Source: an uncultured Candidatus Rokubacteria bacterium | Lineage (GTDB): Bacteria; Methylomirabilota; Methylomirabilia; Rokubacteriales; CSP1-6 | DNA length: 64,000 nucleotides | NCBI GenBank assembly: GCA_963771355.1 | Contig: CAVYTA010000007.1 | Coordinates: 448,001-512,000 of the forward strand | Direction: 5' to 3' | Shown: positions 1 through 64,000 of the stretch, piece after piece | Numbering within the stretch: the stretch's first letter is position 1 | Layout of the letters: each line of letters begins with the position of its first letter | Program-made: the position numbers and the translations under genes | The notes under the pieces: generated by a model | Told to the model about the DNA's origin: nothing | What the model saw: the letters and a program-made list of their open reading frames with translations, nothing else | Databases searched by the model: none

Positions 1-8799: not shown

Positions 8800-10310
8800 T
8801 GGGCCCCATCGACGGGCTGATCTATGGCTTCGGGATCGCGCTGCAGCCGGCGAATATCTTCGCCTGCTTCCTCGGCGTGCTCATCGGCACCGTCGTCGGC
8901 ATCCTGCCCGGCATCGGGCCGGTGGGCGCCATGGCGCTGCTCCTGCCCTCGACCTTCGCGATGCAACCGGCGACCGCCATCATCATGCTCGCCGGCATCT
9001 ACTACGGCGCCATGTATGGCGGCTCCACGACGTCGATCCTGGTGAACGTGCCGGGCGAGGCGGCCTCCGTGGTGACCGCGCTGGATGGCTATCAGATGAC
9101 CAAGCGGGGCCGCGCCGGCGCCGCGCTGGCGGTGGCCGGGGTGGGCTCCTTCGTCGCCGGCACGGTGGGCGTGGTGGGGATCGTGCTCGCCGCCTCCTGG
9201 CTCGCCGACCAGGCGCTCCGCTTCGGCCCGCCGGAGTTCTTCGCGATGGCGGCGGCGGGGCTGATGCTGCTCTCGCGTTTGAGCGGCGGCTCCGTGATGC
9301 ACGGGCTTCTCATGGTCGCCATCGGGCTCGCGCTGGGCACGGTGGGCATGGAGCCGATCTCGGCGGTCCGGCGCTTCACCTTCGGCTCCAACCAGCTCTC
9401 CCAGGGCATCGAGCTGGTGCCGGTGATCATGGGGCTCTTCGGCGTGGCCGAGGTGCTCCTCATCGCGGAGTCCGGCATCCGCCGGGCCAGTATCTACTCG
9501 GTGAAGCTCCGGGAGCTGCTGCCCACGCGGGCCGAGTGGCGCCGCTCGGCTGCGCCCATCGCGCGGGGCTCCGTCGTCGGCTTCGTCACCGGTCTGGTGC
9601 CGGGCCCGGCCACCGTGCTCGCGACCTTCATCTCGTATGCTCTCGAGCGGCGCGTGTCGAAGCACCCGGAGGAGTTCGGCAAGGGGGCCATCGAGGGCGT
9701 GGCAGGCCCCGAGGCCGCGAACAATGCCGCCACCGCCGGCGCCATGGTCCCCCTCCTCTCCCTGGGCATCCCGTTCTCGCCGGCCACCGCCATCCTCCTC
9801 GGCGCGCTGGTCATCTCCGGCATCCAGCCCGGTCCACTCCTCATCAGCCAGCGGCCGGAGGTGTTCTGGGGCGTGGTGGCCAGCATGTACGTGGGCAATG
9901 CGATCCTGCTCATCCTCAACCTGCCCCTGGTAGGGCTCTTCGTGAGCGTGCTGCGGCTGCCTCAGCACGTGCTCGCCACCCTCGTCCTGCTCCTGTGTCT
10001 GGTGGGAGCCTTCAGCCTGAACAACAGCCAGCTCGATCTCTGGGTGCTGGTCATCTTCGGGATCTTCGGGTACGGGCTGCGCAAGCTCGCCATCGACCCC
10101 TCGCCGCTCGTGGTCGCCCTCGTCCTCGGGCCCATCATGGAAAAGACCCTGCGCCAGGCGCTCTTCATGGAGCGGGGCGATGTATTGTCGCTGGTGGGGC
10201 GACCGCTGACGGCCACGCTCTTGCTCCTGGGCGTGCTCGCCCTCGTCGGTCCGCCCCTGGCCCGGCTCCTGCGCGGCCGGCGCGCGAGCCACATGGAGAT
10301 TGCGCGATGA
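8799..10310 (+). CDS. tctA: Tripartite tricarboxylate transporter large membrane subunit
   Basis: GILPGIG, GIYYGAMYGGSTTSILVNVPGEA, GPEAANNA. Confidence 0.95.
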   Translation: MGPIDGLIYGFGIALQPANIFACFLGVLIGTVVGILPGIGPVGAMALLLPSTFAMQPATAIIMLAGIYYGAMYGGSTTSILVNVPGEAASVVTALDGYQMTKRGRAGAALAVAGVGSFVAGTVGVVGIVLAASWLADQALRFGPPEFFAMAAAGLMLLSRLSGGSVMHGLLMVAIGLALGTVGMEPISAVRRFTFGSNQLSQGIELVPVIMGLFGVAEVLLIAESGIRRASIYSVKLRELLPTRAEWRRSAAPIARGSVVGFVTGLVPGPATVLATFISYALERRVSKHPEEFGKGAIEGVAGPEAANNAATAGAMVPLLSLGIPFSPATAILLGALVISGIQPGPLLISQRPEVFWGVVASMYVGNAILLILNLPLVGLFVSVLRLPQHVLATLVLLLCLVGAFSLNNSQLDLWVLVIFGIFGYGLRKLAIDPSPLVVALVLGPIMEKTLRQALFMERGDVLSLVGRPLTATLLLLGVLALVGPPLARLLRGRRASHMEIAR

Positions 10311-10483
10311 AGAACGTGGACATGAAGGTGAACGGCGACATTCTCACCATCACCGTGGACCTCTCGAAGGAGTTCGGTCCCTCCTCGTCGGGGAAGACCA
10401 TCATCATCGCCTCGACGGAGGGGAACGTCAGCGTGCCGGAGCGCGAGGTGAAGGTGGGGCTGAACGTCTACCGGAAGAAGTGA
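10307..10483 (+). CDS. Conserved-looking 58-aa hypothetical protein
   Basis: MKNVDMKVNGDILTITVDLSKEFGPSSSGKTIIIASTEGNVSVPEREVKVGLNVYRKK; ATGA overlap with the tctA stop, GGAG RBS. Confidence 0.8.
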   Translation: MKNVDMKVNGDILTITVDLSKEFGPSSSGKTIIIASTEGNVSVPEREVKVGLNVYRKK

Positions 10484-10494
10484 GGGGCGGGGGC

Positions 10495-10782
10495 TCAGCC
10501 GACGACGACGGAGGGGATGGGCAGACGGTCGCGGGTCTTGATGCCGATGCCACGCGGGCTCACGTGGCGAACCTCCCCCACGGTGATGAAGGGCTCGCCC
10601 ATCTCCGCCACCAGCTCCAGCCGATAGGCCCGGCCCACCCGGAGCGCGGCCGTCGGGGCCGTCGCCAGGCAGATGCCGTGCTCGCTCACGTCGATGGTGT
10701 TCCCCACGATGATCTCGTCCGGAGTCCAGAGCCGACCCGCCCAGGTGGCGAGGATGCGGGGATCACGGCGGCGTTCGTCCAT
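10495..10782 (-). CDS. PilZ domain protein (c-di-GMP binding)
   Basis: ERRRDPR (RxxxR) and DVSEHG (DxSxxG). Confidence 0.8.
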   Translation of the reverse strand: MDERRRDPRILATWAGRLWTPDEIIVGNTIDVSEHGICLATAPTAALRVGRAYRLELVAEMGEPFITVGEVRHVSPRGIGIKTRDRLPIPSVVVG

Positions 10783-10932
10783 GGGAGGTAGCTCAGCACG
10801 CCCGGGTCGCCAGCGCAAGGCCGGACCGAGACCGACGGGCTGCGGTACACTCCCCTACGCCGGGGGCGATCGCGGGACCGGGTCGCCCGCCGGGTGGGGA
10901 CCACTCCTACGTGCCAACCGGGAGGAGATGCC

Positions 10933-11358
10933 ATGAGCGATACCGCGCAGCGCTTCAGCGCCAGCCTGGCCAAGGACGCGGTGTACACGCCGGGACTGCG
11001 CAGCTTCATGGAATATCGCGACCTGGGCGTCGCCGACGCCACTCACGGGCAATTCCGCGCCCACGTGGTCCGGATCAAGAAGGAGGCCGCCGGCGATCAC
11101 GACCTCCACACCACCGGGCTCCATCGGCATCTCTGCGACTTCCAGATGTTCTACGTGCTGAAGGGGTGGATCCGGTTCGTCTACGAGGGGCACGGGGAGC
11201 ACCGCTTCGGGCCGGGGGACTGCGTGGTCCAGCCGGCGGGCATCGTGCACAACGAGCTGGACTGCTCCGACGACCTCGAGCTGCTGGAGATCTACTCGCC
11301 CGCCGTGCACCAGACGGTCAAGGCCGAGACGATCGCCACCGCGGCCGCGGCTCGGTAG
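10933..11358 (+). CDS. Cupin domain protein
   Basis: LHRHLCDFQMFYVLKG..GDCVVQPAGIVHNE; GGAGG RBS. Confidence 0.88.
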   Translation: MSDTAQRFSASLAKDAVYTPGLRSFMEYRDLGVADATHGQFRAHVVRIKKEAAGDHDLHTTGLHRHLCDFQMFYVLKGWIRFVYEGHGEHRFGPGDCVVQPAGIVHNELDCSDDLELLEIYSPAVHQTVKAETIATAAAAR

Positions 11359-11367
11359 GCGACCCCC

Positions 11368-11910
11368 ATGGCCCGACTGCCCGATCCGCTCGACACGCTG
11401 GCCCCCGACGCCAAGCGCATCTACGACAAGATCAGCGCCAAGCGCGGCGCCATCCGGGGTCCTTTCGCTTCCCTCATGCACCACCCGACCCTCGCCGAGC
11501 GCGTGGGGGATCTCGGCGAGTTCCTCCGCTTCGACTCGTCTCTCCCCGGCGACATCCGCGAGCTGGCCATTCTCATCACCGCCCGCGCGGTGAGCCAGAC
11601 CTTCGAGTGGTACGCCCACGCCAAGATCGCGCGCACGGAGAAGCTGCCCGACGACGTGATCGAGCGGGTGCGCACCCGTGGGGATCTCGGCGCGCTGCCC
11701 GCGCGCTACCTCAAGCCGGCCCGGGTGGTCCAGCACGTGCTGGCCTTCGAGTCCATTCCCCAGGCGCTCCAGGACGAGGTCAAGGGAGAGCTCGGGATGA
11801 GCGGGCTCATGGAGCTGGTGGTGCTGGCGGGCCACTATCGCCTGATCGCGGGCGTGCTCTTCGCCTTCGACACCCCGCTGCCGCCGGGCGAGCCTCAGCC
11901 ATTCGCGTGA
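11368..11910 (+). CDS. Carboxymuconolactone decarboxylase family protein
   Basis: GPFASLMHHP, RELAILITAR..FEWYAH. Confidence 0.85.
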   Translation: MARLPDPLDTLAPDAKRIYDKISAKRGAIRGPFASLMHHPTLAERVGDLGEFLRFDSSLPGDIRELAILITARAVSQTFEWYAHAKIARTEKLPDDVIERVRTRGDLGALPARYLKPARVVQHVLAFESIPQALQDEVKGELGMSGLMELVVLAGHYRLIAGVLFAFDTPLPPGEPQPFA

Positions 11911-11923
11911 CGAGGGGCTGAAG

Positions 11924-12253
11924 GTGGAGGAGCGCGACCGCATCGCGGAGTTCAAGGAAGTGGCCGAGATCATGCCGGACGATCCGGTCGTCCGGTTCGG
12001 CCTGGCGGGCGCGTACCTCGAGGCCGGGCAGGCGGAGAACGCCGTCCTCGAATACGCGGAGACGATCCGGCTCAAGCCGGACTACTCGGCCGCCCATCGT
12101 GGACTCGGCCGGGCGCTGGAGCGGGCCGGACGCTCCGAGGAGGCCCAGGCCGCGTACCGAACCGGGCTGGAGGTGGCCACGCGGACCGGCGACCTCCAGA
12201 CGAAGAAGGAGATCGAGGTCTTCCTGCGCCGCCTGGATTCCGGCGGCGGCTGA
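11924..12253 (+). CDS. Tetratricopeptide repeat protein
   Basis: PDDPVVRFGLAGAY, PDYSAAHRGLGRAL. Confidence 0.8.
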   Translation: MEERDRIAEFKEVAEIMPDDPVVRFGLAGAYLEAGQAENAVLEYAETIRLKPDYSAAHRGLGRALERAGRSEEAQAAYRTGLEVATRTGDLQTKKEIEVFLRRLDSGGG

Positions 12254-12272
12254 GCAGGCCGGAGGAGACCCC

Positions 12273-13064
12273 ATGCAACCGAACCGGGTGAAGCGGATCC
12301 TGCGCGAGGGCGGCCTCGCGCTGGGGACCTACGTGGGCGGCATCGCCGATCCGCAGATCGTCGAGATCATCGGGCATGCCGGCTACGATGCGGCCTTCAT
12401 CGACATGGAGCACACGAGCTTCGACCTGCGGGACGTGCAGCTCATGGTGCTGGCCGCCGAGCGGGTGGGTATCACGCCCATCGTCCGCACGCCGGGCTTC
12501 GATCCCGCCTTCATCCTGCGACTGCTCGACATGGGAGTGCAGGGCATCCAGGTGCCGCACATCAATGACGCGCGCGCGGCCCGCGCGGCGGTGGCGGCGG
12601 TGCGTTACGCGCCCCTGGGCGACCGGGGGATGGCCGGCGCCAGCCGGGCCTCGGACTACGGCAGGGTCCCGATGGCGGAGCACATGGCCCAGTCCAACCG
12701 GGAGATCACGCTGGCGGTGATGGTCGAGGACCTGCCCGCGCTGGACGAGATCGACGCCATCGCCGCCACCGACGGCCTCGACATCGTCGCGGTGGGGCCG
12801 TCCGACATGTCGCGCGCGCTGGGGGTGGGCGGCACCGCCGATCACCCGAAGCTGCGCGCCGCGGTGGACCGGGTGGCGGAGGCGGTGCGCAAGGGCGGGG
12901 TGGCGCGCCTCGCCCTGCCCATGAACCACCCCACCTTGCCGCGCAATGCGGCCCAGCTGCGGGAGCTGGGGGTGGGCTACACCAACTGCGCGCCCGCTCC
13001 CGAGGTGCGCATGCTCAGGTCCATGCAGGCCCAGGTGGCGGAGGCGCGCGCGCTGCTCGGCTGA
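12273..13064 (+). CDS. HpcH/HpaI aldolase family protein
   Basis: GYDAAFIDMEH, LLDMGVQGIQVPH, RYAPLGDRG, VGPSDMS. Confidence 0.9.
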   Translation: MQPNRVKRILREGGLALGTYVGGIADPQIVEIIGHAGYDAAFIDMEHTSFDLRDVQLMVLAAERVGITPIVRTPGFDPAFILRLLDMGVQGIQVPHINDARAARAAVAAVRYAPLGDRGMAGASRASDYGRVPMAEHMAQSNREITLAVMVEDLPALDEIDAIAATDGLDIVAVGPSDMSRALGVGGTADHPKLRAAVDRVAEAVRKGGVARLALPMNHPTLPRNAAQLRELGVGYTNCAPAPEVRMLRSMQAQVAEARALLG

Positions 13065-13101
13065 GGCGGTTTGCGGGCGCGGGGGTGCGGGGCGCCCGGA
13101 G

Positions 13102-13950
13102 CTAGAGCCCCACCGTCTTCGCGATGCGCTCGAGCTCCGCGCCCATCTCGGCGTCGGTCTTCACCGTGGCCGGCCGCACGATGACGCGATTGGCGCCGGC
13201 GTCGAGCAGGCGGCGGATCAGGTCGCGGTCGGCGGGCTGGCCGTGCACCGAGATGGTGATGGCGCCGGGATCACGGCCCGCGTCCTTCGCGAGTCGATCC
13301 AGGGTGGCCCGGCTCTCGCGGAGCTGGTCCGGCGTGGTGCGATTCGGCAGCCATCCGTCGCCCCAGGCCACCACGCGCTCCAGCACGCGCTTGGCGCCGC
13401 CGCCGAGAATCACCGGCGGGTGCGGCTTCTGCGCCGGCTTGGGATAGGAGCGGACGGGCGGGAAGTTGTAGTAGCGGCCGTGGAACTCGGCCTCGGGCTT
13501 GGTCCACAGTTCCTTCATGGCCAGGACCGACTCCCGCGTCTGCGTCCAGCGGTGGTCGAAATCCCCGCCCATGATCTCGGTCTCCTCCCGGAGCCATCCC
13601 GCGCCGATGCCGAAGAGGAATCGGCCGCCGCTGAAGTGATCGAGCGTGGACACTTCCTTGGCGAGGAGCAGCGGGTGCCGCTCGGGAACGAGCACGATGC
13701 CGGTCCCCAGCTTGATGCGCGTCGTGGTCCCCGAGGCCCGCGCCAGCGCGACGAAGGGATCGACGAAGTGGGAATAGCTCTCGGGGATGACGCCGTCGTC
13801 CGAGCCGGGGAAGCGGCTGGCCGAGCGCACCGGGATGAACGGATGCTCGGCGCACCAGAAGGACTCGAAGCCGAGCGCCTCGGCCTTGCCCGCCATGGCG
13901 CCCACGTCGACCAGATAAGCGGGCAGGGGAACCGCGACCCCGACGTTCAT
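13102..13950 (-). CDS. LLM-class oxidoreductase, probably F420-dependent
   Basis: AEALGFESFWCAEH, DPFVALA, STLDHFSGGRFLFGIGAGWLREE; ATGA overlap with the upstream gene. Confidence 0.88.
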   Translation of the reverse strand: MNVGVAVPLPAYLVDVGAMAGKAEALGFESFWCAEHPFIPVRSASRFPGSDDGVIPESYSHFVDPFVALARASGTTTRIKLGTGIVLVPERHPLLLAKEVSTLDHFSGGRFLFGIGAGWLREETEIMGGDFDHRWTQTRESVLAMKELWTKPEAEFHGRYYNFPPVRSYPKPAQKPHPPVILGGGAKRVLERVVAWGDGWLPNRTTPDQLRESRATLDRLAKDAGRDPGAITISVHGQPADRDLIRRLLDAGANRVIVRPATVKTDAEMGAELERIAKTVGL

Positions 13951-15548
13951 GCCCACTCCTCGCGGAGGCCGAGGGCCTCCAGGTAGCGGCGATACGGCTC
14001 GAGGGTGTCGCCGTACTTCTGGTGGCCCGCGGTGTGCTGGGCGCAGGCGAGCAGGAGCCGTTCGCGGTCGCCGTGCGGGTTGCGCCGGTAGTCGTCCAGC
14101 AGGCAGAGCGCGATCTCCTGGTTGTGCGTGTCGTTGCCGTGCTTGAGCGCGTCGAGCGCCAGCACGCTCACCAGGCGCGCGCGGTCATGGCCGCCCGCGA
14201 GATAGGCGCGGGTCCACGCGACGCTCTCGGGCGCCTTCATCGCGACCTGGGCGGCGTCCAGCCGGTGGAGGATCTCGTCGGCGGACAGGCCGTCGCTGCC
14301 CATCGGCGCGCGGGTGTCGACCTTGCCGTTGCGCGGGGTGGCGCGCAGCCAGTGGGCGACCTGGCAGATGAACGAGCCCGCCACGTAGAGGAGCTTGAGC
14401 CGGTGCGGGTGCTCGAAGGTGTTGAGGAACCAGCGCAGCGTATTCGAGTACTGGAAGCAGTGCTGGGGCCCCGAGAAGTCGCGGCCGTCGGTGGTGTCGA
14501 GGAGGAGATCGGCGATGGCGATCTGCATGGTATCGAGGATGTGCAGGGGAGCCTTGCCGGCCTGGAGAAGCGCGGTGATCGCCTCGATGTAGGCCGGCTC
14601 GGGCGCCCGGAGGGCCTCGATCAGGCCCTGCGCCTCCGCGGGCGTCAGCGGTGCGCGGTTGGCGAGGAAGCGCTCCTCGCAGACGACCGACGGGCTCGCC
14701 TCCAGCGAGGACTGGTTGCGGTGCTCGTCGTCGGCGAGATCGACCCAGCTCACCTGGCAGGCCATCTCGTAGGCGGAGTGCCAGCGCGGTCCCACCGCCA
14801 TGTCCAGCGCGCCCGCATAGACCACGTCGTGCGCGTCATCCCAGCCCACCGCGTTGCCGACGTCGATGGTGGCGCGGGCGCGGTAGGACTTGTGGCCGGT
14901 GGTGTAGGAGCGGTTGTAGAGCATCCGGTCCTGCACGTCGATGAGCCCGGCGAAGGCGAGCTGCGCGAAGAGCTCGCGATGGTGCTCGCGCGCCTCGAAG
15001 AGGCCCAGGAAGACGCGATAGGCCTCGATCACCTGGCCCTGCTGCACCAGGGTGAGCCAGTGGTCGAGCCCGTCCTGGTAGGGACCGTCCAGGCGGTGCG
15101 GGGCCTGGTCCGCCCAGTGCGCGACGGGGGCGGGGAAGGGCGGCGTCTTGCTGCCCTTCCAGGTCCGGCGGCCGTAGTGGCCCGGCGCGCCGCCGAGCAG
15201 CTGGTTCCACTGATCCAGCGCGGTGGGCACGTACCAGACCGTCTGGGCCATCGGCAGGTAGGCCAGCTCCGGCGCGACGAAGGCGGGCAGGAACAGACTC
15301 GACCGCGTGCTCAGGAGGCAGTGGTCGTTGTTGACGAAGCGGAAGAAGCCGCGGTCGACCCGCTGGTGATACGGCACGTGGGTGTAGGGGGCGTGGATCC
15401 GTACCGTCTCGCGGGCGATCTCGGGGAGCGGCCGGCCGGCCTTGATCAGCTCGTGGAAGACGCCGGTCGCCCCGACCTGATCCCGGGCCAGGTAGCGGTC
15501 TTCCAGCTTTCCGTACAGCGCGGCGGCTCCGTTTCCCGCGTTCGCCAT
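13947..15548 (-). CDS. Uncharacterised helical protein with repeated His motifs
   Basis: 533-aa ORF, GGAGG RBS; NNDHC, TTGHK, GPQHC and NDTHNQE motifs. Confidence 0.8.
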   Translation of the reverse strand: MANAGNGAAALYGKLEDRYLARDQVGATGVFHELIKAGRPLPEIARETVRIHAPYTHVPYHQRVDRGFFRFVNNDHCLLSTRSSLFLPAFVAPELAYLPMAQTVWYVPTALDQWNQLLGGAPGHYGRRTWKGSKTPPFPAPVAHWADQAPHRLDGPYQDGLDHWLTLVQQGQVIEAYRVFLGLFEAREHHRELFAQLAFAGLIDVQDRMLYNRSYTTGHKSYRARATIDVGNAVGWDDAHDVVYAGALDMAVGPRWHSAYEMACQVSWVDLADDEHRNQSSLEASPSVVCEERFLANRAPLTPAEAQGLIEALRAPEPAYIEAITALLQAGKAPLHILDTMQIAIADLLLDTTDGRDFSGPQHCFQYSNTLRWFLNTFEHPHRLKLLYVAGSFICQVAHWLRATPRNGKVDTRAPMGSDGLSADEILHRLDAAQVAMKAPESVAWTRAYLAGGHDRARLVSVLALDALKHGNDTHNQEIALCLLDDYRRNPHGDRERLLLACAQHTAGHQKYGDTLEPYRRYLEALGLREEWA

Positions 15549-15614
15549 GTGGGTGACCTCCGTTGGTCGGCTGCGGTCACCATACCCCCGCCCACCGATA
15601 GGGTCCAGTCCCTC

Positions 15615-16376
15615 TTACGTGCCCCCGACGGTCAGCTTCTCGTACAGCGCGCTGAGGATCTCGTCCACCGCCGCCGCCCCCCACAGGTCGAAGAAGGCCG
15701 AGCCCTGGAGCGCCACGAATTCTCGCCCGGCCCGCTCCTGCGCCTGCGCCGCGCTCTCGCCGGGCCGGGCGCGGCCCTGGTGCCCCCGGACGAGGTCCTT
15801 GTGGTAGATGGCGGGATACTCGACGTATCGATGGAGCTCGCGGAAGTCCCGCGTGTAGAACACCGCCACCGGGATCGATGCCCACTCGCCGCCGTTCTTC
15901 GCGTTGAGGAACTGCAGCATCAGGTCGTGGTTACCGTCAGGGGACGCGGCGGGATCGGGTCGTCGCGTGCCGAGAATCTTCTGGCCGTCGCGATTGAAGA
16001 TGCGGAGCTCGAGCCCGCCGGCCTCGGCCAGCCGCGCGAGCATGGGCACGTCGCGCCGGCAGTCGGACGACCAGTCTTCCGAGATGACCAGGATCCGGGC
16101 GGGGCCGTCGGGCTGGGCGGCGAGCCACTTCACCGCGGCGACCTGCGGCTCGCTGAGCCGCGCGCGCGCATGGCGGTCGCGGAAGACCGCGCTCTGGTCC
16201 CGGCGGGGAGCGCCGAAGGACCCGCCGTCGGGGAGATAGCCGCCGAAGGCCTCGCGGCCGAGATTGTCCGCGCTGCCGACATAGGCGACGTAGTCCTCGA
16301 AGGTCATGCCCTGGGCATACCGCTCGGGGGTCAGGGGAGCGGTTTCCTCCGGCGCGCGACCGTCCGGGACCGGCAT
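15615..16376 (-). CDS. Thioredoxin-like protein (Thioredoxin_9 type) with SxxC site
   Basis: ILVISEDWSSDCRRDVP..SIPVAVF. Confidence 0.8.
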   Translation of the reverse strand: MPVPDGRAPEETAPLTPERYAQGMTFEDYVAYVGSADNLGREAFGGYLPDGGSFGAPRRDQSAVFRDRHARARLSEPQVAAVKWLAAQPDGPARILVISEDWSSDCRRDVPMLARLAEAGGLELRIFNRDGQKILGTRRPDPAASPDGNHDLMLQFLNAKNGGEWASIPVAVFYTRDFRELHRYVEYPAIYHKDLVRGHQGRARPGESAAQAQERAGREFVALQGSAFFDLWGAAAVDEILSALYEKLTVGGT

Positions 16377-16460
16377 GGCGCCGATAGTGCGCTCGCGCTC
16401 CCGTCCCCGTCAAGGCGGCCCGGTTGACTTTGCCGCCGAGGGCGGGGCACGATCCGGGGC

Positions 16461-18077
16461 GTGTCCGAGGACCCGCATCCGTCGGCCTCGCTCTCCTCCA
16501 CGCGGAAGTGGGCCATCACGATCTCGGTGATGCTGATCACCGTCACCCAGATGATCGACACCAGCATCACCAACGTCGCGCTCCCCCACATGCAGGGCTC
16601 GCTGGCGACGAGCGTGGAGGAGACCTCCTGGGTGCTCACTTCCTATCTCGCCGCGAATGCCATCGCGGTCCCCGCCACCGCGTGGCTCACCGGCCTCCTG
16701 GGCCGCCGCCGGCTCTTCCTGCTCTGCGCCACCGTGTTCACGGCGTCCTCGTTTCTCTCGGGGCTCGCGCCCAATCTGGAATTTCTCGTCGTCATGCGAG
16801 TGATCCAGGGGCTGGGGGGCGGCCCCATCATCCCCATGGCGCAGGCCACCATGTGGGAGATCTTCCCCCTCCGCCAGCGCGGGCTCGCCATGGCGGTCTG
16901 GGGCATGGGCATCATGATGGCGCCCATCCTCGGCCCCACGCTGGGCGGCTGGATCTGCGACAACTGGTCCTGGCGCTGGATCTTCTACGTGAACCTCCCC
17001 ATCGGCGTGGTCGGGTTCCTCATGGCGAGCGCCTTCCTCTTCGACTCCCCCTATTCGCGCAAGGCCTCCTCGGTCGACTGGCAGGGTCTGGTCTTGATGG
17101 TGATCGGCTTCGGCTCACTCCAGCTCATGCTCGACCGCGGGGAGCGGGCAGACTGGTTCGAGTCCACCGCCATCACCGCGCTCGCCCTGCTCGCCGCCTT
17201 CGCCATTGCCTGCTTCCTCTATCGCGAGTTGACCGCCGATGAGCCCATCCTCAACCTCACCGTGTTCAACGACCGGAACTTCGCCGTCGGCTCCCTGGTG
17301 ATGGCGACGGTGGGGTTCGGCTTCTACTCGAGCACGGTGCTGCTGGCGCTCTATACGCAGAAGGTGATGGCTTACGACGCGTGGACATCGGGACTGGTGC
17401 TGGCGCCGGGCGGGCTCGGCAATATGGCCGCACTGCTCATCTCGGGTCGCCTGGTGACCCGAATGGATCAGCGGCTGCTGCTCGGCGTCGGCTGCGCGCT
17501 CAACATCACGGCCTTCGTCCTGATGACCAATATCTCGCTCGGCATGGACTACTACGCGCTCGCCCTGCCCCGCTTCATCCAGGGACTGGGCCAGGGGTTC
17601 ACCTTCGTGCCGCTGCAAACCCTCGCCCTGGCCACCGTCCCCATGCAGCGGCTGTCCAACGCCACCGCGGCCTACAACGTGGTGCGGAACTTCGGCGGCA
17701 GCATGGGCATCGCCATGGCCACCACCCTGCTGGCCCGGCGCAGCCAGTACCATCAGTCGACCCTGGCCGGCCACGTGACGGTGTGGGATCCGGAGACGGC
17801 CGCCCGCCTGAAGGAATGGACCGGCCATTTTGTTGGCCAGGGCGCGGACGGCTTCACCGCCCAGCGCCGGGCGGTGGCCATGCTCTACCGCGGCACCCAG
17901 GATCAGGCGCAGGTGCTGGCCTATGCCGATGCCTACGTGGTCCTGGTGATCCTCTTCGTGGGGATCGTCTTCCTGCTGCCGCTGATGCGGCGGGTGCGCG
18001 TGGACCAGACCGGCCCGAAGGCGGCGCGGCCCGCGGAGGGCCGGGCCGAGGCGGTGTCCGGCGCCGCCGCCGACTAG
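16461..18077 (+). CDS. DHA2 (EmrB/QacA) MFS efflux permease
   Basis: IDTSITNVALP, WVLTSYL, APILGPTLGGWI, WRWIFYVNLPIG. Confidence 0.93.
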   Translation: MSEDPHPSASLSSTRKWAITISVMLITVTQMIDTSITNVALPHMQGSLATSVEETSWVLTSYLAANAIAVPATAWLTGLLGRRRLFLLCATVFTASSFLSGLAPNLEFLVVMRVIQGLGGGPIIPMAQATMWEIFPLRQRGLAMAVWGMGIMMAPILGPTLGGWICDNWSWRWIFYVNLPIGVVGFLMASAFLFDSPYSRKASSVDWQGLVLMVIGFGSLQLMLDRGERADWFESTAITALALLAAFAIACFLYRELTADEPILNLTVFNDRNFAVGSLVMATVGFGFYSSTVLLALYTQKVMAYDAWTSGLVLAPGGLGNMAALLISGRLVTRMDQRLLLGVGCALNITAFVLMTNISLGMDYYALALPRFIQGLGQGFTFVPLQTLALATVPMQRLSNATAAYNVVRNFGGSMGIAMATTLLARRSQYHQSTLAGHVTVWDPETAARLKEWTGHFVGQGADGFTAQRRAVAMLYRGTQDQAQVLAYADAYVVLVILFVGIVFLLPLMRRVRVDQTGPKAARPAEGRAEAVSGAAAD

Positions 18078-18117
18078 GGTTGGGGAATCTGCCCCGATCC
18101 TCGCGCAAACTTCGCGG

Positions 18118-19221
18118 TCAATTGGCGGGAATGGTGAGCACCGCCCCCGGGGCCTTTTCGCCGGTGTCCGCCAACGTCATGAGGATCAGGAGGAACGTGA
18201 ACACCCCCTTGGACTTCAGGTCACGGTTCTCGATCCAGTACCAGAGATCGCCATAACGGACCGCGGCGAAAGAGGCCTCCGGCCGGGATGGACCGCTCGC
18301 AATGCGAATGATGGGCGCCAGAGCGTCATCGCCGTCCGCGGGGCGCGGGGGCGCCGGAAAGGCGAGGCCATCGCGCACATGGTCTGCGGGGACGTCGACG
18401 AACGCCGACAGCTCGAGGAGTATCCCCATCCCCGAGCGAGTCTGCATGGCAATCACGTCGTCGCGGCCTGTCCACGGTCCGAAAACAACCCGGAACTCGG
18501 ACTTTTCGTGGCTCAGCCCCAGGAGCGTCCTGACCACCTCCCGATCGGCTTGAATGTCCGGCGGAACGTCCTTCCCGGGGAAGGTCATGACAATTCCTTC
18601 GCGCTTGGTCTCCTTGTCCGCCTCGGCGCGGAATCCCACGGTGCCGGACTCCTGGATCCGCCAGAGGGCCCTGACCAGCCGTAGAAAGTCCGGGTCCGGT
18701 GGCCTCCCCCGTCCTCCGGCCCTGCCGTTCGAGAGCCCGTTGACGGTCTGCAGCGTGACGGGGAGCAAGATATCCGCTCGGTAGCCCGCCTGGAGCAACT
18801 CCATCAGTCGGATGGGCGGAATCGGAGTCATCATGGTCCGGATGAAGCCGGGCCCGGTAAGGGGCACATAGGTAACCGTGGGCCGGTCGGTGTACTGGCC
18901 CTGGGCGCCCAGGCCAATGCTGCTGTTGGGAACACCCGGGACGACGGTGGTGGTATTGAAGACGCTGCCCGCGGCCGAGAACGAGCTTTGCAGCTGGTAG
19001 CTGCTGACGATCTGCCCCACATCCACGAAGATCGGCGTGTCGGCGTAGCGCAGCTTGACGATGTTGAGGAGCATCTGCTGCTTCCAGGAGTTGGCCACCG
19101 CCGAGGTGTAGTCGAGCCGGTCACGGTCAAGCGTGGCCGCACCGTAGCTCGCGCAGCCGGAGAGGCAGGCCGCGCCCACCAGGACACCGATCCGCGCGGC
19201 AAGGGCACCACCGTTGGGCAT
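18118..19221 (-). CDS. Hypothetical lipoprotein
   Basis: Lipobox [35 protein letters not shown]. Confidence 0.75.
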
Positions 19222-19297
19222 CGGATCGGAACGTACCGCTCAAGTCGCAGGTCACCTATACGACCAAAGTCCTAGTTGGCCGGTCCCCACGAATCAC

Positions 19298-19511
19298 CTA
19301 TTGCCTCGGAGTCCGCGGGAGCGACGGCCTGCCTCGGGACATCCATCTCGGTAGGATGAGCGGTTTCGACCTTCAGCAACACCTGGCCACCGCCGGCGTC
19401 CCGCCCACGACGATTCAGTCACGCGCGAGCGCGCCCGATCGGGCTTGGCCTACCTAGGGAAGCCTTTCCGCGAAGGCGCGCTCCTCGGCGCTATCCAGTG
19501 GGCGCTAGAGG
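19298..19511 (+). pseudogene. Degraded single-domain response regulator (REC)
   Basis: Fragments across frames: ATACL, DIHLGRMSGFDLQQHLATAGVP, AHDDSVTRERA, AYLGKPFREGALLGAIQWALE. Confidence 0.7.
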
Positions 19512-19620
19512 GCCGTCGGGCCTAGGTCCTAGGTCCTATAGAGGAGCGTTCGACCTCGCCCCTATTCTGATCGTCAGCATCAACGACCTCGAAGACCCGC
19601 TAAAAGGGGAGGGACGAGCC

Positions 19621-20100
19621 ATGACATCTCAAGTTCGAGCCGTGATATTGATTTCGGCCTTCATGGCCTGTCTGCTAGGGGGAGTGGCGGGCGCGGAGGG
19701 CGAGCCCGCGGACCTGATGGAGACTCTCCGCGAGAAGGCGCGCGCGGACGAGAAGCTGATGGTGGGGGCGGCGCTCAACCTCACGGAGGGCGAGGCCAAG
19801 ACCTTTTGGCCCGTCTACCACTCCTATCAGAGCGACATGATCACCTATTACAGCCGGGTTGCCAAGTTCCTCGGCACGTGCGCGCAGGCGTACGGGTCGA
19901 TAACCGACGAGACCGCCACCCAGCTGCTCGGCGAGTTCCTGGCGCTCGAGACAGATCACGTGGCGATTCTGAAGTCATACGCGCCGCGGTTCCGGCGCGT
20001 CCTGCCGCCCGTGAAGGTCGTGCGTCTCTACCAGATCGAGAACGAGCTGCGCACGCTCGTGAACTACGAGATCGCCCGCGAGATTCCGCTCGTCAAGTGA
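19621..20100 (+). CDS. Secreted helical hypothetical protein
   Basis: Signal peptide; LNLTEGEAKTFWPVY..RLYQIEN; GGAGG RBS. Confidence 0.75.
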   Translation: MTSQVRAVILISAFMACLLGGVAGAEGEPADLMETLREKARADEKLMVGAALNLTEGEAKTFWPVYHSYQSDMITYYSRVAKFLGTCAQAYGSITDETATQLLGEFLALETDHVAILKSYAPRFRRVLPPVKVVRLYQIENELRTLVNYEIAREIPLVK

Positions 20101-20145
20101 CCGAGGGGAACGACCGCTCGATTCGACGTGATGAGGAGAGCGATC

Positions 20146-21675
20146 ATGCGTGCCGCGACCGACAAGATTCGGCGAAGCGTTCTGAGGCGTGGGTGCGTCA
20201 TGCTGAGCCTTGCCTGCTTCTACTTCCTGTCCGGGGGCCCCGCGCTTGCCCAGCCGCAGGCTCCGCAGAAGGCGGCGGGCGGGGCCCTCACCATCGATCT
20301 CGCGGCGATGCAGAAGCCGTGGACCGGCGATCTGGACGCGATGATCGACCGGCGGACCATCCGCGTGCTGACCGTGAACAGCAAGACCTCCTATTTCCTC
20401 GACAAGGGGGTGCAGCGGGGCATCGTCGTTGACTACTTCGGGGTGTTCGAGAATGAGCTCAACAAGAAGCTTGCCGCCGAAAAGAAGCTCAAGGACAAGA
20501 ACCTGAAGGTGCGGGTGGTATTCATCCCAGTACGACGCGACCAGTTACTGCCCGGGCTTGCCGCCGGCAAGGGCGACATCGCCGCTGCCAATCTCACGAT
20601 CACGCCGGAGCGCCAGAAACTGGTGGACTTCTCCGCCGCCGGTCTGAGCAACGTCAGAGAGATCGTAGTGTCGGGGCCTGTCTCACCGAAAGTCGCCAGC
20701 CTGGACGATCTCTCCGGCAAGGCCGTCTTCGTGCGCAAGTCGTCGACTTACTACGAGAGCCTCGTTACGCTCAACAAGAAGTTTGCGGCCGAGAAGAAGC
20801 CGCCGGTCGCGCTCAAGGAAGCGCCCGAGACGCTGGAGGACGAGGATCTGCTCGAGATGCTCAACGCCGGTCTCATAGAGCTTGTCGTCGTTGACAAGCA
20901 CCTTGCGGACTTCTGGAAGCAGATATTCCCGAAGCTCACGGTGCACGACGACGTCGCGGTTCGCACCGGCGGCGAGGTCGCGTGGGCGATCCGCAAGGGC
21001 AGCCCGCAGCTCAAGGCGGCGGTGGACGATTTCGCCGCGCGCAACAAGGTCGGGACCGCGACCGGCAACCAGGTCCTGACGCGCTACCTGAAGAACGTCA
21101 AATATGTAAAGAATGCGGCCTCCGAGAAGGAGCGCAAGAAGTTCCTGGCGCTGCTCCAGTATTTCCAGAAATACGGTGAGAAGTATGATGTGGACTGGGT
21201 GCTGATGGGTGCGCAGGGCTACCAAGAGTCGCAGCTCAACCAGAGTGCAAAGAGTTCGGCGGGCGCCATCGGAGTCATGCAGGTGATGCCCGCGACCGGC
21301 AAGGAAATGAAGGTGGGCGACATCACGGAAACCGAGGCAAACATCCACGCCGGCATCAAGTACATGCGCTTCATGATCGACCAGTACTACGAGAAGGAGC
21401 CGATGACGAAGCTTGACAAGGCGCTGTTCGCCTTCGCGTCGTACAACGCGGGCCCCGCCCGCGTCCGGCAGCTCCGGCAGGAGGCCGCCAAGCGCGGGCT
21501 CGACCCCAACGTCTGGTTTCAGAACGTGGAGTATGTCGCGGCCGAAAAGGTCGGCCCCGAAACGGTGACCTACGTCAGCAACATCTACAAGTACTACATA
21601 ACGTACCGCCTGGTTCTGGAGAGTCGAGCGACCAAGAAGGAAGCGGTCGAGAAGATCAAGGCTGGCGCCAAGTAA
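20146..21675 (+). CDS. mltF: MltF-like lytic transglycosylase (solute-binding domain + SLT domain)
   Basis: GDIAAANLTITPERQ; YQES, GAIGVMQVMPAT, ASYNAGP. Start at 20146 or 20128. Confidence 0.85.
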   Translation: MRAATDKIRRSVLRRGCVMLSLACFYFLSGGPALAQPQAPQKAAGGALTIDLAAMQKPWTGDLDAMIDRRTIRVLTVNSKTSYFLDKGVQRGIVVDYFGVFENELNKKLAAEKKLKDKNLKVRVVFIPVRRDQLLPGLAAGKGDIAAANLTITPERQKLVDFSAAGLSNVREIVVSGPVSPKVASLDDLSGKAVFVRKSSTYYESLVTLNKKFAAEKKPPVALKEAPETLEDEDLLEMLNAGLIELVVVDKHLADFWKQIFPKLTVHDDVAVRTGGEVAWAIRKGSPQLKAAVDDFAARNKVGTATGNQVLTRYLKNVKYVKNAASEKERKKFLALLQYFQKYGEKYDVDWVLMGAQGYQESQLNQSAKSSAGAIGVMQVMPATGKEMKVGDITETEANIHAGIKYMRFMIDQYYEKEPMTKLDKALFAFASYNAGPARVRQLRQEAAKRGLDPNVWFQNVEYVAAEKVGPETVTYVSNIYKYYITYRLVLESRATKKEAVEKIKAGAK

Positions 21676-21760
21676 GACATGCTCCGTGTGATCAATGCGT
21701 GGAGGAGGGAATGCAACGACCTGCTCGGCTATTTAGTCCCGTTGAAGCCGCACTAGCGCC

Positions 21761-21983
21761 TCAGCGCGACGAGAAGCGCCAGCGGCGATAGCGCCAGGCT
21801 CCCCGCTCGGCGAGGCGCCCCTCCGCGATCAACGTCGCGCCCTCAGCCGCGAAGTCGAAGATCTTGACCACCCCGGCGCGCCTCGTCCACCACGGAGTCG
21901 GTCTCGGTGAGGAAGACCTCGTCGAGGAGGCCCGCGGCATGGGGTCGCCGCGCCGTCTGCAGATGCCACCGGATGCGCGCCAT
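21761..21983 (-). pseudogene. Internally deleted, frameshifted gene with a RibD-C-like motif
   Basis: ATG coupled (TGATG) to the upstream stop: MARIRWHLQ..AAGLLDEVFLTETD, then a frameshift to VVKIFDFAAEGATLIAEGRL..WRFSSR*. Confidence 0.5.
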
Positions 21984-23905
21984 CACGCCGGTCCGCCGTC
22001 CTCCTGCCGTGGCTCCACCACCGCGAACATGAGCGTGAAGTCGTCGAAGAGGCCGAAGAGCTCGGCGAGCCTGGCCGCGTCGCCATCCACCACCACCAGC
22101 CCCGCCGCCACCGCGTCGGCGACGGCGATCTCACGAAGGATGAGGCGGTTGAGGGCGGGGCGGTCGAGGGTGACGGTGAGGTCGGCGTCGGGGCCGGGCC
22201 GGCCGGCGCGGTAGGTCAGCGCGCCGTGCTCGAGAGTCAAGGCGTAGCGCTCGCCGGTGTCGGTCAGCACCCAGTTCACGGTGAGGGACTTGCCGTCGGC
22301 GCGGTCGGCGTCGAGCCGCACCGCGAGATAGTCGAAGAAGAGGTCGAGGCTCATCGACCGCACGAGGTCCGGGCTCACCGGAGCGCGGGCGGCCGGGTTG
22401 GGCCGGCCCTGCCGGAGCTCGAGCGCGCCGAGCAGATAGGCGTTGCGCCAGGTCGCCGACTCCGCCTGATAGCCGAGCTGCTCCAGCGCGTCGGCGCCGA
22501 GGGCGCGCGCATCCAGGTTTCCGGGGTCGGCGAAGACGAGGTGGCTCATCGCCTCCGCCACGAACCGGTACTCGCCGCGCCCAAAATCCTCGCGCGCCCG
22601 CGCCAGCGCGGCGACGGCCCCGCCCATGTACTCGACGTATTTCCGCGCCCGCGCCACCGGTGGCAGGGGATTGAGATTGGCGGGATTGGCGTCGTACCAG
22701 CCGAGATAGCGCTGGTACACCGCCTTCGCGTTGTGGCTCAGCGTGCCGTAGTAGCCGCGCACGTGCCAGGTGCGCGCGAGGCTCCGCGGCAGCACGAGCC
22801 GCTCCGCGATCTCGGCAGCCCGGTAGCCGTGGTTCATGAGGCGCACCGTCTGGTCATGGAGGTACTTGTAGAGGTCGCGCTGCTTGCGGAGAAAATCCTC
22901 CAGCCGCGCGCGGCCCCACACCGGCCAGTGGTGCTGGGCGAAGACCACGTCGGCGCCGGGGGCGAAGCGAGCCAGCGCCTCGTCGATGTACTTCGCCCAG
23001 GCATTGGCGTCGCGCACCTGGGCGCCGCGGATGGGATAGGTATTGTGCAGGTTGTGGGTGGCGTTCTCGGCGAGGTTCAGCGCCCGCAGCGCCGGATAGA
23101 ACATGTGCATCTCGGCGGGCGCTTCCGTGTCCGGGGTGACCTGGAACACCATCTCCACGCCGTCCAGCCGATGCGTCTCGAAGGGCTCCGTCACGGTGAC
23201 GGTGGGCGGGATCAGGGTGACGGTGCCGCGCGAGGTGCCCTTACCCAGCCCGGCATCCACCTGGCCGCGGGGGCCCTTCGGCAGCGTGGCGCCGAACTGG
23301 AACTGCGCGCGGCGGATCATGGGCGTGCCGGCGAGCACGGCCTCGGAGACCACTTCCTCCATGAAGCCGACGGGCGCGATCACCGGCACGCGGCCCGCGC
23401 GCACGTCGGCCTCGTCCACCACCCCGCGGACACCGCCATAGTGATCGGTATGGCTATGGCTGTAGATCACCGCCGTCACCGGCCGCCGGCCCCGATGCTG
23501 GGCGTACAGCTCGAGCCCGGCCCGGGCGGTCTCCGTCGAGATCAGGGGATCGACCACGATGACGCCCGTCTCGCCCTCGATGAGCGTCATGTTGGAGATG
23601 TCGAAGCCGCGGATCTGGTAGATCCGATCGGTGACCTGGAAGAGCCCGTTGGCGAGGTTGAGCCGCGCCTGCCGCCAGAGGCTCGGGTTCACCGTGGGCG
23701 GCGCGGCCTCGGCGGCGAGAAAGGCGTAGTCGGAGAGGCTCCAGACCACGCGGCCCTGCGCGTTGCGGATCTCCACCTCGGGGAGCGTGCCGAGGAATCC
23801 ACGTCCCGCGTCCTCGAAGTCCGCGCGGTCCTCGAAGGGCAGCGCCTCGAGGACCGCGCGGTGTGTCGCCAGCGTGTGGGGAGTGGCGTCCTTCGGTTCG
23901 CTCAC
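21983..23905 (-). CDS. Alkyl/aryl sulfatase (SdsA1/BDS1 family, MBL fold + dimerisation + SCP2-like domains)
   Basis: TVNPSLWRQARLN, YSHSHTDHYGG, TEAPAEM, HHWP, RGYYG. Confidence 0.93.
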   Translation of the reverse strand: MSEPKDATPHTLATHRAVLEALPFEDRADFEDAGRGFLGTLPEVEIRNAQGRVVWSLSDYAFLAAEAAPPTVNPSLWRQARLNLANGLFQVTDRIYQIRGFDISNMTLIEGETGVIVVDPLISTETARAGLELYAQHRGRRPVTAVIYSHSHTDHYGGVRGVVDEADVRAGRVPVIAPVGFMEEVVSEAVLAGTPMIRRAQFQFGATLPKGPRGQVDAGLGKGTSRGTVTLIPPTVTVTEPFETHRLDGVEMVFQVTPDTEAPAEMHMFYPALRALNLAENATHNLHNTYPIRGAQVRDANAWAKYIDEALARFAPGADVVFAQHHWPVWGRARLEDFLRKQRDLYKYLHDQTVRLMNHGYRAAEIAERLVLPRSLARTWHVRGYYGTLSHNAKAVYQRYLGWYDANPANLNPLPPVARARKYVEYMGGAVAALARAREDFGRGEYRFVAEAMSHLVFADPGNLDARALGADALEQLGYQAESATWRNAYLLGALELRQGRPNPAARAPVSPDLVRSMSLDLFFDYLAVRLDADRADGKSLTVNWVLTDTGERYALTLEHGALTYRAGRPGPDADLTVTLDRPALNRLILREIAVADAVAAGLVVVDGDAARLAELFGLFDDFTLMFAVVEPRQEDGGPA

Positions 23906-24774
23906 CCCAGCTGCTTGTGCACGAACTCGATGATCCGCGCGATGGCCTGCCGGGTGCCCTCGGAGTTCGGGTTCTTGGTGAAGAACCCCTCCGTCTCGCC
24001 CTCGTAGAGCTCGAGCTCCACCTGCCCCCCCGCCTTGCGATACGCGGCGACGAAGCGGTCGAGGTCGGGGCGGGGATGTGCGACGTCCTTGGTGCCCTGG
24101 ACGTACAGTGCCGGTGGCAGCTCCACTTGCTCGCCGCGCTCGAGCGCGAGGACGGGGTTGCCCTCCGCCATCGCCGCCTCGGTCACCCAGTACTGATCGT
24201 GGAGCGGCAGCACGCGGTCCACCACCTCGGGGTAGGGTGCGCCGCCCGCCTTGAGCTTCTTGGCGTAGTGATAGCGCGCGAGGGGATCGATGACCGGCCA
24301 GCCGAGCACCACGCAGCGGACGGTGGCCTCCTGCGGCGCGTTGCCCGCCGGCAGCGGGATCGCCGCGTAGCGTGGATCACGCGGCCGCATCGCGACCAGC
24401 ATGGCCTGATGCGAGCCGCTGGAATAGCCCATGAGCCCCACGCGGTCCGCGCGGCTCCCCAGGGATCCGGCGCGCGACTTGAACCAGCGCACCGCGTAGT
24501 TGATGTCGGCCAGCGACGCGGGGTAACCCGCCACCGGCGGCATGCGAAAGTCGAGCGCGGCCACGAGCACGCCGCTCTTCGCGAGCGCCTCGTTGACGAG
24601 ATTGTCGTTGAGCCGGTCACCACGGCACCAGGCGCCGCCGTGCAGGTCGATGACCAGCGGGAAGGGCCCAGTCCCGCGGGGCTTGAAGAGGCGCGCCAGG
24701 AGTGGCGTGTCCCCGTGGCGGAGATACTCGATGTCCTCGACGTCGATGGCGTGGGTGCCGGCGGTGGCGGTCAT
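23902..24774 (-). CDS. Alpha/beta hydrolase (HSL-like esterase)
   Basis: LHGGAW, GYSSGSH. Confidence 0.85.
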   Translation of the reverse strand: MTATAGTHAIDVEDIEYLRHGDTPLLARLFKPRGTGPFPLVIDLHGGAWCRGDRLNDNLVNEALAKSGVLVAALDFRMPPVAGYPASLADINYAVRWFKSRAGSLGSRADRVGLMGYSSGSHQAMLVAMRPRDPRYAAIPLPAGNAPQEATVRCVVLGWPVIDPLARYHYAKKLKAGGAPYPEVVDRVLPLHDQYWVTEAAMAEGNPVLALERGEQVELPPALYVQGTKDVAHPRPDLDRFVAAYRKAGGQVELELYEGETEGFFTKNPNSEGTRQAIARIIEFVHKQLG

Positions 24775-24843
24775 GGTGTTCCTCCTCGCCCGCAAGCCTG
24801 CGCCCCGCGGGTCCCGTCCGTCAAGGGGGGCGGGGCTGTCCCC

Positions 24844-26421
24844 TCAGCGGGTCCGGTCGCGATCGATGAGCAGGCGCCGCAGGATCTTGCCCGAGGCCGA
24901 CTTCGGGATCTGGTCGATGAATTCCAGGAGCCGGACGCGCTTGTGCGGCGCCACGCGCCCGGCCACCCACGCCATGATGGCGTCGGCCGGCGTGGCCTTG
25001 GCCGCCTCGTCCCCCTTGAGCACGATGAAAGCCTTCGGCACTTCCCCCGCCTCCTCGTCCGGGTGGCGCACCACCGCGACGTCGAGCACCGCGGGATGCG
25101 TGATGAGGAGCGCCTCCAGCTCGGCGGGAGCCACCTGCATGCCCTTGTACTTGATGAGCTCCTTGGTCCGATCGACGATGTAGAAGTAGCCCTCGGGATC
25201 CACCAGCCCCACGTCGCCGGTGTGGTACCAGCCCTCGCGATCGAGACAGGCCGCCGTCTCCTCCGGCTGATTGAGATAACCCCGCATGATCTGCGGGCCG
25301 CGTATCCACAGCTCACCTTCCTTGCCCGCGGGCACGTCTTCGCCCGTGACCACGTCGGCGATCTTCACCTCCGTGTTCGGCACGATGCAGCCGACGGATC
25401 CGGGCTTCATCGGCGCGTTACGGGTGGGGCTCAGGTGCGTCACCGGGCTGGCCTCCGTCATGCCATAGCCCTGCGTCACCGGGCAGCCCAGCTTCCGGCT
25501 GAGCTCGCGCGCCATCTCCTCGCCCAGCGGCGCCGCGCCCGAGAAGACGAGCCGGACGCTCGAGAGGTCGAACTGCGCCACCATGGGGTGCTTGACCAGG
25601 CCGAGCACGATGGGCGGCACGAGGGGGAGAATGGTGATCTTGTGCTTCTGGACGAGCCCGAGGAATTCCGCGAGGTCGAAGCGCGGCATGGACACGATGG
25701 TCCCGCCGCCGGCCAGCCCCAGCATCATGATCACCACCATCCCGTAGATGTGGAAGAAGGGCAGCACCGCGACGACGACGTCGCGCTCGCCGAAGGCCTC
25801 GAAGTTCTTCATGCCTTCGCACTGGCAGAGATTCGCCACCAGGTTCCGGTGGGTGAGCATGACGCCCTTGGGCAGGCCGGTGGTGCCGCTCGAGTAGGGG
25901 AGCACGACGAGGTCGTTCGCCGGATCGAGGGCAACCGTGGGCGGATCACCGCCGCCCTGGAGCAGCTCGGCGAAAGGTCGGGCGCCCTCGGCGGCGCCGA
26001 ACACGAACACGGCCTCCACGCCGCTCTTCCGCGCCGCCTCCTGCGCCTTGTCGAGGAAGGGCGGGACCGTCACCAGGAACCGCGCTCGGGAGTCCACGAG
26101 CTGCTTGGCGAGCTCGTCGGCGGTGTAGAGCGGGTTCACCGTGGTGTTGATCCCACCCACCGACGCGACCGCCAGGAAGATCACCGCATACTCGGGCAGG
26201 TTCGGGCTATAGATCGCGAACACATCACCCTTGCGGAAGCCGAGGCGGCTCAAGCCTGCGGCGGTCCGGCGCACGCCCTCCGCGAGCTGGCCATAGGTGA
26301 GGGTGCGCCCGGTGGGGCCGTCGATGAGAGCGGGCTTGTCGCCGAGGCGAGCCGCGTGCCGCAGCACGTAGTCCGTGATCGACACATCGGGGATGGACAC
26401 CTGGGGACTGGTCGAGAGCAT
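24844..26421 (-). CDS. 4-coumarate-CoA ligase-like acyl-CoA synthetase
   Basis: LPYSSGTTGLPKGV, QGYGMTE, HTGD, IPKSASGKILRR. Confidence 0.92.
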   Translation of the reverse strand: MLSTSPQVSIPDVSITDYVLRHAARLGDKPALIDGPTGRTLTYGQLAEGVRRTAAGLSRLGFRKGDVFAIYSPNLPEYAVIFLAVASVGGINTTVNPLYTADELAKQLVDSRARFLVTVPPFLDKAQEAARKSGVEAVFVFGAAEGARPFAELLQGGGDPPTVALDPANDLVVLPYSSGTTGLPKGVMLTHRNLVANLCQCEGMKNFEAFGERDVVVAVLPFFHIYGMVVIMMLGLAGGGTIVSMPRFDLAEFLGLVQKHKITILPLVPPIVLGLVKHPMVAQFDLSSVRLVFSGAAPLGEEMARELSRKLGCPVTQGYGMTEASPVTHLSPTRNAPMKPGSVGCIVPNTEVKIADVVTGEDVPAGKEGELWIRGPQIMRGYLNQPEETAACLDREGWYHTGDVGLVDPEGYFYIVDRTKELIKYKGMQVAPAELEALLITHPAVLDVAVVRHPDEEAGEVPKAFIVLKGDEAAKATPADAIMAWVAGRVAPHKRVRLLEFIDQIPKSASGKILRRLLIDRDRTR

Positions 26422-26438
26422 GCGGGCCTCCGTGGCGG

Positions 26439-27215
26439 TCAGACGCCGATCAAGGACAGACGGGCGCCCATGGTTTTCTTCGCGTCGAGCGGCCCGGCCT
26501 TGCCCGATCGTGCGGTGAGGGTGGCGTCATGGGGTGAGGCGCCGCGCTGGCCCAGCCATTGCGCGACGGCGCCGTCCGGCCGCGCGGGCGCGAGGAACTC
26601 GAGCGCGTGCGGGCCGGCCATGAACCGCGTGCCGGCGCTGCCCGTCTCCGGGCTCGTGATCGCGGTGCCCGATTGTCCGGTGGCCTTGGTGTACCAGCGG
26701 GACACCGTGGCGAGATCCTCGGTGGCGATGCGCACCGCGCCGATGCCGGTGACGCCGTTGGGGTGCGTCTGCTCGCGGGGCACCCGCTCCTCGCGCGGCG
26801 TCTCGTCATTGATGAGGAAGGGTCCCACGCCGCGATGCGGCCCGCGCGCGAGCGAGAACACCCAGCGGAGCTGGTACCCGTCCGGGCGGACGCGCGACTG
26901 CGAGACCGGGTCGGCGATGTCGACGCCGGCGTCGCGAAAGGCGCGCGTGTCGCCCATGAGGTCGTCGGTCTGGAGGCAATAGTCCACCAGCCCGCCCCCA
27001 CGCTGCAGCGCGGCCCACCACCGATGGTCGGGATTGTCGCGGTAGAACCCGATCAGCTCGAGGTACGAGCCGTCGGCGAAGGCGATGAGCGTGTTGTAGG
27101 TCCCCACCGGGTGCCGCCCGCCCGGCACCACGGTGAAGCCGAGCTCCCCGTAGGCCCGCGTGGCGGCCTCGAGATCCTTCACCGCGATGACGAGATGATC
27201 GATGCCGGTGATCAT
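26439..27215 (-). CDS. VOC / glyoxalase-like family protein
   Basis: IDHLVIAVKDL..GFTVVPGGRH..GTYNTLI..YLELI; ATGA overlap with the upstream gene. Confidence 0.88.
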   Translation of the reverse strand: MITGIDHLVIAVKDLEAATRAYGELGFTVVPGGRHPVGTYNTLIAFADGSYLELIGFYRDNPDHRWWAALQRGGGLVDYCLQTDDLMGDTRAFRDAGVDIADPVSQSRVRPDGYQLRWVFSLARGPHRGVGPFLINDETPREERVPREQTHPNGVTGIGAVRIATEDLATVSRWYTKATGQSGTAITSPETGSAGTRFMAGPHALEFLAPARPDGAVAQWLGQRGASPHDATLTARSGKAGPLDAKKTMGARLSLIGV

Positions 27216-28231
27216 GCGCGGGCTCCCGGGAGGAAGGCGGGGGCGACCTCGGTGAGGAAGCGCTTGAGCTGCCCGGCCTGATCCCAGGAGGTCAGGCGGA
27301 GGGCGATGTGACCGAGGCCCGCGTCGAGATACGCCCGGAGCTGCGTCACGCACTGAGCGGGACTGCCGGCGACGGTCCAGCCCTCGACGAAGCCGGGGGT
27401 GAACTTGCTGGTGTAGTACGTGTCGAGGAAGGCCTTGCTCTCCTCCAGCGCGGCCTGGCGGTCCTCGTTGACGTTGATGTTGTGGTAGAGCGAGCTCGAG
27501 AGGAGCCCCGGGTCCCGTCCCTCCTCGCGCGCCATGGCGGTGATGCGCGCCCACTGCTGGCGGAACTGGTCCGGGCTCACCTTGTTGGTCATCCAGCCGT
27601 CGGCATAGCGCGCCACCCGGCGGAAGCTCCGCTCCACCACGGAATCCGCCGCGCTGGCACCGCCCTTCCAGGTGAGGCCGGTGGGATTGCTGGCGATCCA
27701 GATGGGGCAGGGGCTCTGCGCGGGCGCGGGCTCGACCGTGACACCGTCGAATTGATAGAAACGGCCCGCGTGCGAGACCTTCTTGCCGCCGAAGACTTTC
27801 CGCAGGATTTCGATGCCCTCCTCGAGGCGCGCCACCCGCTCCGAGGCCTGGATCCCCATGACCCGATGCTCGAGGGCCTGCGCGGGGCTCTGCTCGTCGG
27901 GGCCTCCGAGGCAGACGGCGAGGAGCGAGCGGCCCCCCGAGATCACGTCGAGGCTCGCCCACTGCTGAGCGAACAGCAGCGGATGGCGATGGACGAAGGT
28001 GGCGAGGCACCCGACGCCGAGCCGAACCCGCGAGGTGACGGCGGCCAGCGCCGAGAGCAGGCTCACCGCCTCGAGCCGCGGCTTGGCCAGGAGGCTGTCG
28101 CCCACCCAGACCGTGTCGAAGGCGCCGGAGGCCTCCGCCCGCTCGGTGATGTCGAGGAGATCGCGGGCCTTTAGCGCCCCCAGGACGACGGCGCGATTGG
28201 CGAGGGTCAGTCCGAACGACGCCTGAGTCAT
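27212..28231 (-). CDS. LLM-class flavin-dependent oxidoreductase
   Basis: FDTVWVGDSLLAKPRLE, WASLDVISGGR. Confidence 0.88.
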   Translation of the reverse strand: MTQASFGLTLANRAVVLGALKARDLLDITERAEASGAFDTVWVGDSLLAKPRLEAVSLLSALAAVTSRVRLGVGCLATFVHRHPLLFAQQWASLDVISGGRSLLAVCLGGPDEQSPAQALEHRVMGIQASERVARLEEGIEILRKVFGGKKVSHAGRFYQFDGVTVEPAPAQSPCPIWIASNPTGLTWKGGASAADSVVERSFRRVARYADGWMTNKVSPDQFRQQWARITAMAREEGRDPGLLSSSLYHNINVNEDRQAALEESKAFLDTYYTSKFTPGFVEGWTVAGSPAQCVTQLRAYLDAGLGHIALRLTSWDQAGQLKRFLTEVAPAFLPGARA

Positions 28232-28376
28232 GTTGGCCTCCGGGAATGCGGGTGGCGGGGCCGCCGCCGGCCGGGCCGGCCCCGACAGGCGACCACATCC
28301 GGTGCCCCCGCGTCAACCGCCCGGCCCCGTCGTTCGTCAGTATGAGTAGAAGCAAGTCAAGACAGGAGGAGCGACG

Positions 28377-29033
28377 ATGACGACCACGACCCCTATGACT
28401 AACCGGACGCCGATCGAATGGCTCTGGCTTGCGGCCCTCGCGCTGCCGGCCCTGGTGCTGGGATTGACCCTGGCCTGGCCCGCGGCCGCAGCGTCCCCCG
28501 ACCCCATGGTGCTGGCCCAGGCGGGAGCGCCGGCGCAGGTGGCCGACGCCCAGCCCGGGATGCGCCGGGAGATGCACGGACGGCGGGGTGACATGCGCGG
28601 TGAAGGCCAGCGATGGCAGCGGCATGGGCGACATCACCGCATGCCGTCCCTGGCCGCCATCGCCCTGCGGCACCGCGCCGAGCTGGGATTGAACCCGCAG
28701 CAGGTGGAGTCGCTCCAGAAGCTCCAGCTGGACGCTCGGCGCGCCGCCGTCCAGGGCCGCGCGAACGCGGAGCTCGCCGCGCTGGATCTGGGCGGTCTCC
28801 TGCGCAGCGAGCCAGTGGACATGGCCAAGGTGGAGGCCAAGGTGCGCGAGCTCGAAAAGCTCCGGGCCGACGGGCGCCTCGCCTTCATCCGGGCCAACGA
28901 GCAGGGCAAGGCGCAGCTCACCACGGATCAGCGGGACAAGCTCAGGGCGCTCCGTGCGGCGCGCTGGGAGCGGATGCGTCGGGGCGCCGAGGAGCCGGGC
29001 GGGCGGGCATCGGCGGAGATCGAGCGGTCGTAA
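28377..29033 (+). CDS. Spy/CpxP-like periplasmic protein
   Basis: Signal/TM segment, His/Met-rich linker, LGLNPQQ..LTTDQ motifs; AGGAGG RBS. Confidence 0.78.
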   Translation: MTTTTPMTNRTPIEWLWLAALALPALVLGLTLAWPAAAASPDPMVLAQAGAPAQVADAQPGMRREMHGRRGDMRGEGQRWQRHGRHHRMPSLAAIALRHRAELGLNPQQVESLQKLQLDARRAAVQGRANAELAALDLGGLLRSEPVDMAKVEAKVRELEKLRADGRLAFIRANEQGKAQLTTDQRDKLRALRAARWERMRRGAEEPGGRASAEIERS

Positions 29034-29106
29034 TACGCCTCGAGCAGCAAGGCTGATTCGTGGCCGCGGCGAGTGCCCGGTTGGGCTCGCCGCGGCCCGC
29101 GTCGCG

Positions 29107-29544
29107 TCAGGCGGGCGGGAGTCCCCACGCCCGCACGCGCGCGGGGACGATGCGGAACATCACGCGGTCCGGCGGCATGGCCCGGCCCTTCCAGAGCCGA
29201 GCCAGATCCGGATCGTAGCGCGCGTGGAACCGCTCCACGAGGGCGCGGCGCAGGGGCCCGTCGGCGAGGAACTCGGCGCGGCCCTGCACGGCGACGCCGC
29301 GAATGTTCCCACGCTCGCCGGCCTCCGTCACCACGCTGACGCGCGGATCGGCTCGCAGGTTGCGCACCTTGGCGAGCCCGTCCACGCTCAGCATGGTGAT
29401 CGCCTCCGCGTCGGCGAGGAACCACATCGGCATCGCCAGCGGCGAGCCGTCCGGGTTGAGGGTGGCGAGCACCGCCACCTCGCGCGTGGCGAGGAAGGCC
29501 TGCACGGCGGGCGCGGCGAGGCCGGCGGCGCCGCCGGCGCTCAC
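29107..29544 (-). CDS. PPOX-class (pyridoxamine 5'-phosphate oxidase-like) protein
   Basis: [30 protein letters not shown]. Confidence 0.88.
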
Positions 29545-30407
29545 GTGGGCAACCCGAACAGCGAGGTCATCCGGGTGGCGCCGAGCATCTCGGCCATCTC
29601 CTCGTCCGAGGGCCGTCGCTCGAAGCGGGACGCCGCCTCGAGCACCGTGGGCAGGAGCGAGAGATCACCGACGGTGTTGAGGAAGATATCGGGCATCCCC
29701 AGGATCCAGTGCACCGCGCGCTCGATGTCCGCGCCCGCCTCCAGCGGCTGATACCAGGTGGTCTGGCGGCGCTCGGTGGTGGCCCAGGGTCCCCGCGCGA
29801 TGGACTTGATGATCTGGACGGCCACGTTGCGCTCGCGGCCCATGGTGAGCACCTCGTCGAAGGCGTGACGATAGCGCTCGTTCTGGGCCAGGAAGAAGTT
29901 GAAGGGGAGCAGCACCGCGTCGAAGTCGAAGCGCGAGAGGCTGCGGCGGTGCATGGCGGCGATGGTCCACCCATGCCCGGTGACCCCGATGAAGCGAGCC
30001 AGTCCCTGTGCCCGCGCCTCGATCAGGGCCTCGAGGGCGCCGTCCGGTCCCATGGCCTGATCCCAGTCGTCCGGGTGGGCGAGGGAGTGGAGCTGGATGA
30101 GGTCCACCCGATCCACGCGGAGCCGCTCGAGCGAGCGGTGGAGATCCTCGCGCGCCTCGCGTGCGCTCCGGCCGCCGGTCTTGGTGGCGAGGAAGAAGTC
30201 CTTCCGGTGCCGCGCCATCCACGGCCCGATGCGGAGCTCGGCGTCGCCGTAGCTCGCCGCGGTGTCGATGTGGTTCACTCCATGCCGCAGCAGCAGCTCC
30301 AGCGTCCGGTCCGCCTCCGCCTGGCTCGCCCGGGCGAGGGCGGCGGCGCCGAACAATGTTACGGTGCTGGAGTGCCCGGTCCGTCCGAAGGGTCGCCGTT
30401 CGATCAT
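29541..30407 (-). CDS. Aldo/keto reductase
   Basis: [40 protein letters not shown]. Confidence 0.9.
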
Positions 30408-30474
30408 CGCGCGTCCTCCTCGGGGCGCAGCATAGCGTAGCGCGGGTCGCAGCACGAGAGGAGGCGCGGGTCCC

Positions 30475-31680
30475 ATCGAGTCGTCGCTCCTGCGGCATCC
30501 GCCGTTCGCGCAGTTCTGGCTGTCGCGGGTCCTCTCGACCTTCGCATTCCAGATGCAGGCGGTGGCGGTGGGCTGGCAGATCTACGCCATCACCGGCAGC
30601 GCGCTCGACCTCGGCCTCGTCGGGCTCGTCCAGTTCCTCCCCATGATCCTGCTGACCCTCGTGGTGGGGCGGTTCGCCGACCGCTACGACCGGCGGGCCA
30701 TCGTGAGCTGCTGTCAGGTCCTGCAGGCGGGGGCGGCCACTCTGCTGGCGCTGGGCAGCGCGGGCGGCTGGCTGGGACGCGAGAGCATGCTCGCCATCGT
30801 GGCGGTGGTGGGCGCGGCGCGCGCGTTCGAGGGGCCCACCATGGCCGCGCTCATGCCGGGGCTGGTGCCGCGGCTGGCCATCCCGCGGGCGGCGGCGTGG
30901 GCGATCTCGGCCACCCAGACCGCGCAGATCGTGGGCCCCTCGCTCGGCGGCCTCCTCTACCTGGCCGGGCCCGGCGCGGTGTACGGCGCCGCCGCCGCGC
31001 TCTTCGTGCTGGCGGGCGTCTGCACCGCGACCATTCGCATAGCGGGCGCCCTGCGCGACCGGGCCGCGGTGACGTTGCCGCCGCTGTTCTCGGGCATCAC
31101 CTTCATCGCGGGGACGCCCATCCTCCTGGGCACGCTCTCCCTCGACCTCTTCGCGGTGCTGCTGGGCGGCGCCACCGCGCTCCTGCCCATCTATGCCGCC
31201 GACATCCTGGCCACCGGCCCCTGGGGACTCGGGCTCCTGCGCTCGGCCCCCGCGGTGGGCGCGCTGGTCATGTCGTTCGTCCTCGTCCGACATCCCATCG
31301 AGCGACGGGTCGGCCCGCGGCTCTTCGGCGCCGTGCTCGCCTTCGGCGCCGCCACGGTGGTGTTCGGGCTCTCCACCAGCCTGCCGCTGTCGTTCGCCGC
31401 GCTGGCCGTGCTGGGCGGCGCCGACGTGGTCAGCATGGTGATCCGCTCCTCGCTGGTGCAGCTCCGGACGCCGGACGCGATGCGCGGCCGGGTGAGCGCG
31501 GTGAGCTCGCTCTTCACCGGCACCTCCAACCAGCTCGGCGAGTTCCGCGCCGGGCTCACCGCCGCCTATCTCGGCGCGGTGCCCGCGGTGCTGATCGGCG
31601 GGCTCGGCAGCATCCTGGTGGCGGGCCTCTGGATGTATCTCTTCCCCGCGCTCCGCGGCATCCGCACGCTGGACGGCTGA
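30475..31680 (+). CDS. MFS transporter (MFS_3/DHA3-like), probable ATC start
   Basis: Family-like sequence [23 protein letters not shown] lies in frame upstream of ATG 30553; AGAGGAGG precedes ATC 30475. Confidence 0.8.
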
Positions 31681-31781
31681 GCGGGCAGCTTGTGCAGCAC
31701 CCCGCGCTGCGCTACGTTCAAGGCCCGACCAGGCTTGGGAGCCCATTCACCGCTGACATGCATCCCTGAAAGGAGCCAACC

Positions 31782-32399
31782 GTGATCCAGGAGATCCGCA
31801 CCTATCGCATCGCGCCGGGCAGTCTCGCCGAGGTGGAGAAGCGCTTCGGCGAAGCCTACGAGAAGCGCAAGAAGTACTCGGAGCTCACCGCGTTCTGGCA
31901 CACCGAGATCGGCCCCCTCAACGAGATCATCCACGTGTGGGGCTATCGCGACCTTGCCGAGCGCGCGCGCATCCGGGCGGAGGCGGTGAAGGACGGCGTG
32001 TGGCCGCCGAAGACCGCCGAGTTCATCCGCGAGATGAAGTCCGAGATCGTCAATCCCTTCCCGTTCGTCCCCGAGGTGCAGCCCGGCAAGATCGGGCCCA
32101 TTTTCGAGATCCGCTACTACACGCTCAAGGGGGGCACGCTCCCCGACACCATGAAGGGCTGGGAGGCCAAGCTGCCCGAGCGGATCAAGCTCTCGCCGGT
32201 AGTGCTCGCGGGCGGCGTCGAGTTCGGCGCCGCCAACGGCTTCGTGCACATCTGGGCCTATCAGAGCCTCGAGCAGCGCGGCCAGGTGCGGGATGAGGCG
32301 AGGAAGACGGGGGTGTGGCCGCCGCCGGGCGGCGGCGACCGGCTCCTCACGCAGGAGAACAAGATCGTTCTGCCGGCCGCCTTCTCACCGTTGCAGTGA
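31782..32399 (+). CDS. NIPSNAP family protein (two domains)
   Basis: EIRTY/EIRYY, HVWGY/HIWAY, C-terminal PAAFSPLQ; AAGGAG RBS. Confidence 0.9.
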   Translation: MIQEIRTYRIAPGSLAEVEKRFGEAYEKRKKYSELTAFWHTEIGPLNEIIHVWGYRDLAERARIRAEAVKDGVWPPKTAEFIREMKSEIVNPFPFVPEVQPGKIGPIFEIRYYTLKGGTLPDTMKGWEAKLPERIKLSPVVLAGGVEFGAANGFVHIWAYQSLEQRGQVRDEARKTGVWPPPGGGDRLLTQENKIVLPAAFSPLQ

Positions 32400-33007
32400 T
32401 TGCCCGGCCGCTCCGGGTGCTGCTGCTGGGCGCCGCGCTCCTCGCGGCGCTCGCCCCCGCCGGCGCCGCGCAGACGCCGGCGCGGGTGCGCGGCAGCATC
32501 GCGGAGCTGGTCGGCCCGGTGCTCATGATCAAGACCCGCGAGGGTCCGACGGTGCAGGTGCGCCTCCTGGAGGGCCTCACCGTGCTCGGGGTCGGCAAGG
32601 CCGTCCTCGCCGACGTGAAGCCGGGCGCGTACGTCGGGGTGGCCGCGGTGAAGCAGGCCGACGGGACCTACCGCGCGCAGGAGATCACGATCTTCCCCCA
32701 CATGGCGCGCGGCAGCGCCGAGGGGCATACCCCGTGGGACCTCACCCCCGACAGCACCATGACCAATGCCACGGTGGACGCCATCGTGGTCCGGTCGGCG
32801 GGTCATCTCCTCACGCTCAAGTACAAGGACGGCGAGCTCAAGGTGACGGTCCCGCCGCGCACGCCGGTGGTGACGTTCAATATCGCCACCCATGCGCTGC
32901 TCGCGCCGGGCGCCCACGTCTTCGTCCCCGCGGTGCGCCAGCCCGACGGCAGCCTCGCCACCAACCGCATCCTGGTGGGCAAGGCCGGCGTGGTACCGCC
33001 CATGTGA
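32396..33007 (+). CDS. Secreted DUF5666-like hypothetical protein
   Basis: GTGA overlap with the upstream stop, signal peptide, RVRGSI, EGHTPWDL..STMTNATV. Confidence 0.75.
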   Translation: MIARPLRVLLLGAALLAALAPAGAAQTPARVRGSIAELVGPVLMIKTREGPTVQVRLLEGLTVLGVGKAVLADVKPGAYVGVAAVKQADGTYRAQEITIFPHMARGSAEGHTPWDLTPDSTMTNATVDAIVVRSAGHLLTLKYKDGELKVTVPPRTPVVTFNIATHALLAPGAHVFVPAVRQPDGSLATNRILVGKAGVVPPM

Positions 33008-33028
33008 GGTCGATCCCCCCGACCGCTC

Positions 33029-34132
33029 CTAGCCGCCGCGCGAGCTCGCGCGCAGCAGCTCGCGCACCTTGGCGGTGAAGGTGTCGGCCTCGAACGGCTT
33101 GCCGAGGAAGTCGGCCTCCTCCCCCTCGATGGCCTCCCGCGCGCTGCCCTCGTCCACGATCCCGGAGATGTAGAGCACCCGCACGCCGGGCCGGAGCTTG
33201 GTGAAGCGCTGCGCGAGCTGCCGTCCGTTCATGCCCGGCATCATCATGTCGGTGACGAGGAGATCGATCTTCCCCGTGTGCTGTCCCGCGCGGTCGAGCG
33301 CGGCCTGGCCGCTTTCCGCCTCGAGGACGTGGAAGCCCGCCGGCCGCAGGATATTGGCGGCCACGAACAGGAAGCTCGGGTCGTCGTCCACGAGGAGCAA
33401 GGTGCCGACGGCGGTGCCCGGCGCGGGGTCGGGCTCGCGCTTGCCCAGGGGCGCCGGCGCGGGGACATCGGCGACCGGCGCCGGCGCGATGACGGGCGCG
33501 GGAGCCGCGGGGGGTGCTGGCGCGGGGGCCGGGGCCGGAACCGGGCGCGGCGGCGCGGGCGGCGCCGACGCGGGCGCGGGTCGCGGGGGTGGGGCCGCCG
33601 GTCGCAGGGGCGGGGCCGCCGGGGGTGCGGCCGCTGGTCGCGGCGGCGCGGCAGGGGCCGCGGTGACGGCGGGTTCCGGGGCCCTCGCTGGCGCCGGCGC
33701 GGCGGCGGTGGCGGCCGGCGCCGCGGTGGGCGGGCGGCGTGCCGCCTCCAGGTCCTTCCTCAGCCGCTCGACCTCGGCCCGGCTCTCGCGCAACGCCATC
33801 TCGGACTGCTTCTGCCGGTCGGCGACGGCCTCCGCGGCGCGCGCCCGCTCCTCGGATTCCCGCTGCTGGCCGAGCGCCCGCTGGAGATCCAGGCGCATCC
33901 GCTCCGTCTCGGCCTGAATCCCGGTGAGGCGCTGGTCGCGGCTGGCCGCCGACGCGCGCAGGCGCTCCAGCTCGGCGGCACCCTGGCCCCGCGCCCAGAA
34001 GATGAGCCCGAGGCCGATGACGCCCAGGACCACGAGGGCGGCGACGGCGGGTGTCTCGTGATCGGCAACGGTCAGGGCGCCGGCGCCGAGCACGGTGGCG
34101 AGGATCATGACGACGACGGGCATGTGGCGCAC
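33029..34132 (-). CDS. Membrane-anchored receiver-domain protein (2 TM, coiled coil, Pro/Ala linker, REC)
   Basis: LLLVDDD..IDLLVTDMMMPGMNG..VLYISG..FLGKPF; AAAGGAGG RBS before GTG 34132 / ATG 34123. Confidence 0.8.
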   Translation of the reverse strand: MRHMPVVVMILATVLGAGALTVADHETPAVAALVVLGVIGLGLIFWARGQGAAELERLRASAASRDQRLTGIQAETERMRLDLQRALGQQRESEERARAAEAVADRQKQSEMALRESRAEVERLRKDLEAARRPPTAAPAATAAAPAPARAPEPAVTAAPAAPPRPAAAPPAAPPLRPAAPPPRPAPASAPPAPPRPVPAPAPAPAPPAAPAPVIAPAPVADVPAPAPLGKREPDPAPGTAVGTLLLVDDDPSFLFVAANILRPAGFHVLEAESGQAALDRAGQHTGKIDLLVTDMMMPGMNGRQLAQRFTKLRPGVRVLYISGIVDEGSAREAIEGEEADFLGKPFEADTFTAKVRELLRASSRGG

Positions 34133-34144
34133 GCGGCCTCCTTT

Positions 34145-34183
34145 GCCTCGGGCATGGGCCTCGGGCATGGGCCTCGAGCATGA
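34145..34183. repeat. 13-bp tandem repeat, three copies
   Basis: GCCTCGGGCATGG twice plus GCCTCGAGCATGA. Confidence 0.85.
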
Positions 34184-34313
34184 GCTCCGAGCACGTCTCG
34201 GGCCCGACTCGCGGTGGGCTGACGTTAGCCCCGAGGGTGGGGGAAGGTCAAGAAACGGCGCATGCCTCGGGTGCGGTAGAATCCCCCCGCCATGCAGGAC
34301 TGCTCTCCACTCT

Positions 34314-34350
34314 ACTGAGCGGCGTCTTCTCTGGACTGAGCGGCGTCTTC
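34314..34350. repeat. 16-bp direct repeat, two copies, 21-bp period
   Basis: ACTGAGCGGCGTCTTC at 34314 and 34335. Confidence 0.85.
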
Positions 34351-34368
34351 GACCAGAAAGGGATTCCC

Positions 34369-35175
34369 ATGGGCGTGCTGGACGGCAAGGTGGCGGTGGT
34401 GACGGGCGCGGGCCGGCGGCGCGGGATCGGCCGGGCCACCGCGGTGGCGCTGGCCGAGCTGGGTGCCGACGTGGTGGTGACGGGGACGGGTCGCGACCCG
34501 TCGTCCTATCCGGACGACGAGAAGAAGGCGGGCTGGAAGGACGTGGAGAGCACGGCGGCGCAGATCCGCGCCGTCGGCCGTCGCGCCCTCACCTTCACCG
34601 GCGACGTGAGCGAGGCCGCCACCGCGAAGCGCCTGGTGGAGACGACCGTGAAGGAGCTGGGCCGACTCGACGTGCTGGTGAACAATGCCGCGTATCCGCG
34701 GGGCAACGATCGCGTCCCGATCTCCCAGCTGGACGAGGGCATCTGGAGGAAGGTGCTCGACATCAAGCTCACCGGCGCCTTCCTCCTGTGCCAGCAAGCG
34801 GTGCCCATCATGACGAAGCAGAAGTGGGGCCGCATCATCAACATCTCCTCCATCGCCGGGAAGCGCGGCAGCCCCAACACCGCCGCCTACAATGCCGCCA
34901 ACTTCGGCATCCAGGGTCTCACCCAGTCCATCGCCCAGGAGGTCGCGCGGCACGGCGTCACCTGCAACGCGGTGTGCCCGGGCACCATCGACACCGCGCG
35001 CATGGACGTGCTGGGGCGCGGCGAGGGCTGGCAGAAGCAGCTCGAACGTATCCCCATGGGCCGCGCCGCCACCGACGAGGAGGTGGCGGGGCTCATCGGC
35101 TTCCTGTGCTCGCCGGCGGCGGCGTTCATCACCGGACAAGCCATCAACATCGACGGCGGGGTGGTGATGTGGTGA
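34369..35175 (+). CDS. Short-chain dehydrogenase/reductase
   Basis: VTGAG..GIG, NNAA, ISS, YNAAN (YxxxN in place of YxxxK), CPG. Confidence 0.9.
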   Translation: MGVLDGKVAVVTGAGRRRGIGRATAVALAELGADVVVTGTGRDPSSYPDDEKKAGWKDVESTAAQIRAVGRRALTFTGDVSEAATAKRLVETTVKELGRLDVLVNNAAYPRGNDRVPISQLDEGIWRKVLDIKLTGAFLLCQQAVPIMTKQKWGRIINISSIAGKRGSPNTAAYNAANFGIQGLTQSIAQEVARHGVTCNAVCPGTIDTARMDVLGRGEGWQKQLERIPMGRAATDEEVAGLIGFLCSPAAAFITGQAINIDGGVVMW

Positions 35176-35247
35176 GGTAGAGTATCCAGGCCGCACCGGC
35201 GGGCAGATTCACGGAATGCCGCAGGGACCCACAAAGGAGAGCGGAGC

Positions 35248-36309
35248 ATGGCCGCCAAGTACAAGGTCGTCGTCCAGAAGCCGTCCGGCGGGATCACGTA
35301 TGATCTGGCCGACCCCAGCTACTCCATCGAGCGCGAGGCGCTGGATCCCATCGGCGCCGAGATCGTCGAAGTGCCGGCGAAGACGGAGGAGGAGTTCATC
35401 GCGGCGGCGCGGGACGCCGACGCGCTCATCGCGCGCAATCGCCGCATCTCGGCCGCCATCATCAAGAGCCTCCGGAACTGCAAGGTGATCGGGCTCGGTA
35501 GCGTGGGCGCCGACACCGTGGACGTGGACGCCGCCACCGAGGCGGGCATCGTGGTCACCAATGTCCCCGACGTCTTCATCGACGAGGTGGCCGACCACAC
35601 CATGGCCATGTTCCTGGCCGCCCACCGCCGCCTGCGGCTGATGCATCAGCTCACGGTGGAGGGGAAGTGGATGGAGGGCCGGCCCCACTTCAAGGACATC
35701 CCACGCCTGTACGGCCAGACCATCGGGCTCATCTCCTTCGGTAACGTGGCCAAGGCAGTGGCGCGGCGCTGCCATGCCTTCGGCCTGCGCGTGATCGCGT
35801 TCGATCCCTTCCTCGGCGAGCTCGAGATGACGGCGGTGGGGGTGGAGCCGGTCACCAGCCTCATCGAGCTGTGCCAGCGCTCGGACTTCCTCTCCATGCA
35901 CGCGCCGCTCAATGCCGAGACCCAGCACCTGATGGGCGAGCGCGAGTTCCGCGCCATGAAGCCCACCGCCATCTTCATCAACAACGGCCGGGGCCCCACC
36001 GTGGACGAGCGGGCCCTCACCGAGGCGCTTCGCCAGGGCTGGATCGCCGGCGCCGCGCTCGACGTCTTCGAGACGGAGCCCGTCGACACCGCCAACGCGC
36101 TGCTCGCCATGGACAACGTCATCGTCACCCCGCACATCGCCTCCGCGACGGCTCGGATGGCGCCGGAGACACGGCGCCGGCTGGGGCGCGAGATCGCCAC
36201 CGTGCTGCAGGGCAAGTGGCCGCGCTCGGCGGTGAACCCCGGCGTGCTCCCGCGCACCGGCCTCATTCGCTGGCAGCCCTATCCCATGGGCCGGGGACCG
36301 AACCGGTAG
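35248..36309 (+). CDS. D-isomer-specific 2-hydroxyacid dehydrogenase (CtBP-like)
   Basis: VTNVPD..EVADH, INNGRGPTVDE, LDVFETEP, TPHIA. Confidence 0.9.
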   Translation: MAAKYKVVVQKPSGGITYDLADPSYSIEREALDPIGAEIVEVPAKTEEEFIAAARDADALIARNRRISAAIIKSLRNCKVIGLGSVGADTVDVDAATEAGIVVTNVPDVFIDEVADHTMAMFLAAHRRLRLMHQLTVEGKWMEGRPHFKDIPRLYGQTIGLISFGNVAKAVARRCHAFGLRVIAFDPFLGELEMTAVGVEPVTSLIELCQRSDFLSMHAPLNAETQHLMGEREFRAMKPTAIFINNGRGPTVDERALTEALRQGWIAGAALDVFETEPVDTANALLAMDNVIVTPHIASATARMAPETRRRLGREIATVLQGKWPRSAVNPGVLPRTGLIRWQPYPMGRGPNR

Positions 36310-36317
36310 CCACCCCC

Positions 36318-37310
36318 ATGCGCCACGTCCGCCTCGGCCGCACCGGGCTGCAGGTGTCGCGGATCTGCCTGGGCACCATGACCTTCGGCCTGCAGTGCGA
36401 GGAGCCGATGGCGGTGGCCATCCTGGACCGCGCGGCGGCAGGCGGCGTCACCTTTCTCGACGCGGCCGACGTGTATCCGGTGGGGGGCAGCCTCGACACG
36501 GTGGGGCGCACCGAGGAGATCCTCGGGCGCTGGCTGGCGGGACGCCGCCACGACTTCGTGCTCGCCACCAAGTGCGCGGGGGTGATGGGCGCCCGGCCCT
36601 GGGACCGCGGACTGTCCCGCAAGCATATCCTCGACGCCATCGACGCCTCCCTGCGCCGCCTGCGCACCGACTACGTGGATCTCTATCAGCTGCACTCACC
36701 CGACCGCGAGACGCCCCTCGACGAGACCCTGCGCGCGCTGGACGACGTGGTGCGGGCGGGGAAGGCGCGCTACGTGGGCTGCTCCAACTTCCTGGCCTAT
36801 CAGGTGGCGCGCGCCGTCGGCCGCAGCGAGGCGCAGGGGCTGGTCCGCTTCGACTCGGTGCAGCCGCGGTACAACCTCCTCTTCCGCCAGATCGAGCGCG
36901 AGCTGCTCCCGCTGTGCCGGGAGGAGGGTATCGGCGTCATCCCGTACAATCCGCTGGCGGGCGGCTTCCTCAGCGGCAAGCACCGGCGGGAGACGGGCCC
37001 CACCCCGGGCACCCGCTTCACCCTGGGCAGCGCGGCGAAGCGCTATCAGGATCGGTACTGGCACGAGCGCGAGTTCGCCACCGTCGAGGCGTTGCGGCCG
37101 CTGGCCGCGGAGGCGGGGATCTCGCTCACGCGGATGGCGGTGGCGTGGGTGCTCGCGCATCCGGCCGTCACCGCGCCCATCATCGGGGCCAGCCGCCCCG
37201 AGCAGCTCGACGACGTGCTGCCGGCGGTGGACAAGGACCTCGGCGCCGACATCAAGGCGCGGCTCGATACCCTCACCGCCGGCTACCGCCTAGGCGACGA
37301 TCCCCGCTGA
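36318..37310 (+). CDS. Aldo/keto reductase
   Basis: LGRTGLQVSRICLGTMTFG, DAADVY, SLRRLRTDYVDLYQLH. Confidence 0.92.
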   Translation: MRHVRLGRTGLQVSRICLGTMTFGLQCEEPMAVAILDRAAAGGVTFLDAADVYPVGGSLDTVGRTEEILGRWLAGRRHDFVLATKCAGVMGARPWDRGLSRKHILDAIDASLRRLRTDYVDLYQLHSPDRETPLDETLRALDDVVRAGKARYVGCSNFLAYQVARAVGRSEAQGLVRFDSVQPRYNLLFRQIERELLPLCREEGIGVIPYNPLAGGFLSGKHRRETGPTPGTRFTLGSAAKRYQDRYWHEREFATVEALRPLAAEAGISLTRMAVAWVLAHPAVTAPIIGASRPEQLDDVLPAVDKDLGADIKARLDTLTAGYRLGDDPR

Positions 37311-37329
37311 GCGGAGGGAGGCTCTCGGC

Positions 37330-38280
37330 ATGGCGCGCGTGGCGATCCTCGACGACTATCAGGGCGTGGCCCTCGGCCTGGCGGACTGGAAGAGCCTCCC
37401 CGCCGGGACCGACGTGCAGGTCTTCTCCGACCACCTCGACGCACCCGACGCGCTCGCGAAGCGGCTGGCCGACTTCGACGTGGTGATGGCGATGCGGGAG
37501 CGCACCCCGTTTCCGCGCGCGCTGCTGGAGCGTCTCCCGCGGCTGCGCCTCCTCGTCACCTCGGGGATGCGCAATGCCTCCATCGACGTGAAGGCGGCGA
37601 CGGAGCGCGGGATCACCGTGTGCGGGACCTCGGGGCTCCCGTATCCCACCGCCGAGCTGGCCTGGGGACTGGTGCTCGCCCTCTTCCGCCGCATCCCCGT
37701 CGAGGACCGGGCCACGCGCGACGGCCGCTGGCAGACCACCGTCGGGCTCGGCCTCAACGGCAAGACCCTGGGCGTGCTCGGGCTGGGGACGCTGGGGTCG
37801 CGGGTGGCGCGGTACGGACGCGCCTTCGAGATGGACGTGCTGGCCTGGAGCCAGAACCTCACCGCCGCCCGGGCGGCGGAGGTGGGCGCCACCCTGGTGG
37901 ACAAGGACGAGCTGCTCGCGCGCTCGGACGTGGTGAGCATTCACCTCGTCCTGGGGGACCGGACCCGTGGCCTTCTCGGGGCCCGCGAGCTCGGGCTCAT
38001 GAAGCCCACCGCCTACCTCGTCAATACCTCGCGGGGCCCCATCGTGGACGAGGCGGCCCTGATCCGGGCGCTGCGCGAGGGGACGATCGCCGGCGCCGGC
38101 CTCGACGTCTTCGAGCCGGAGCCGCTGCCCGCCGACCATCCGTTCCGCCGGCTTCCCAACACCGTGATCACGCCGCACCTGGGCTACGTCACCGAGGAAA
38201 CCTACCGGGTCTTCTTCGGTCAGGCGGTCGAGGACATCAGGGCCTTCCTCGACGGCAAGCCCGTCCGCGTCCTGAGCTGA
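37330..38280 (+). CDS. D-2-hydroxyacid dehydrogenase family protein
   Basis: VAILDDYQ, MRERTPF, GLGTLG, NTSRGPIVDE, TPHLGY. Confidence 0.92.
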   Translation: MARVAILDDYQGVALGLADWKSLPAGTDVQVFSDHLDAPDALAKRLADFDVVMAMRERTPFPRALLERLPRLRLLVTSGMRNASIDVKAATERGITVCGTSGLPYPTAELAWGLVLALFRRIPVEDRATRDGRWQTTVGLGLNGKTLGVLGLGTLGSRVARYGRAFEMDVLAWSQNLTAARAAEVGATLVDKDELLARSDVVSIHLVLGDRTRGLLGARELGLMKPTAYLVNTSRGPIVDEAALIRALREGTIAGAGLDVFEPEPLPADHPFRRLPNTVITPHLGYVTEETYRVFFGQAVEDIRAFLDGKPVRVLS

Positions 38281-38285
38281 CCGGA

Positions 38286-38882
38286 TCAGGCGGCGTCAAG
38301 CCGCCGGGCCACGCGCGGGTACTCGAGCACCAGCCCGTCGGCGTCCGTGCGGATCTCCTCGACGAAGTCGGTACCCAGGCCCTCGTAGCGCCAGCGACTC
38401 TCGGCGGCGCTCCGGGAGAGCAGGGTATAGCGCTGACGCGCGGGGGCCAGCTCGAGGGTGGGCAGGGCGATGTAGACCACCCGGATCTCCGCCGCATCCC
38501 CCGGCTCGAGGCGGAGGCGGCGCATGGGGAGCGTGTTGGTGAAGGCGGACGCGTAGAGGTCCACGTCGACGCAGCCGTCAAGGGCGGCCAGGGGCTCACC
38601 ACCCCGAAGCCGCCAGTGACCGACGCCGTCGGCGAGCAGATCGAGGACGCGCCCCGGCAGCGCGTCCGCCTCCACCCGCACCTCCCGAGCCCGCCACGCC
38701 GCATCGCAGCGGATGACATAGTGCACCCGCACCAGCCGACCTGCGTGCACGCCGAGCATCTCGCCGTCCGCCAAGGGCTCGCCGGCGTCGAGGCGGAGGG
38801 CGAGGTGCTCGAGCCCGGGCTCGTCCCAGGCCTCCCAGAGGAGATCGAGGGAGCGGTTTTCCGGGGGGCCGGCGGCGCTCAC
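38286..38882 (-). CDS. Putative glycolipid-binding (DUF1089-type) protein
   Basis: GLEHL, LDGCVDVDL..SAFTNTLPMRRL, QRYT, DADGLVLEYP. Confidence 0.85.
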   Translation of the reverse strand: MSAAGPPENRSLDLLWEAWDEPGLEHLALRLDAGEPLADGEMLGVHAGRLVRVHYVIRCDAAWRAREVRVEADALPGRVLDLLADGVGHWRLRGGEPLAALDGCVDVDLYASAFTNTLPMRRLRLEPGDAAEIRVVYIALPTLELAPARQRYTLLSRSAAESRWRYEGLGTDFVEEIRTDADGLVLEYPRVARRLDAA

Positions 38883-39202
38883 AGCGCCGCCTCGGGCCGG
38901 GACCGTCCCCGGCTGGCGCCCTTGAGGGGTCGCGTCCTTACGTTGGGGATCAAGCGGAGCTGGTGTACCAGAGGATGTGGCATCGCCCCTCCTTTGTCAC
39001 GGCTCTAGCCTAGATTCCTGTCAGCAATGCCGGGTGAGTTATAATTGGTCGCTCGAAATTGAAAAAATCGAAGAAAGTGAAACAAATCGAACGCCAAGCC
39101 CCTATTACTACCGCCGCAGCGGCCGCCCACTGTCACGTATCGATTCCCACCTTTAAGCGCTGGATCGAGCGGGGCGCCGCGGGCCAGGCGAGCTGACATG
39201 CC

Positions 39203-41620
39203 ATGGATACTATTCGCGTGCTCTACGCCGAGGACGATCCCACTGACCGCGAGCTGACCACCCGTCATCTCGCGCGCCACGCCCCTCATCTCAAGCTGGA
39301 GCTGGTCACCACGGTCGCGGCGGCCCTCGACGTCCTGGAGGGCGGCGGGGTCGACCTCGTGCTGTCGGACTTCCGCTTGCCCGATGGGACCGGGCTCGAC
39401 GTGCTGGAAGCGGTGACGACGCGAAGCCTGTCCCTGCCGGTGGTGCTGGTGACGGGATCCGGTGACGTGGAGTCGGCGGTCCGCCTGCTCAAGGCGGGCG
39501 CCGCCAACTACGTGGTGAAGCGGCCGGGCTATCTCCAGACGCTGCCCACCGTGATCACCGACGCGTGCCGGTGGTACGCCTCCTCGCGCGAGCTGCGGCG
39601 GGCAACCGTCCGCGTCCTCTACGTCGAGCATGAGCCGGCGGACATCGAGCTGACGCGCCGGGCCTTCCAGGAGCACGGCCGTCACCTCGAGCTCGAGGTC
39701 GTGGCCCGCGGCCGCACCGCCATCGAGCGGCTCCGCACCATGCCCTGCGACCTCCTCCTCCTCGACTACCGCCTGCCGGACATGACCGCCATCGAGATGC
39801 TCAAGATGATCCGAGAGGAAGGCCTGCGGGTGCCGGTGGTGATCGTGACCGGCCAGGGAGACGAGGAGACGGCGGTGCAGGCCTTCAAGCTCGGGGCGGC
39901 GGACTACGTGGTCAAGCGTCCCGGCTATCTCGCCAGGCTCCTCTCCACCCTCGAGATGGTCCTCGGCCAGCAGCGGCTGGCCGATGAGAAGGACGCGCTG
40001 CTCGTCCTCAACAGCCTCACGCGCTCCATCGCCACCGTGCGCGAGCTCGGAGACCTCACCGCGCGGGTCACCCGGGCGGCGGTGGAGCTGCTGCACGCGG
40101 AGAGTGGCGTGCTGTGGCTCCTGCAGGAGGGCGAGCTGCGCCCCCGCGCGTGGGTGGGGCTCGACGACGCGGCCGCGCGCGCCCTCGTCCGCCCGCTGGA
40201 TGCGGTGGCCACCGCGCGCCTGGTCTCGGACCGTCGGGTGGACGTCGGCGCCCTCCTCGGCGCGGCGACGCTCGCGCCGCCGGCCTCGCCCGATCTGGTC
40301 GAAGCCGAGCAGACGGCGGCTGTCTCGCTGGAAAGCTCCGGCACGCTGGTGGGGGTGCTCGCGATCTCCAGCCGCCGGCCCCGGCAGTTCAAGCCGCTCG
40401 AGGAACGGCTGCTCACTGCGCTCGCCGACCACTCCGCGGTGGCCATCGAGAACACCCGCCTCTACGAGGAGCTGAAGAATCGGCACGAGGAGCTGCGCCG
40501 CACCCAGGACCAGCTCCTCCAGACGGAGAAGATCGCCGCGATGGGGCAGCTCCTGGCCGGGGTCGCCCACGAGCTGAACAATCCGCTGTCCGTGGTCATC
40601 GGGCAGGCCCGGCTCCTGGAGATGAAGACGAAAGACGCCGGAGACGTCGAGCGCTCGCAGAAGATCGCCGCGGCGGCGGACCGCTGCGGCCGCATCGTGA
40701 AGAATTTCCTGGCGCTGGCCCGCCAGCATTCGCCCGAGCGCCAGGCGGCGGATCTGAACCAGGTGGTCCGCGACGCGCTGGAGCTGGTGGACTATCAGCT
40801 CCGCGTGTCCGGCGTGGAGGTCACCGTCGACCTCTCGGCGCCGTCCCCCGCCCTGTGGGCCGATCCGCATCAGCTCCATCAGGTGGTCCTCAATCTGGTG
40901 ACCAATGCCCACCACGCGATGCGGGAAATGGCGTCGCCGCGCCAGCTCCGCGTGGCCACCCGCTTCGACGCCACCCACGCCAACATCGAGGTGACCGATG
41001 CCGGCCCCGGCATCCCGGCCCACGTGCTGCCCCGCATCTTCGAGCCCTTCTTCACCACCAAGCCCGCCGGCCAGGGCACCGGGCTCGGGTTGCCCCTGTG
41101 CCAGGCGATGGTCGAGGCCCACGGCGGCACCATCCGGGTGGCGAGCGAGGTGGGTCGGGGCACCACCTTCGTGGTGTCGCTGCCCATCCAGACGCTGTCC
41201 GCCCTCACCATGGAGTCCACCCCGCGCGTGAAACCGGCCGAGGTGCGCCCCGGCCGTATCCTGGTGGTAGATGACGAGCCGGTGGTGCTCGAGGTGCTGG
41301 CCGGGCTGCTCGGGCTGCAGGGACACGAGGTCGAGACGGTGGGCAGCGGGACCGCCGCGCTGGAGAAGATCGCGGCGATATCCTACGATCTCATCTTCAG
41401 CGATGTCCGCATGCCGGGTCTCGACGGGCCCGGCCTCTATCGGGAGATCTCGGAGCGACATCCCGCGCTGCTCGCCCGGCTGGTGTACATCACCGGCGAC
41501 ACGCTGAGCCCGGACGTGGAGGCCTTTCTCTCGCGCACCGCCGTCACCTGCCTCGCCAAGCCGTTCGTCTTCGACGATCTGGAACGGGTGGTCGGCCGCT
41601 TTCTGTCCACCGGCACCTGA
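39203..41620 (+). CDS. Cytoplasmic hybrid histidine kinase (REC-REC-GAF-HisKA-HATPase-REC)
   Basis: Two N-terminal REC domains, GAF ending AVAIENTRLY, AGVAHELNNPL, FEPFFTTK..GTGLGL, C-terminal VVDDE..KPF. Confidence 0.92.
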   Translation: MDTIRVLYAEDDPTDRELTTRHLARHAPHLKLELVTTVAAALDVLEGGGVDLVLSDFRLPDGTGLDVLEAVTTRSLSLPVVLVTGSGDVESAVRLLKAGAANYVVKRPGYLQTLPTVITDACRWYASSRELRRATVRVLYVEHEPADIELTRRAFQEHGRHLELEVVARGRTAIERLRTMPCDLLLLDYRLPDMTAIEMLKMIREEGLRVPVVIVTGQGDEETAVQAFKLGAADYVVKRPGYLARLLSTLEMVLGQQRLADEKDALLVLNSLTRSIATVRELGDLTARVTRAAVELLHAESGVLWLLQEGELRPRAWVGLDDAAARALVRPLDAVATARLVSDRRVDVGALLGAATLAPPASPDLVEAEQTAAVSLESSGTLVGVLAISSRRPRQFKPLEERLLTALADHSAVAIENTRLYEELKNRHEELRRTQDQLLQTEKIAAMGQLLAGVAHELNNPLSVVIGQARLLEMKTKDAGDVERSQKIAAAADRCGRIVKNFLALARQHSPERQAADLNQVVRDALELVDYQLRVSGVEVTVDLSAPSPALWADPHQLHQVVLNLVTNAHHAMREMASPRQLRVATRFDATHANIEVTDAGPGIPAHVLPRIFEPFFTTKPAGQGTGLGLPLCQAMVEAHGGTIRVASEVGRGTTFVVSLPIQTLSALTMESTPRVKPAEVRPGRILVVDDEPVVLEVLAGLLGLQGHEVETVGSGTAALEKIAAISYDLIFSDVRMPGLDGPGLYREISERHPALLARLVYITGDTLSPDVEAFLSRTAVTCLAKPFVFDDLERVVGRFLSTGT

Positions 41621-41662
41621 CCCCGCCGCCGGCCCGCCTCGGGATCGAGTAGGATGGGGGCC

Positions 41663-42298
41663 GTGTCCGCGACCGACAATGGGCTGGGGTTCACCCCGCG
41701 CGAGCTGCGCGGGCTGCGCGCGCTCCGCACGCCCGCCGGGATCCAGCGCGCGATGGACGCCATGCCGTATCACCTCGCCGCCACCGCGTGGTCGCCGCGG
41801 CGGGTGCTGCGCGAGGGGACGGCCCACTGTCTCGAGGGCGCGATCTTCGCGGCGGTCGCTCTGCGCGTGCTGGGATTTCCCCCGCTGCTCCTGGACCTGG
41901 AGGCGGTGCAGGACTCCGACCACGTGCTCGCCGTCTACCAGGTGCGCGGGCACTGGGGCGCCATCGCGAAGTCGAATTTCTCCGGCCTGCGCTTCCGTGA
42001 ACCGGTGTACCGCTCGCCCCGCGAGCTGGCGTTGAGCTACTTCGACGACTACATGAACCTGCGGGGCGAGCGCACGCTCCGCGCGTATTCCCAGCCGGTG
42101 AACCTGGCCCGCTTCGACCGTGTCCGCCCGGGCTGGATGACGGGCGACGACGAGTGCTGGTGGATCGCCGAGTTCCTGGTCGGGGTGCCCCACACGCCGC
42201 TGCTCACGCCGGCGATGATCCGAGGCCTCAGCAACATGGGACCGCGCTCGCTACGCGCGGCGCTCGTCGGCCACCGCGGGTCCGGAAGAGCCCGCTGA
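41663..42298 (+). CDS. Conserved hypothetical protein, possible transglutaminase/papain-like fold
   Basis: AHCLEGA, DSDHVLA, WGAIAKSNFSGLRFREPVYR. Start GTG 41663 (leaderless) or ATG 41654. Confidence 0.75.
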   Translation: MSATDNGLGFTPRELRGLRALRTPAGIQRAMDAMPYHLAATAWSPRRVLREGTAHCLEGAIFAAVALRVLGFPPLLLDLEAVQDSDHVLAVYQVRGHWGAIAKSNFSGLRFREPVYRSPRELALSYFDDYMNLRGERTLRAYSQPVNLARFDRVRPGWMTGDDECWWIAEFLVGVPHTPLLTPAMIRGLSNMGPRSLRAALVGHRGSGRAR

Positions 42299-42311
42299 CA
42301 GGAGGACCACC

Positions 42312-42749
42312 ATGTCCAGCGCCACCCCCGTCGACGCCCATCAGCCGCCCCAGGCCGTGCACGCGGACGCGCGCCCGTGGGAGACGCTGCGCTGGCCCGG
42401 CCAGTGGAGCAAGATGCTCTTCCACCCGCGGCCGGAGCGGCCCACCGAGCCCAACGCGGGGCTGGTGCGCTACGAGCCCGGGTCGCATCATCCCTTCCAC
42501 AAGCACGATTTTGCGCAGGTCTGGTACATCCTCGAGGGCGAGTTCCGGATCGGCGAGGCGACCTACGGGCCCGGCACCATGCTCTTCTATCCGGACCCGC
42601 ACTTCGAGCCGCCGCTGTCGACGAGCACGGGCGGCCTCATGCTCTTCGTCCAGTACCAGGGCCCGGACACCGGGGGGCGCCCGATCTACGACGGGCGCTT
42701 CAACATGACCGCGCGCAAGCCGGTGGAGCAGGAGAACGTCGAGCGGTGA
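42312..42749 (+). CDS. Cupin domain protein
   Basis: HPFHKHDFAQVWYILEG..YPDPHFE; AGGAGG RBS. Confidence 0.85.
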   Translation: MSSATPVDAHQPPQAVHADARPWETLRWPGQWSKMLFHPRPERPTEPNAGLVRYEPGSHHPFHKHDFAQVWYILEGEFRIGEATYGPGTMLFYPDPHFEPPLSTSTGGLMLFVQYQGPDTGGRPIYDGRFNMTARKPVEQENVER

Positions 42750-42752
42750 GCC

Positions 42753-43169
42753 TCAGAGCTTCATCGGCGGCCGGCCGAAGCGGGTGCGCACTCGGTTGAT
42801 GGCGCGCAGCACGACCGGCCGCGCGGCGAGCCGTCGCTCGAGCTTCCGCTTGCCGGGGTAGTCGAGCAGGATCAGGCCGATGACGATGGTGAGCAGCCCC
42901 TGGCCGGGTATGCCGGGAACGGACAGGAGGAGGCCCAGGGCGATGAGCGCGAGTCCGAGGATGTTCTTGGCGATTCGCCACACCCAGCGCAGGAGCGGGG
43001 ACCGCGGCCACTCGACGGGGGCGGCACCCTGCCGGAAGTAGTCGGCGGGCAGCGTCACCAGCACCGCGGTGACCGCGGCCAGGCTCAGCAGGGACGACGC
43101 GGCGAACAGGCCCACCCCCCACAGCACGCGCTCGGTGAGCGTGGTGTTCTCGAACAGGCGGGCCAGCAT
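42753..43169 (-). CDS. PGPGW-type transmembrane protein
   Basis: KNILG..PGIPGQGLLTIVIGLILLDYPGKRKLERRL. Confidence 0.8.
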   Translation of the reverse strand: MLARLFENTTLTERVLWGVGLFAASSLLSLAAVTAVLVTLPADYFRQGAAPVEWPRSPLLRWVWRIAKNILGLALIALGLLLSVPGIPGQGLLTIVIGLILLDYPGKRKLERRLAARPVVLRAINRVRTRFGRPPMKL

Positions 43170-43185
43170 CGATGGCGCGTCCGCT

Positions 43186-45219
43186 TCAGCCGCGGTGCGC
43201 CGCCACCTCCACCCGCGCATCGTTGTAGCAGGCGCCCTCGGCCAGGTCCGCGTGGTGCGCGGGCGCGAGCGCGGAGACGGTTTGCCCGTTGTCGCTGGTA
43301 CGGAACCACGCGCCCTTGAGCGAGCAGACCACCCCGGGGCGCACCGCGTCGGTGATGTGAAGCGGCAGGCGTACCTCGCCGAGGTCGTTCCACATGCGGA
43401 CGGTGTCGCCCTCCCGCAGGTCCCGCGCCCGCGCGTCCTCCGGATGCATCTCGAGCGGGGGCGTGGCGTCACTGGCCGGAAGGCCGCCGAAGGTCGAGGT
43501 GATCCGCTCGTCCGACGCGGGCGTGATGAGGGCGAGCGGGTAGGGGCTCGCGATCGGGCGATAGCTGGGTAGCCGCGCGCCGTACTTCCGCTCGAGGTAC
43601 TCGGAGGCAAGCTCCACCTTGCCGGACGGCGTCCGGGGGGCGACGCTCCGGAACAGCGCGGCCGGCTCGCCGCCCACCGTCATCGCGAGCGGCGTCTCCA
43701 GAGGAACCCGGCTCCCCGTGAATCCCCGCATGCGCGGATCCGCCGCATCCATCGCGTCATCCATCAGCTCGGCGTCGCCGGCACGGAAGGCGGGCTCCGT
43801 GAAGCCGAAGCGCGCGCAGAGTCGGCGGAAGATCTCGGTATTGGGCAGCGACTGCCCTTGCCACGGAATCACCGGCTCGGCGCGCTGCAGCCAGTGGGTG
43901 CCGTAGGCGGCATAGAGATCCGGATACTCGAAGTGGCTCCCCGCGGGCAGCACGATGTCGGCATAGGCGAGGCTGTCTGTCATCACCACGTCGCATCCCA
44001 CCGTGAAGAGGTCCTCGCGCGCGAGGCCCCGCTTGAGGCGGTTCTGATCGGGGTGCACGATCACCGGGTTGTGATTGTAGATGAAGAGGGCCTTGATGGG
44101 GGGCGCCAGCGCGGGATCGAGAAGGTGCCGGCCCACGTCGATGATGTTGAGCGTGCGCGTTCCCGCCGGTACGAGGTCGGGACGCACGAGGCGCGCGGGC
44201 GTCTTGGGGAACGCGTGGCCGGCGCCGTTCACCAGCCCGCCCCCCACCACGCCCCACTTGCCCGCGAGCGCGGGCAGCGCGAACACCGCGCGGATGCCGC
44301 TGCCGCCATTCTGGTTGCGCTCCAGCCCGTTGCCGACGCTGATGGCCGCGGGAGACAGCGTGTGATACCACGCGGCGAGCTGACGGATCTCGCCCTCGGG
44401 CACCCCGCAGATCCGGGCCGCCTCCGGGACGGGATACCGGCGCGCCTGCGCCATGAAGGCCTCGAAGCCCTCCACGTGACGCGCGATGAACTCGCGGTCG
44501 AGCCCGCCCTGCCGCTCGAGCTCGGCGGCGATGGCCCAGGCAAGCACCACGTCGGTCCCCGGCCGCAGCGCGATGTGCAGGTCGGCCTGCTCCGCGATCT
44601 TCACGCGCTTGGGGTCGATCACCACCACTCGCGCGCCGTCACGGCGGGCTGCGTTGATCAAGGGCGTGAGGTGGAGGTTGCACCAGGTGACGTTGTTGCC
44701 CCACACCACGATGAGCTTCGCCTCGCGCACTTCTTCCGGGGGGATACCCGGCGCCGCGCCGTAGGTGCCCATCCACGCCTCCCCGCGTATGCCTCCGCAC
44801 AGGGGCCGGCGGTCGAGCAGGGTCGCGCCCAGACGATGGAAGAACCGAAGGTCCATCGAGGCGCCCGCGAGCATGCCGTGGGGCCCGGCGTAGTTCAGCG
44901 GGACAATGGCCTGCGGCCCGTGCTCGGCGATGATCGTGCTGAAGCGGGCGTGGATGGCGTCGAGCGCGGCGTCCCACGAGATGGGCTCGAAGCGGCCCTC
45001 GCCCTTGGCGCCCACGCGGCGGAGCGGGGTGTGGAGGCGCCCCGGCCCATGAACCCAATCCGGGTAGGCCGCCGGGACCTTGGCACAGAGCACCCCGCCG
45101 GTATACGGGTTGACCTTCGAGCCGCGCACCTTGACGATGCGCTCCTGCTCCACCGTCACGGTCAGGCTGCAGGTGTCGGGACAGTCGAGGGGACAGACGC
45201 TGGCACGCTCCGCGATCAT
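43186..45219 (-). CDS. Molybdopterin oxidoreductase family protein (N-terminal 4Fe-4S)
   Basis: CPLDCPDTC..LCAK, FEPISWDAALD, ADIVLPA, MHPEDA; AGGAGG RBS. Confidence 0.92.
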   Translation of the reverse strand: MIAERASVCPLDCPDTCSLTVTVEQERIVKVRGSKVNPYTGGVLCAKVPAAYPDWVHGPGRLHTPLRRVGAKGEGRFEPISWDAALDAIHARFSTIIAEHGPQAIVPLNYAGPHGMLAGASMDLRFFHRLGATLLDRRPLCGGIRGEAWMGTYGAAPGIPPEEVREAKLIVVWGNNVTWCNLHLTPLINAARRDGARVVVIDPKRVKIAEQADLHIALRPGTDVVLAWAIAAELERQGGLDREFIARHVEGFEAFMAQARRYPVPEAARICGVPEGEIRQLAAWYHTLSPAAISVGNGLERNQNGGSGIRAVFALPALAGKWGVVGGGLVNGAGHAFPKTPARLVRPDLVPAGTRTLNIIDVGRHLLDPALAPPIKALFIYNHNPVIVHPDQNRLKRGLAREDLFTVGCDVVMTDSLAYADIVLPAGSHFEYPDLYAAYGTHWLQRAEPVIPWQGQSLPNTEIFRRLCARFGFTEPAFRAGDAELMDDAMDAADPRMRGFTGSRVPLETPLAMTVGGEPAALFRSVAPRTPSGKVELASEYLERKYGARLPSYRPIASPYPLALITPASDERITSTFGGLPASDATPPLEMHPEDARARDLREGDTVRMWNDLGEVRLPLHITDAVRPGVVCSLKGAWFRTSDNGQTVSALAPAHHADLAEGACYNDARVEVAAHRG

Positions 45220-45428
45220 GGATGCCTCCTGTCGCCGCGCGCGGGCGCGCGCGGCGCCTCCAGCTATCGCACAGTCGCGGCGCGATCTCAACCGTCGTCG
45301 CTCCGGTGTCGCGCCGCGCCGCGGAAATGGCTGAGCGCGAACTCGACGCGATGGCCCTCTCACATTGGCCGGACGCCCGGCGAGACTTGACGCGGAGGCG
45401 GGGGTCGACCGATGATGCGGGCAGAGCC

Positions 45429-46118
45429 ATGGACGGGGTTCACGATCTCGGCGGGATGCACGGTTTCGGGCCGGTGGCGCGGGAGCAGAACGAGCCCGCC
45501 TTTCACGCCGCCTGGGAGGCGGCCGTGTACGCCATCATGCGCGCGAGCATGAGCAACGGTCTCTACAACCTGGACGAGTTCCGCCACGGCGTCGAACGGA
45601 TGGACCCCGCCCACTATCTCCGGTCCGGCTACTACGAGCACTGGCTGGACGGGATCACCCGCGTGCTGGTGGAGAAGGGCGTGGTCTCGGCGGCGGAGCT
45701 GGAGCGCCGCACGGAGTTCTTCACCGCCCGGCCCGATGCTCCCGCTACCACCGCGGTCCGCGCCATGCCCCCGAGCGCGCCCCCCCGTTTCGAGTGGATG
45801 GCGGAGCCCTCGGAGCGCCCGGCCACGGCCCCGCCGCGCTTCGCGCCCGGCGACGCGGTGGTCACGCGGAATCTCCACCCGCGCGGGCATACGCGCCTTC
45901 CGCGCTACGCGCGGGGCCGGAAGGGCGTCATTCACACCGTGCACGGCGCCCACGTCTTTCCCGACACCAACGCGCACGGCGGGGGCGAGCAGCCCCAGAC
46001 GCTCTACAGTGTCTGCTTCGACGCGCGCGAGATGTTCGGCGAGACGGCGGAGACGAATCAGAAGATCTACATCGATCTGTGGGAGCCGTATCTCGAGCCC
46101 GGAGCGCCCCGTGGGTAA
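45429..46118 (+). CDS. nthB: Nitrile hydratase beta subunit
   Basis: MDGVHDLGGMHGFG, FRHGVERMDPAHYL..YYEHW, GHTRLPRYARG, FPDTNAHG, DLWEPYL. Confidence 0.96.
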   Translation: MDGVHDLGGMHGFGPVAREQNEPAFHAAWEAAVYAIMRASMSNGLYNLDEFRHGVERMDPAHYLRSGYYEHWLDGITRVLVEKGVVSAAELERRTEFFTARPDAPATTAVRAMPPSAPPRFEWMAEPSERPATAPPRFAPGDAVVTRNLHPRGHTRLPRYARGRKGVIHTVHGAHVFPDTNAHGGGEQPQTLYSVCFDAREMFGETAETNQKIYIDLWEPYLEPGAPRG

Positions 46119-46707
46119 GAATCATCCAAACGTGGACAAGTACGTCGAGTCGAGGGTGCGGGCGCTGGAGTCGCTCCTCCTCGAGAAGGGCATCCTGCCC
46201 GCCGACGCGGTGGATCGCGTGATCCAGCGCTTCGAGGCGGATACCGGCCCCCTCATCGGCGCCCGCGCGGTGGCGCGGGCCTGGCGGGACCCCGACTACA
46301 AGCGGCGGCTCCTGGAGGAGCCGCGACGGGCCCTCGCCGACTTCGGGCTCGACTTCGACATGCTCCGCGTGGTCGAGAACACGCCGGCGGTGCACAACCT
46401 GGTGGTGTGCACGCTCTGCTCCTGCTACCCGTGGGCGGTGCTCGGGCTGCCGCCCACCTGGTACAAGATGCCCGCCTATCGCTCGCGCGCGGTGGTCGAG
46501 CCTCGCAAGGTGCTCGGCGAGTTCGGGGTCGAGGTTCCGGAATCCCGCGAGATCCGCGTCTGGGACTCGAGCGCCGAGCTGCGCTACATGGTGCTGCCCG
46601 AGCCCCCCGTGGGCTCGGCGCACCTGGACGAGGCCGGGCTCGTGCCGCTGATCTCGCGCGACGCCCTCATCGGCGTCGCGGAAGTCCGACTCCCGCCGCT
46701 CGGCTGA
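46111..46707 (+). CDS. nthA: Nitrile hydratase alpha subunit, cobalt type
   Basis: VVCTLCSCYPW (Co-type signature), LGLPPTWYK..YRSR, VWDSSAELRYMVLP; GTG start overlapping nthB. Confidence 0.96.
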   Translation: MGKNHPNVDKYVESRVRALESLLLEKGILPADAVDRVIQRFEADTGPLIGARAVARAWRDPDYKRRLLEEPRRALADFGLDFDMLRVVENTPAVHNLVVCTLCSCYPWAVLGLPPTWYKMPAYRSRAVVEPRKVLGEFGVEVPESREIRVWDSSAELRYMVLPEPPVGSAHLDEAGLVPLISRDALIGVAEVRLPPLG

Positions 46708-46710
46708 GCG

Positions 46711-47577
46711 ATGTACGAGCGGCGCCGCAACCTCGTCGTCCGACCCGACGGCCGCCTCGTCAACGTCGCGCGTTCGCGCGGGCAGCTCTTCGTGTGCGCG
46801 AGCGGCTGCTGCTGTGGCCGGGTGGAGGACGGGTTCGCGCCCGTCCCCACCGAGCTCTTCCATCGCGAGTGGGAGCGACGGCGGCTCCGCAACGTCGTGC
46901 ATCTCACCATCGGCGGCTGCCTCGGACCCTGCGCGCTCGCCAACGTGGTCCTGCTCCTCTTCGACGGCCAGGCCCAGTGGTACCACTCGATCAATCGCGA
47001 CGGGCTCGTCCTTGCGCTCTACGACCACGTGGACCGCATGCTCGAGGCCGACGGCGTTCGGCCGCCACCCCCCGCGCTGGCGCCCTACCACTTCACCGCC
47101 TCGTCCTGGCAGGCGCGCCCGGACGGCCAGCCGGTGGATGACTTCCGGCCGCGCGCCGTCGGGGGCGTGGCGACCGGCATGCCGGTGGACGCCGCGCATG
47201 GCTGTTCCCCCGTGGCCGACGAGGTCGACGAGCGAAGCGGCGCCGCCGTGGTGGAGCGGCTCGTGGCCGACATGACCGGGCCCGCGGCGATGCCGCGGAA
47301 GAACGGCGAGTTGGTCTTCGCGGAGCCGTGGCAGGGACGGGCCTTCGGCATGGCGGTGGCGCTGTCCGAGCAGGGCGCCTTCGCGTGGGAAGAGTTCCGC
47401 CAGGAGCTCATCGCCCAGGTCGCCGCGGCCGAGCGGCGCGGCGGGTCCTTCGAGTACTACGAGGTCTGGCTGGCCACCTTCGAGCGCCTGCTCGCCGCCA
47501 AGGGACTCGTGAGCGGCGCCGAGGTGGAGGAGTGCGCCTTCCAGTTCGAGTTCGGCGAGCGCGACGAAGTGTTCTGA
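46711..47577 (+). CDS. Fusion: Cys-rich thioredoxin-like (2Fe-2S ferredoxin-type) domain + nitrile hydratase accessory domain
   Basis: N-terminal VCASGCCCG..GGCLGPC..ANV; C-terminal PRKNGELVFAEPWQGRAFGMAVAL..WEEFR..YYEVWL. Confidence 0.85.
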   Translation: MYERRRNLVVRPDGRLVNVARSRGQLFVCASGCCCGRVEDGFAPVPTELFHREWERRRLRNVVHLTIGGCLGPCALANVVLLLFDGQAQWYHSINRDGLVLALYDHVDRMLEADGVRPPPPALAPYHFTASSWQARPDGQPVDDFRPRAVGGVATGMPVDAAHGCSPVADEVDERSGAAVVERLVADMTGPAAMPRKNGELVFAEPWQGRAFGMAVALSEQGAFAWEEFRQELIAQVAAAERRGGSFEYYEVWLATFERLLAAKGLVSGAEVEECAFQFEFGERDEVF

Positions 47578-47717
47578 CGACGCGTCCCGCCTCTCGCGGA
47601 CGCGGGCAACAATCCTCGCAGGTCCCCTCGCTACCCCGTTGGGCCCCCGTTTGTCTCGGCCCCGTTTTCCTTTCTGAGAAGGGGCCGGAATCGCGCGCGT
47701 TTTTGACGGGATGTCCG

Positions 47718-47734
47718 TTGGCACCGCGGTTGCT
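47718..47734 (+). promoter_or_regulatory. Sigma54 promoter
   Basis: TTGGCACCGCGGTTGCT, an exact TGGCAC-N5-TTGCW match. Confidence 0.85.
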
Positions 47735-47782
47735 CTCTACCCGGTCATGCGGCACCCAAACGCGGCACCGACGGAGGGGAAC

Positions 47783-47881
47783 ATGGCCAAGCCCAACTAC
47801 TCCAAGCTCTGCTGGACCGTGATGGCGCTGGGCGCGGTGATCTTCTTGACGCAGTCGGCGCTCCTCGCCTTCGCTCGCTAG
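47783..47881 (+). CDS. 32-aa single-TM small protein (not in the ORF track)
   Basis: MAKPNYSKLCWTVMALGAVIFLTQSALLAFAR*; GGAGGGG RBS, GC3-rich codons, sigma54 promoter 48 nt upstream. Confidence 0.72.
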   Translation: MAKPNYSKLCWTVMALGAVIFLTQSALLAFAR

Positions 47882-48066
47882 AGACATTCAAGCGGCGCCG
47901 CTGACGGCCCCGCTCGCTCGATACCAGGCGTCGTCCTCCGTCACCGGAGCGGCGACGCCTGGACGGATTTTGGTGGGCTTCGCGCACGGGGAAGGTTGGC
48001 AACCGTCCGATTTCACTAACCGGTCTCATTGGCTCACGATTTGCTCACTCTCGGGGTGGACCGATC

Positions 48067-49512
48067 ATGCGACTCGCTCCCAAGGTCTTTCTCGTTTCCG
48101 CCCTGGTGATCCTCGTGCTCGGCGGCGTTGCGGGCTGGAGTCTCCACGCCGTCAACGAGCTCGTCGAGGTCAACCGGGGCATCGCCACGCGCTCCGTCCC
48201 CGCGATCGAGGCTACCAGCGGGCTGCCGGAATCGTTCCGCCGGCTGGTGCGTCTGGAAGCCAAGTACTTCGTCCTCCGTGACCGCGCCTATGCCGATCTC
48301 TGGAATGAGCGGGCCACGCGCATCAGCAGCGAGCTCGACCGGCTGGGGACCTTGCTGGTCACCGACGAGGAGAAGCACTGGCACGCGGACGCGGTCGCCG
48401 CCTTCACGCGCTATCGCGCGCTGGTGGAGCAGGAGCGCGTGCTCCTCACCCGCGGGGAGACGGCGCGCGCCGAGCGGATTTCCAGCCGGGACGCGCGGGA
48501 GGCCGCCGATCACGCCGAGGCGAGCGTGGTCAAGCTCATGGCGGCGACCAACGCCGCCCTCCGGCGCGCCCAGGCGGAGGCGGGGGCGCTCGCCGGCCGT
48601 ACCTGGAACGCGGTGGTGTGGGCCCTCGTGGGCAGTCTCGGCGCCGCCCTCGCCGCCACGGGGTTTCTCGCGTTCCGGATGACGCGCGCGCTGCGCCGGC
48701 TCTCGCGGGCCACGCGTGACCTCGCCGACGGCTCGTTCACCGAGCCCTTGCCGACGAACCGGAAGGACGAGATCGGCGACCTGGCCCGCGCGTTCAACCG
48801 CATGGCCGTGCGGCTCAAGGAAGTGGACACGCTCAAGGAGGAGTTCTTCTCCCACATCTCGCACGACCTGCGAAATCCCCTCACCGGGATGCGCGGGGCG
48901 GCGCAGCTCCTCGTGCAGGGCCGGACCGGCCCCCTCCAGGAGCGGCAGATGAAGATGGTGGGGGTCATCGCCGAGAGCGCGGAGCGGATGCTGGCGATGG
49001 TGAACCAGATCCTCGAGTTCACCCGGCTGCGGGCGCATCTCATGCCGCTCGAGCGCCGGCCGGTGGACCTCGCCAAGGTCGTCGCGCGCGCCCTCGACGA
49101 GGTGCACCCGCAGGCGGAGGATGCCGGCATCGCGCTCACCACCACCACCAGCGGCGGGGACTTCTCCGTTCTCGGGGACGAGGCCGCCCTCATGCGAGTG
49201 GTGGTGAACCTCGTCAGCAACGCGGTCAAGTTCACGCCGCGCGGCGGATCCGTCCTCGCGCAGGTGCGTGACTGGGGCGCGGAGGTCGAGCTCCGGGTGA
49301 CGGACACGGGGGTCGGCATTGCCGCCGCCGAGATCCCTCACATCTTCGATCCCTACCGGCAGGCCCATACCGGCCGCAAGGGGTCCGGCCTCGGTCTCGC
49401 CGTGGTCAAGGGCTTGGTAGAGACCCACGGCGGTCGGGTGACCGTCGAGTCCGACCCCGACAAGGGAAGCTGCTTCGCGGTGACCCTGCCCCGCGCGGGG
49501 AGTCCGTCGTGA
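48067..49512 (+). CDS. Membrane sensor histidine kinase (helical periplasmic domain, HAMP, HisKA, HATPase), GlrK/QseE-like
   Basis: 2 TM, DEIGDLARAFNRM, ISHDLRNPLT, NAVKFT, GSGLGL. Confidence 0.9.
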   Translation: MRLAPKVFLVSALVILVLGGVAGWSLHAVNELVEVNRGIATRSVPAIEATSGLPESFRRLVRLEAKYFVLRDRAYADLWNERATRISSELDRLGTLLVTDEEKHWHADAVAAFTRYRALVEQERVLLTRGETARAERISSRDAREAADHAEASVVKLMAATNAALRRAQAEAGALAGRTWNAVVWALVGSLGAALAATGFLAFRMTRALRRLSRATRDLADGSFTEPLPTNRKDEIGDLARAFNRMAVRLKEVDTLKEEFFSHISHDLRNPLTGMRGAAQLLVQGRTGPLQERQMKMVGVIAESAERMLAMVNQILEFTRLRAHLMPLERRPVDLAKVVARALDEVHPQAEDAGIALTTTTSGGDFSVLGDEAALMRVVVNLVSNAVKFTPRGGSVLAQVRDWGAEVELRVTDTGVGIAAAEIPHIFDPYRQAHTGRKGSGLGLAVVKGLVETHGGRVTVESDPDKGSCFAVTLPRAGSPS

Positions 49513-50072
49513 GCCGCCCGAGTGCCGCCGCCCTGGTCGCCACGGTGGCTCTCCTTGGGTCCGGCTGCGCCACCAGCGAGTGGAAATGGCCGTCGTTGCC
49601 CTGGCCCGGCCAAACGTCCGCCAGCCCCCCGCCGTCCGCGGTCGCGGGGCCGCCCTCCCCGCCGCCGGTGCCGCCGTCCCCGCCGCCGGTGCCGTCCAGC
49701 CGCGTCGACGACCCCGTCCAGCTCGTGACCCGCGCGAACGAGCTCGCGCGCGACGGCATGCCGCTGACGGCCCGTGACGTCTACGAGCGGGTCATTCGCG
49801 ACTATCCCGAGCATCCGGTGCGTGCGGGTGCGCTCTTCGGCCTGGGGCAGCTCCAGGCCGACCCCGCCGGCCCGCTCCGGGACTACCGCGTCGCCTATCT
49901 CACTTTCGGGCGGGTGTTCGCGGAGCATCCGCGCAGCCGCTGGGAAGCCGAGGCGCGGGTCTGGCGGGGGATTCTCAACGAGCTCCTGGCGCGCGACGAC
50001 GAAGCCCAGCGGCTCCGTGCTCAGCTCCAGAAGCTCCGCCGCATCGAGGTCGATCTGGACAAGTCGCGCTAG
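49509..50072 (+). CDS. Lipoprotein with Pro-rich tether, TPR-like helices and C-terminal coiled coil (QseG-like)
   Basis: Lipobox GSGC, GTGA overlap with the kinase stop, C-terminal LQKLRRIEVDL. Confidence 0.75.
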   Translation: MSRPSAAALVATVALLGSGCATSEWKWPSLPWPGQTSASPPPSAVAGPPSPPPVPPSPPPVPSSRVDDPVQLVTRANELARDGMPLTARDVYERVIRDYPEHPVRAGALFGLGQLQADPAGPLRDYRVAYLTFGRVFAEHPRSRWEAEARVWRGILNELLARDDEAQRLRAQLQKLRRIEVDLDKSR

Positions 50073-50124
50073 CCGGCGCCGCGGGAAACTTGACAGTCGG
50101 AGTCCCGGATACCATGATCACGGC

Positions 50125-50865
50125 ATGAACAGCCTACAGCGCGCCGAGGCCGCCGATCATGCCGCCATCGAGGAGCTGGACCGCCTGGTCATCGTCAAAT
50201 CGACCATCTATACCTCCGGCGAGCGCGACCCGCGTCAGGCGCCGCCACGCCCGCCCGATCAGGGCCGGACGTACCTCATGGGGCATGACCCTCGACTGCC
50301 GAGGATGCCCGAGAAGCCGACCCTGTTCGACTTCTTCAAGTACCGCTTCGGGCCCGCCAATCACGTGCTCCAGAGCGCGCGGCTCGCCCAGAAGAACGGG
50401 ATGAGCGAGAAGATCGTCCTGGCCTGCCTGCTCCACGACATCGCCATCAGCGGGTTCATTCGCGCGGATCACGGGTACTGGGCAGCCCAGCTCCTGGAGC
50501 CCTACGTGGATCCCGAGGTGACCTTCGCCATCCGGTACCATCAGGTGCTGCGGTTCTACCCTGACGAGTCGGTGGGCTACCGCTATCCGGAGCTCTACGT
50601 GAAGCTCTTCGGCCCCGAGTTCCGTCCCGAGCCGTACCTGCACCGGGAGTACGAATACGCGACCCGCCACAAGTGGTACATGTCGGCGCGCTTGCTCACC
50701 GTGAACGACCTCTACTCCTTCGACCCCAACGCGCGTGTCGAGCTGGAGGAGTTCACGGACGTGGTAGGCCGCCACTTCCGCCAGCCGCCGGAGGGCCTGG
50801 GCCTCGACGCGAGCGCATCGGCGCACATGTGGCGGACCATCATGTGGCCGACGCGCTACCTCTAG
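50125..50865 (+). CDS. HD-domain protein (PhnZ/MIOX-like ligand pattern)
   Basis: NHVLQSA..CLLHDI..DHG..YHQ..NDLYS; TTGACA-17-CATGAT immediately upstream. Confidence 0.8.
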   Translation: MNSLQRAEAADHAAIEELDRLVIVKSTIYTSGERDPRQAPPRPPDQGRTYLMGHDPRLPRMPEKPTLFDFFKYRFGPANHVLQSARLAQKNGMSEKIVLACLLHDIAISGFIRADHGYWAAQLLEPYVDPEVTFAIRYHQVLRFYPDESVGYRYPELYVKLFGPEFRPEPYLHREYEYATRHKWYMSARLLTVNDLYSFDPNARVELEEFTDVVGRHFRQPPEGLGLDASASAHMWRTIMWPTRYL

Positions 50866-50871
50866 CCGCGG

Positions 50872-51528
50872 CTACCGCAGCGCGTGCGCGAAGGCGAGAT
50901 ACCGGAAGCTGACTTCCTCGGCGTATCGGTCCTGCGGCCGGTTCTCGGTGGCCTTGTCGGGGTTCCGGTTGTACGCGCGGAGCGCGGTGGCGTTGAAGCC
51001 ATAGCGCTGGATTTGCCAGCGTAGGTAGGTCGTCCCCACCCGGATATTGAACTTGGGATCCGCCAGCGATCCCAGCGACGCGTAGGTCCCGTTCTTCCCC
51101 ATCTCCGGCGGCGTGTACGGAAGTCCCATCCGCTTCACCACCAGCTCGGCGGTGGACGGCATGATCTGCATGAGCCCGACCTCGCCCGACTTGCCGATGG
51201 CGTCGGGCTTGAAGCCGCTCTCCTTGTCGGCGATGGCGAGGACGATGCGGAAGTCGAGGTCCGAGGCCTGGGTGATCTCGAGCAAGGTGTGCGGGAAGCC
51301 CGCGAAGTCACGGATGGTGGCCTGAGGATTCCGCTCCACGATCAGCGCGATGATCCGCTGCTCCAGCTCCACCCGCCCCTGATCGACCCGTTCCTGGGCG
51401 AGCCGTCCCTGCGTGATGCCACCCGCGTAGAACAACGGTACGGCGGCGATCAAGAGCACGAGCGCGATGACCTGAAGCCACGCGCTGCGACGCTCGACGA
51501 ACCGTCGGGCGATTGCCGTTGCCTGCAT
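50872..51528 (-). CDS. Membrane-anchored SLT-domain lytic transglycosylase
   Basis: KESGF, GEVGLMQIMPSTA, DPKFNIRVGTTYL, ALRAYN; GGAGG RBS. Confidence 0.88.
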   Translation of the reverse strand: MQATAIARRFVERRSAWLQVIALVLLIAAVPLFYAGGITQGRLAQERVDQGRVELEQRIIALIVERNPQATIRDFAGFPHTLLEITQASDLDFRIVLAIADKESGFKPDAIGKSGEVGLMQIMPSTAELVVKRMGLPYTPPEMGKNGTYASLGSLADPKFNIRVGTTYLRWQIQRYGFNATALRAYNRNPDKATENRPQDRYAEEVSFRYLAFAHALR

Positions 51529-51601
51529 GGTCTTGGTTCCTCCGGATTGAATTTCGTTCATCTTTCGTGCGCGATGCTGCGGCGTTGACGAGCAGTAAAG
51601 G

Positions 51602-51618
51602 GGCAAGCGGTGTGCCAT
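51602..51618 (-). promoter_or_regulatory. Sigma54 promoter for the SLT gene
   Basis: Minus strand ATGGCACACCGCTTGCC (TGGCAC-N5-TTGC). Confidence 0.78.
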
Positions 51619-51865
51619 GGAGACGCCCCGCGGGAAGGCTGCGACTACAGCGACATGACACCGCGCAAGTTGTTCATGCTTCAAGGTTGTCAGATCCGCC
51701 GACACCCCGGACGGGGCCCGGGGACCTTTCGGGGCGCTCCCACGAGGGAGAGGGCCTCCGCCGGGGGGGCCCTCATTTTCGAGGGCCCCCTCTCAGACCG
51801 CGGGAACCCCATCGCCGACGAAAGAATTGCAGCCAACAATTTCAGCTACTTGACGGTCATTTTCG

Positions 51866-51882
51866 CTGGCAGCGACCTTGCT
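51866..51882 (+). promoter_or_regulatory. Sigma54 promoter for the FecR-domain gene
   Basis: CTGGCAGCGACCTTGCT (GG-N10-GC); IHF-like TTTCAGCTACTTG at 51840-51852. Confidence 0.75.
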
Positions 51883-51927
51883 ATTCAGGTGGTCAAGATG
51901 TCGTCATCCCTGAAGGAGGACCACCTG

Positions 51928-53258
51928 ATGCGTGCCCACTCCTCGAGATTCGCGGCCGCGCTGCTCGCGCTGGCACTCGGCCCTACTTCTGTATTTGCTC
52001 AGACTCCCGACGCGGTCGGGGTCGTGACCACGCTGTCCGGCCACGCCACCGTGGCCCGGGTCGGCCTGACCGAGCCCGCCTCGATGCGGTTCCGCGATCC
52101 TGTCTTCACCCGGGACCGCATCAGCACCGGCGAGAAGTCCATTGTCCGGGTGTTGCTGGGCGGCAAGGCCGTGGTGACCGCGCGCGAGCTCTCCGTCCTC
52201 ACCATCAATGAGGAGCCCCTCCGCTCCACGGTCATCCTCGGCTCGGGGAAAGTGGGCGCGAGCGTGCTCAAGGACCGCATGAAGTCCGGCGAGACCATCG
52301 AGTTCCGGACACCCAATGCGGTGGCGGTGGTGCGGGGCACGGTCCTGGTGGTGGAAGTGACCGAAGGTCCGGTCCCGGCCAGCGGCGGCCCGGCACCGGT
52401 CACCACGACGGTGTCCGTGATTCACGGCGCGGTGGACGTCTTCGCCCTCAAGGGGGGAACGATGACGCCCGTGCGCGTGGGCAGTCAGGAAAGCGTGCGC
52501 GTGACGGAGGGCCGACTGGGCACACTGCAGACGCTCACGCCTCCGGAGTCGCGTGCCCTCACCGCGGACCTCGAAGTGGCCCCGGACCGGCAGCACCAGA
52601 CCAAGAGTGTCCCCCAGGACGTCCGGCGGGCGATCGGCGCGCGTGAGCAGGCCAAGGCGGCGGCGCTCGTCGGCGCTCTCGCTCCGGCGGCGGGGACAAG
52701 CGGTGCGACACGGGCCGACACCTCCGCGCTCACCGCGGACGCGGTGAAGGGCGTGACCGGCACGCTGGACGGCGAGGTCGGGTCCGTGGACAACGTGCTC
52801 CTCGAGGCCAGCCGCCCCGTGCTCGAACTCGGCGGCAAGGTCGTCGGCACGGTGGGCACCGTGGTCACCGCGACCACCGACACCGTGCTCGGGCAGGGCA
52901 CCGTCGGCACCGTGAGTGGCTCGAGCGGCAACACCGTAGGGGGCGTCGTGACTGGTATCAGTACCTCGGTAGGCGGGAGCCTCACAGGCGGCAGTCTTAC
53001 GGGCAGTAGTCTCAAGGGCAGCAGTCTCACCGGCAGCAGTCTCACGGGCACCAGCCTCACTGGCAGCAGTCTCACCTGGCAGCAGTCTCACGCGGCAGCA
53101 GTCTCACCGGCACCAGCCTCACCGGCACCAGTCCCACCAGTGGCGGTGGCGTCACCAGCACCGGCGGCGGGACCAGCCTTTTGGGTGGCGTCACGGGCAC
53201 TGTGACCGGAGTGGTGGGCCCCGTCACCGGCGCGGTGGGCGGGCTGCTGCGACGCTGA
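51928..53258 (+). CDS. Secreted FecR-domain protein with Gly/Ser/Thr-rich tail; frameshifted in the repeat region
   Basis: AAGGAGG RBS, signal peptide, DRISTGEKS, TPNAVAVVRGT. The in-frame stop is at 53205, but the repeat-consistent frame ends at TGA 53256-53258. Confidence 0.75.
52975..53138 (+). repeat. 15-bp tandem repeat (GSSLT pentapeptide), about 11 units
   Basis: Consensus GGCAGCAGTCTCACN; two units carry one extra base. Confidence 0.88.
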
Positions 53259-53289
53259 GCTCCCTTTTTCTCCGCGCTACAATGATAGG

Positions 53290-54084
53290 GTGAAGGTCTC
53301 GCTTCTCGCGCTGGGGATGTCCCTGCTCGTCTCCACCGCCGCCCTGCCGGCCAGCGCGCAAAAGCGCGTGCCGGCGAGCGGCACCGCGCCGGCGGCGCGG
53401 CCCCAGGGCCCGGTGCGCCCACGTGAGACCGACACTGCGCGGCTTGAGCGCCTGGCCGCCGAGGTGGTTCGTACCACGCGGGAGTACCGGGCAAGCCTGG
53501 AGCGAATGCTCGTCATCTACCAGGGCGAGGCCGAGAGTCTCGCCGAGCTCGTCGAGGTCCGGCGCGATCTCCACCAGCGCGAGATCGTCTCCAAGCACGA
53601 GCTCGAGATCGCGGAACGCTTGCTCGCCGAGGCGCAGGCCAAGGTGACGGAGACCGAGCGCTGGATGCAGGACGCCGACAAGATCATCGGCGAGGCCACG
53701 GTGCACAGCGAGATCGCCAAGCTGCCACCGCTGCCCTCGGGCGGTTATCTCGCCACCAGCGTCTTCATTCGCTTCAACGGCTCCGCGCCCTTCTCGCTCG
53801 CCGAGGTGCCCCGCCTGGAGCGCTTCTTCGCGGGCCGTTTCGGACGCCCGCTGCCCATCAGCGCGCTCGGCCAGAGCCAGGCGCACGACCGCATCGGCTT
53901 CGACCATCGCAATGCGGTGGACGTCGCGGTGCATCCTGACAGCCCGGAGGGCCTGGCGCTGATGGGCTATCTCCAGGGCCAGAGCATCCCGTTCGTGGCC
54001 GTGCGCCAGGCGGTGCCCGGCTCGGCCACCGGCGCCCATATCCACATCGGCCAGCCGTCGCGGAGAATCGCCGGTCGACCCTGA
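53290..54084 (+). CDS. Secreted coiled-coil protein with C-terminal putative Zn-peptidase motif
   Basis: Signal peptide, heptad region, FDHRNAVDV..GAHIHIG. Confidence 0.75.
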   Translation: MKVSLLALGMSLLVSTAALPASAQKRVPASGTAPAARPQGPVRPRETDTARLERLAAEVVRTTREYRASLERMLVIYQGEAESLAELVEVRRDLHQREIVSKHELEIAERLLAEAQAKVTETERWMQDADKIIGEATVHSEIAKLPPLPSGGYLATSVFIRFNGSAPFSLAEVPRLERFFAGRFGRPLPISALGQSQAHDRIGFDHRNAVDVAVHPDSPEGLALMGYLQGQSIPFVAVRQAVPGSATGAHIHIGQPSRRIAGRP

Positions 54085-54135
54085 CGGATTCCGGTATATT
54101 GGCGGCGATTCCGGTTTCGTCGACCGGAGGAACAC

Positions 54136-55539
54136 GTGGACGCCGCCGACTCTACCCGCACGATTCGTCCTGCCATCCTGGTGGTCGACGACGACCCCGG
54201 CCTCCGGGAGTCGTTCCGCCTGATCCTCGAGGACGAGTACGAGGTCCTCGACGTGCCGGACGGCGCGCAGGCTCTGGACATCGTCCGCTCCTACCAGGTG
54301 GATCTGGTGCTCCTCGACATCCGCCTGCCCGGCATGGACGGGCTCGAGGTCCTGGAGCGCATCAAGGCCCTCGACGAGCAGCTCGACGTGATCCTGGTCA
54401 CCGCGATCAAGACCGTCCGCACCGCGGTGTCGGCCATGAAGCTGGGCGCGCTCGACTACCTCACCAAGCCCTTCGACGAGGAGGAGGTGCTGGCCGTCAT
54501 CCGTCGGGCTCTCGAGAAGCGCGCCCTTGAGCGCGAGGTGGTCTTCCTGCGCTCCGAGCTGGCCCGCCGGGAAGACCTCTACGAGATGATCGGGCAGTCC
54601 GCCGAGATGCGGCGGCTCCACGGGCTGGTGGCCCAGGTGGCGCGCACTACCGCCACCGTGCTCATCACGGGGGAGAGCGGCACCGGCAAGGAGCTTCTCG
54701 CCCGCGCCGTTCACCGGCAGGGACCTCGCCGGGACCGGCCCTTCGTGGCGGTGAATCCGGCCGCCATCGCCGAGTCCCTCATGGAGACCGAGCTCTTCGG
54801 CCATGAGCGCGGCGCGTTCACGGGCGCGTACCAGCGCAAGCTCGGACGCTTCGAGCAGGCGCAGGGCGGCACGCTTTTCCTGGACGAGATCGGCGCGCTC
54901 CGCCCGGAGATGCAGGCCAAGCTCCTCCGCGTGCTCCAGGAACGGGAGATCGAGCGCGTGGGCGGTACCCACACCGTCAAGCTGGATCTGCGAATCATTG
55001 CGGCCACCAATACCGATCTCAAGCAGGCGGTGGCGGTCCAGACCTTCCGGGAGGACCTTTACTACCGCCTCAACGTCGTGCAGATCACCATGCCGTCCCT
55101 GCGTGACCGTCGGGACGACATCGGCGCGCTCGCCGACCACTTCGTCCGCCGCTATCGCCAGCAGTTCGGCAAGCCGATCGTGGGGGTGGCGCCCGACGCC
55201 CTGGAGACGCTGTCCGACTACTCCTGGCCGGGCAATGTGCGCGAGCTCCAGAACGTCATCGAGCGCTGCGTGGCCCTCGCGGAGGGTCCCCTCATCCGTC
55301 TCTCCGACCTGCCGCTGGAGTTCATGATCCCCGACGCGCGCAGCCGCGCGGACGCGGCCGGCAGTCTGGACCTCGAGGAAGCCCACGAGCAGTTCGAGCG
55401 GCAGATCGTCCGGCGCGTGCTGGACCGCGTGGACTGGAACCAGAGTGAGGCGGCCCGTCTCCTCGGTCTCCATCGCAACACGCTCAAGGTGAAGATGGCG
55501 CGCTGGAACCTCAAGCGGAGCGCGCCGGACTCGCGCTGA
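54136..55539 (+). CDS. Sigma54-dependent response regulator (NtrC/AtoC family; REC-AAA+-Fis HTH)
   Basis: GESGTGKE, ELFGHERGAFTGA, LFLDEIG, WPGNVREL, NQSEAARLLGLHRNTL. Confidence 0.95.
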   Translation: MDAADSTRTIRPAILVVDDDPGLRESFRLILEDEYEVLDVPDGAQALDIVRSYQVDLVLLDIRLPGMDGLEVLERIKALDEQLDVILVTAIKTVRTAVSAMKLGALDYLTKPFDEEEVLAVIRRALEKRALEREVVFLRSELARREDLYEMIGQSAEMRRLHGLVAQVARTTATVLITGESGTGKELLARAVHRQGPRRDRPFVAVNPAAIAESLMETELFGHERGAFTGAYQRKLGRFEQAQGGTLFLDEIGALRPEMQAKLLRVLQEREIERVGGTHTVKLDLRIIAATNTDLKQAVAVQTFREDLYYRLNVVQITMPSLRDRRDDIGALADHFVRRYRQQFGKPIVGVAPDALETLSDYSWPGNVRELQNVIERCVALAEGPLIRLSDLPLEFMIPDARSRADAAGSLDLEEAHEQFERQIVRRVLDRVDWNQSEAARLLGLHRNTLKVKMARWNLKRSAPDSR

Positions 55540-55743
55540 GCCTGCCCTGAGGGCCTCCGATGCACTGTCGGCAGGGCACGAGTTCTAAGCGCGCGTCGGA
55601 GTTGGAGAATTCGGATCGAGATCCGCCGTTTCCCACGGAGCTGCCCTGCGCGTGGGGCAGCGCGTCATGCAAGCTTCGGGTTCATGACGGTGAAATTCTC
55701 TGACGCCATGGCCACTTGGCGCGCAGGCGCGCCGCGCATATTC

Positions 55744-55760
55744 GTGGCGCTCGATTTGCT
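55744..55760 (+). promoter_or_regulatory. Sigma54 promoter
   Basis: GTGGCGCTCGATTTGCT (TGGC..TTGCT, GG-N10-GC), directly downstream of the activator gene. Confidence 0.75.
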
Positions 55761-55834
55761 CTATCCTCCCGCGCAGGCGGGCGCCTCATGGTGAGGTCCT
55801 CCCCGCCCAAACCTTTTGCTTGGGGGGAAGACCA

Positions 55835-55972
55835 ATGGTCAGGCTCGTTGCGATGCTAGCGATGCTCGCGTCCTTTCTGCTGGTGGGACCAGTGATCGAG
55901 TCGGGCACGTCGGAGTCCACGCAGATCTTCCAGGCCATCGGCACCGCGGACGGAAGCGGCGGGGGGGATTAG
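55835..55972 (+). CDS. 45-aa secreted prepeptide, candidate signalling peptide precursor (not in the ORF track)
   Basis: MVRLVAMLAMLASFLLVGPVIESGTSESTQIFQAIGTADGSGGGD*; GGGGGGAAG RBS, upstream sigma54 promoter, downstream hairpin. Confidence 0.65.
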   Translation: MVRLVAMLAMLASFLLVGPVIESGTSESTQIFQAIGTADGSGGGD

Positions 55973-56029
55973 GACACGCGGTATCGCTCCGATGCAGGCT
56001 GGGATGGAGCCCGCTGCCCGGTCGGGACG

Positions 56030-56057
56030 AAGGGGGGCTTCGGCCCCCCTTTGCTCT
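56030..56057 (+). terminator. Stem-loop, candidate terminator/attenuator after the peptide gene
   Basis: AAGGGGGGC-TTCG-GCCCCCCTT followed by TGCTCT; perfect 9-bp stem with cUUCGg loop and a short U-tract. Confidence 0.7.
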
Positions 56058-57652
56058 TCGCCGGCTTCGTGCTCGCGGCCGCGCTCCTGGTATGCGGTCA
56101 GCTCGCTCCCGCGACGGGGCAGGAGCGCCCGCCGGGCTCGCCCACGCTGTCCGCGGTCTACCGTCGACCGCTGGGCAACGATCCCGGCACGCTCGATCCG
56201 CCGCGCATCAGCGACACGTATGGCCGCTCGGTGGCGGAGCAGATCTTCGACGGCCTGGTTCAGTTCGATCAGACTCTCACCGTCAGCCCGGCGCTGGCCC
56301 GCTTCTGGAAAGCCTCGCGCGACGGCCTCACCTGGACCTTCAACCTTCGGCAGGGCGTGCGCTTCCATCACGGTCGGGAGCTCACCTCGGAGGACGTGGT
56401 CTACTCCCTCACCCGGCTCCTCGATCCGCGCCTCCGATCGGGCGCGGCCGAGCAATTCGCCGTGATCCGCGGCGCGCGAGAGTTCCGGGAGGGCAAGGTG
56501 AGCCGGGTGGAAGGCCTCCGCGCGATCGACCGCTATACCGTGGAGGTCTCGCTCACCGAGGCCTTCACGCCCTTCGTCTCCGTCCTCGCGGTCGGCCACG
56601 CGAAGATCGTTCCCAAGGAGCTGGCGGAGGCGCAGGGGGAGGCCTTCGGCACGCAGCCCGTCGGCACCGGACCCTACAAGTTCTCGCACTGGGAACGGGG
56701 AAAAGAGATCGCGCTCGTCGCCAACGGGGACTACTTCGGGGGCGCGCCCCAGCTCGCGCGCGTGCTCTATCGGATCTTCCCGGGGGAATCCAGCGATCAG
56801 ATCTGTCGGGAGTTCGAGCAGGGCAACCTCGAGGAGAGCCCGGTGCCCCCGGTCTGCCGGGGCAAGGTGGGCGACTCTCGCTACCTTCACGTGCAGCGCC
56901 CCACCTTCAGCGTGCGGTTTTACGGCTTCAACACGCGCTTCAAGCCGCTCAGCGACGAGCGGATCCGGATGGCCATCACGCATGCGCTGGACCGGGAACG
57001 GATCCTCCAGGAGATCTTCGCGGGCCGGTTTCAGGCCGCCCGTAGCATCCTCCCCCCGGGGATGCCGGGCCACAATCCGAGCATCAAGACCCCGCCGCAC
57101 GACCTGGCGCGGGCGCGGGCGCTGCTCCGCGCGGCGGGGTATCCCGAGGGCAAGGGGATTCCCGTCATCCCGATCTGGTCGAGCGTGAGGAGCCCGCGGA
57201 TCGAGAGCGAGCTCGCCGCGATCAAGACGCAGCTCCACGCGATCGGCATCCACGCGGAAACCAACTTCGAGACCGACTGGCCAGTCTTCTCGAAGCGCCT
57301 GGTCGAAGGTCGGCTGCCCATGTTCCTCTATGCGTGGCACGCGGAGCTGCCCGATCCGGACAGCTTCCTGTTTCAGCTCTTCCACTCGAAGAGCCCGCGT
57401 AACCCCACCGGGTATGCCAATCCCGTGGTGGACGCGCTGCTCGTCCAGGCCCGCCGGGAAAAAGACATCCTGCGCCGGAAGGAGATCTACCAGCGGGCGG
57501 AGCCTCTGATCCTCGAAGATGCCCCGGTGATCCCGGTGTGGCACTACGCCTACGAGCGGCTCTTCCAGGGATATGTCCGCAACGTCGAGGTCAGCGGGCT
57601 CGGCGAGGCCTATATCCCCCTCCGCAAGATCTGGCTGGAGGACCGTCGGTGA
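56051..57652 (+). CDS. Orphan oligopeptide-binding protein (SBP family 5, OppA/DppA-like) coupled to a sensor kinase
   Basis: DPGTLDP, IFDGLV, TWTFNLRQGVRFHHGRELTSEDVVYS, PVGTGPY; no permease or ATPase genes nearby; stop overlaps the kinase start. TTG start is uncertain. Confidence 0.88.
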   Translation: MLFAGFVLAAALLVCGQLAPATGQERPPGSPTLSAVYRRPLGNDPGTLDPPRISDTYGRSVAEQIFDGLVQFDQTLTVSPALARFWKASRDGLTWTFNLRQGVRFHHGRELTSEDVVYSLTRLLDPRLRSGAAEQFAVIRGAREFREGKVSRVEGLRAIDRYTVEVSLTEAFTPFVSVLAVGHAKIVPKELAEAQGEAFGTQPVGTGPYKFSHWERGKEIALVANGDYFGGAPQLARVLYRIFPGESSDQICREFEQGNLEESPVPPVCRGKVGDSRYLHVQRPTFSVRFYGFNTRFKPLSDERIRMAITHALDRERILQEIFAGRFQAARSILPPGMPGHNPSIKTPPHDLARARALLRAAGYPEGKGIPVIPIWSSVRSPRIESELAAIKTQLHAIGIHAETNFETDWPVFSKRLVEGRLPMFLYAWHAELPDPDSFLFQLFHSKSPRNPTGYANPVVDALLVQARREKDILRRKEIYQRAEPLILEDAPVIPVWHYAYERLFQGYVRNVEVSGLGEAYIPLRKIWLEDRR

Positions 57653-59565
57653 TCGGGGGCCGCGTCCATCGCCGCCTCGGCCTCCGCCTGGGCTCGCTCC
57701 AGGCGCGCTTCCTGTTGGGCTCCGTCCTGATCTTCCTGGTGGTGATGACGGGAGTGCTCGCGGTGGTGGAGTACGGGCAGCGCGCGGCCATCATCGAAGA
57801 AGTGCTGCGCCGGGGAGAAGTGATCACGCGCGATCTGGCCGCCATCTCGTCCCCGTCGCTCCTGCTCTACAGCTTCACCGATCTCGAGCAAAATGTGGAC
57901 CGGGTGCGGGCCAATGCGGACGTGGTGTACGCCATCATCGTGGACGCCGAGGGCAAGGTGGCGGCCCACAGCGGGCGTCCGGAGCTGGTGGGCCGGGTGC
58001 TCTCGGCGCCGCTGGACCGGCGCGCGGTGGCCACCGACGTGCTCCTCGTGCAGGAGACGCTGCGGCAGAGCCGCCACGACGGCGTGTATGACTTCGCCGT
58101 CCCGGTGCTGGTGGGCGCGCAGCGCTGGGGGACCGCCCGGGTCGGGTTGTCCAAGCGGCGCATGGAGGACCAGATCTTCCGGACCCGTCTGGAGCTGGCC
58201 GGGCTCACGGTGATCACGCTCCTCGTCGGCGGCCTCGCCGCCGCCCTGGTGGCTCGCCGCATCGCGCGCCCGGTGCGCGAGCTGGCCGCCGGCGCGGAGG
58301 CCATCGCGCGCGGGGAACTGGACCAGCGCATCGCGCCCACCGGACTCGGCGAGATCGGCCAGCTCGCGCTGGCCTTCAATCACATGGCCGCGCAGCTCCT
58401 CCAGCAGCGGAACGATCTCGAGGCCACCCACGCCGAGGTCCGGGTCCGCTTTCAGGAAGTCGCGGACCTCAAGCGCTATACCGACAGTATCCTGTCCTCG
58501 ATCACCAGCGGCATCGTGACCCTGGATCTGGACGGACGCGTGGCCACGATGAATCCCGCCGCCGAGATCCTCACCGGGCTCTTCGCCGAGGAGATCACGG
58601 GGCGCTACTGCGCGGAGGTCTTCGCCCACACCCCGGAAGTGGCGGAGATCCTCATGGAAACCCTGTCCAGCCGGTCGGGTACCGCCAACGTCTCGCTCAC
58701 CCTGCGCCGACTCAACGGCACCACCGTGCCGGTCGAGATGGGGACCGCCCCTCTTCGGCGGCTGGAGGGCAAGGACCTGGGCGTGGTGGGCGTGTTCCGC
58801 GACGTCAGCCAGGTCCGCGAGCTGGAGGGACAGCTCCGGCGCTCCGACCGGCTCGCCGCACTGGGCACGCTGGCCGCCGGCCTCGCGCACGAGATCAAGA
58901 ACCCGCTCGCCTCCCTGCGCACCTTCACCCGCATCATCCCGCGCAAGTTCGAGGACCCGCGCTTCCGCGAGACCTTCATGCGCGTGGTGCCGCACGAGCT
59001 GGAGCGGATCAACGGCATCGTGGAGCAGCTCCTCGAGCTCGCCCGGCCCAGCCGGCTCCGCCCGGCTCCCACCGCGATCCCGGTGCTGCTCGACCGGGTG
59101 CTCGAGCTGTACGCCAACGAGCTCGACACCAAGCAGGTGGTGGTGGTGCGCGAGTACGCGCGCGACCTGCCCACCCTCGGCGCGGACCAGGACCGCCTCT
59201 ACGAGGCGTTCGTCAACCTCGTGAGCAATGCGCTGGAGGCGATGGAAACGGGCGGACGGCTCACCGTCCGCACCGGCTGGCACCGCGGCGCCGAGGCGGA
59301 GGCGGGCGGCACGGGCCGGCGACGGATGCGCGTCGAGATCGAGGATTCGGGCAGCGGCATCTCTCCCTCGGAGGCCGACAAAGTGTTCGATCCGTTCTTC
59401 ACGACCAAGGCGGCGGGGACCGGTCTCGGGCTTGCGCTGACCCACAAGATCATCGAGGACCACGGCGGCAGCATCAGCTTCCGCAGTGCTCCCGGCGTGG
59501 GCACCACGTTCACGGTGGTGCTGCCCATGGTCGCGGAGCGGCCGTCGGGAGAGCGCGATGCCTAA
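57649..59565 (+). CDS. Sensor histidine kinase (TM, periplasmic Cache-like, HAMP, PAS, HisKA, HATPase; AtoS/NtrB-like)
   Basis: GTGA overlap; EIGQLALAFNHM, ILSSITSGIVTLDLDG..NPAAE, AGLAHEIKNPL, PFFTTK..GTGLGL. Confidence 0.92.
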   Translation: MIGGRVHRRLGLRLGSLQARFLLGSVLIFLVVMTGVLAVVEYGQRAAIIEEVLRRGEVITRDLAAISSPSLLLYSFTDLEQNVDRVRANADVVYAIIVDAEGKVAAHSGRPELVGRVLSAPLDRRAVATDVLLVQETLRQSRHDGVYDFAVPVLVGAQRWGTARVGLSKRRMEDQIFRTRLELAGLTVITLLVGGLAAALVARRIARPVRELAAGAEAIARGELDQRIAPTGLGEIGQLALAFNHMAAQLLQQRNDLEATHAEVRVRFQEVADLKRYTDSILSSITSGIVTLDLDGRVATMNPAAEILTGLFAEEITGRYCAEVFAHTPEVAEILMETLSSRSGTANVSLTLRRLNGTTVPVEMGTAPLRRLEGKDLGVVGVFRDVSQVRELEGQLRRSDRLAALGTLAAGLAHEIKNPLASLRTFTRIIPRKFEDPRFRETFMRVVPHELERINGIVEQLLELARPSRLRPAPTAIPVLLDRVLELYANELDTKQVVVVREYARDLPTLGADQDRLYEAFVNLVSNALEAMETGGRLTVRTGWHRGAEAEAGGTGRRRMRVEIEDSGSGISPSEADKVFDPFFTTKAAGTGLGLALTHKIIEDHGGSISFRSAPGVGTTFTVVLPMVAERPSGERDA

Positions 59566-60715
59566 GCCGGCCATCGCGGACCCGCAGGTCGAGCGGCGCA
59601 TCGCGCGCTCCGAGGTGATCAGCAAGGTCGCGGGGGGCGTGGTTCACAACTTCAACAACATCCTCTCGGTGCTGCTCGGCCGCGTGGAGCTGATGCTGGG
59701 CCAGGTGGATGGCGGCCGGCTGGACCCCACCCAGCTCCGCAAGGGGCTCGTGTCGATCCAGAAGGCGGCGCTGGATGCCGCCGAGCTGCTGACGCGCCTG
59801 CGCGATCTCGCCCGGCCTCCCCAGGACGTGCCCTTCTCCACCTTCGACCTCAACGCCGCCGTGGCCGAGGCCATCGACTTCATCCAGCCTCACCTCATGA
59901 CGGTGGCGCAGGGTATGGGGATCACGGTACGGCTCACGCCGCGACTGGCGCCCCCGCCGGTGCTGGTGTCCGGGCAGTCCAGCGCCCTGCGCGAGGTGCT
60001 GGTGAACCTGATCCTCAACGCCATCGAGGCCATGCCCGAGGGCGGCGATGTGGGCATCGAGACGCGGCGCGACGGCCCGTGGGTGAAGCTCCAGGTGTCG
60101 GATACCGGGATCGGCATGACGGAGGAGGTCCGCGCCCAGGTCTTCAGGCCGTTCTTCACCACCAAGTCGGCCGGCTCCACCGGCCTGGGCCTTTCCTCGG
60201 CCAAGGACCTCATCACCGGACACGGGGGCACGATCTCGGTGGCGAGCACGCCGGGGCGGGGCTGCACGTTCACCATCGCGTTGCCGAGCGCGGAGAGCCG
60301 CCCGGGTCCCGTCGATGCCGCCGCGGAGCCGGCGCTGCCGCCGGGCCTCCGGGTGCTGGTGGTGGACGACCAGCGTGATTTTGGCGACATCCTGCGCGAG
60401 TTCCTCGGGGCCAAGGGCTGCTCGGTTGCCATCGTTCGAAGTGGCCGGGCCGCCCTCGAGGCCCTCGAGCGGCACCGGTTCGACCTCGTGCTCACCGATC
60501 TGCTGCTGCCCGAGGTGAGCGGCTGGGAGATCGCCCGCGTGGCCAAGCGCCGGTCGCTCGGCATCCGCGTCATCCTCATGTCCGGCAATATCGTGGCCGA
60601 GGATCTCTGGAGCGCGGCCAGCGTGGACGCGTGCCTCATGAAGCCCATCGACCTCAACAAGCTCCTCGGCGTGATGGCCGAGGTGCTCGTCGGGGTCCCG
60701 CGCCGCGACGCCTGA
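59558..60715 (+). CDS. Sensor-less hybrid kinase (HisKA-HATPase-REC)
   Basis: AGGVVHNFNNIL about 30 aa from the start, NLILNAIEAM, PFFTTK, VVDDQ..LTD..KPI. Confidence 0.85.
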   Translation: MPKPAIADPQVERRIARSEVISKVAGGVVHNFNNILSVLLGRVELMLGQVDGGRLDPTQLRKGLVSIQKAALDAAELLTRLRDLARPPQDVPFSTFDLNAAVAEAIDFIQPHLMTVAQGMGITVRLTPRLAPPPVLVSGQSSALREVLVNLILNAIEAMPEGGDVGIETRRDGPWVKLQVSDTGIGMTEEVRAQVFRPFFTTKSAGSTGLGLSSAKDLITGHGGTISVASTPGRGCTFTIALPSAESRPGPVDAAAEPALPPGLRVLVVDDQRDFGDILREFLGAKGCSVAIVRSGRAALEALERHRFDLVLTDLLLPEVSGWEIARVAKRRSLGIRVILMSGNIVAEDLWSAASVDACLMKPIDLNKLLGVMAEVLVGVPRRDA

Positions 60716-60758
60716 CCGCGGTCTCGCCCCGGACCGGGATCGAGTACACTTGGGCGTC

Positions 60759-61523
60759 ATGAACCTGGTGTCCTGGAACGTCAACGGGCTGCGCGCGGCG
60801 TGGAAGAAGGGCTTCGTGGATTTCCTCAGCGCCCGCGAGGCGGACGTGGTCAGCGTGCAGGAGACCAAGCTCCAGGCCGATCAGCTCACCGAGGAGATGC
60901 GCACGCCGGCCGGCTACCGCTCCTACTGGAGCTTCGCCGAGAAAAAGGGGTATAGCGGCGTCGTCACGTACTTGAAGGACGAGCCCGTGCACGTGGCCAC
61001 GGCGTCGTTCGGCACGCCCGCGCTGGACGTCGAGGGGCGAATCGTCCACACCGAGCTGCCGGAGTTCCACCTCCTCAACGTGTATTTTCCCAACGGGGGC
61101 ATGGGGCCGGAGCGCCTGGCCCACAAGCTCAAGTTCTACGACGACTTCCTCGGGCTCACCGAGGGCCTCCGGAAGGGCGGCAAGGGCGTGATCGTGTGCG
61201 GCGACGTCAACACCGCGCATACCGAGATCGACCTGGCCCGCCCGAAGGAAAACGAGAAGACGTCGGGCTTCTTGCCGGCCGAGCGCGAATGGGTGACCCG
61301 CTTCATCGATGCCGGCTTCACCGACACCTTCCGGCTCTTCACGAAAGAGTCCGGCCATTACACCTGGTGGGACATGAAGACGGGCGCGCGCGCCCGCAAC
61401 GTGGGCTGGCGAATCGACTACTTCCTGGTCTCCGAGGAGCTGCACGGGCGGGTGCGCGACGCCGGTATTCTTCCGGACGTCCAGGGCTCCGACCACTGCC
61501 CGATCACGCTGACCCTGGAGTAG
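60759..61523 (+). CDS. xth: Exodeoxyribonuclease III
   Basis: SWNVNGLRA, QETK, KKGYSGV, GDVNTAH, GWRIDYF, GSDHCP. Confidence 0.96.
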   Translation: MNLVSWNVNGLRAAWKKGFVDFLSAREADVVSVQETKLQADQLTEEMRTPAGYRSYWSFAEKKGYSGVVTYLKDEPVHVATASFGTPALDVEGRIVHTELPEFHLLNVYFPNGGMGPERLAHKLKFYDDFLGLTEGLRKGGKGVIVCGDVNTAHTEIDLARPKENEKTSGFLPAEREWVTRFIDAGFTDTFRLFTKESGHYTWWDMKTGARARNVGWRIDYFLVSEELHGRVRDAGILPDVQGSDHCPITLTLE

Positions 61524-61674
61524 GGGACTCCGCGGACCTCTTTCATCGCGGCCTCCCGCGAGCTCTTCCGCGGCCTACGCGCCGGGGATCGCATCGCCTT
61601 CGGCCTTCATGCGACCCCCGACGCACTGCTGGTGGTGTTCCTCGAGCGAGTGTTTCCGCCCGCTCGACCCGCGA

Positions 61675-62289
61675 CTAGCGCGAGGCCGTGCGCTCCGCCC
61701 GCTCGAGGCCGGCGCCTTCGAGCTCCTTGTGGCGGAGCTTCTTCACGAGATCCTCGTACGAGGTCTTCGAGATGATCCGGTTGAACTGGCTCCGGTAGTT
61801 CCCCACGAAGCTGACGCCCTCGATGAGCACGTCGTAGATCGCCCAGCGCGAGCTCTGCTGATGGAGTCGGTAGCTCAACGCGATTTCCGAGGTGCGCCCA
61901 GTCAGGATCTTCGAGCGCACGGTGGCGAAGTCGCCATCCACCGTCTCCCCGAGATACACGATGTGCTCCCCGGAGTAGTGCTCGAGTCGGGACAGATAGG
62001 AGCGTTCCAGGAGGTCACGGAACAGCGCCACGAACTCCTCCCGCTCGCTCGGCGTGCGATCGCTCCAGTGCCGGGCGAGGGTGCGGCGGGCCATCTCCTC
62101 GAAGTCGAAGAGCCGCCCGGCCGCGCGGCGAATCTCGAGGCGGCGCTTCTCCGCGGCCGCCGGATGGGATGCATCGAAATCCTGCACCGCCTGCACCACC
62201 TGCTCGATGCCCGTCTTCACCACTTCGGTCGGGCTGGGCGTGGCGGCCGGCGCCATTGCTAGCAGTATCAAGGCCAGGGCCTTGTGCAT
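61675..62289 (-). CDS. mlaC: MlaC/Ttg2D phospholipid-binding periplasmic protein
   Basis: FDFEEMARRTLARHW, WAIYDVLIEGVSFVGNYRSQFNRII; GGAGG RBS. Confidence 0.88.
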   Translation of the reverse strand: MHKALALILLAMAPAATPSPTEVVKTGIEQVVQAVQDFDASHPAAAEKRRLEIRRAAGRLFDFEEMARRTLARHWSDRTPSEREEFVALFRDLLERSYLSRLEHYSGEHIVYLGETVDGDFATVRSKILTGRTSEIALSYRLHQQSSRWAIYDVLIEGVSFVGNYRSQFNRIISKTSYEDLVKKLRHKELEGAGLERAERTASR

Positions 62290-62345
62290 TGATGTCCTCC
62301 CTGGTTCAGGGTCGGCGGCAGCAGCCCGCCGTCGGGTCCTGGTAG

Positions 62346-62362
62346 AGCATGGGTAGTGCCAG
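62346..62362 (-). promoter_or_regulatory. Sigma54 promoter for the mlaC-like gene
   Basis: Minus strand CTGGCACTACCCATGCT (GG-N10-GC); IHF-like AGTCAGTCAGTTG at 62377-62389. Confidence 0.68.
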
Positions 62363-62498
62363 ATTGAGTCCTCCGGCAACTGACTGACTTTCCATGCCTT
62401 TCGGCGGCAAGCCAGCCGGGAGCCCGTCAGGGGCGGGACAGGCTCCCGTCAGAGAGCGGACAGGAGAGGCGGCGCGCGGGCGTGCTATGTTGCAGGGC

Positions 62499-63707
62499 AT
62501 GTCTCGGACCGCCGACATCACCGTCATCGGGGCCGGCATCGTCGGCCTGGCCACCGCGGTCCACCTCACCGAGCGGCATCCGCGCGCGCGCGTGGTGGTG
62601 CTCGACAAGGAAGCGCGCATCGCCACGCATCAGACGGGGCACAACTCGGGCGTCATCCACTCGGGCATCTACTACAAGCCGGGTTCCTACAAGGCGCGCC
62701 TGTGCGTCGAGGGCGCGCGGCTCATGACGGAGTTCTGCGACGCCCACGGCATCGGCTACGAGCGCTGCGGCAAGGTGATCGTGGCCACCGAGGAGGAGGA
62801 GATCCCCCGGCTCAACATGCTGCACGAGCGCGGCACCGCGAACGGCGTGCCCGGGCTCAAGCTCGTCTCCGGCGACGAGATACGGGAGTGGGAGCCGCAT
62901 GTCCGCGCGGTTCGCGGCATGCTCTCGCCCGCCACCGGCATCGTGGACTATATCCAGGTGGCGGCCAAGATGGGCGAGCTCATCACCCAGCGCGGGGCGG
63001 AAGTCGTGACGGGAGCGGGCGTCCGCGGCATCCGGCGGGACGGGGCCCTCCTCACGCTGGAGACGGACGCGGGCCCGGTGAGCACCCGTCACCTCATCAA
63101 CTGCGCGGGCCTGCACTCCGACCGCGTGGCGGCGCTGATGGGGATCCGGCCGGAGGTGCAGATCATCCCGTTCCGCGGCGAGTATTACATGCTCAAGCCC
63201 GAGCGCCGGTCCCTGGTGCGCGGGCTCATCTACCCGGTGCCCGATCCGCGCTTCCCCTTCCTCGGCGTCCACTTCACCCGCACCGTCCACGGCGACGTGG
63301 AGGCGGGTCCCAACGCAGTGCTGGCCCTGGCCCGCGAGGGCTACACCATGGGCACGGTGCGGCCCCTCGAGGCCCTGCGCACGTTCATGTACCGGGGGTT
63401 CTGGAACATGGGGCGGCGCTACTGGAAGATGGGCGCCTACGAGGTCTACCGTTCCCTCAGCAAGGCGGCCTTCGTGGCGTCGCTCCAGCGTCTGGTGCCG
63501 GACATCCAGGCCGCGGACATCGCGCCGGGCGGCGCAGGGGTGCGGGCGCAGGCGGTGAGCCCGGACGGCTCGCTGGTGGACGACTTCAAGATCAGCGTGA
63601 CGGAAGGCGCCATCCACGTGCTGAATGCGCCGTCGCCCGCCGCCACCGCCTCGCTGGCCATCGGCCGGCATATCGCGGGGCTGGCCGCGGAGAGCTTCAA
63701 GCTCTAG
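62499..63707 (+). CDS. lhgO: L-2-hydroxyglutarate oxidase
   Basis: IGAGIVG, HQTGHNSGVIHSGIYYKPGS, IYPVPDPRFPFLGVHFT, GVRAQA, NAPSPAAT. Confidence 0.93.
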   Translation: MSRTADITVIGAGIVGLATAVHLTERHPRARVVVLDKEARIATHQTGHNSGVIHSGIYYKPGSYKARLCVEGARLMTEFCDAHGIGYERCGKVIVATEEEEIPRLNMLHERGTANGVPGLKLVSGDEIREWEPHVRAVRGMLSPATGIVDYIQVAAKMGELITQRGAEVVTGAGVRGIRRDGALLTLETDAGPVSTRHLINCAGLHSDRVAALMGIRPEVQIIPFRGEYYMLKPERRSLVRGLIYPVPDPRFPFLGVHFTRTVHGDVEAGPNAVLALAREGYTMGTVRPLEALRTFMYRGFWNMGRRYWKMGAYEVYRSLSKAAFVASLQRLVPDIQAADIAPGGAGVRAQAVSPDGSLVDDFKISVTEGAIHVLNAPSPAATASLAIGRHIAGLAAESFKL

Positions 63708-64000
63708 GCGCTGCCCTTCAGCCGGTCCTCGGCGGCCCGGGCGCGCTCCTCGGCCGCGCGGAGGCGCTCCTCGGCGGCGCGCGCGCGATCCTCCGCCTCC
63801 AGCATGCGCGTGGCGAGCTGCTTGATGATGGCGATGGCGAGCGCGGGATTCGAGCGCACGAGGTGCTCGAGCCGGTTGGAGGGGATGAGCAGCAGGGTGA
63901 CCGGCTCGGCCGCCACCGCGTTGGCCGAGCGAGGCGCGTTGCGGAACAGCGCGAGGTCGCCGAGCAGGTCGCCCTTGCCGAGCACACGCAGCACACGATC
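63704..64000 (-). CDS. Cyclic-nucleotide-binding domain protein with coiled-coil tail (3' part; runs off the right edge)
   Basis: LGKGDLLGDLALFRNAPRSANAVA; tail AEDRARAAEERLRAAEERARAAEDRLK. Confidence 0.82.
   Translation of the reverse strand, partial: DRVLRVLGKGDLLGDLALFRNAPRSANAVAAEPVTLLLIPSNRLEHLVRSNPALAIAIIKQLATRMLEAEDRARAAEERLRAAEERARAAEDRLKGSA

Follow-up and report, generated by a model that had tools for sequence, protein, structure and literature searches.

A candidate peptide-sensing module with a family-5 binding protein as putative co-receptor in outer-membrane bacteria

Peptide quorum signals are perceived by cytoplasmic RRNPPA proteins or by kinases that bind the peptide directly. 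The Agr and ComCDE systems combine a peptide-binding polytopic kinase with a LytTR regulator and a processing exporter, and their peptides involve a double-Gly leader or a thiolactone. PMC5388746 presents quorum sensing by peptides as chiefly a Gram-positive trait. In Rap-Phr and other RRNPPA systems, a Sec-exported propeptide yields a C-terminal mature peptide of 5-10 aa, its gene adjoins that of the receptor, and duplicated copies occur (PMC11343458, in excerpt). In other sensory systems, such as LuxP/LuxQ, AioX/AioS, CBP/ChiS, and TorT/TorS, the gene for a solute-binding protein (SBP) is linked to one for a signalling protein whose periplasmic domain is Cache-like; CBP/ChiS involves a family-5 SBP, and AioS is sCache-like (excerpted part of PMC8050422). 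Here, we analyse a locus in a 64,000-nt stretch of DNA (the window) from an uncultured Candidatus Rokubacteria bacterium. Our best reading, which we consider probable, is that it encodes a peptide quorum or kin-sensing system in which an SBP serves as co-receptor.

Layout of the locus

A first-pass annotation had read from the window an ordered set of parts on the + strand, and a recheck found all of them in place. The first gene (54136-55539) encodes a sigma54-dependent response regulator with REC, sigma54 AAA, and HTH_8 domains by Pfam and with the GAFTGA motif. It scores below the cut-offs for NtrC, AtoC, and ZraR; for the NtrC equivalog TIGR01818, it reached 443.7 bits, short of the cut-off of 558.6. 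An 18-bp palindrome of the TGCAC-N8-GTGCA type, recognized by its dyad and by a matrix, lies at 55561-55578, 184 nt 5' of the promoter. The dyad TGCA-N10-TGCA occurs in 26 of 65 upstream regions and in no shuffled ones. Matrix scores above 10 bits were obtained in 44/65 and 34/34 regions versus 0 shuffled ones, the matrix having been trained on the same regions. The palindrome is likely, on sequence grounds, to be the enhancer bound by the activator. Its ownership is not certain, because the genome encodes 24 sigma54 AAA proteins, one of which is 67% alike to the 54136 regulator and has a similar HTH. The proposed -24/-12 promoter was located at 55745-55760 (TGGCGC-N5-TTGCT); the window holds two such matches versus 0.17 expected. 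With rpoN found in the genome, the elements of sigma54 enhancer-dependent control are all present: a REC-AAA(GAFTGA)-HTH regulator, an upstream enhancer, a -24/-12 promoter, and the sigma factor. The 54136 regulator likely activates this downstream promoter.

A 45-aa ORF follows at 55835-55972, behind a purine-rich RBS. Its product has a basic n-region, a hydrophobic h-region, a conserved P-x-x-E, a predicted G-T-A cleavage site, and a Gly-rich tail. The codons at 55949-55969 specify the predicted mature peptide DGSGGGD (563 Da), which corresponds to the tail common to all precursor types. Contigs from RNA runs span the ORF (X18, 55757-55953; X17, 55869-56028); because they reveal neither strand nor start nor level, and may derive from DNA, they were not counted as evidence of expression. 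The terminator-like hairpin was recovered by stem prediction at 56032-56048, where it overlaps the N-terminal codons of the SBP. Purine/pyrimidine stems occupy this position in most homologues, and the hairpin is likely an attenuator that would favour the peptide mRNA. The first in-frame canonical start of the SBP is a weak TTG beside the 3' arm of the hairpin. An assembly error at the SBP start was ruled out; DNA runs X6, X9, and X10 span the region from the ORF to the start without an indel.

The SBP gene (56051-57652) encodes a family-5 protein (SBP_bac_5, PF00496; 282 bits versus a cut-off of 32.4) with an OppA/DppA fold in the predicted model. As claimed, no permease or ATPase operon accompanies it. 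Orphan status alone is not special, because by a crude test 36 of the 65 family-5 SBP frames in the genome have no nearby permease motif and 29 have one. The gene overlaps by GTGA with that of a sensor kinase (57649-59565; TM-sCache_3_2-TM-HAMP-PAS-HisKA-HATPase by Pfam), which in turn overlaps by 8 nt with that of a sensorless hybrid kinase (59558-60715; weak HisKA below the cut-off, HATPase, and REC by Pfam). Both overlaps are as annotated. The two-kinase arrangement needs a correction. A full-length orthologue of the second kinase after the first occurs only in L001 and L002, matching same-genus genomes, and none was found in 20 wider loci. The second kinase is a lineage-specific add-on outside the core.

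The conserved module comprises the sigma54 activator, the palindromic enhancer, the -24/-12 promoter, the small secreted ORF, the hairpin, the family-5 SBP, and the sCache kinase. The kinase stands directly after the SBP in 93 of 97 loci, with no permease following the SBP, and a co-oriented activator homologue lies upstream in 107 of 112. On the basis of this linkage, a relay from the SBP to the kinase and autoactivation are likely, and the SBP partner is likely the sCache kinase.

The precursor family and its match to the receptor

The precursor ORF is present in 35 of the first 35 loci (duplicates included), has matches in 128 of 251 genomes of Methylomirabilota, the phylum of the window, and also recurs in Desulfobacterota. 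Conservation, together with a pN/pS of 0.29-0.51, shows that it is a real, selected gene. The genome itself carries a single copy, with no paralogous peptide above the threshold and no pentamer repeats. No family name was obtained for the precursor: Pfam and NCBIfam gave no match, and the atlas clusters and 10 distant peptides looked up were unnamed. A JGI label 'PilX' on P0273 looks spurious.

A small ORF and a sigma54 motif had been expected to recur upstream of related SBPs, and both do. The SBPs form a separate clade (support 1.0) with 167 distinct members. A family ORF lies upstream of 137 of them, for 14 the available upstream sequence is too short, 15 lack an ORF, and one has only an unrelated candidate. 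The -24/-12 motif sits 55-166 nt 5' of the ORF in 120 of the 137. At six of the 15 ORF-less SBPs, a repeat-bearing subtilase replaces the ORF, and nine of the 167 show neither precursor type. Among 25 sister-clade SBP loci used as a control, some with short upstream sequence, none had the promoter or the ORF. Long frames near a second SBP group, considered as possible fusions, turned out to be sister clade (36-39%) without promoter or ORF.

Three precursor designs adjoin this single clade. The long design, to which the window belongs, has a leader of 35-43 aa, with invariant P19, E22, G36, and A38 in one alignment. Its polar c-region is unusually long, and two cuts may be needed. The short design has a signal of 24-27 aa ending in V/A-x-A and reads like a textbook signal peptide plus five residues. 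In one Desulfobacterota class, 21 of 22 loci carry the short form, with a V/A/L-L/F/M-A end followed by 5-7 residues. The third design consists of secreted subtilases with 3-28 pentamer repeats that carry the same A/G-D/E-G junction, and their genes adjoin clade SBP and sCache genes. When the search started from the subtilase, 3 of 301 genomes matched, and all three hold the trio of subtilase, clade SBP, and sCache. Repeat-bearing subtilases are listed under the source names Desulfococcus multivorans and Desulfonema magnum, which we take to be cultured species; a native host may therefore exist.

The leaders differ completely between the types, whereas the tails agree. The common element is a tail after a small residue, usually D/E-G-G-x-x, and the subtilase repeats hold only this tail and its junction. 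Sec-type leaders end in Ala in 135/135 family ORFs, although the split patterns required Ala. As a refinement of the earlier reading, the mature signal is likely to comprise only the 4-9 residues predicted after the last conserved Ala. Of 95 distinct tails, 86 are no larger than 600 Da. Two other readings of the cleavage were discarded. Cys tails could suggest lipoproteins, but the preceding G-N-A misfits the lipobox consensus and only a minority of tails contain Cys. A first cut at V-I-E-S is not general, since the aligned position holds disallowed residues in two other families.

Fold matches of the SBP reach a TM of 0.79 at 20-30% identity. Clade-specific conserved residues are Y26, K154, W346, and E357, and the Trp-x-x-Asp motif is kept. 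OppA Asp419 binds the peptide N-terminus (PMC6305025, in excerpt). By motif alignment to OppA-type chains, the equivalent position is acidic in 167/167 SBPs, with Asp in 165 and Glu in two; the window has Glu.

The first-pass annotation had also predicted that tails co-vary with the SBP pocket, which was found in the short type but not in the long type. Among short-type loci, tail residue +1 and a pocket loop correspond in 27/27 cases: Asp goes with K-G/S at SBP columns 151-152 (15/15) and Glu with N-K (12/12), and other residues go with neither loop type in 14/15. The D/E switches amount to seven parsimony changes when mapped on a tree from which columns 151-152 had been left out. None of 2000 label shuffles, which ignore kinship, gave a perfect column. 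Matched changes in tail and receptor occur between SBPs that are 81-87% alike. In the alignment, columns 151-152 fall on the G-M-D-F residues of H. pylori DppA, which have a role in the pocket. This co-variation is the strongest sign that the tail is the SBP ligand; the co-varying columns (100, 105, 111, and 151-153) could also move together with the peptide gene in a single recombination block. In the long type, the loop V-G-H-A occurs 28 times with D tails and 14 times with E tails, and the pocket code does not apply there because D and E tails share the loop. When tails were scored by length, by an aromatic end, or by a W/Y end, some columns also exceeded the shuffle null, but these signals are confounded by clades and were discarded as evidence. 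The 56051-57652 SBP is likely the receptor of the encoded peptide.

The proposed circuit and its rivals

The circuit interpretation of the first-pass annotation is supported as a whole. The precursor would be exported by Sec. Cleavage behind G-x-A or V-x-A, for which signal peptidase I is the probable enzyme, would then release a short peptide rich in Gly. The tail, with its N-terminus free, would bind the SBP, as suggested by the co-variation and the Trp-x-x-Asp motif. The gene linkage suggests that the SBP docks on the sCache domain in the manner of LuxP with LuxQ and AioX with AioS. The kinase would then phosphorylate the activator, leading to enhancer binding and opening of the -24/-12 promoter. 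The hairpin may let peptide mRNA exceed receptor mRNA, and tandem gene arrays and subtilase repeat polymers may raise the peptide dose. Most tails would lie within the size limit of porins, pass them, and reach neighbours, with D/E tail variants serving as putative pherotypes. As a whole, the module is likely a loop for quorum or kin sensing.

A cell-autonomous loop must be weighed against this. The peptide would stay periplasmic and tell the cell how well it secretes, how active its signal peptidase is, or how leaky its outer membrane is; alternatively, it would form a bistable switch or timer. Signal peptidase and SBP occupy one compartment, so that a cell would meet its own peptide first. 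No outer-membrane exporter was seen in the loci with annotated neighbours, and the Gly-rich tails carry little information. However, so many distinct tails with matched receptor changes fit kin-private channels better, precursor arrays of up to five or more genes and up to 28 subtilase repeats suggest loss to the outside, and most tails are small enough for porins. We regard the cell-autonomous loop as unlikely.

We give little credence to a PrgZ-like route, in which the SBP hands the peptide to an Opp/Dpp permease elsewhere for a cytoplasmic read-out by PAS or another receptor. PrgZ and OppA-PhrE are among the fold matches, the genome has many family-5 SBPs with permease motifs near 29 of 65, and PMC11343458 gives re-import through Opp as the normal course for peptides of the RRNPPA type. 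Yet the PAS domain is missing from the kinases of two other families that keep sCache, and sCache stays with the SBP even when the output is HD-GYP. Moreover, the SBP and kinase genes overlap, and the module contains no TPR-type cytoplasmic receptor domain.

MgrB is a membrane modulator of a kinase, and cCF10 is a signal-peptide pheromone. By analogy, the active species could be the uncut precursor or its hydrophobic signal peptide rather than the tail. The C-terminal part of the leader is well conserved within each type, as the invariant residues show, and the long form makes a poor textbook signal peptide. This idea is harder still to credit, since leaders are wholly different between types that share the tail, subtilase repeats reduce to tail and junction, and tail residue +1 is what co-varies with the SBP. 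Least credible is a nutrient sensor, in which the SBP and kinase would detect a peptide from the environment and the ORF would encode no more than a secreted product under their control. This would suit the nutrient or small-molecule sensing of known pairs (PMC8050422) and the nine clade SBPs without a visible precursor, but not the residue-level co-variation with the encoded tail or the loci where polymers repeating the same motif take the place of the ORF.

Returning to the quorum or kin-sensing reading, we incline slightly toward a broader claim, that such modules make up a third class of quorum sensing by peptides and are widespread among uncultured Gram-negative bacteria of soils and sediments. 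The class would feature gene-encoded Gly-rich penta- to nonapeptides, a dedicated OppA-derived co-receptor on an sCache sensor, outer-membrane crossing, sigma54 or c-di-GMP outputs, and a pocket pherotype code. The peptides would be released either from a signal peptide or from the repeat polymers of a secreted subtilase. If true, this would be a third receptor route for peptide signals and would extend signalling by gene-encoded peptides to diderm lineages that are abundant and have no known signalling chemistry. Synthetic biology would also gain a tool from an orthogonal peptide channel that works in Gram-negative bacteria.

Comparison with known systems

The first-pass annotation knew of no system with this architecture. 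Every part has precedent; searches of the open literature, exact motif strings included, turned up no account of the combination, of a subtilase polyprotein as precursor, or of the pocket code. As a form of peptide communication between cells of outer-membrane bacteria, the module would have no counterpart in the searched literature.

E. coli extracellular death factor is likewise a short signalling peptide of a Gram-negative bacterium, but it acts on mazEF-mediated death, and the excerpted text of PMC5388746 describes no precursor-SBP-kinase locus for it. Like Agr and ComCDE, the module has a putatively autoinducing peptide, a kinase, and a regulator in one locus, and putative pherotypes. In contrast to those systems, it has no AgrB/ComAB exporter, double-Gly leader, or thiolactone, and an SBP would be interposed between peptide and kinase. 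No dedicated processing exporter was seen among annotated neighbours, and Cys is present in some tails only. A two-TM sCache_3_2 kinase and a sigma54 activator stand in place of the polytopic kinase and LytTR regulator. The likeness to Rap-Phr lies in the precursor, with a short C-terminal mature peptide by predicted cleavage and an adjoining receptor gene. Rap-Phr relies on Opp re-import and a cytoplasmic receptor, whereas here, in diderms, the likely receptor is an extracytoplasmic SBP linked to an sCache kinase and a sigma54 activator. OppA, DppA, PrgZ, and AapF share the fold and the Trp-x-x-Asp motif with the clade SBP, and PrgZ, OppA-PhrE, and AapF bind signals. These proteins serve transporters, whereas the clade SBP adjoins sCache receptors and has conserved residues of its own. 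The module resembles the SBP-kinase co-receptor pairs in that its SBP gene is linked to that of a sensor whose periplasmic domain is Cache-like. The ligands given for those pairs are AI-2, arsenite, sugars, TMAO, citrate, and sugar phosphates, and no kinase row in the excerpted part of PMC8050422 lists a gene-encoded peptide. Here, the co-variation of tail and receptor points to an encoded peptide, rather than a small molecule or nutrient, as the probable ligand.

Conservation of the peptide gene and its module

The module lies on the + strand and contains, according to the sequence annotation, a sigma54 activator (54136-55539), followed by an 18-bp palindrome (55561-55578) before the promoter, a -24/-12 motif found by motif scanning (55745-55760), a 45-aa precursor ORF (55835-55972), a hairpin (56032-56048), a family-5 solute-binding protein (SBP; 56051-57652), a sCache kinase (57649-59565), and a sensorless hybrid kinase (59558-60715). 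In the window annotation, all parts and gene overlaps named in the first-pass annotation are found. Both genes of the kinase pair it described are present, but the second, hybrid kinase is not core across the loci of relatives. The genome encodes rpoN (genome search), and the window has two -24/-12 motifs versus 0.17 expected by chance. The other strong motif (47719-47734) precedes kinase and lipoprotein-like genes (48067-50072). The host had been called apparently diderm, and the MlaC gene in the window (61675-62379, - strand) points to an outer membrane. The module is also flanked by genes for a lytic transglycosylase (50872-51705, - strand) and an exonuclease III-type protein (60750-61523). 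Directly upstream of the activator are genes for a FecR-domain protein with LTGSS-type pentapeptide repeats (51760-53205) and for a secreted protein of 264 aa that matches no Pfam family (53290-54084); neither gene had a match in the wider set of loci. A 3-nt in-frame insertion at 56128, in the SBP N-terminus, lies in two DNA runs.

Judged by its conservation, the small ORF is a gene. It is present in all 35 first loci (duplicates counted), and its pN/pS is 0.29, 0.40, and 0.51 across three length classes. Profile searches matched the ORF in 128 of the 251 genomes of the window's phylum, Methylomirabilota, and the SBP in 139 (sister clade included); neither was matched in two genera of 10 and 21 genomes. 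The ORF is single copy in the window's own genome, and some other genomes carry 2-5 or more copies in tandem. Upstream of 167 distinct SBPs of the module's clade, 138 have a signal-like ORF, 14 have too short an upstream sequence, and 15 have none. A Gly tail was not a criterion of the filter, yet 135 of the 138 distinct ORFs are family members. The promoter motif lies 55-166 nt before the ORF in 120/137 loci, so the expected recurrence of both elements upstream of orthologous SBPs was borne out. A co-oriented activator homologue is found in 107/112 loci, and a kinase is the next gene after the SBP in 93/97. In 25 sister-clade SBP loci, some with short upstream sequence, both the promoter and the ORF are absent.

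Individual loci vary. In L004 and L195, the activator is about 3 kb from the peptide gene and the promoter motif is absent near the ORF. Frameshifts that break peptide arrays or SBP genes in L164 (genome G050; about five near-identical peptide gene copies), L157, and L160 may be assembly errors. Tandem SBP gene pairs, some also with two kinases, are seen in L121, L220, L258, and L264 and are possible second channels.

The predicted peptide tail and the pocket of its probable receptor

Two precursor forms are found. In the long form, G-x-A is followed by a tail of 4-9 residues (91/91, a count partly set by the search pattern). The short form belongs to the phylum of a Desulfosarcina record, which we take to be Desulfobacterota, where the clade SBP occurs in 7/301 sampled genomes and in 21/68 genomes of one class. 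This ORF of 29-33 aa is a signal peptide ending mostly in V-L-A plus 5-7 residues, such as EGGGY, DGGGW, and DEGGW, and is seen in 21 of 22 loci, the remaining one being truncated. A minor form has A-Y-A immediately before the tail.

A third type of precursor is likely provided by subtilases with repeats, as polyproteins. Secreted subtilases with period-5 repeats (DGGAA, DGGSA, DGGSG, EGMAG) adjoin 6 of the 15 ORF-less clade SBPs; the other 9 have neither precursor type in view. In L212 and L213, the repeats are entered via T-A-D-G-G, as in the window. Such repeats occur in 3-28 copies in 53/55 related subtilases, in a search biased by the query's own repeats. A subtilase-first search matched 3/301 genomes, and in all three the subtilase gene is accompanied by those for a clade SBP and an sCache protein; one additional subtilase copy stands by itself. 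These S8 proteins (L212:9158-10903, L213:6887-8554, L258:1012-2397, L361-L363, P0313-P0365) carry their tandem Gly-rich pentamers within a single loop or two loops, and their genes adjoin clade SBP and sCache genes. Since leaders differ between the precursor forms, tails agree, and the subtilase repeats match, the window's mature peptide is predicted to be DGSGGGD. The computed mass is at most 600 Da for 86 of 95 distinct tails.

The SBP has a predicted OppA/DppA fold (pLDDT 83) and belongs to a clade of 168 tips with support of 1.0 (FastTree). In OppA, Asp419 holds the first residue of the ligand (PMC6305025). The equivalent position is acidic in 167/167 clade SBPs; the window's SBP has Glu where Asp is conserved, and its start is weak. 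In the short group, SBP columns 151-152 follow the first tail residue (+1): K-G/S with Asp (15/15), N-K with Glu (12/12), and neither in 14/15 with other residues. The Lys shifts by one position as the +1 side chain grows. Asp/Glu swaps number seven on an SBP tree built without columns 130-175, and include SBP pairs 81-87% alike. Columns 100, 105, 111, and 151-153 track +1 perfectly; no perfect column arose in 2000 label shuffles, which ignore kinship. Columns 150-152 align with M-D-F in H. pylori DppA, residues that line the first side-chain pocket. The co-variation of tail and pocket anticipated in the first-pass annotation is present in the short group, but the Asp/Glu code is not seen in the long group, which includes the window. 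Block recombination with the peptide gene could also produce co-variation. Taken together, the tail is very probably the ligand of the SBP. Many SBPs of this genome are orphans (36/65 by a crude motif test).

Probable relay and promoter control, and candidate outputs

In both phyla, the SBP is paired with an sCache_3_2 domain, whether or not PAS is present and even where the cytoplasmic part is GAF-HD-GYP. Such a pairing is more in line with a co-receptor than with a subunit of a transporter, and the SBP probably relays to the kinase. In L212:7086-9029 (with GAF) and L213:10741-12681, the sCache sensor is fused to HAMP and HD-GYP with no kinase, which suggests a c-di-GMP output.

In both phyla, the palindrome precedes the promoter by about 90-130 or 160-240 nt, a spacing compatible with activation by the neighboring regulator. 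The module very likely controls its own promoter. In most loci, the hairpin that follows the last peptide gene overlaps the beginning of the SBP gene. The genome encodes 24 sigma54-type AAA proteins, including one close paralogue of the activator (C6:1755246-1756682; AAA domain 67% alike, HTH similar), with a protease-like gene on one side and another SBP-like gene on the other.

Other palindrome-bearing promoters precede a REC/HD-GYP/Rce1-like operon in 5/6 loci examined, a Fis-type HTH gene in 4/7, and a pilin-pilMNOPQ-like operon in 2/6, the window's genome counted in each. These operons are only leads to the output of the circuit. In this genome, the sigma54-like promoters sharing the palindrome are at C3:81986, C5:768622, and C6:2110384 (L321-L323), before the REC, HD-GYP, and Rce1-like operon, the lone Fis-type HTH gene, and the pilin operon. 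Two of the three carry the palindrome twice, at -70 and -103, and conservation in the genus is partial. Near-identical sigma54 promoters at C2:7046 (+) and C2:12073 (-) are each followed by a leader, which we take to resemble a c-di-GMP-I riboswitch.

The proposed circuit as a whole and known systems

The first-pass annotation proposed that an exported peptide acts through the SBP, kinase, and activator on its own promoter. Because signal peptidase would free the peptide in the compartment that already houses the receptor, perception by the producing cell itself is a real rival. Full cell-cell signaling is moderately probable, and the loop may be positive or negative.

Searches of the open-access literature turned up no account of such a system. 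The module lacks defining features of both RRNPPA and Agr/Com. Its loop logic is like that of Agr/Com. Peptide ligands appear in none of the kinase rows of Table 1 in PMC8050422. The mode of reception resembles that of LuxPQ and AioXS in the same table, and the precursor design resembles that of Phr (PMC11343458).

Follow-up and report, generated by a model that had tools for sequence, protein, structure and literature searches.

A conserved, transcribed small gene beside an orphan OppA-type binding protein and a Cache histidine kinase in Rokubacteria, a candidate source of a signalling peptide

Described peptide signals, kinase co-sensors and the cassette

Peptide autoinduction is textbook material for Gram-positive bacteria, and Agr and ComCDE are autoinduction loops built from a peptide and a kinase. 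Phr peptides return to the cell through Opp, and RRNPPA receptors in the cytoplasm bind them (PMC11343458). Binding proteins are also established as co-sensors of kinases, including the family-5 protein CBP with ChiS in Vibrio cholerae and LuxP with LuxQ (PMC8050422). A dedicated family-5 receptor that hands a self-made peptide to a kinase is absent from the pairs in Table 3 of this 2021 review.

The window (the whole stretch of DNA analysed, 64,000 nucleotides of a Rokubacteria genome) contains a 45-residue ORF that a preliminary description had called an unannotated, Phr-like secreted prepeptide. It lies in a cassette of fixed order: sigma-54 activator, palindromes with a -24/-12 promoter, peptide, orphan binding protein and Cache histidine kinase. 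The features are as follows.

54136..55539 (+), sigma-54 response regulator (Pfam): REC with D61, AAA+ with GAFTGA, Fis-type HTH, recognition helix HRNTL
55561..55578 (no strand), distal enhancer palindrome TGCAC-N8-G[TG]GCA, -184 from the promoter; position kept in relatives
55642..55659 (no strand), proximal enhancer palindrome, -103 from the promoter
55745..55760 (+), sigma-54 -24/-12 promoter TGGCGCTCGATTTGCT, by pattern
55784..55796 (+), small 5'-leader hairpin CCTC-ATGGT-GAGG, recurring in Rokubacteriales with an AUGGG/AUGGU loop
55822-55830, purine-rich, ribosome-site-like run GGGGGGAAG upstream of the peptide ORF
55835..55972 (+), 45-aa prepeptide: n-region with R3, h-region 4-18, invariant P19 and E22, variable linker, F32-x-x-[IV]-G36-x-A38-[DE], Gly-rich tail
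56027..56058 (+), intrinsic-terminator-like hairpin (56032-56048 plus a T run) between the peptide and binding-protein genes, fold z -2.3
56051..57652 (+), orphan family-5 solute-binding protein of OppA/DppA fold (Pfam), start codon uncertain
57649..59565 (+), membrane histidine kinase (Pfam): TM-sCache-TM-HAMP-PAS-HisKA-HATPase
59558..60715 (+), cytoplasmic hybrid kinase-receiver (Pfam), accessory, behind the kinase in close relatives only

Both orders of the class share this arrangement, between binding proteins of as little as 46% identity. Of 115 non-redundant loci, 114 have the binding protein and 111 of these 114 also have the peptide (106 by pattern and five by a looser pattern or by eye; ten of the 115 loci were fetched through the peptide). 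The three binding-protein loci without a peptide are two at contig edges and one displaced second copy. At the genome level (251 genomes), 112 have both genes, 15 the peptide only, ten the binding protein only and 114 neither; five of the ten 'binding protein only' genomes hold a divergent peptide, and entire genera lack both. Among the neighbours listed, the cassette had no conserved peptidase or exporter at its side. A literature search that reached few subscription journals returned no description of the cassette; small-protein catalogues in supplements could list the family. The host genome encodes BamA (diderm), sigma-54 (rpoN) and one signal peptidase I.

Two further genes were noted. 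Only in close relatives is the activator gene immediately preceded by that for a 264-aa secreted-looking protein of no family (53290-54084, +). At locus L150 (G079:C45) a second cassette-type binding protein (50%), with no peptide, stands ahead of a different membrane sensor protein.

The peptide gene and its conservation

The 45-aa ORF is a real, conserved and transcribed small gene. Translation of 55835-55972 (+) gave the same 45 residues, closed by a TAG stop, that the preliminary description had quoted, and heuristic scoring of the layout agreed with its account: one basic residue (R3), 15 hydrophobic residues from L4 to G18 (mean Kyte-Doolittle 2.5) and a polar, acidic, Gly-rich tail. In 116 of 123 peptide copies a ribosome-site-like run lies ahead of the gene, and the ORF stood upstream of the binding-protein gene at 30/30 loci first examined (fetched via the binding protein). 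Conservation of the ORF and synonymous bias, proposed earlier as a check on the gene, were both found, with a pooled pairwise dN/dS of 0.148 across seven genomes of the genus; the binding protein, at 0.226 in the same seven genomes, lies above this value. Over 38 copies, whose kin are not independent, the peptide had a dN/dS of 0.35, distributed as 0.09 for residues 14-23, 0.18 for residues 32-39, 0.65 for the linker and 0.33-0.53 for the first ten h-region residues.

A profile of the 38 copies matches 127/251 genomes of the phylum Methylomirabilota/Rokubacteria, a count that includes three weak and probably chance matches (E 0.002-0.007, in families without the binding protein). The same profile found 1662 related proteins among 7980 scored database candidates. 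Outside the phylum there were 84 representatives at 50% identity; nearly all of the 35 that were read have the same motif, some in frameshifted or chimeric form, and named members in the ten clusters looked up from this set were NC10 only. The window peptide matched no Pfam or NCBIfam family at E<=1, and 30 members gave weak, unrelated matches only. The word 'unannotated' holds only in part, since gene callers enter relatives as hypothetical proteins. The peptide had no convincing paralogue in its own genome and no match in phage, plasmid and viral collections; Rfam gave two matches at chance level, and the ESM Atlas unnamed clusters only.

Near-identical RNA contigs cover the peptide gene in at least five of seven RNA runs, from five studies (runs selected by a match to 55300-56500), with spans of 55785-56074, 55757-55953, 55788-56038, 55806-56001 and 55869-56028; run X14 has no contig on the peptide. 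Since the contigs are strandless and may hold DNA, they support transcription of the gene, not its level.

In 30 diverse copies M1, P19, E22, G36 and A38 are invariant and K/R3, L15 and F32 nearly so; F32 is conserved in 164/172 anchored sequences. The linker between P-x-x-E and the F-motif varies in length, and the stretch after G-x-A is the most variable in both length and letters, with 72 variants in 117 strings that were not fully de-duplicated. By this pattern the information lies with P-x-x-E at the membrane edge and with the F-x-x-[IV]-G-x-A motif rather than with the Gly tail. The preliminary description had drawn the signal from the C-terminal region and proposed IGTADGSGGGD as the mature peptide. 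Neither suggestion sits well with the alignment: the conserved motif is internal, and the proposed peptide omits F32 while retaining the most variable part. IGTADGSGGGD is possible as a mature form if F-x-x is a protease site.

Residues 19-45 are identical in five genomes whose binding proteins are 70-90% identical. Natural peptide types include FQAIGTA, FLAIGNA and FSRVGMA, and the types FQA-IGT-A, hydrophobic-A-IGN-A and FQA-VGN-A are scattered across genera. Several lineages have two to five tandem peptide copies per locus, some of them identical, as would be expected if much of the product is required. Peptides of genus g35 have an added Cys after G-x-A and a terminal Trp, with 2-5 divergent tandem copies spaced at ~215 nt; loci of this type are L021, L132, L138, L174, L176, L180, L212 and L213.

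One alternative for a conserved short precursor of this kind is a RiPP, with leader and core encoded here and modifying enzymes encoded elsewhere. The conserved F-x-x-x-G-x-A-[DE] motif and the clade with Cys after G-x-A and tandem copies would suit such a product. However, YcaO and AgrB were not found in the window's genome, no modifying enzyme was seen in the neighbourhoods read and the leader is a plain hydrophobic helix, so that we find this reading hardly credible.

The likeness to Phr has two parts. The short Sec-type layout stands; Phr-type wiring does not, given the lack of a Rap and of an adjacent permease and the diderm host. A cognate Rap was sought and rejected, as the 99.8% complete genome has no RapH_N match where the B. 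subtilis control was positive, and the gene upstream encodes a REC-AAA-HTH sigma-54 activator, not a TPR receptor. A true Phr/RNPP-type pheromone would leave the cell, be cleaved, return through an Opp permease whose genes lie elsewhere and bind a receptor in the cytoplasm. Size, layout and the adjoining Opp-like binding protein agree with this, the genome has many ABC peptide transporters, and PrgZ is a family-5 pheromone-binding protein. The cassette nevertheless has neither Rap nor TPR receptor, and its binding-protein gene is coupled by a stop/start overlap to a membrane kinase and not to a permease; we consider a pheromone of this type very improbable.

Promoter, activator and candidate regulon

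The -24/-12 promoter was found in 37/38 activator-peptide intergenic regions (mean of shuffles 0.5), and TGCAC-N7/8-GTGCA palindromes near -185/-205 and -102 likewise in 37/38 (mean of shuffles 7.2), both kinds of site at fixed distances; from the promoter, the peptide mRNA is predicted to start near 55772. The 38 regions derive from 42 loci tried, three being without the activator end and one a duplicate. The activator falls below every NCBIfam equivalog cut-off. We take its recognition helix to be NtrC-like and the palindromes to resemble NtrC sites. Downstream, the terminator-like hairpin follows the peptide at 42/106 loci and would enrich peptide mRNA. The leader as a whole folds ordinarily (z -0.03). 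Its small hairpin has an AUGGG/AUGGU pentaloop and a stem that covaries in many Rokubacteriales copies, and is a possible protein-binding or stability element. Further sigma-54 promoter-like sites lie 4-8 kb upstream, at 47719, 48030, 51603 (-) and 51867; genes close to them include a kinase, a lytic transglycosylase and one with a FecR domain.

The genome also encodes a paralogous sigma-54 activator (G000:C6:1755246-1756682, -) with 63% identity in the AAA domain and an identical HRNTL helix. It is flanked by a DegP-like protease and a phosphonate-type binding protein, both named from sequence appearance, and is also present in 5/5 cassette-less genomes tested. Because this paralogue has the same recognition helix, the neighbouring activator may not be the only reader of the palindromes, and the regulon described below is not assignable to that activator alone.

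The palindrome-plus-promoter pattern occurs in 57/101 genomes, against 22 for the reversed control. Fifty-three such promoters were read in 50 loci, nine of them the peptide's own, and 24 products of such sites were scanned. The other genes behind the pattern encode large secreted PKD/Ig/NHL or DUF7948 proteins, Tle1-like and patatin phospholipases, MASE1 kinases, small Fis-type and receiver proteins, GlnK and MaoC-like proteins. Judged from sequence, the large secreted PKD/Ig/NHL proteins, the phospholipases and further regulators are weak candidates for outputs.

In the window's genome two related MaoC/FAS1-dehydratase-like genes (G000:C6 near 1626176, +, and 2499586, -) have palindromes at -182/-100, as at the peptide promoter; one of the two copies looks frameshifted. 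A stand-alone Fis-type HTH protein of 80-120 aa is encoded behind a sigma-54 promoter with tandem TGCAC palindromes (G000:C5 near 768620, +). It is widespread in the order (L225, L231, L236, L241, L243) and could compete for the same sites.

Maturation, binding protein and kinase in the proposed loop

The family-5 protein yielded a model of pLDDT 90, for which a fold search returned OppA, DppA, MppA, AppA and PrgZ (TM 0.81-0.85 to liganded OppA/DppA structures). Its W429-x-x-D432 aligns with the W-x-x-D of DppA-type proteins; W429 is invariant and D432 occurs in nearly all relatives, the window's own protein having E432 instead of D. The Asp of W-x-x-D holds the free amino end of the ligand, and the site thus fits a cut peptide as ligand. 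DppA D436 is named in the title of PDB 8z1z. Around residues 378-380, where an Arg for the carboxyl end of the ligand was considered, the alignment is ambiguous. A permease within 4 kb of the cassette binding protein was found at 0/29 loci; distant family-5 loci have a permease in 65/82 cases and a kinase or activator in 0/82. Seven loci (L124-L130) belong to a second conserved family-5 group of 35-39% identity, often with two tandem binding-protein genes; none of the seven has a peptide, a kinase or an activator. The start of the kinase gene and the stop of the binding-protein gene overlap in the cassette. As its sensor the kinase has one PAS-like Cache domain (sCache_3_2), for which the model and fold search gave WalK-, CitA- and DcuS-like matches.

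Cleavage by signal peptidase follows the -3/-1 rule. Over 117 strings the rule was satisfied by A18|P19 in 0/117 (proline block), by S23 in 99/117, by T25 in 103/117 and by G-x-A38 in 117/117, the last at ~19 residues from the h-region. No lipobox was found in the peptide strings.

The peptide gene most likely yields a signalling peptide. We suggest that the product would be exported by Sec and then cut, and that the OppA-type protein next to it, which has no transporter, would bind a fragment carrying or bordered by F-x-x-[IV]-G-x-A. The loaded binding protein would switch the neighbouring Cache kinase, which would act through the sigma-54 activator on the peptide's own promoter, giving a predicted autoinduction loop. 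We lean towards this chain from exported, cut peptide through binding protein, kinase and activator back to the peptide promoter. We infer its export, cleavage site, binding, binding-protein/kinase contact, kinase/activator pairing and sign, as well as outer-membrane passage and cell-to-cell action.

Some observations argue against the loop. At the membrane edge, residues 14-23 are under constraint as strong as that on the tail motif; this would be unusual in a signal peptide that is thrown away, but is typical where there is a partner in the membrane. The copies have no signal-peptidase site in common, and the peptide is near-invariant between species, unlike strain-specific pheromones. In addition, porins have a limit near 600 Da, so that a peptide of at least eight residues would cross the outer membrane poorly.

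In the main rival reading the product would stay uncleaved in the inner membrane, or as a fragment confined to the periplasm, and act as a feedback partner within its own cell, as MgrB does for PhoQ. The tail would dock on the binding protein or the kinase and set the kinase baseline, and the sensed event would be proteolysis or displacement by an outside peptide. MgrB itself is 47 aa long, with N-terminal lysines, one helix and a periplasmic tail, and belongs to the regulon of its own kinase (PMC8404706). The invariant P19 and E22 within the conserved residues 14-23, the proline at +1 of the nearest A-site together with the lack of a universal cleavage site, and the near-invariance of the peptide between species all agree with such a partner; the outer-membrane barrier agrees with it or with a confined peptide. 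However, the first ten h-region residues are free to vary and the linker changes in length. MgrB works without a binding protein. The binding protein here keeps an acid residue for a free amino end, and in the window's genus it is the binding protein that changes with peptide type while the kinase sensor and helices do not. We think a membrane-held or periplasm-confined partner unlikely, though well worth keeping in mind; if true, it would be a new kind of small regulator, one that works by way of a binding protein.

To see which partner follows the peptide, we compared the cassette parts over 63 Rokubacteriales loci having all four. The fewest changes of peptide type were required on the binding-protein tree (5), compared with 7 for the activator, 7 for the kinase sensor and 8 for the cytoplasmic part of the kinase. 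In the window's genus, identity between and within types was 0.69/0.80 for the binding protein and 0.89/0.88, 0.78/0.79 and 0.86/0.87 for the other three parts. Two FLAIGNA and four FQAIGTA genomes of this genus are separated by fixed differences at 42/496 positions of the binding protein, 11/504 of the kinase and 5/310 of the activator. Binding-protein data reject an activator-like grouping (p-AU 0.025), but activator and kinase data do not reject a peptide-type grouping (p-AU 0.22 and 0.24), the groups in these tests having been named only once the trees were in view. The kinase sensor of genus g42 shows divergence as large as that of the binding protein (0.80 to 0.60), and no binding-protein columns separated the peptide types better than activator columns did (overlap under 0.35: 3/495 vs 3/311). 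As there is one clean contrast (2 vs 4-5 genomes), the coupling of peptide and binding protein is only suggestive: aligned sequences of the window's genus suggest that peptide motif and binding protein change together, and either a swap of type or fast divergence of the binding protein could have produced the pattern.

The distribution of the genes also bears on the ligand. If binding protein and kinase sensed an environmental compound, as in three-component nutrient sensors such as AioXSR or CBP-ChiS, the peptide would merely be the first output of the promoter, with its job elsewhere. The characterised binding-protein/kinase pairs in Table 3 of PMC8050422 all sense small molecules or sugars, and many family-5 proteins have non-peptide ligands. 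The cassette, however, comes without accompanying catabolic or transport genes, none having been seen travelling with it in the neighbourhoods read, and the peptide is lost, kept and changed along with the binding protein. A nutrient sensor is on these grounds improbable.

For the signalling-peptide loop a wider setting can be proposed tentatively, and we regard it as possible but short of probable: a class-wide peptide quorum sensing of diderm soil bacteria and their NC10 methanotroph relatives, in which a periplasmic OppA-type protein, dedicated to a Sec-exported pheromone and docked on a Cache kinase, would act as receptor. Autoinduction would run through sigma-54, peptide and receptor types would be exchangeable, and large secreted adhesin-like proteins and phospholipases would be under control of the system. 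If true, this would open a first way into the signalling of a soil lineage that is abundant and uncultured.

Compared with Rap-Phr/RRNPPA systems (PMC11343458), the cassette shares a peptide of ~45 residues with a Sec-type N-terminus, likely proteolytic maturation and the involvement of a family-5 binding protein. It differs in having no Rap/TPR receptor and no adjacent permease and in its diderm host; sensing would take place at the surface via a kinase, and output would run via sigma-54. The likeness to MgrB-PhoQ (PMC8404706) lies in size, single helix, basic N-terminus, periplasmic tail and a gene under control of the partner system, the last predicted here. The peptide has no sequence family match, and the dedicated binding protein of the cassette travels and changes with the peptide.

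CBP-ChiS and LuxP-LuxQ resemble the cassette in that a periplasmic binding protein is encoded with a Cache-type kinase, CBP being of family 5 as well (PMC8050422). LuxPQ is moreover a quorum-sensing receptor that feeds the sigma-54 activator LuxO, according to the NCBIfam description. Their ligands are chitin oligomers and AI-2, whereas here the ligand is likely a peptide made by the ribosome from a gene of the cassette itself. The kinase of the cassette has a single sCache, and the activator reaches 332 bits where the LuxO cut-off is 800. With Agr and ComCDE the cassette shares the placing of peptide, kinase and regulator in one locus and feedback on the peptide promoter; it differs in the lack of AgrB and of any dedicated ABC exporter seen, in its HisKA/Cache kinase with a separate binding protein, in sigma-54 output and in the diderm host. 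If it works at all, the cassette would, by analogy, be a hybrid of Agr/Com-type autoinduction and co-sensing of the CBP-ChiS or LuxPQ kind.
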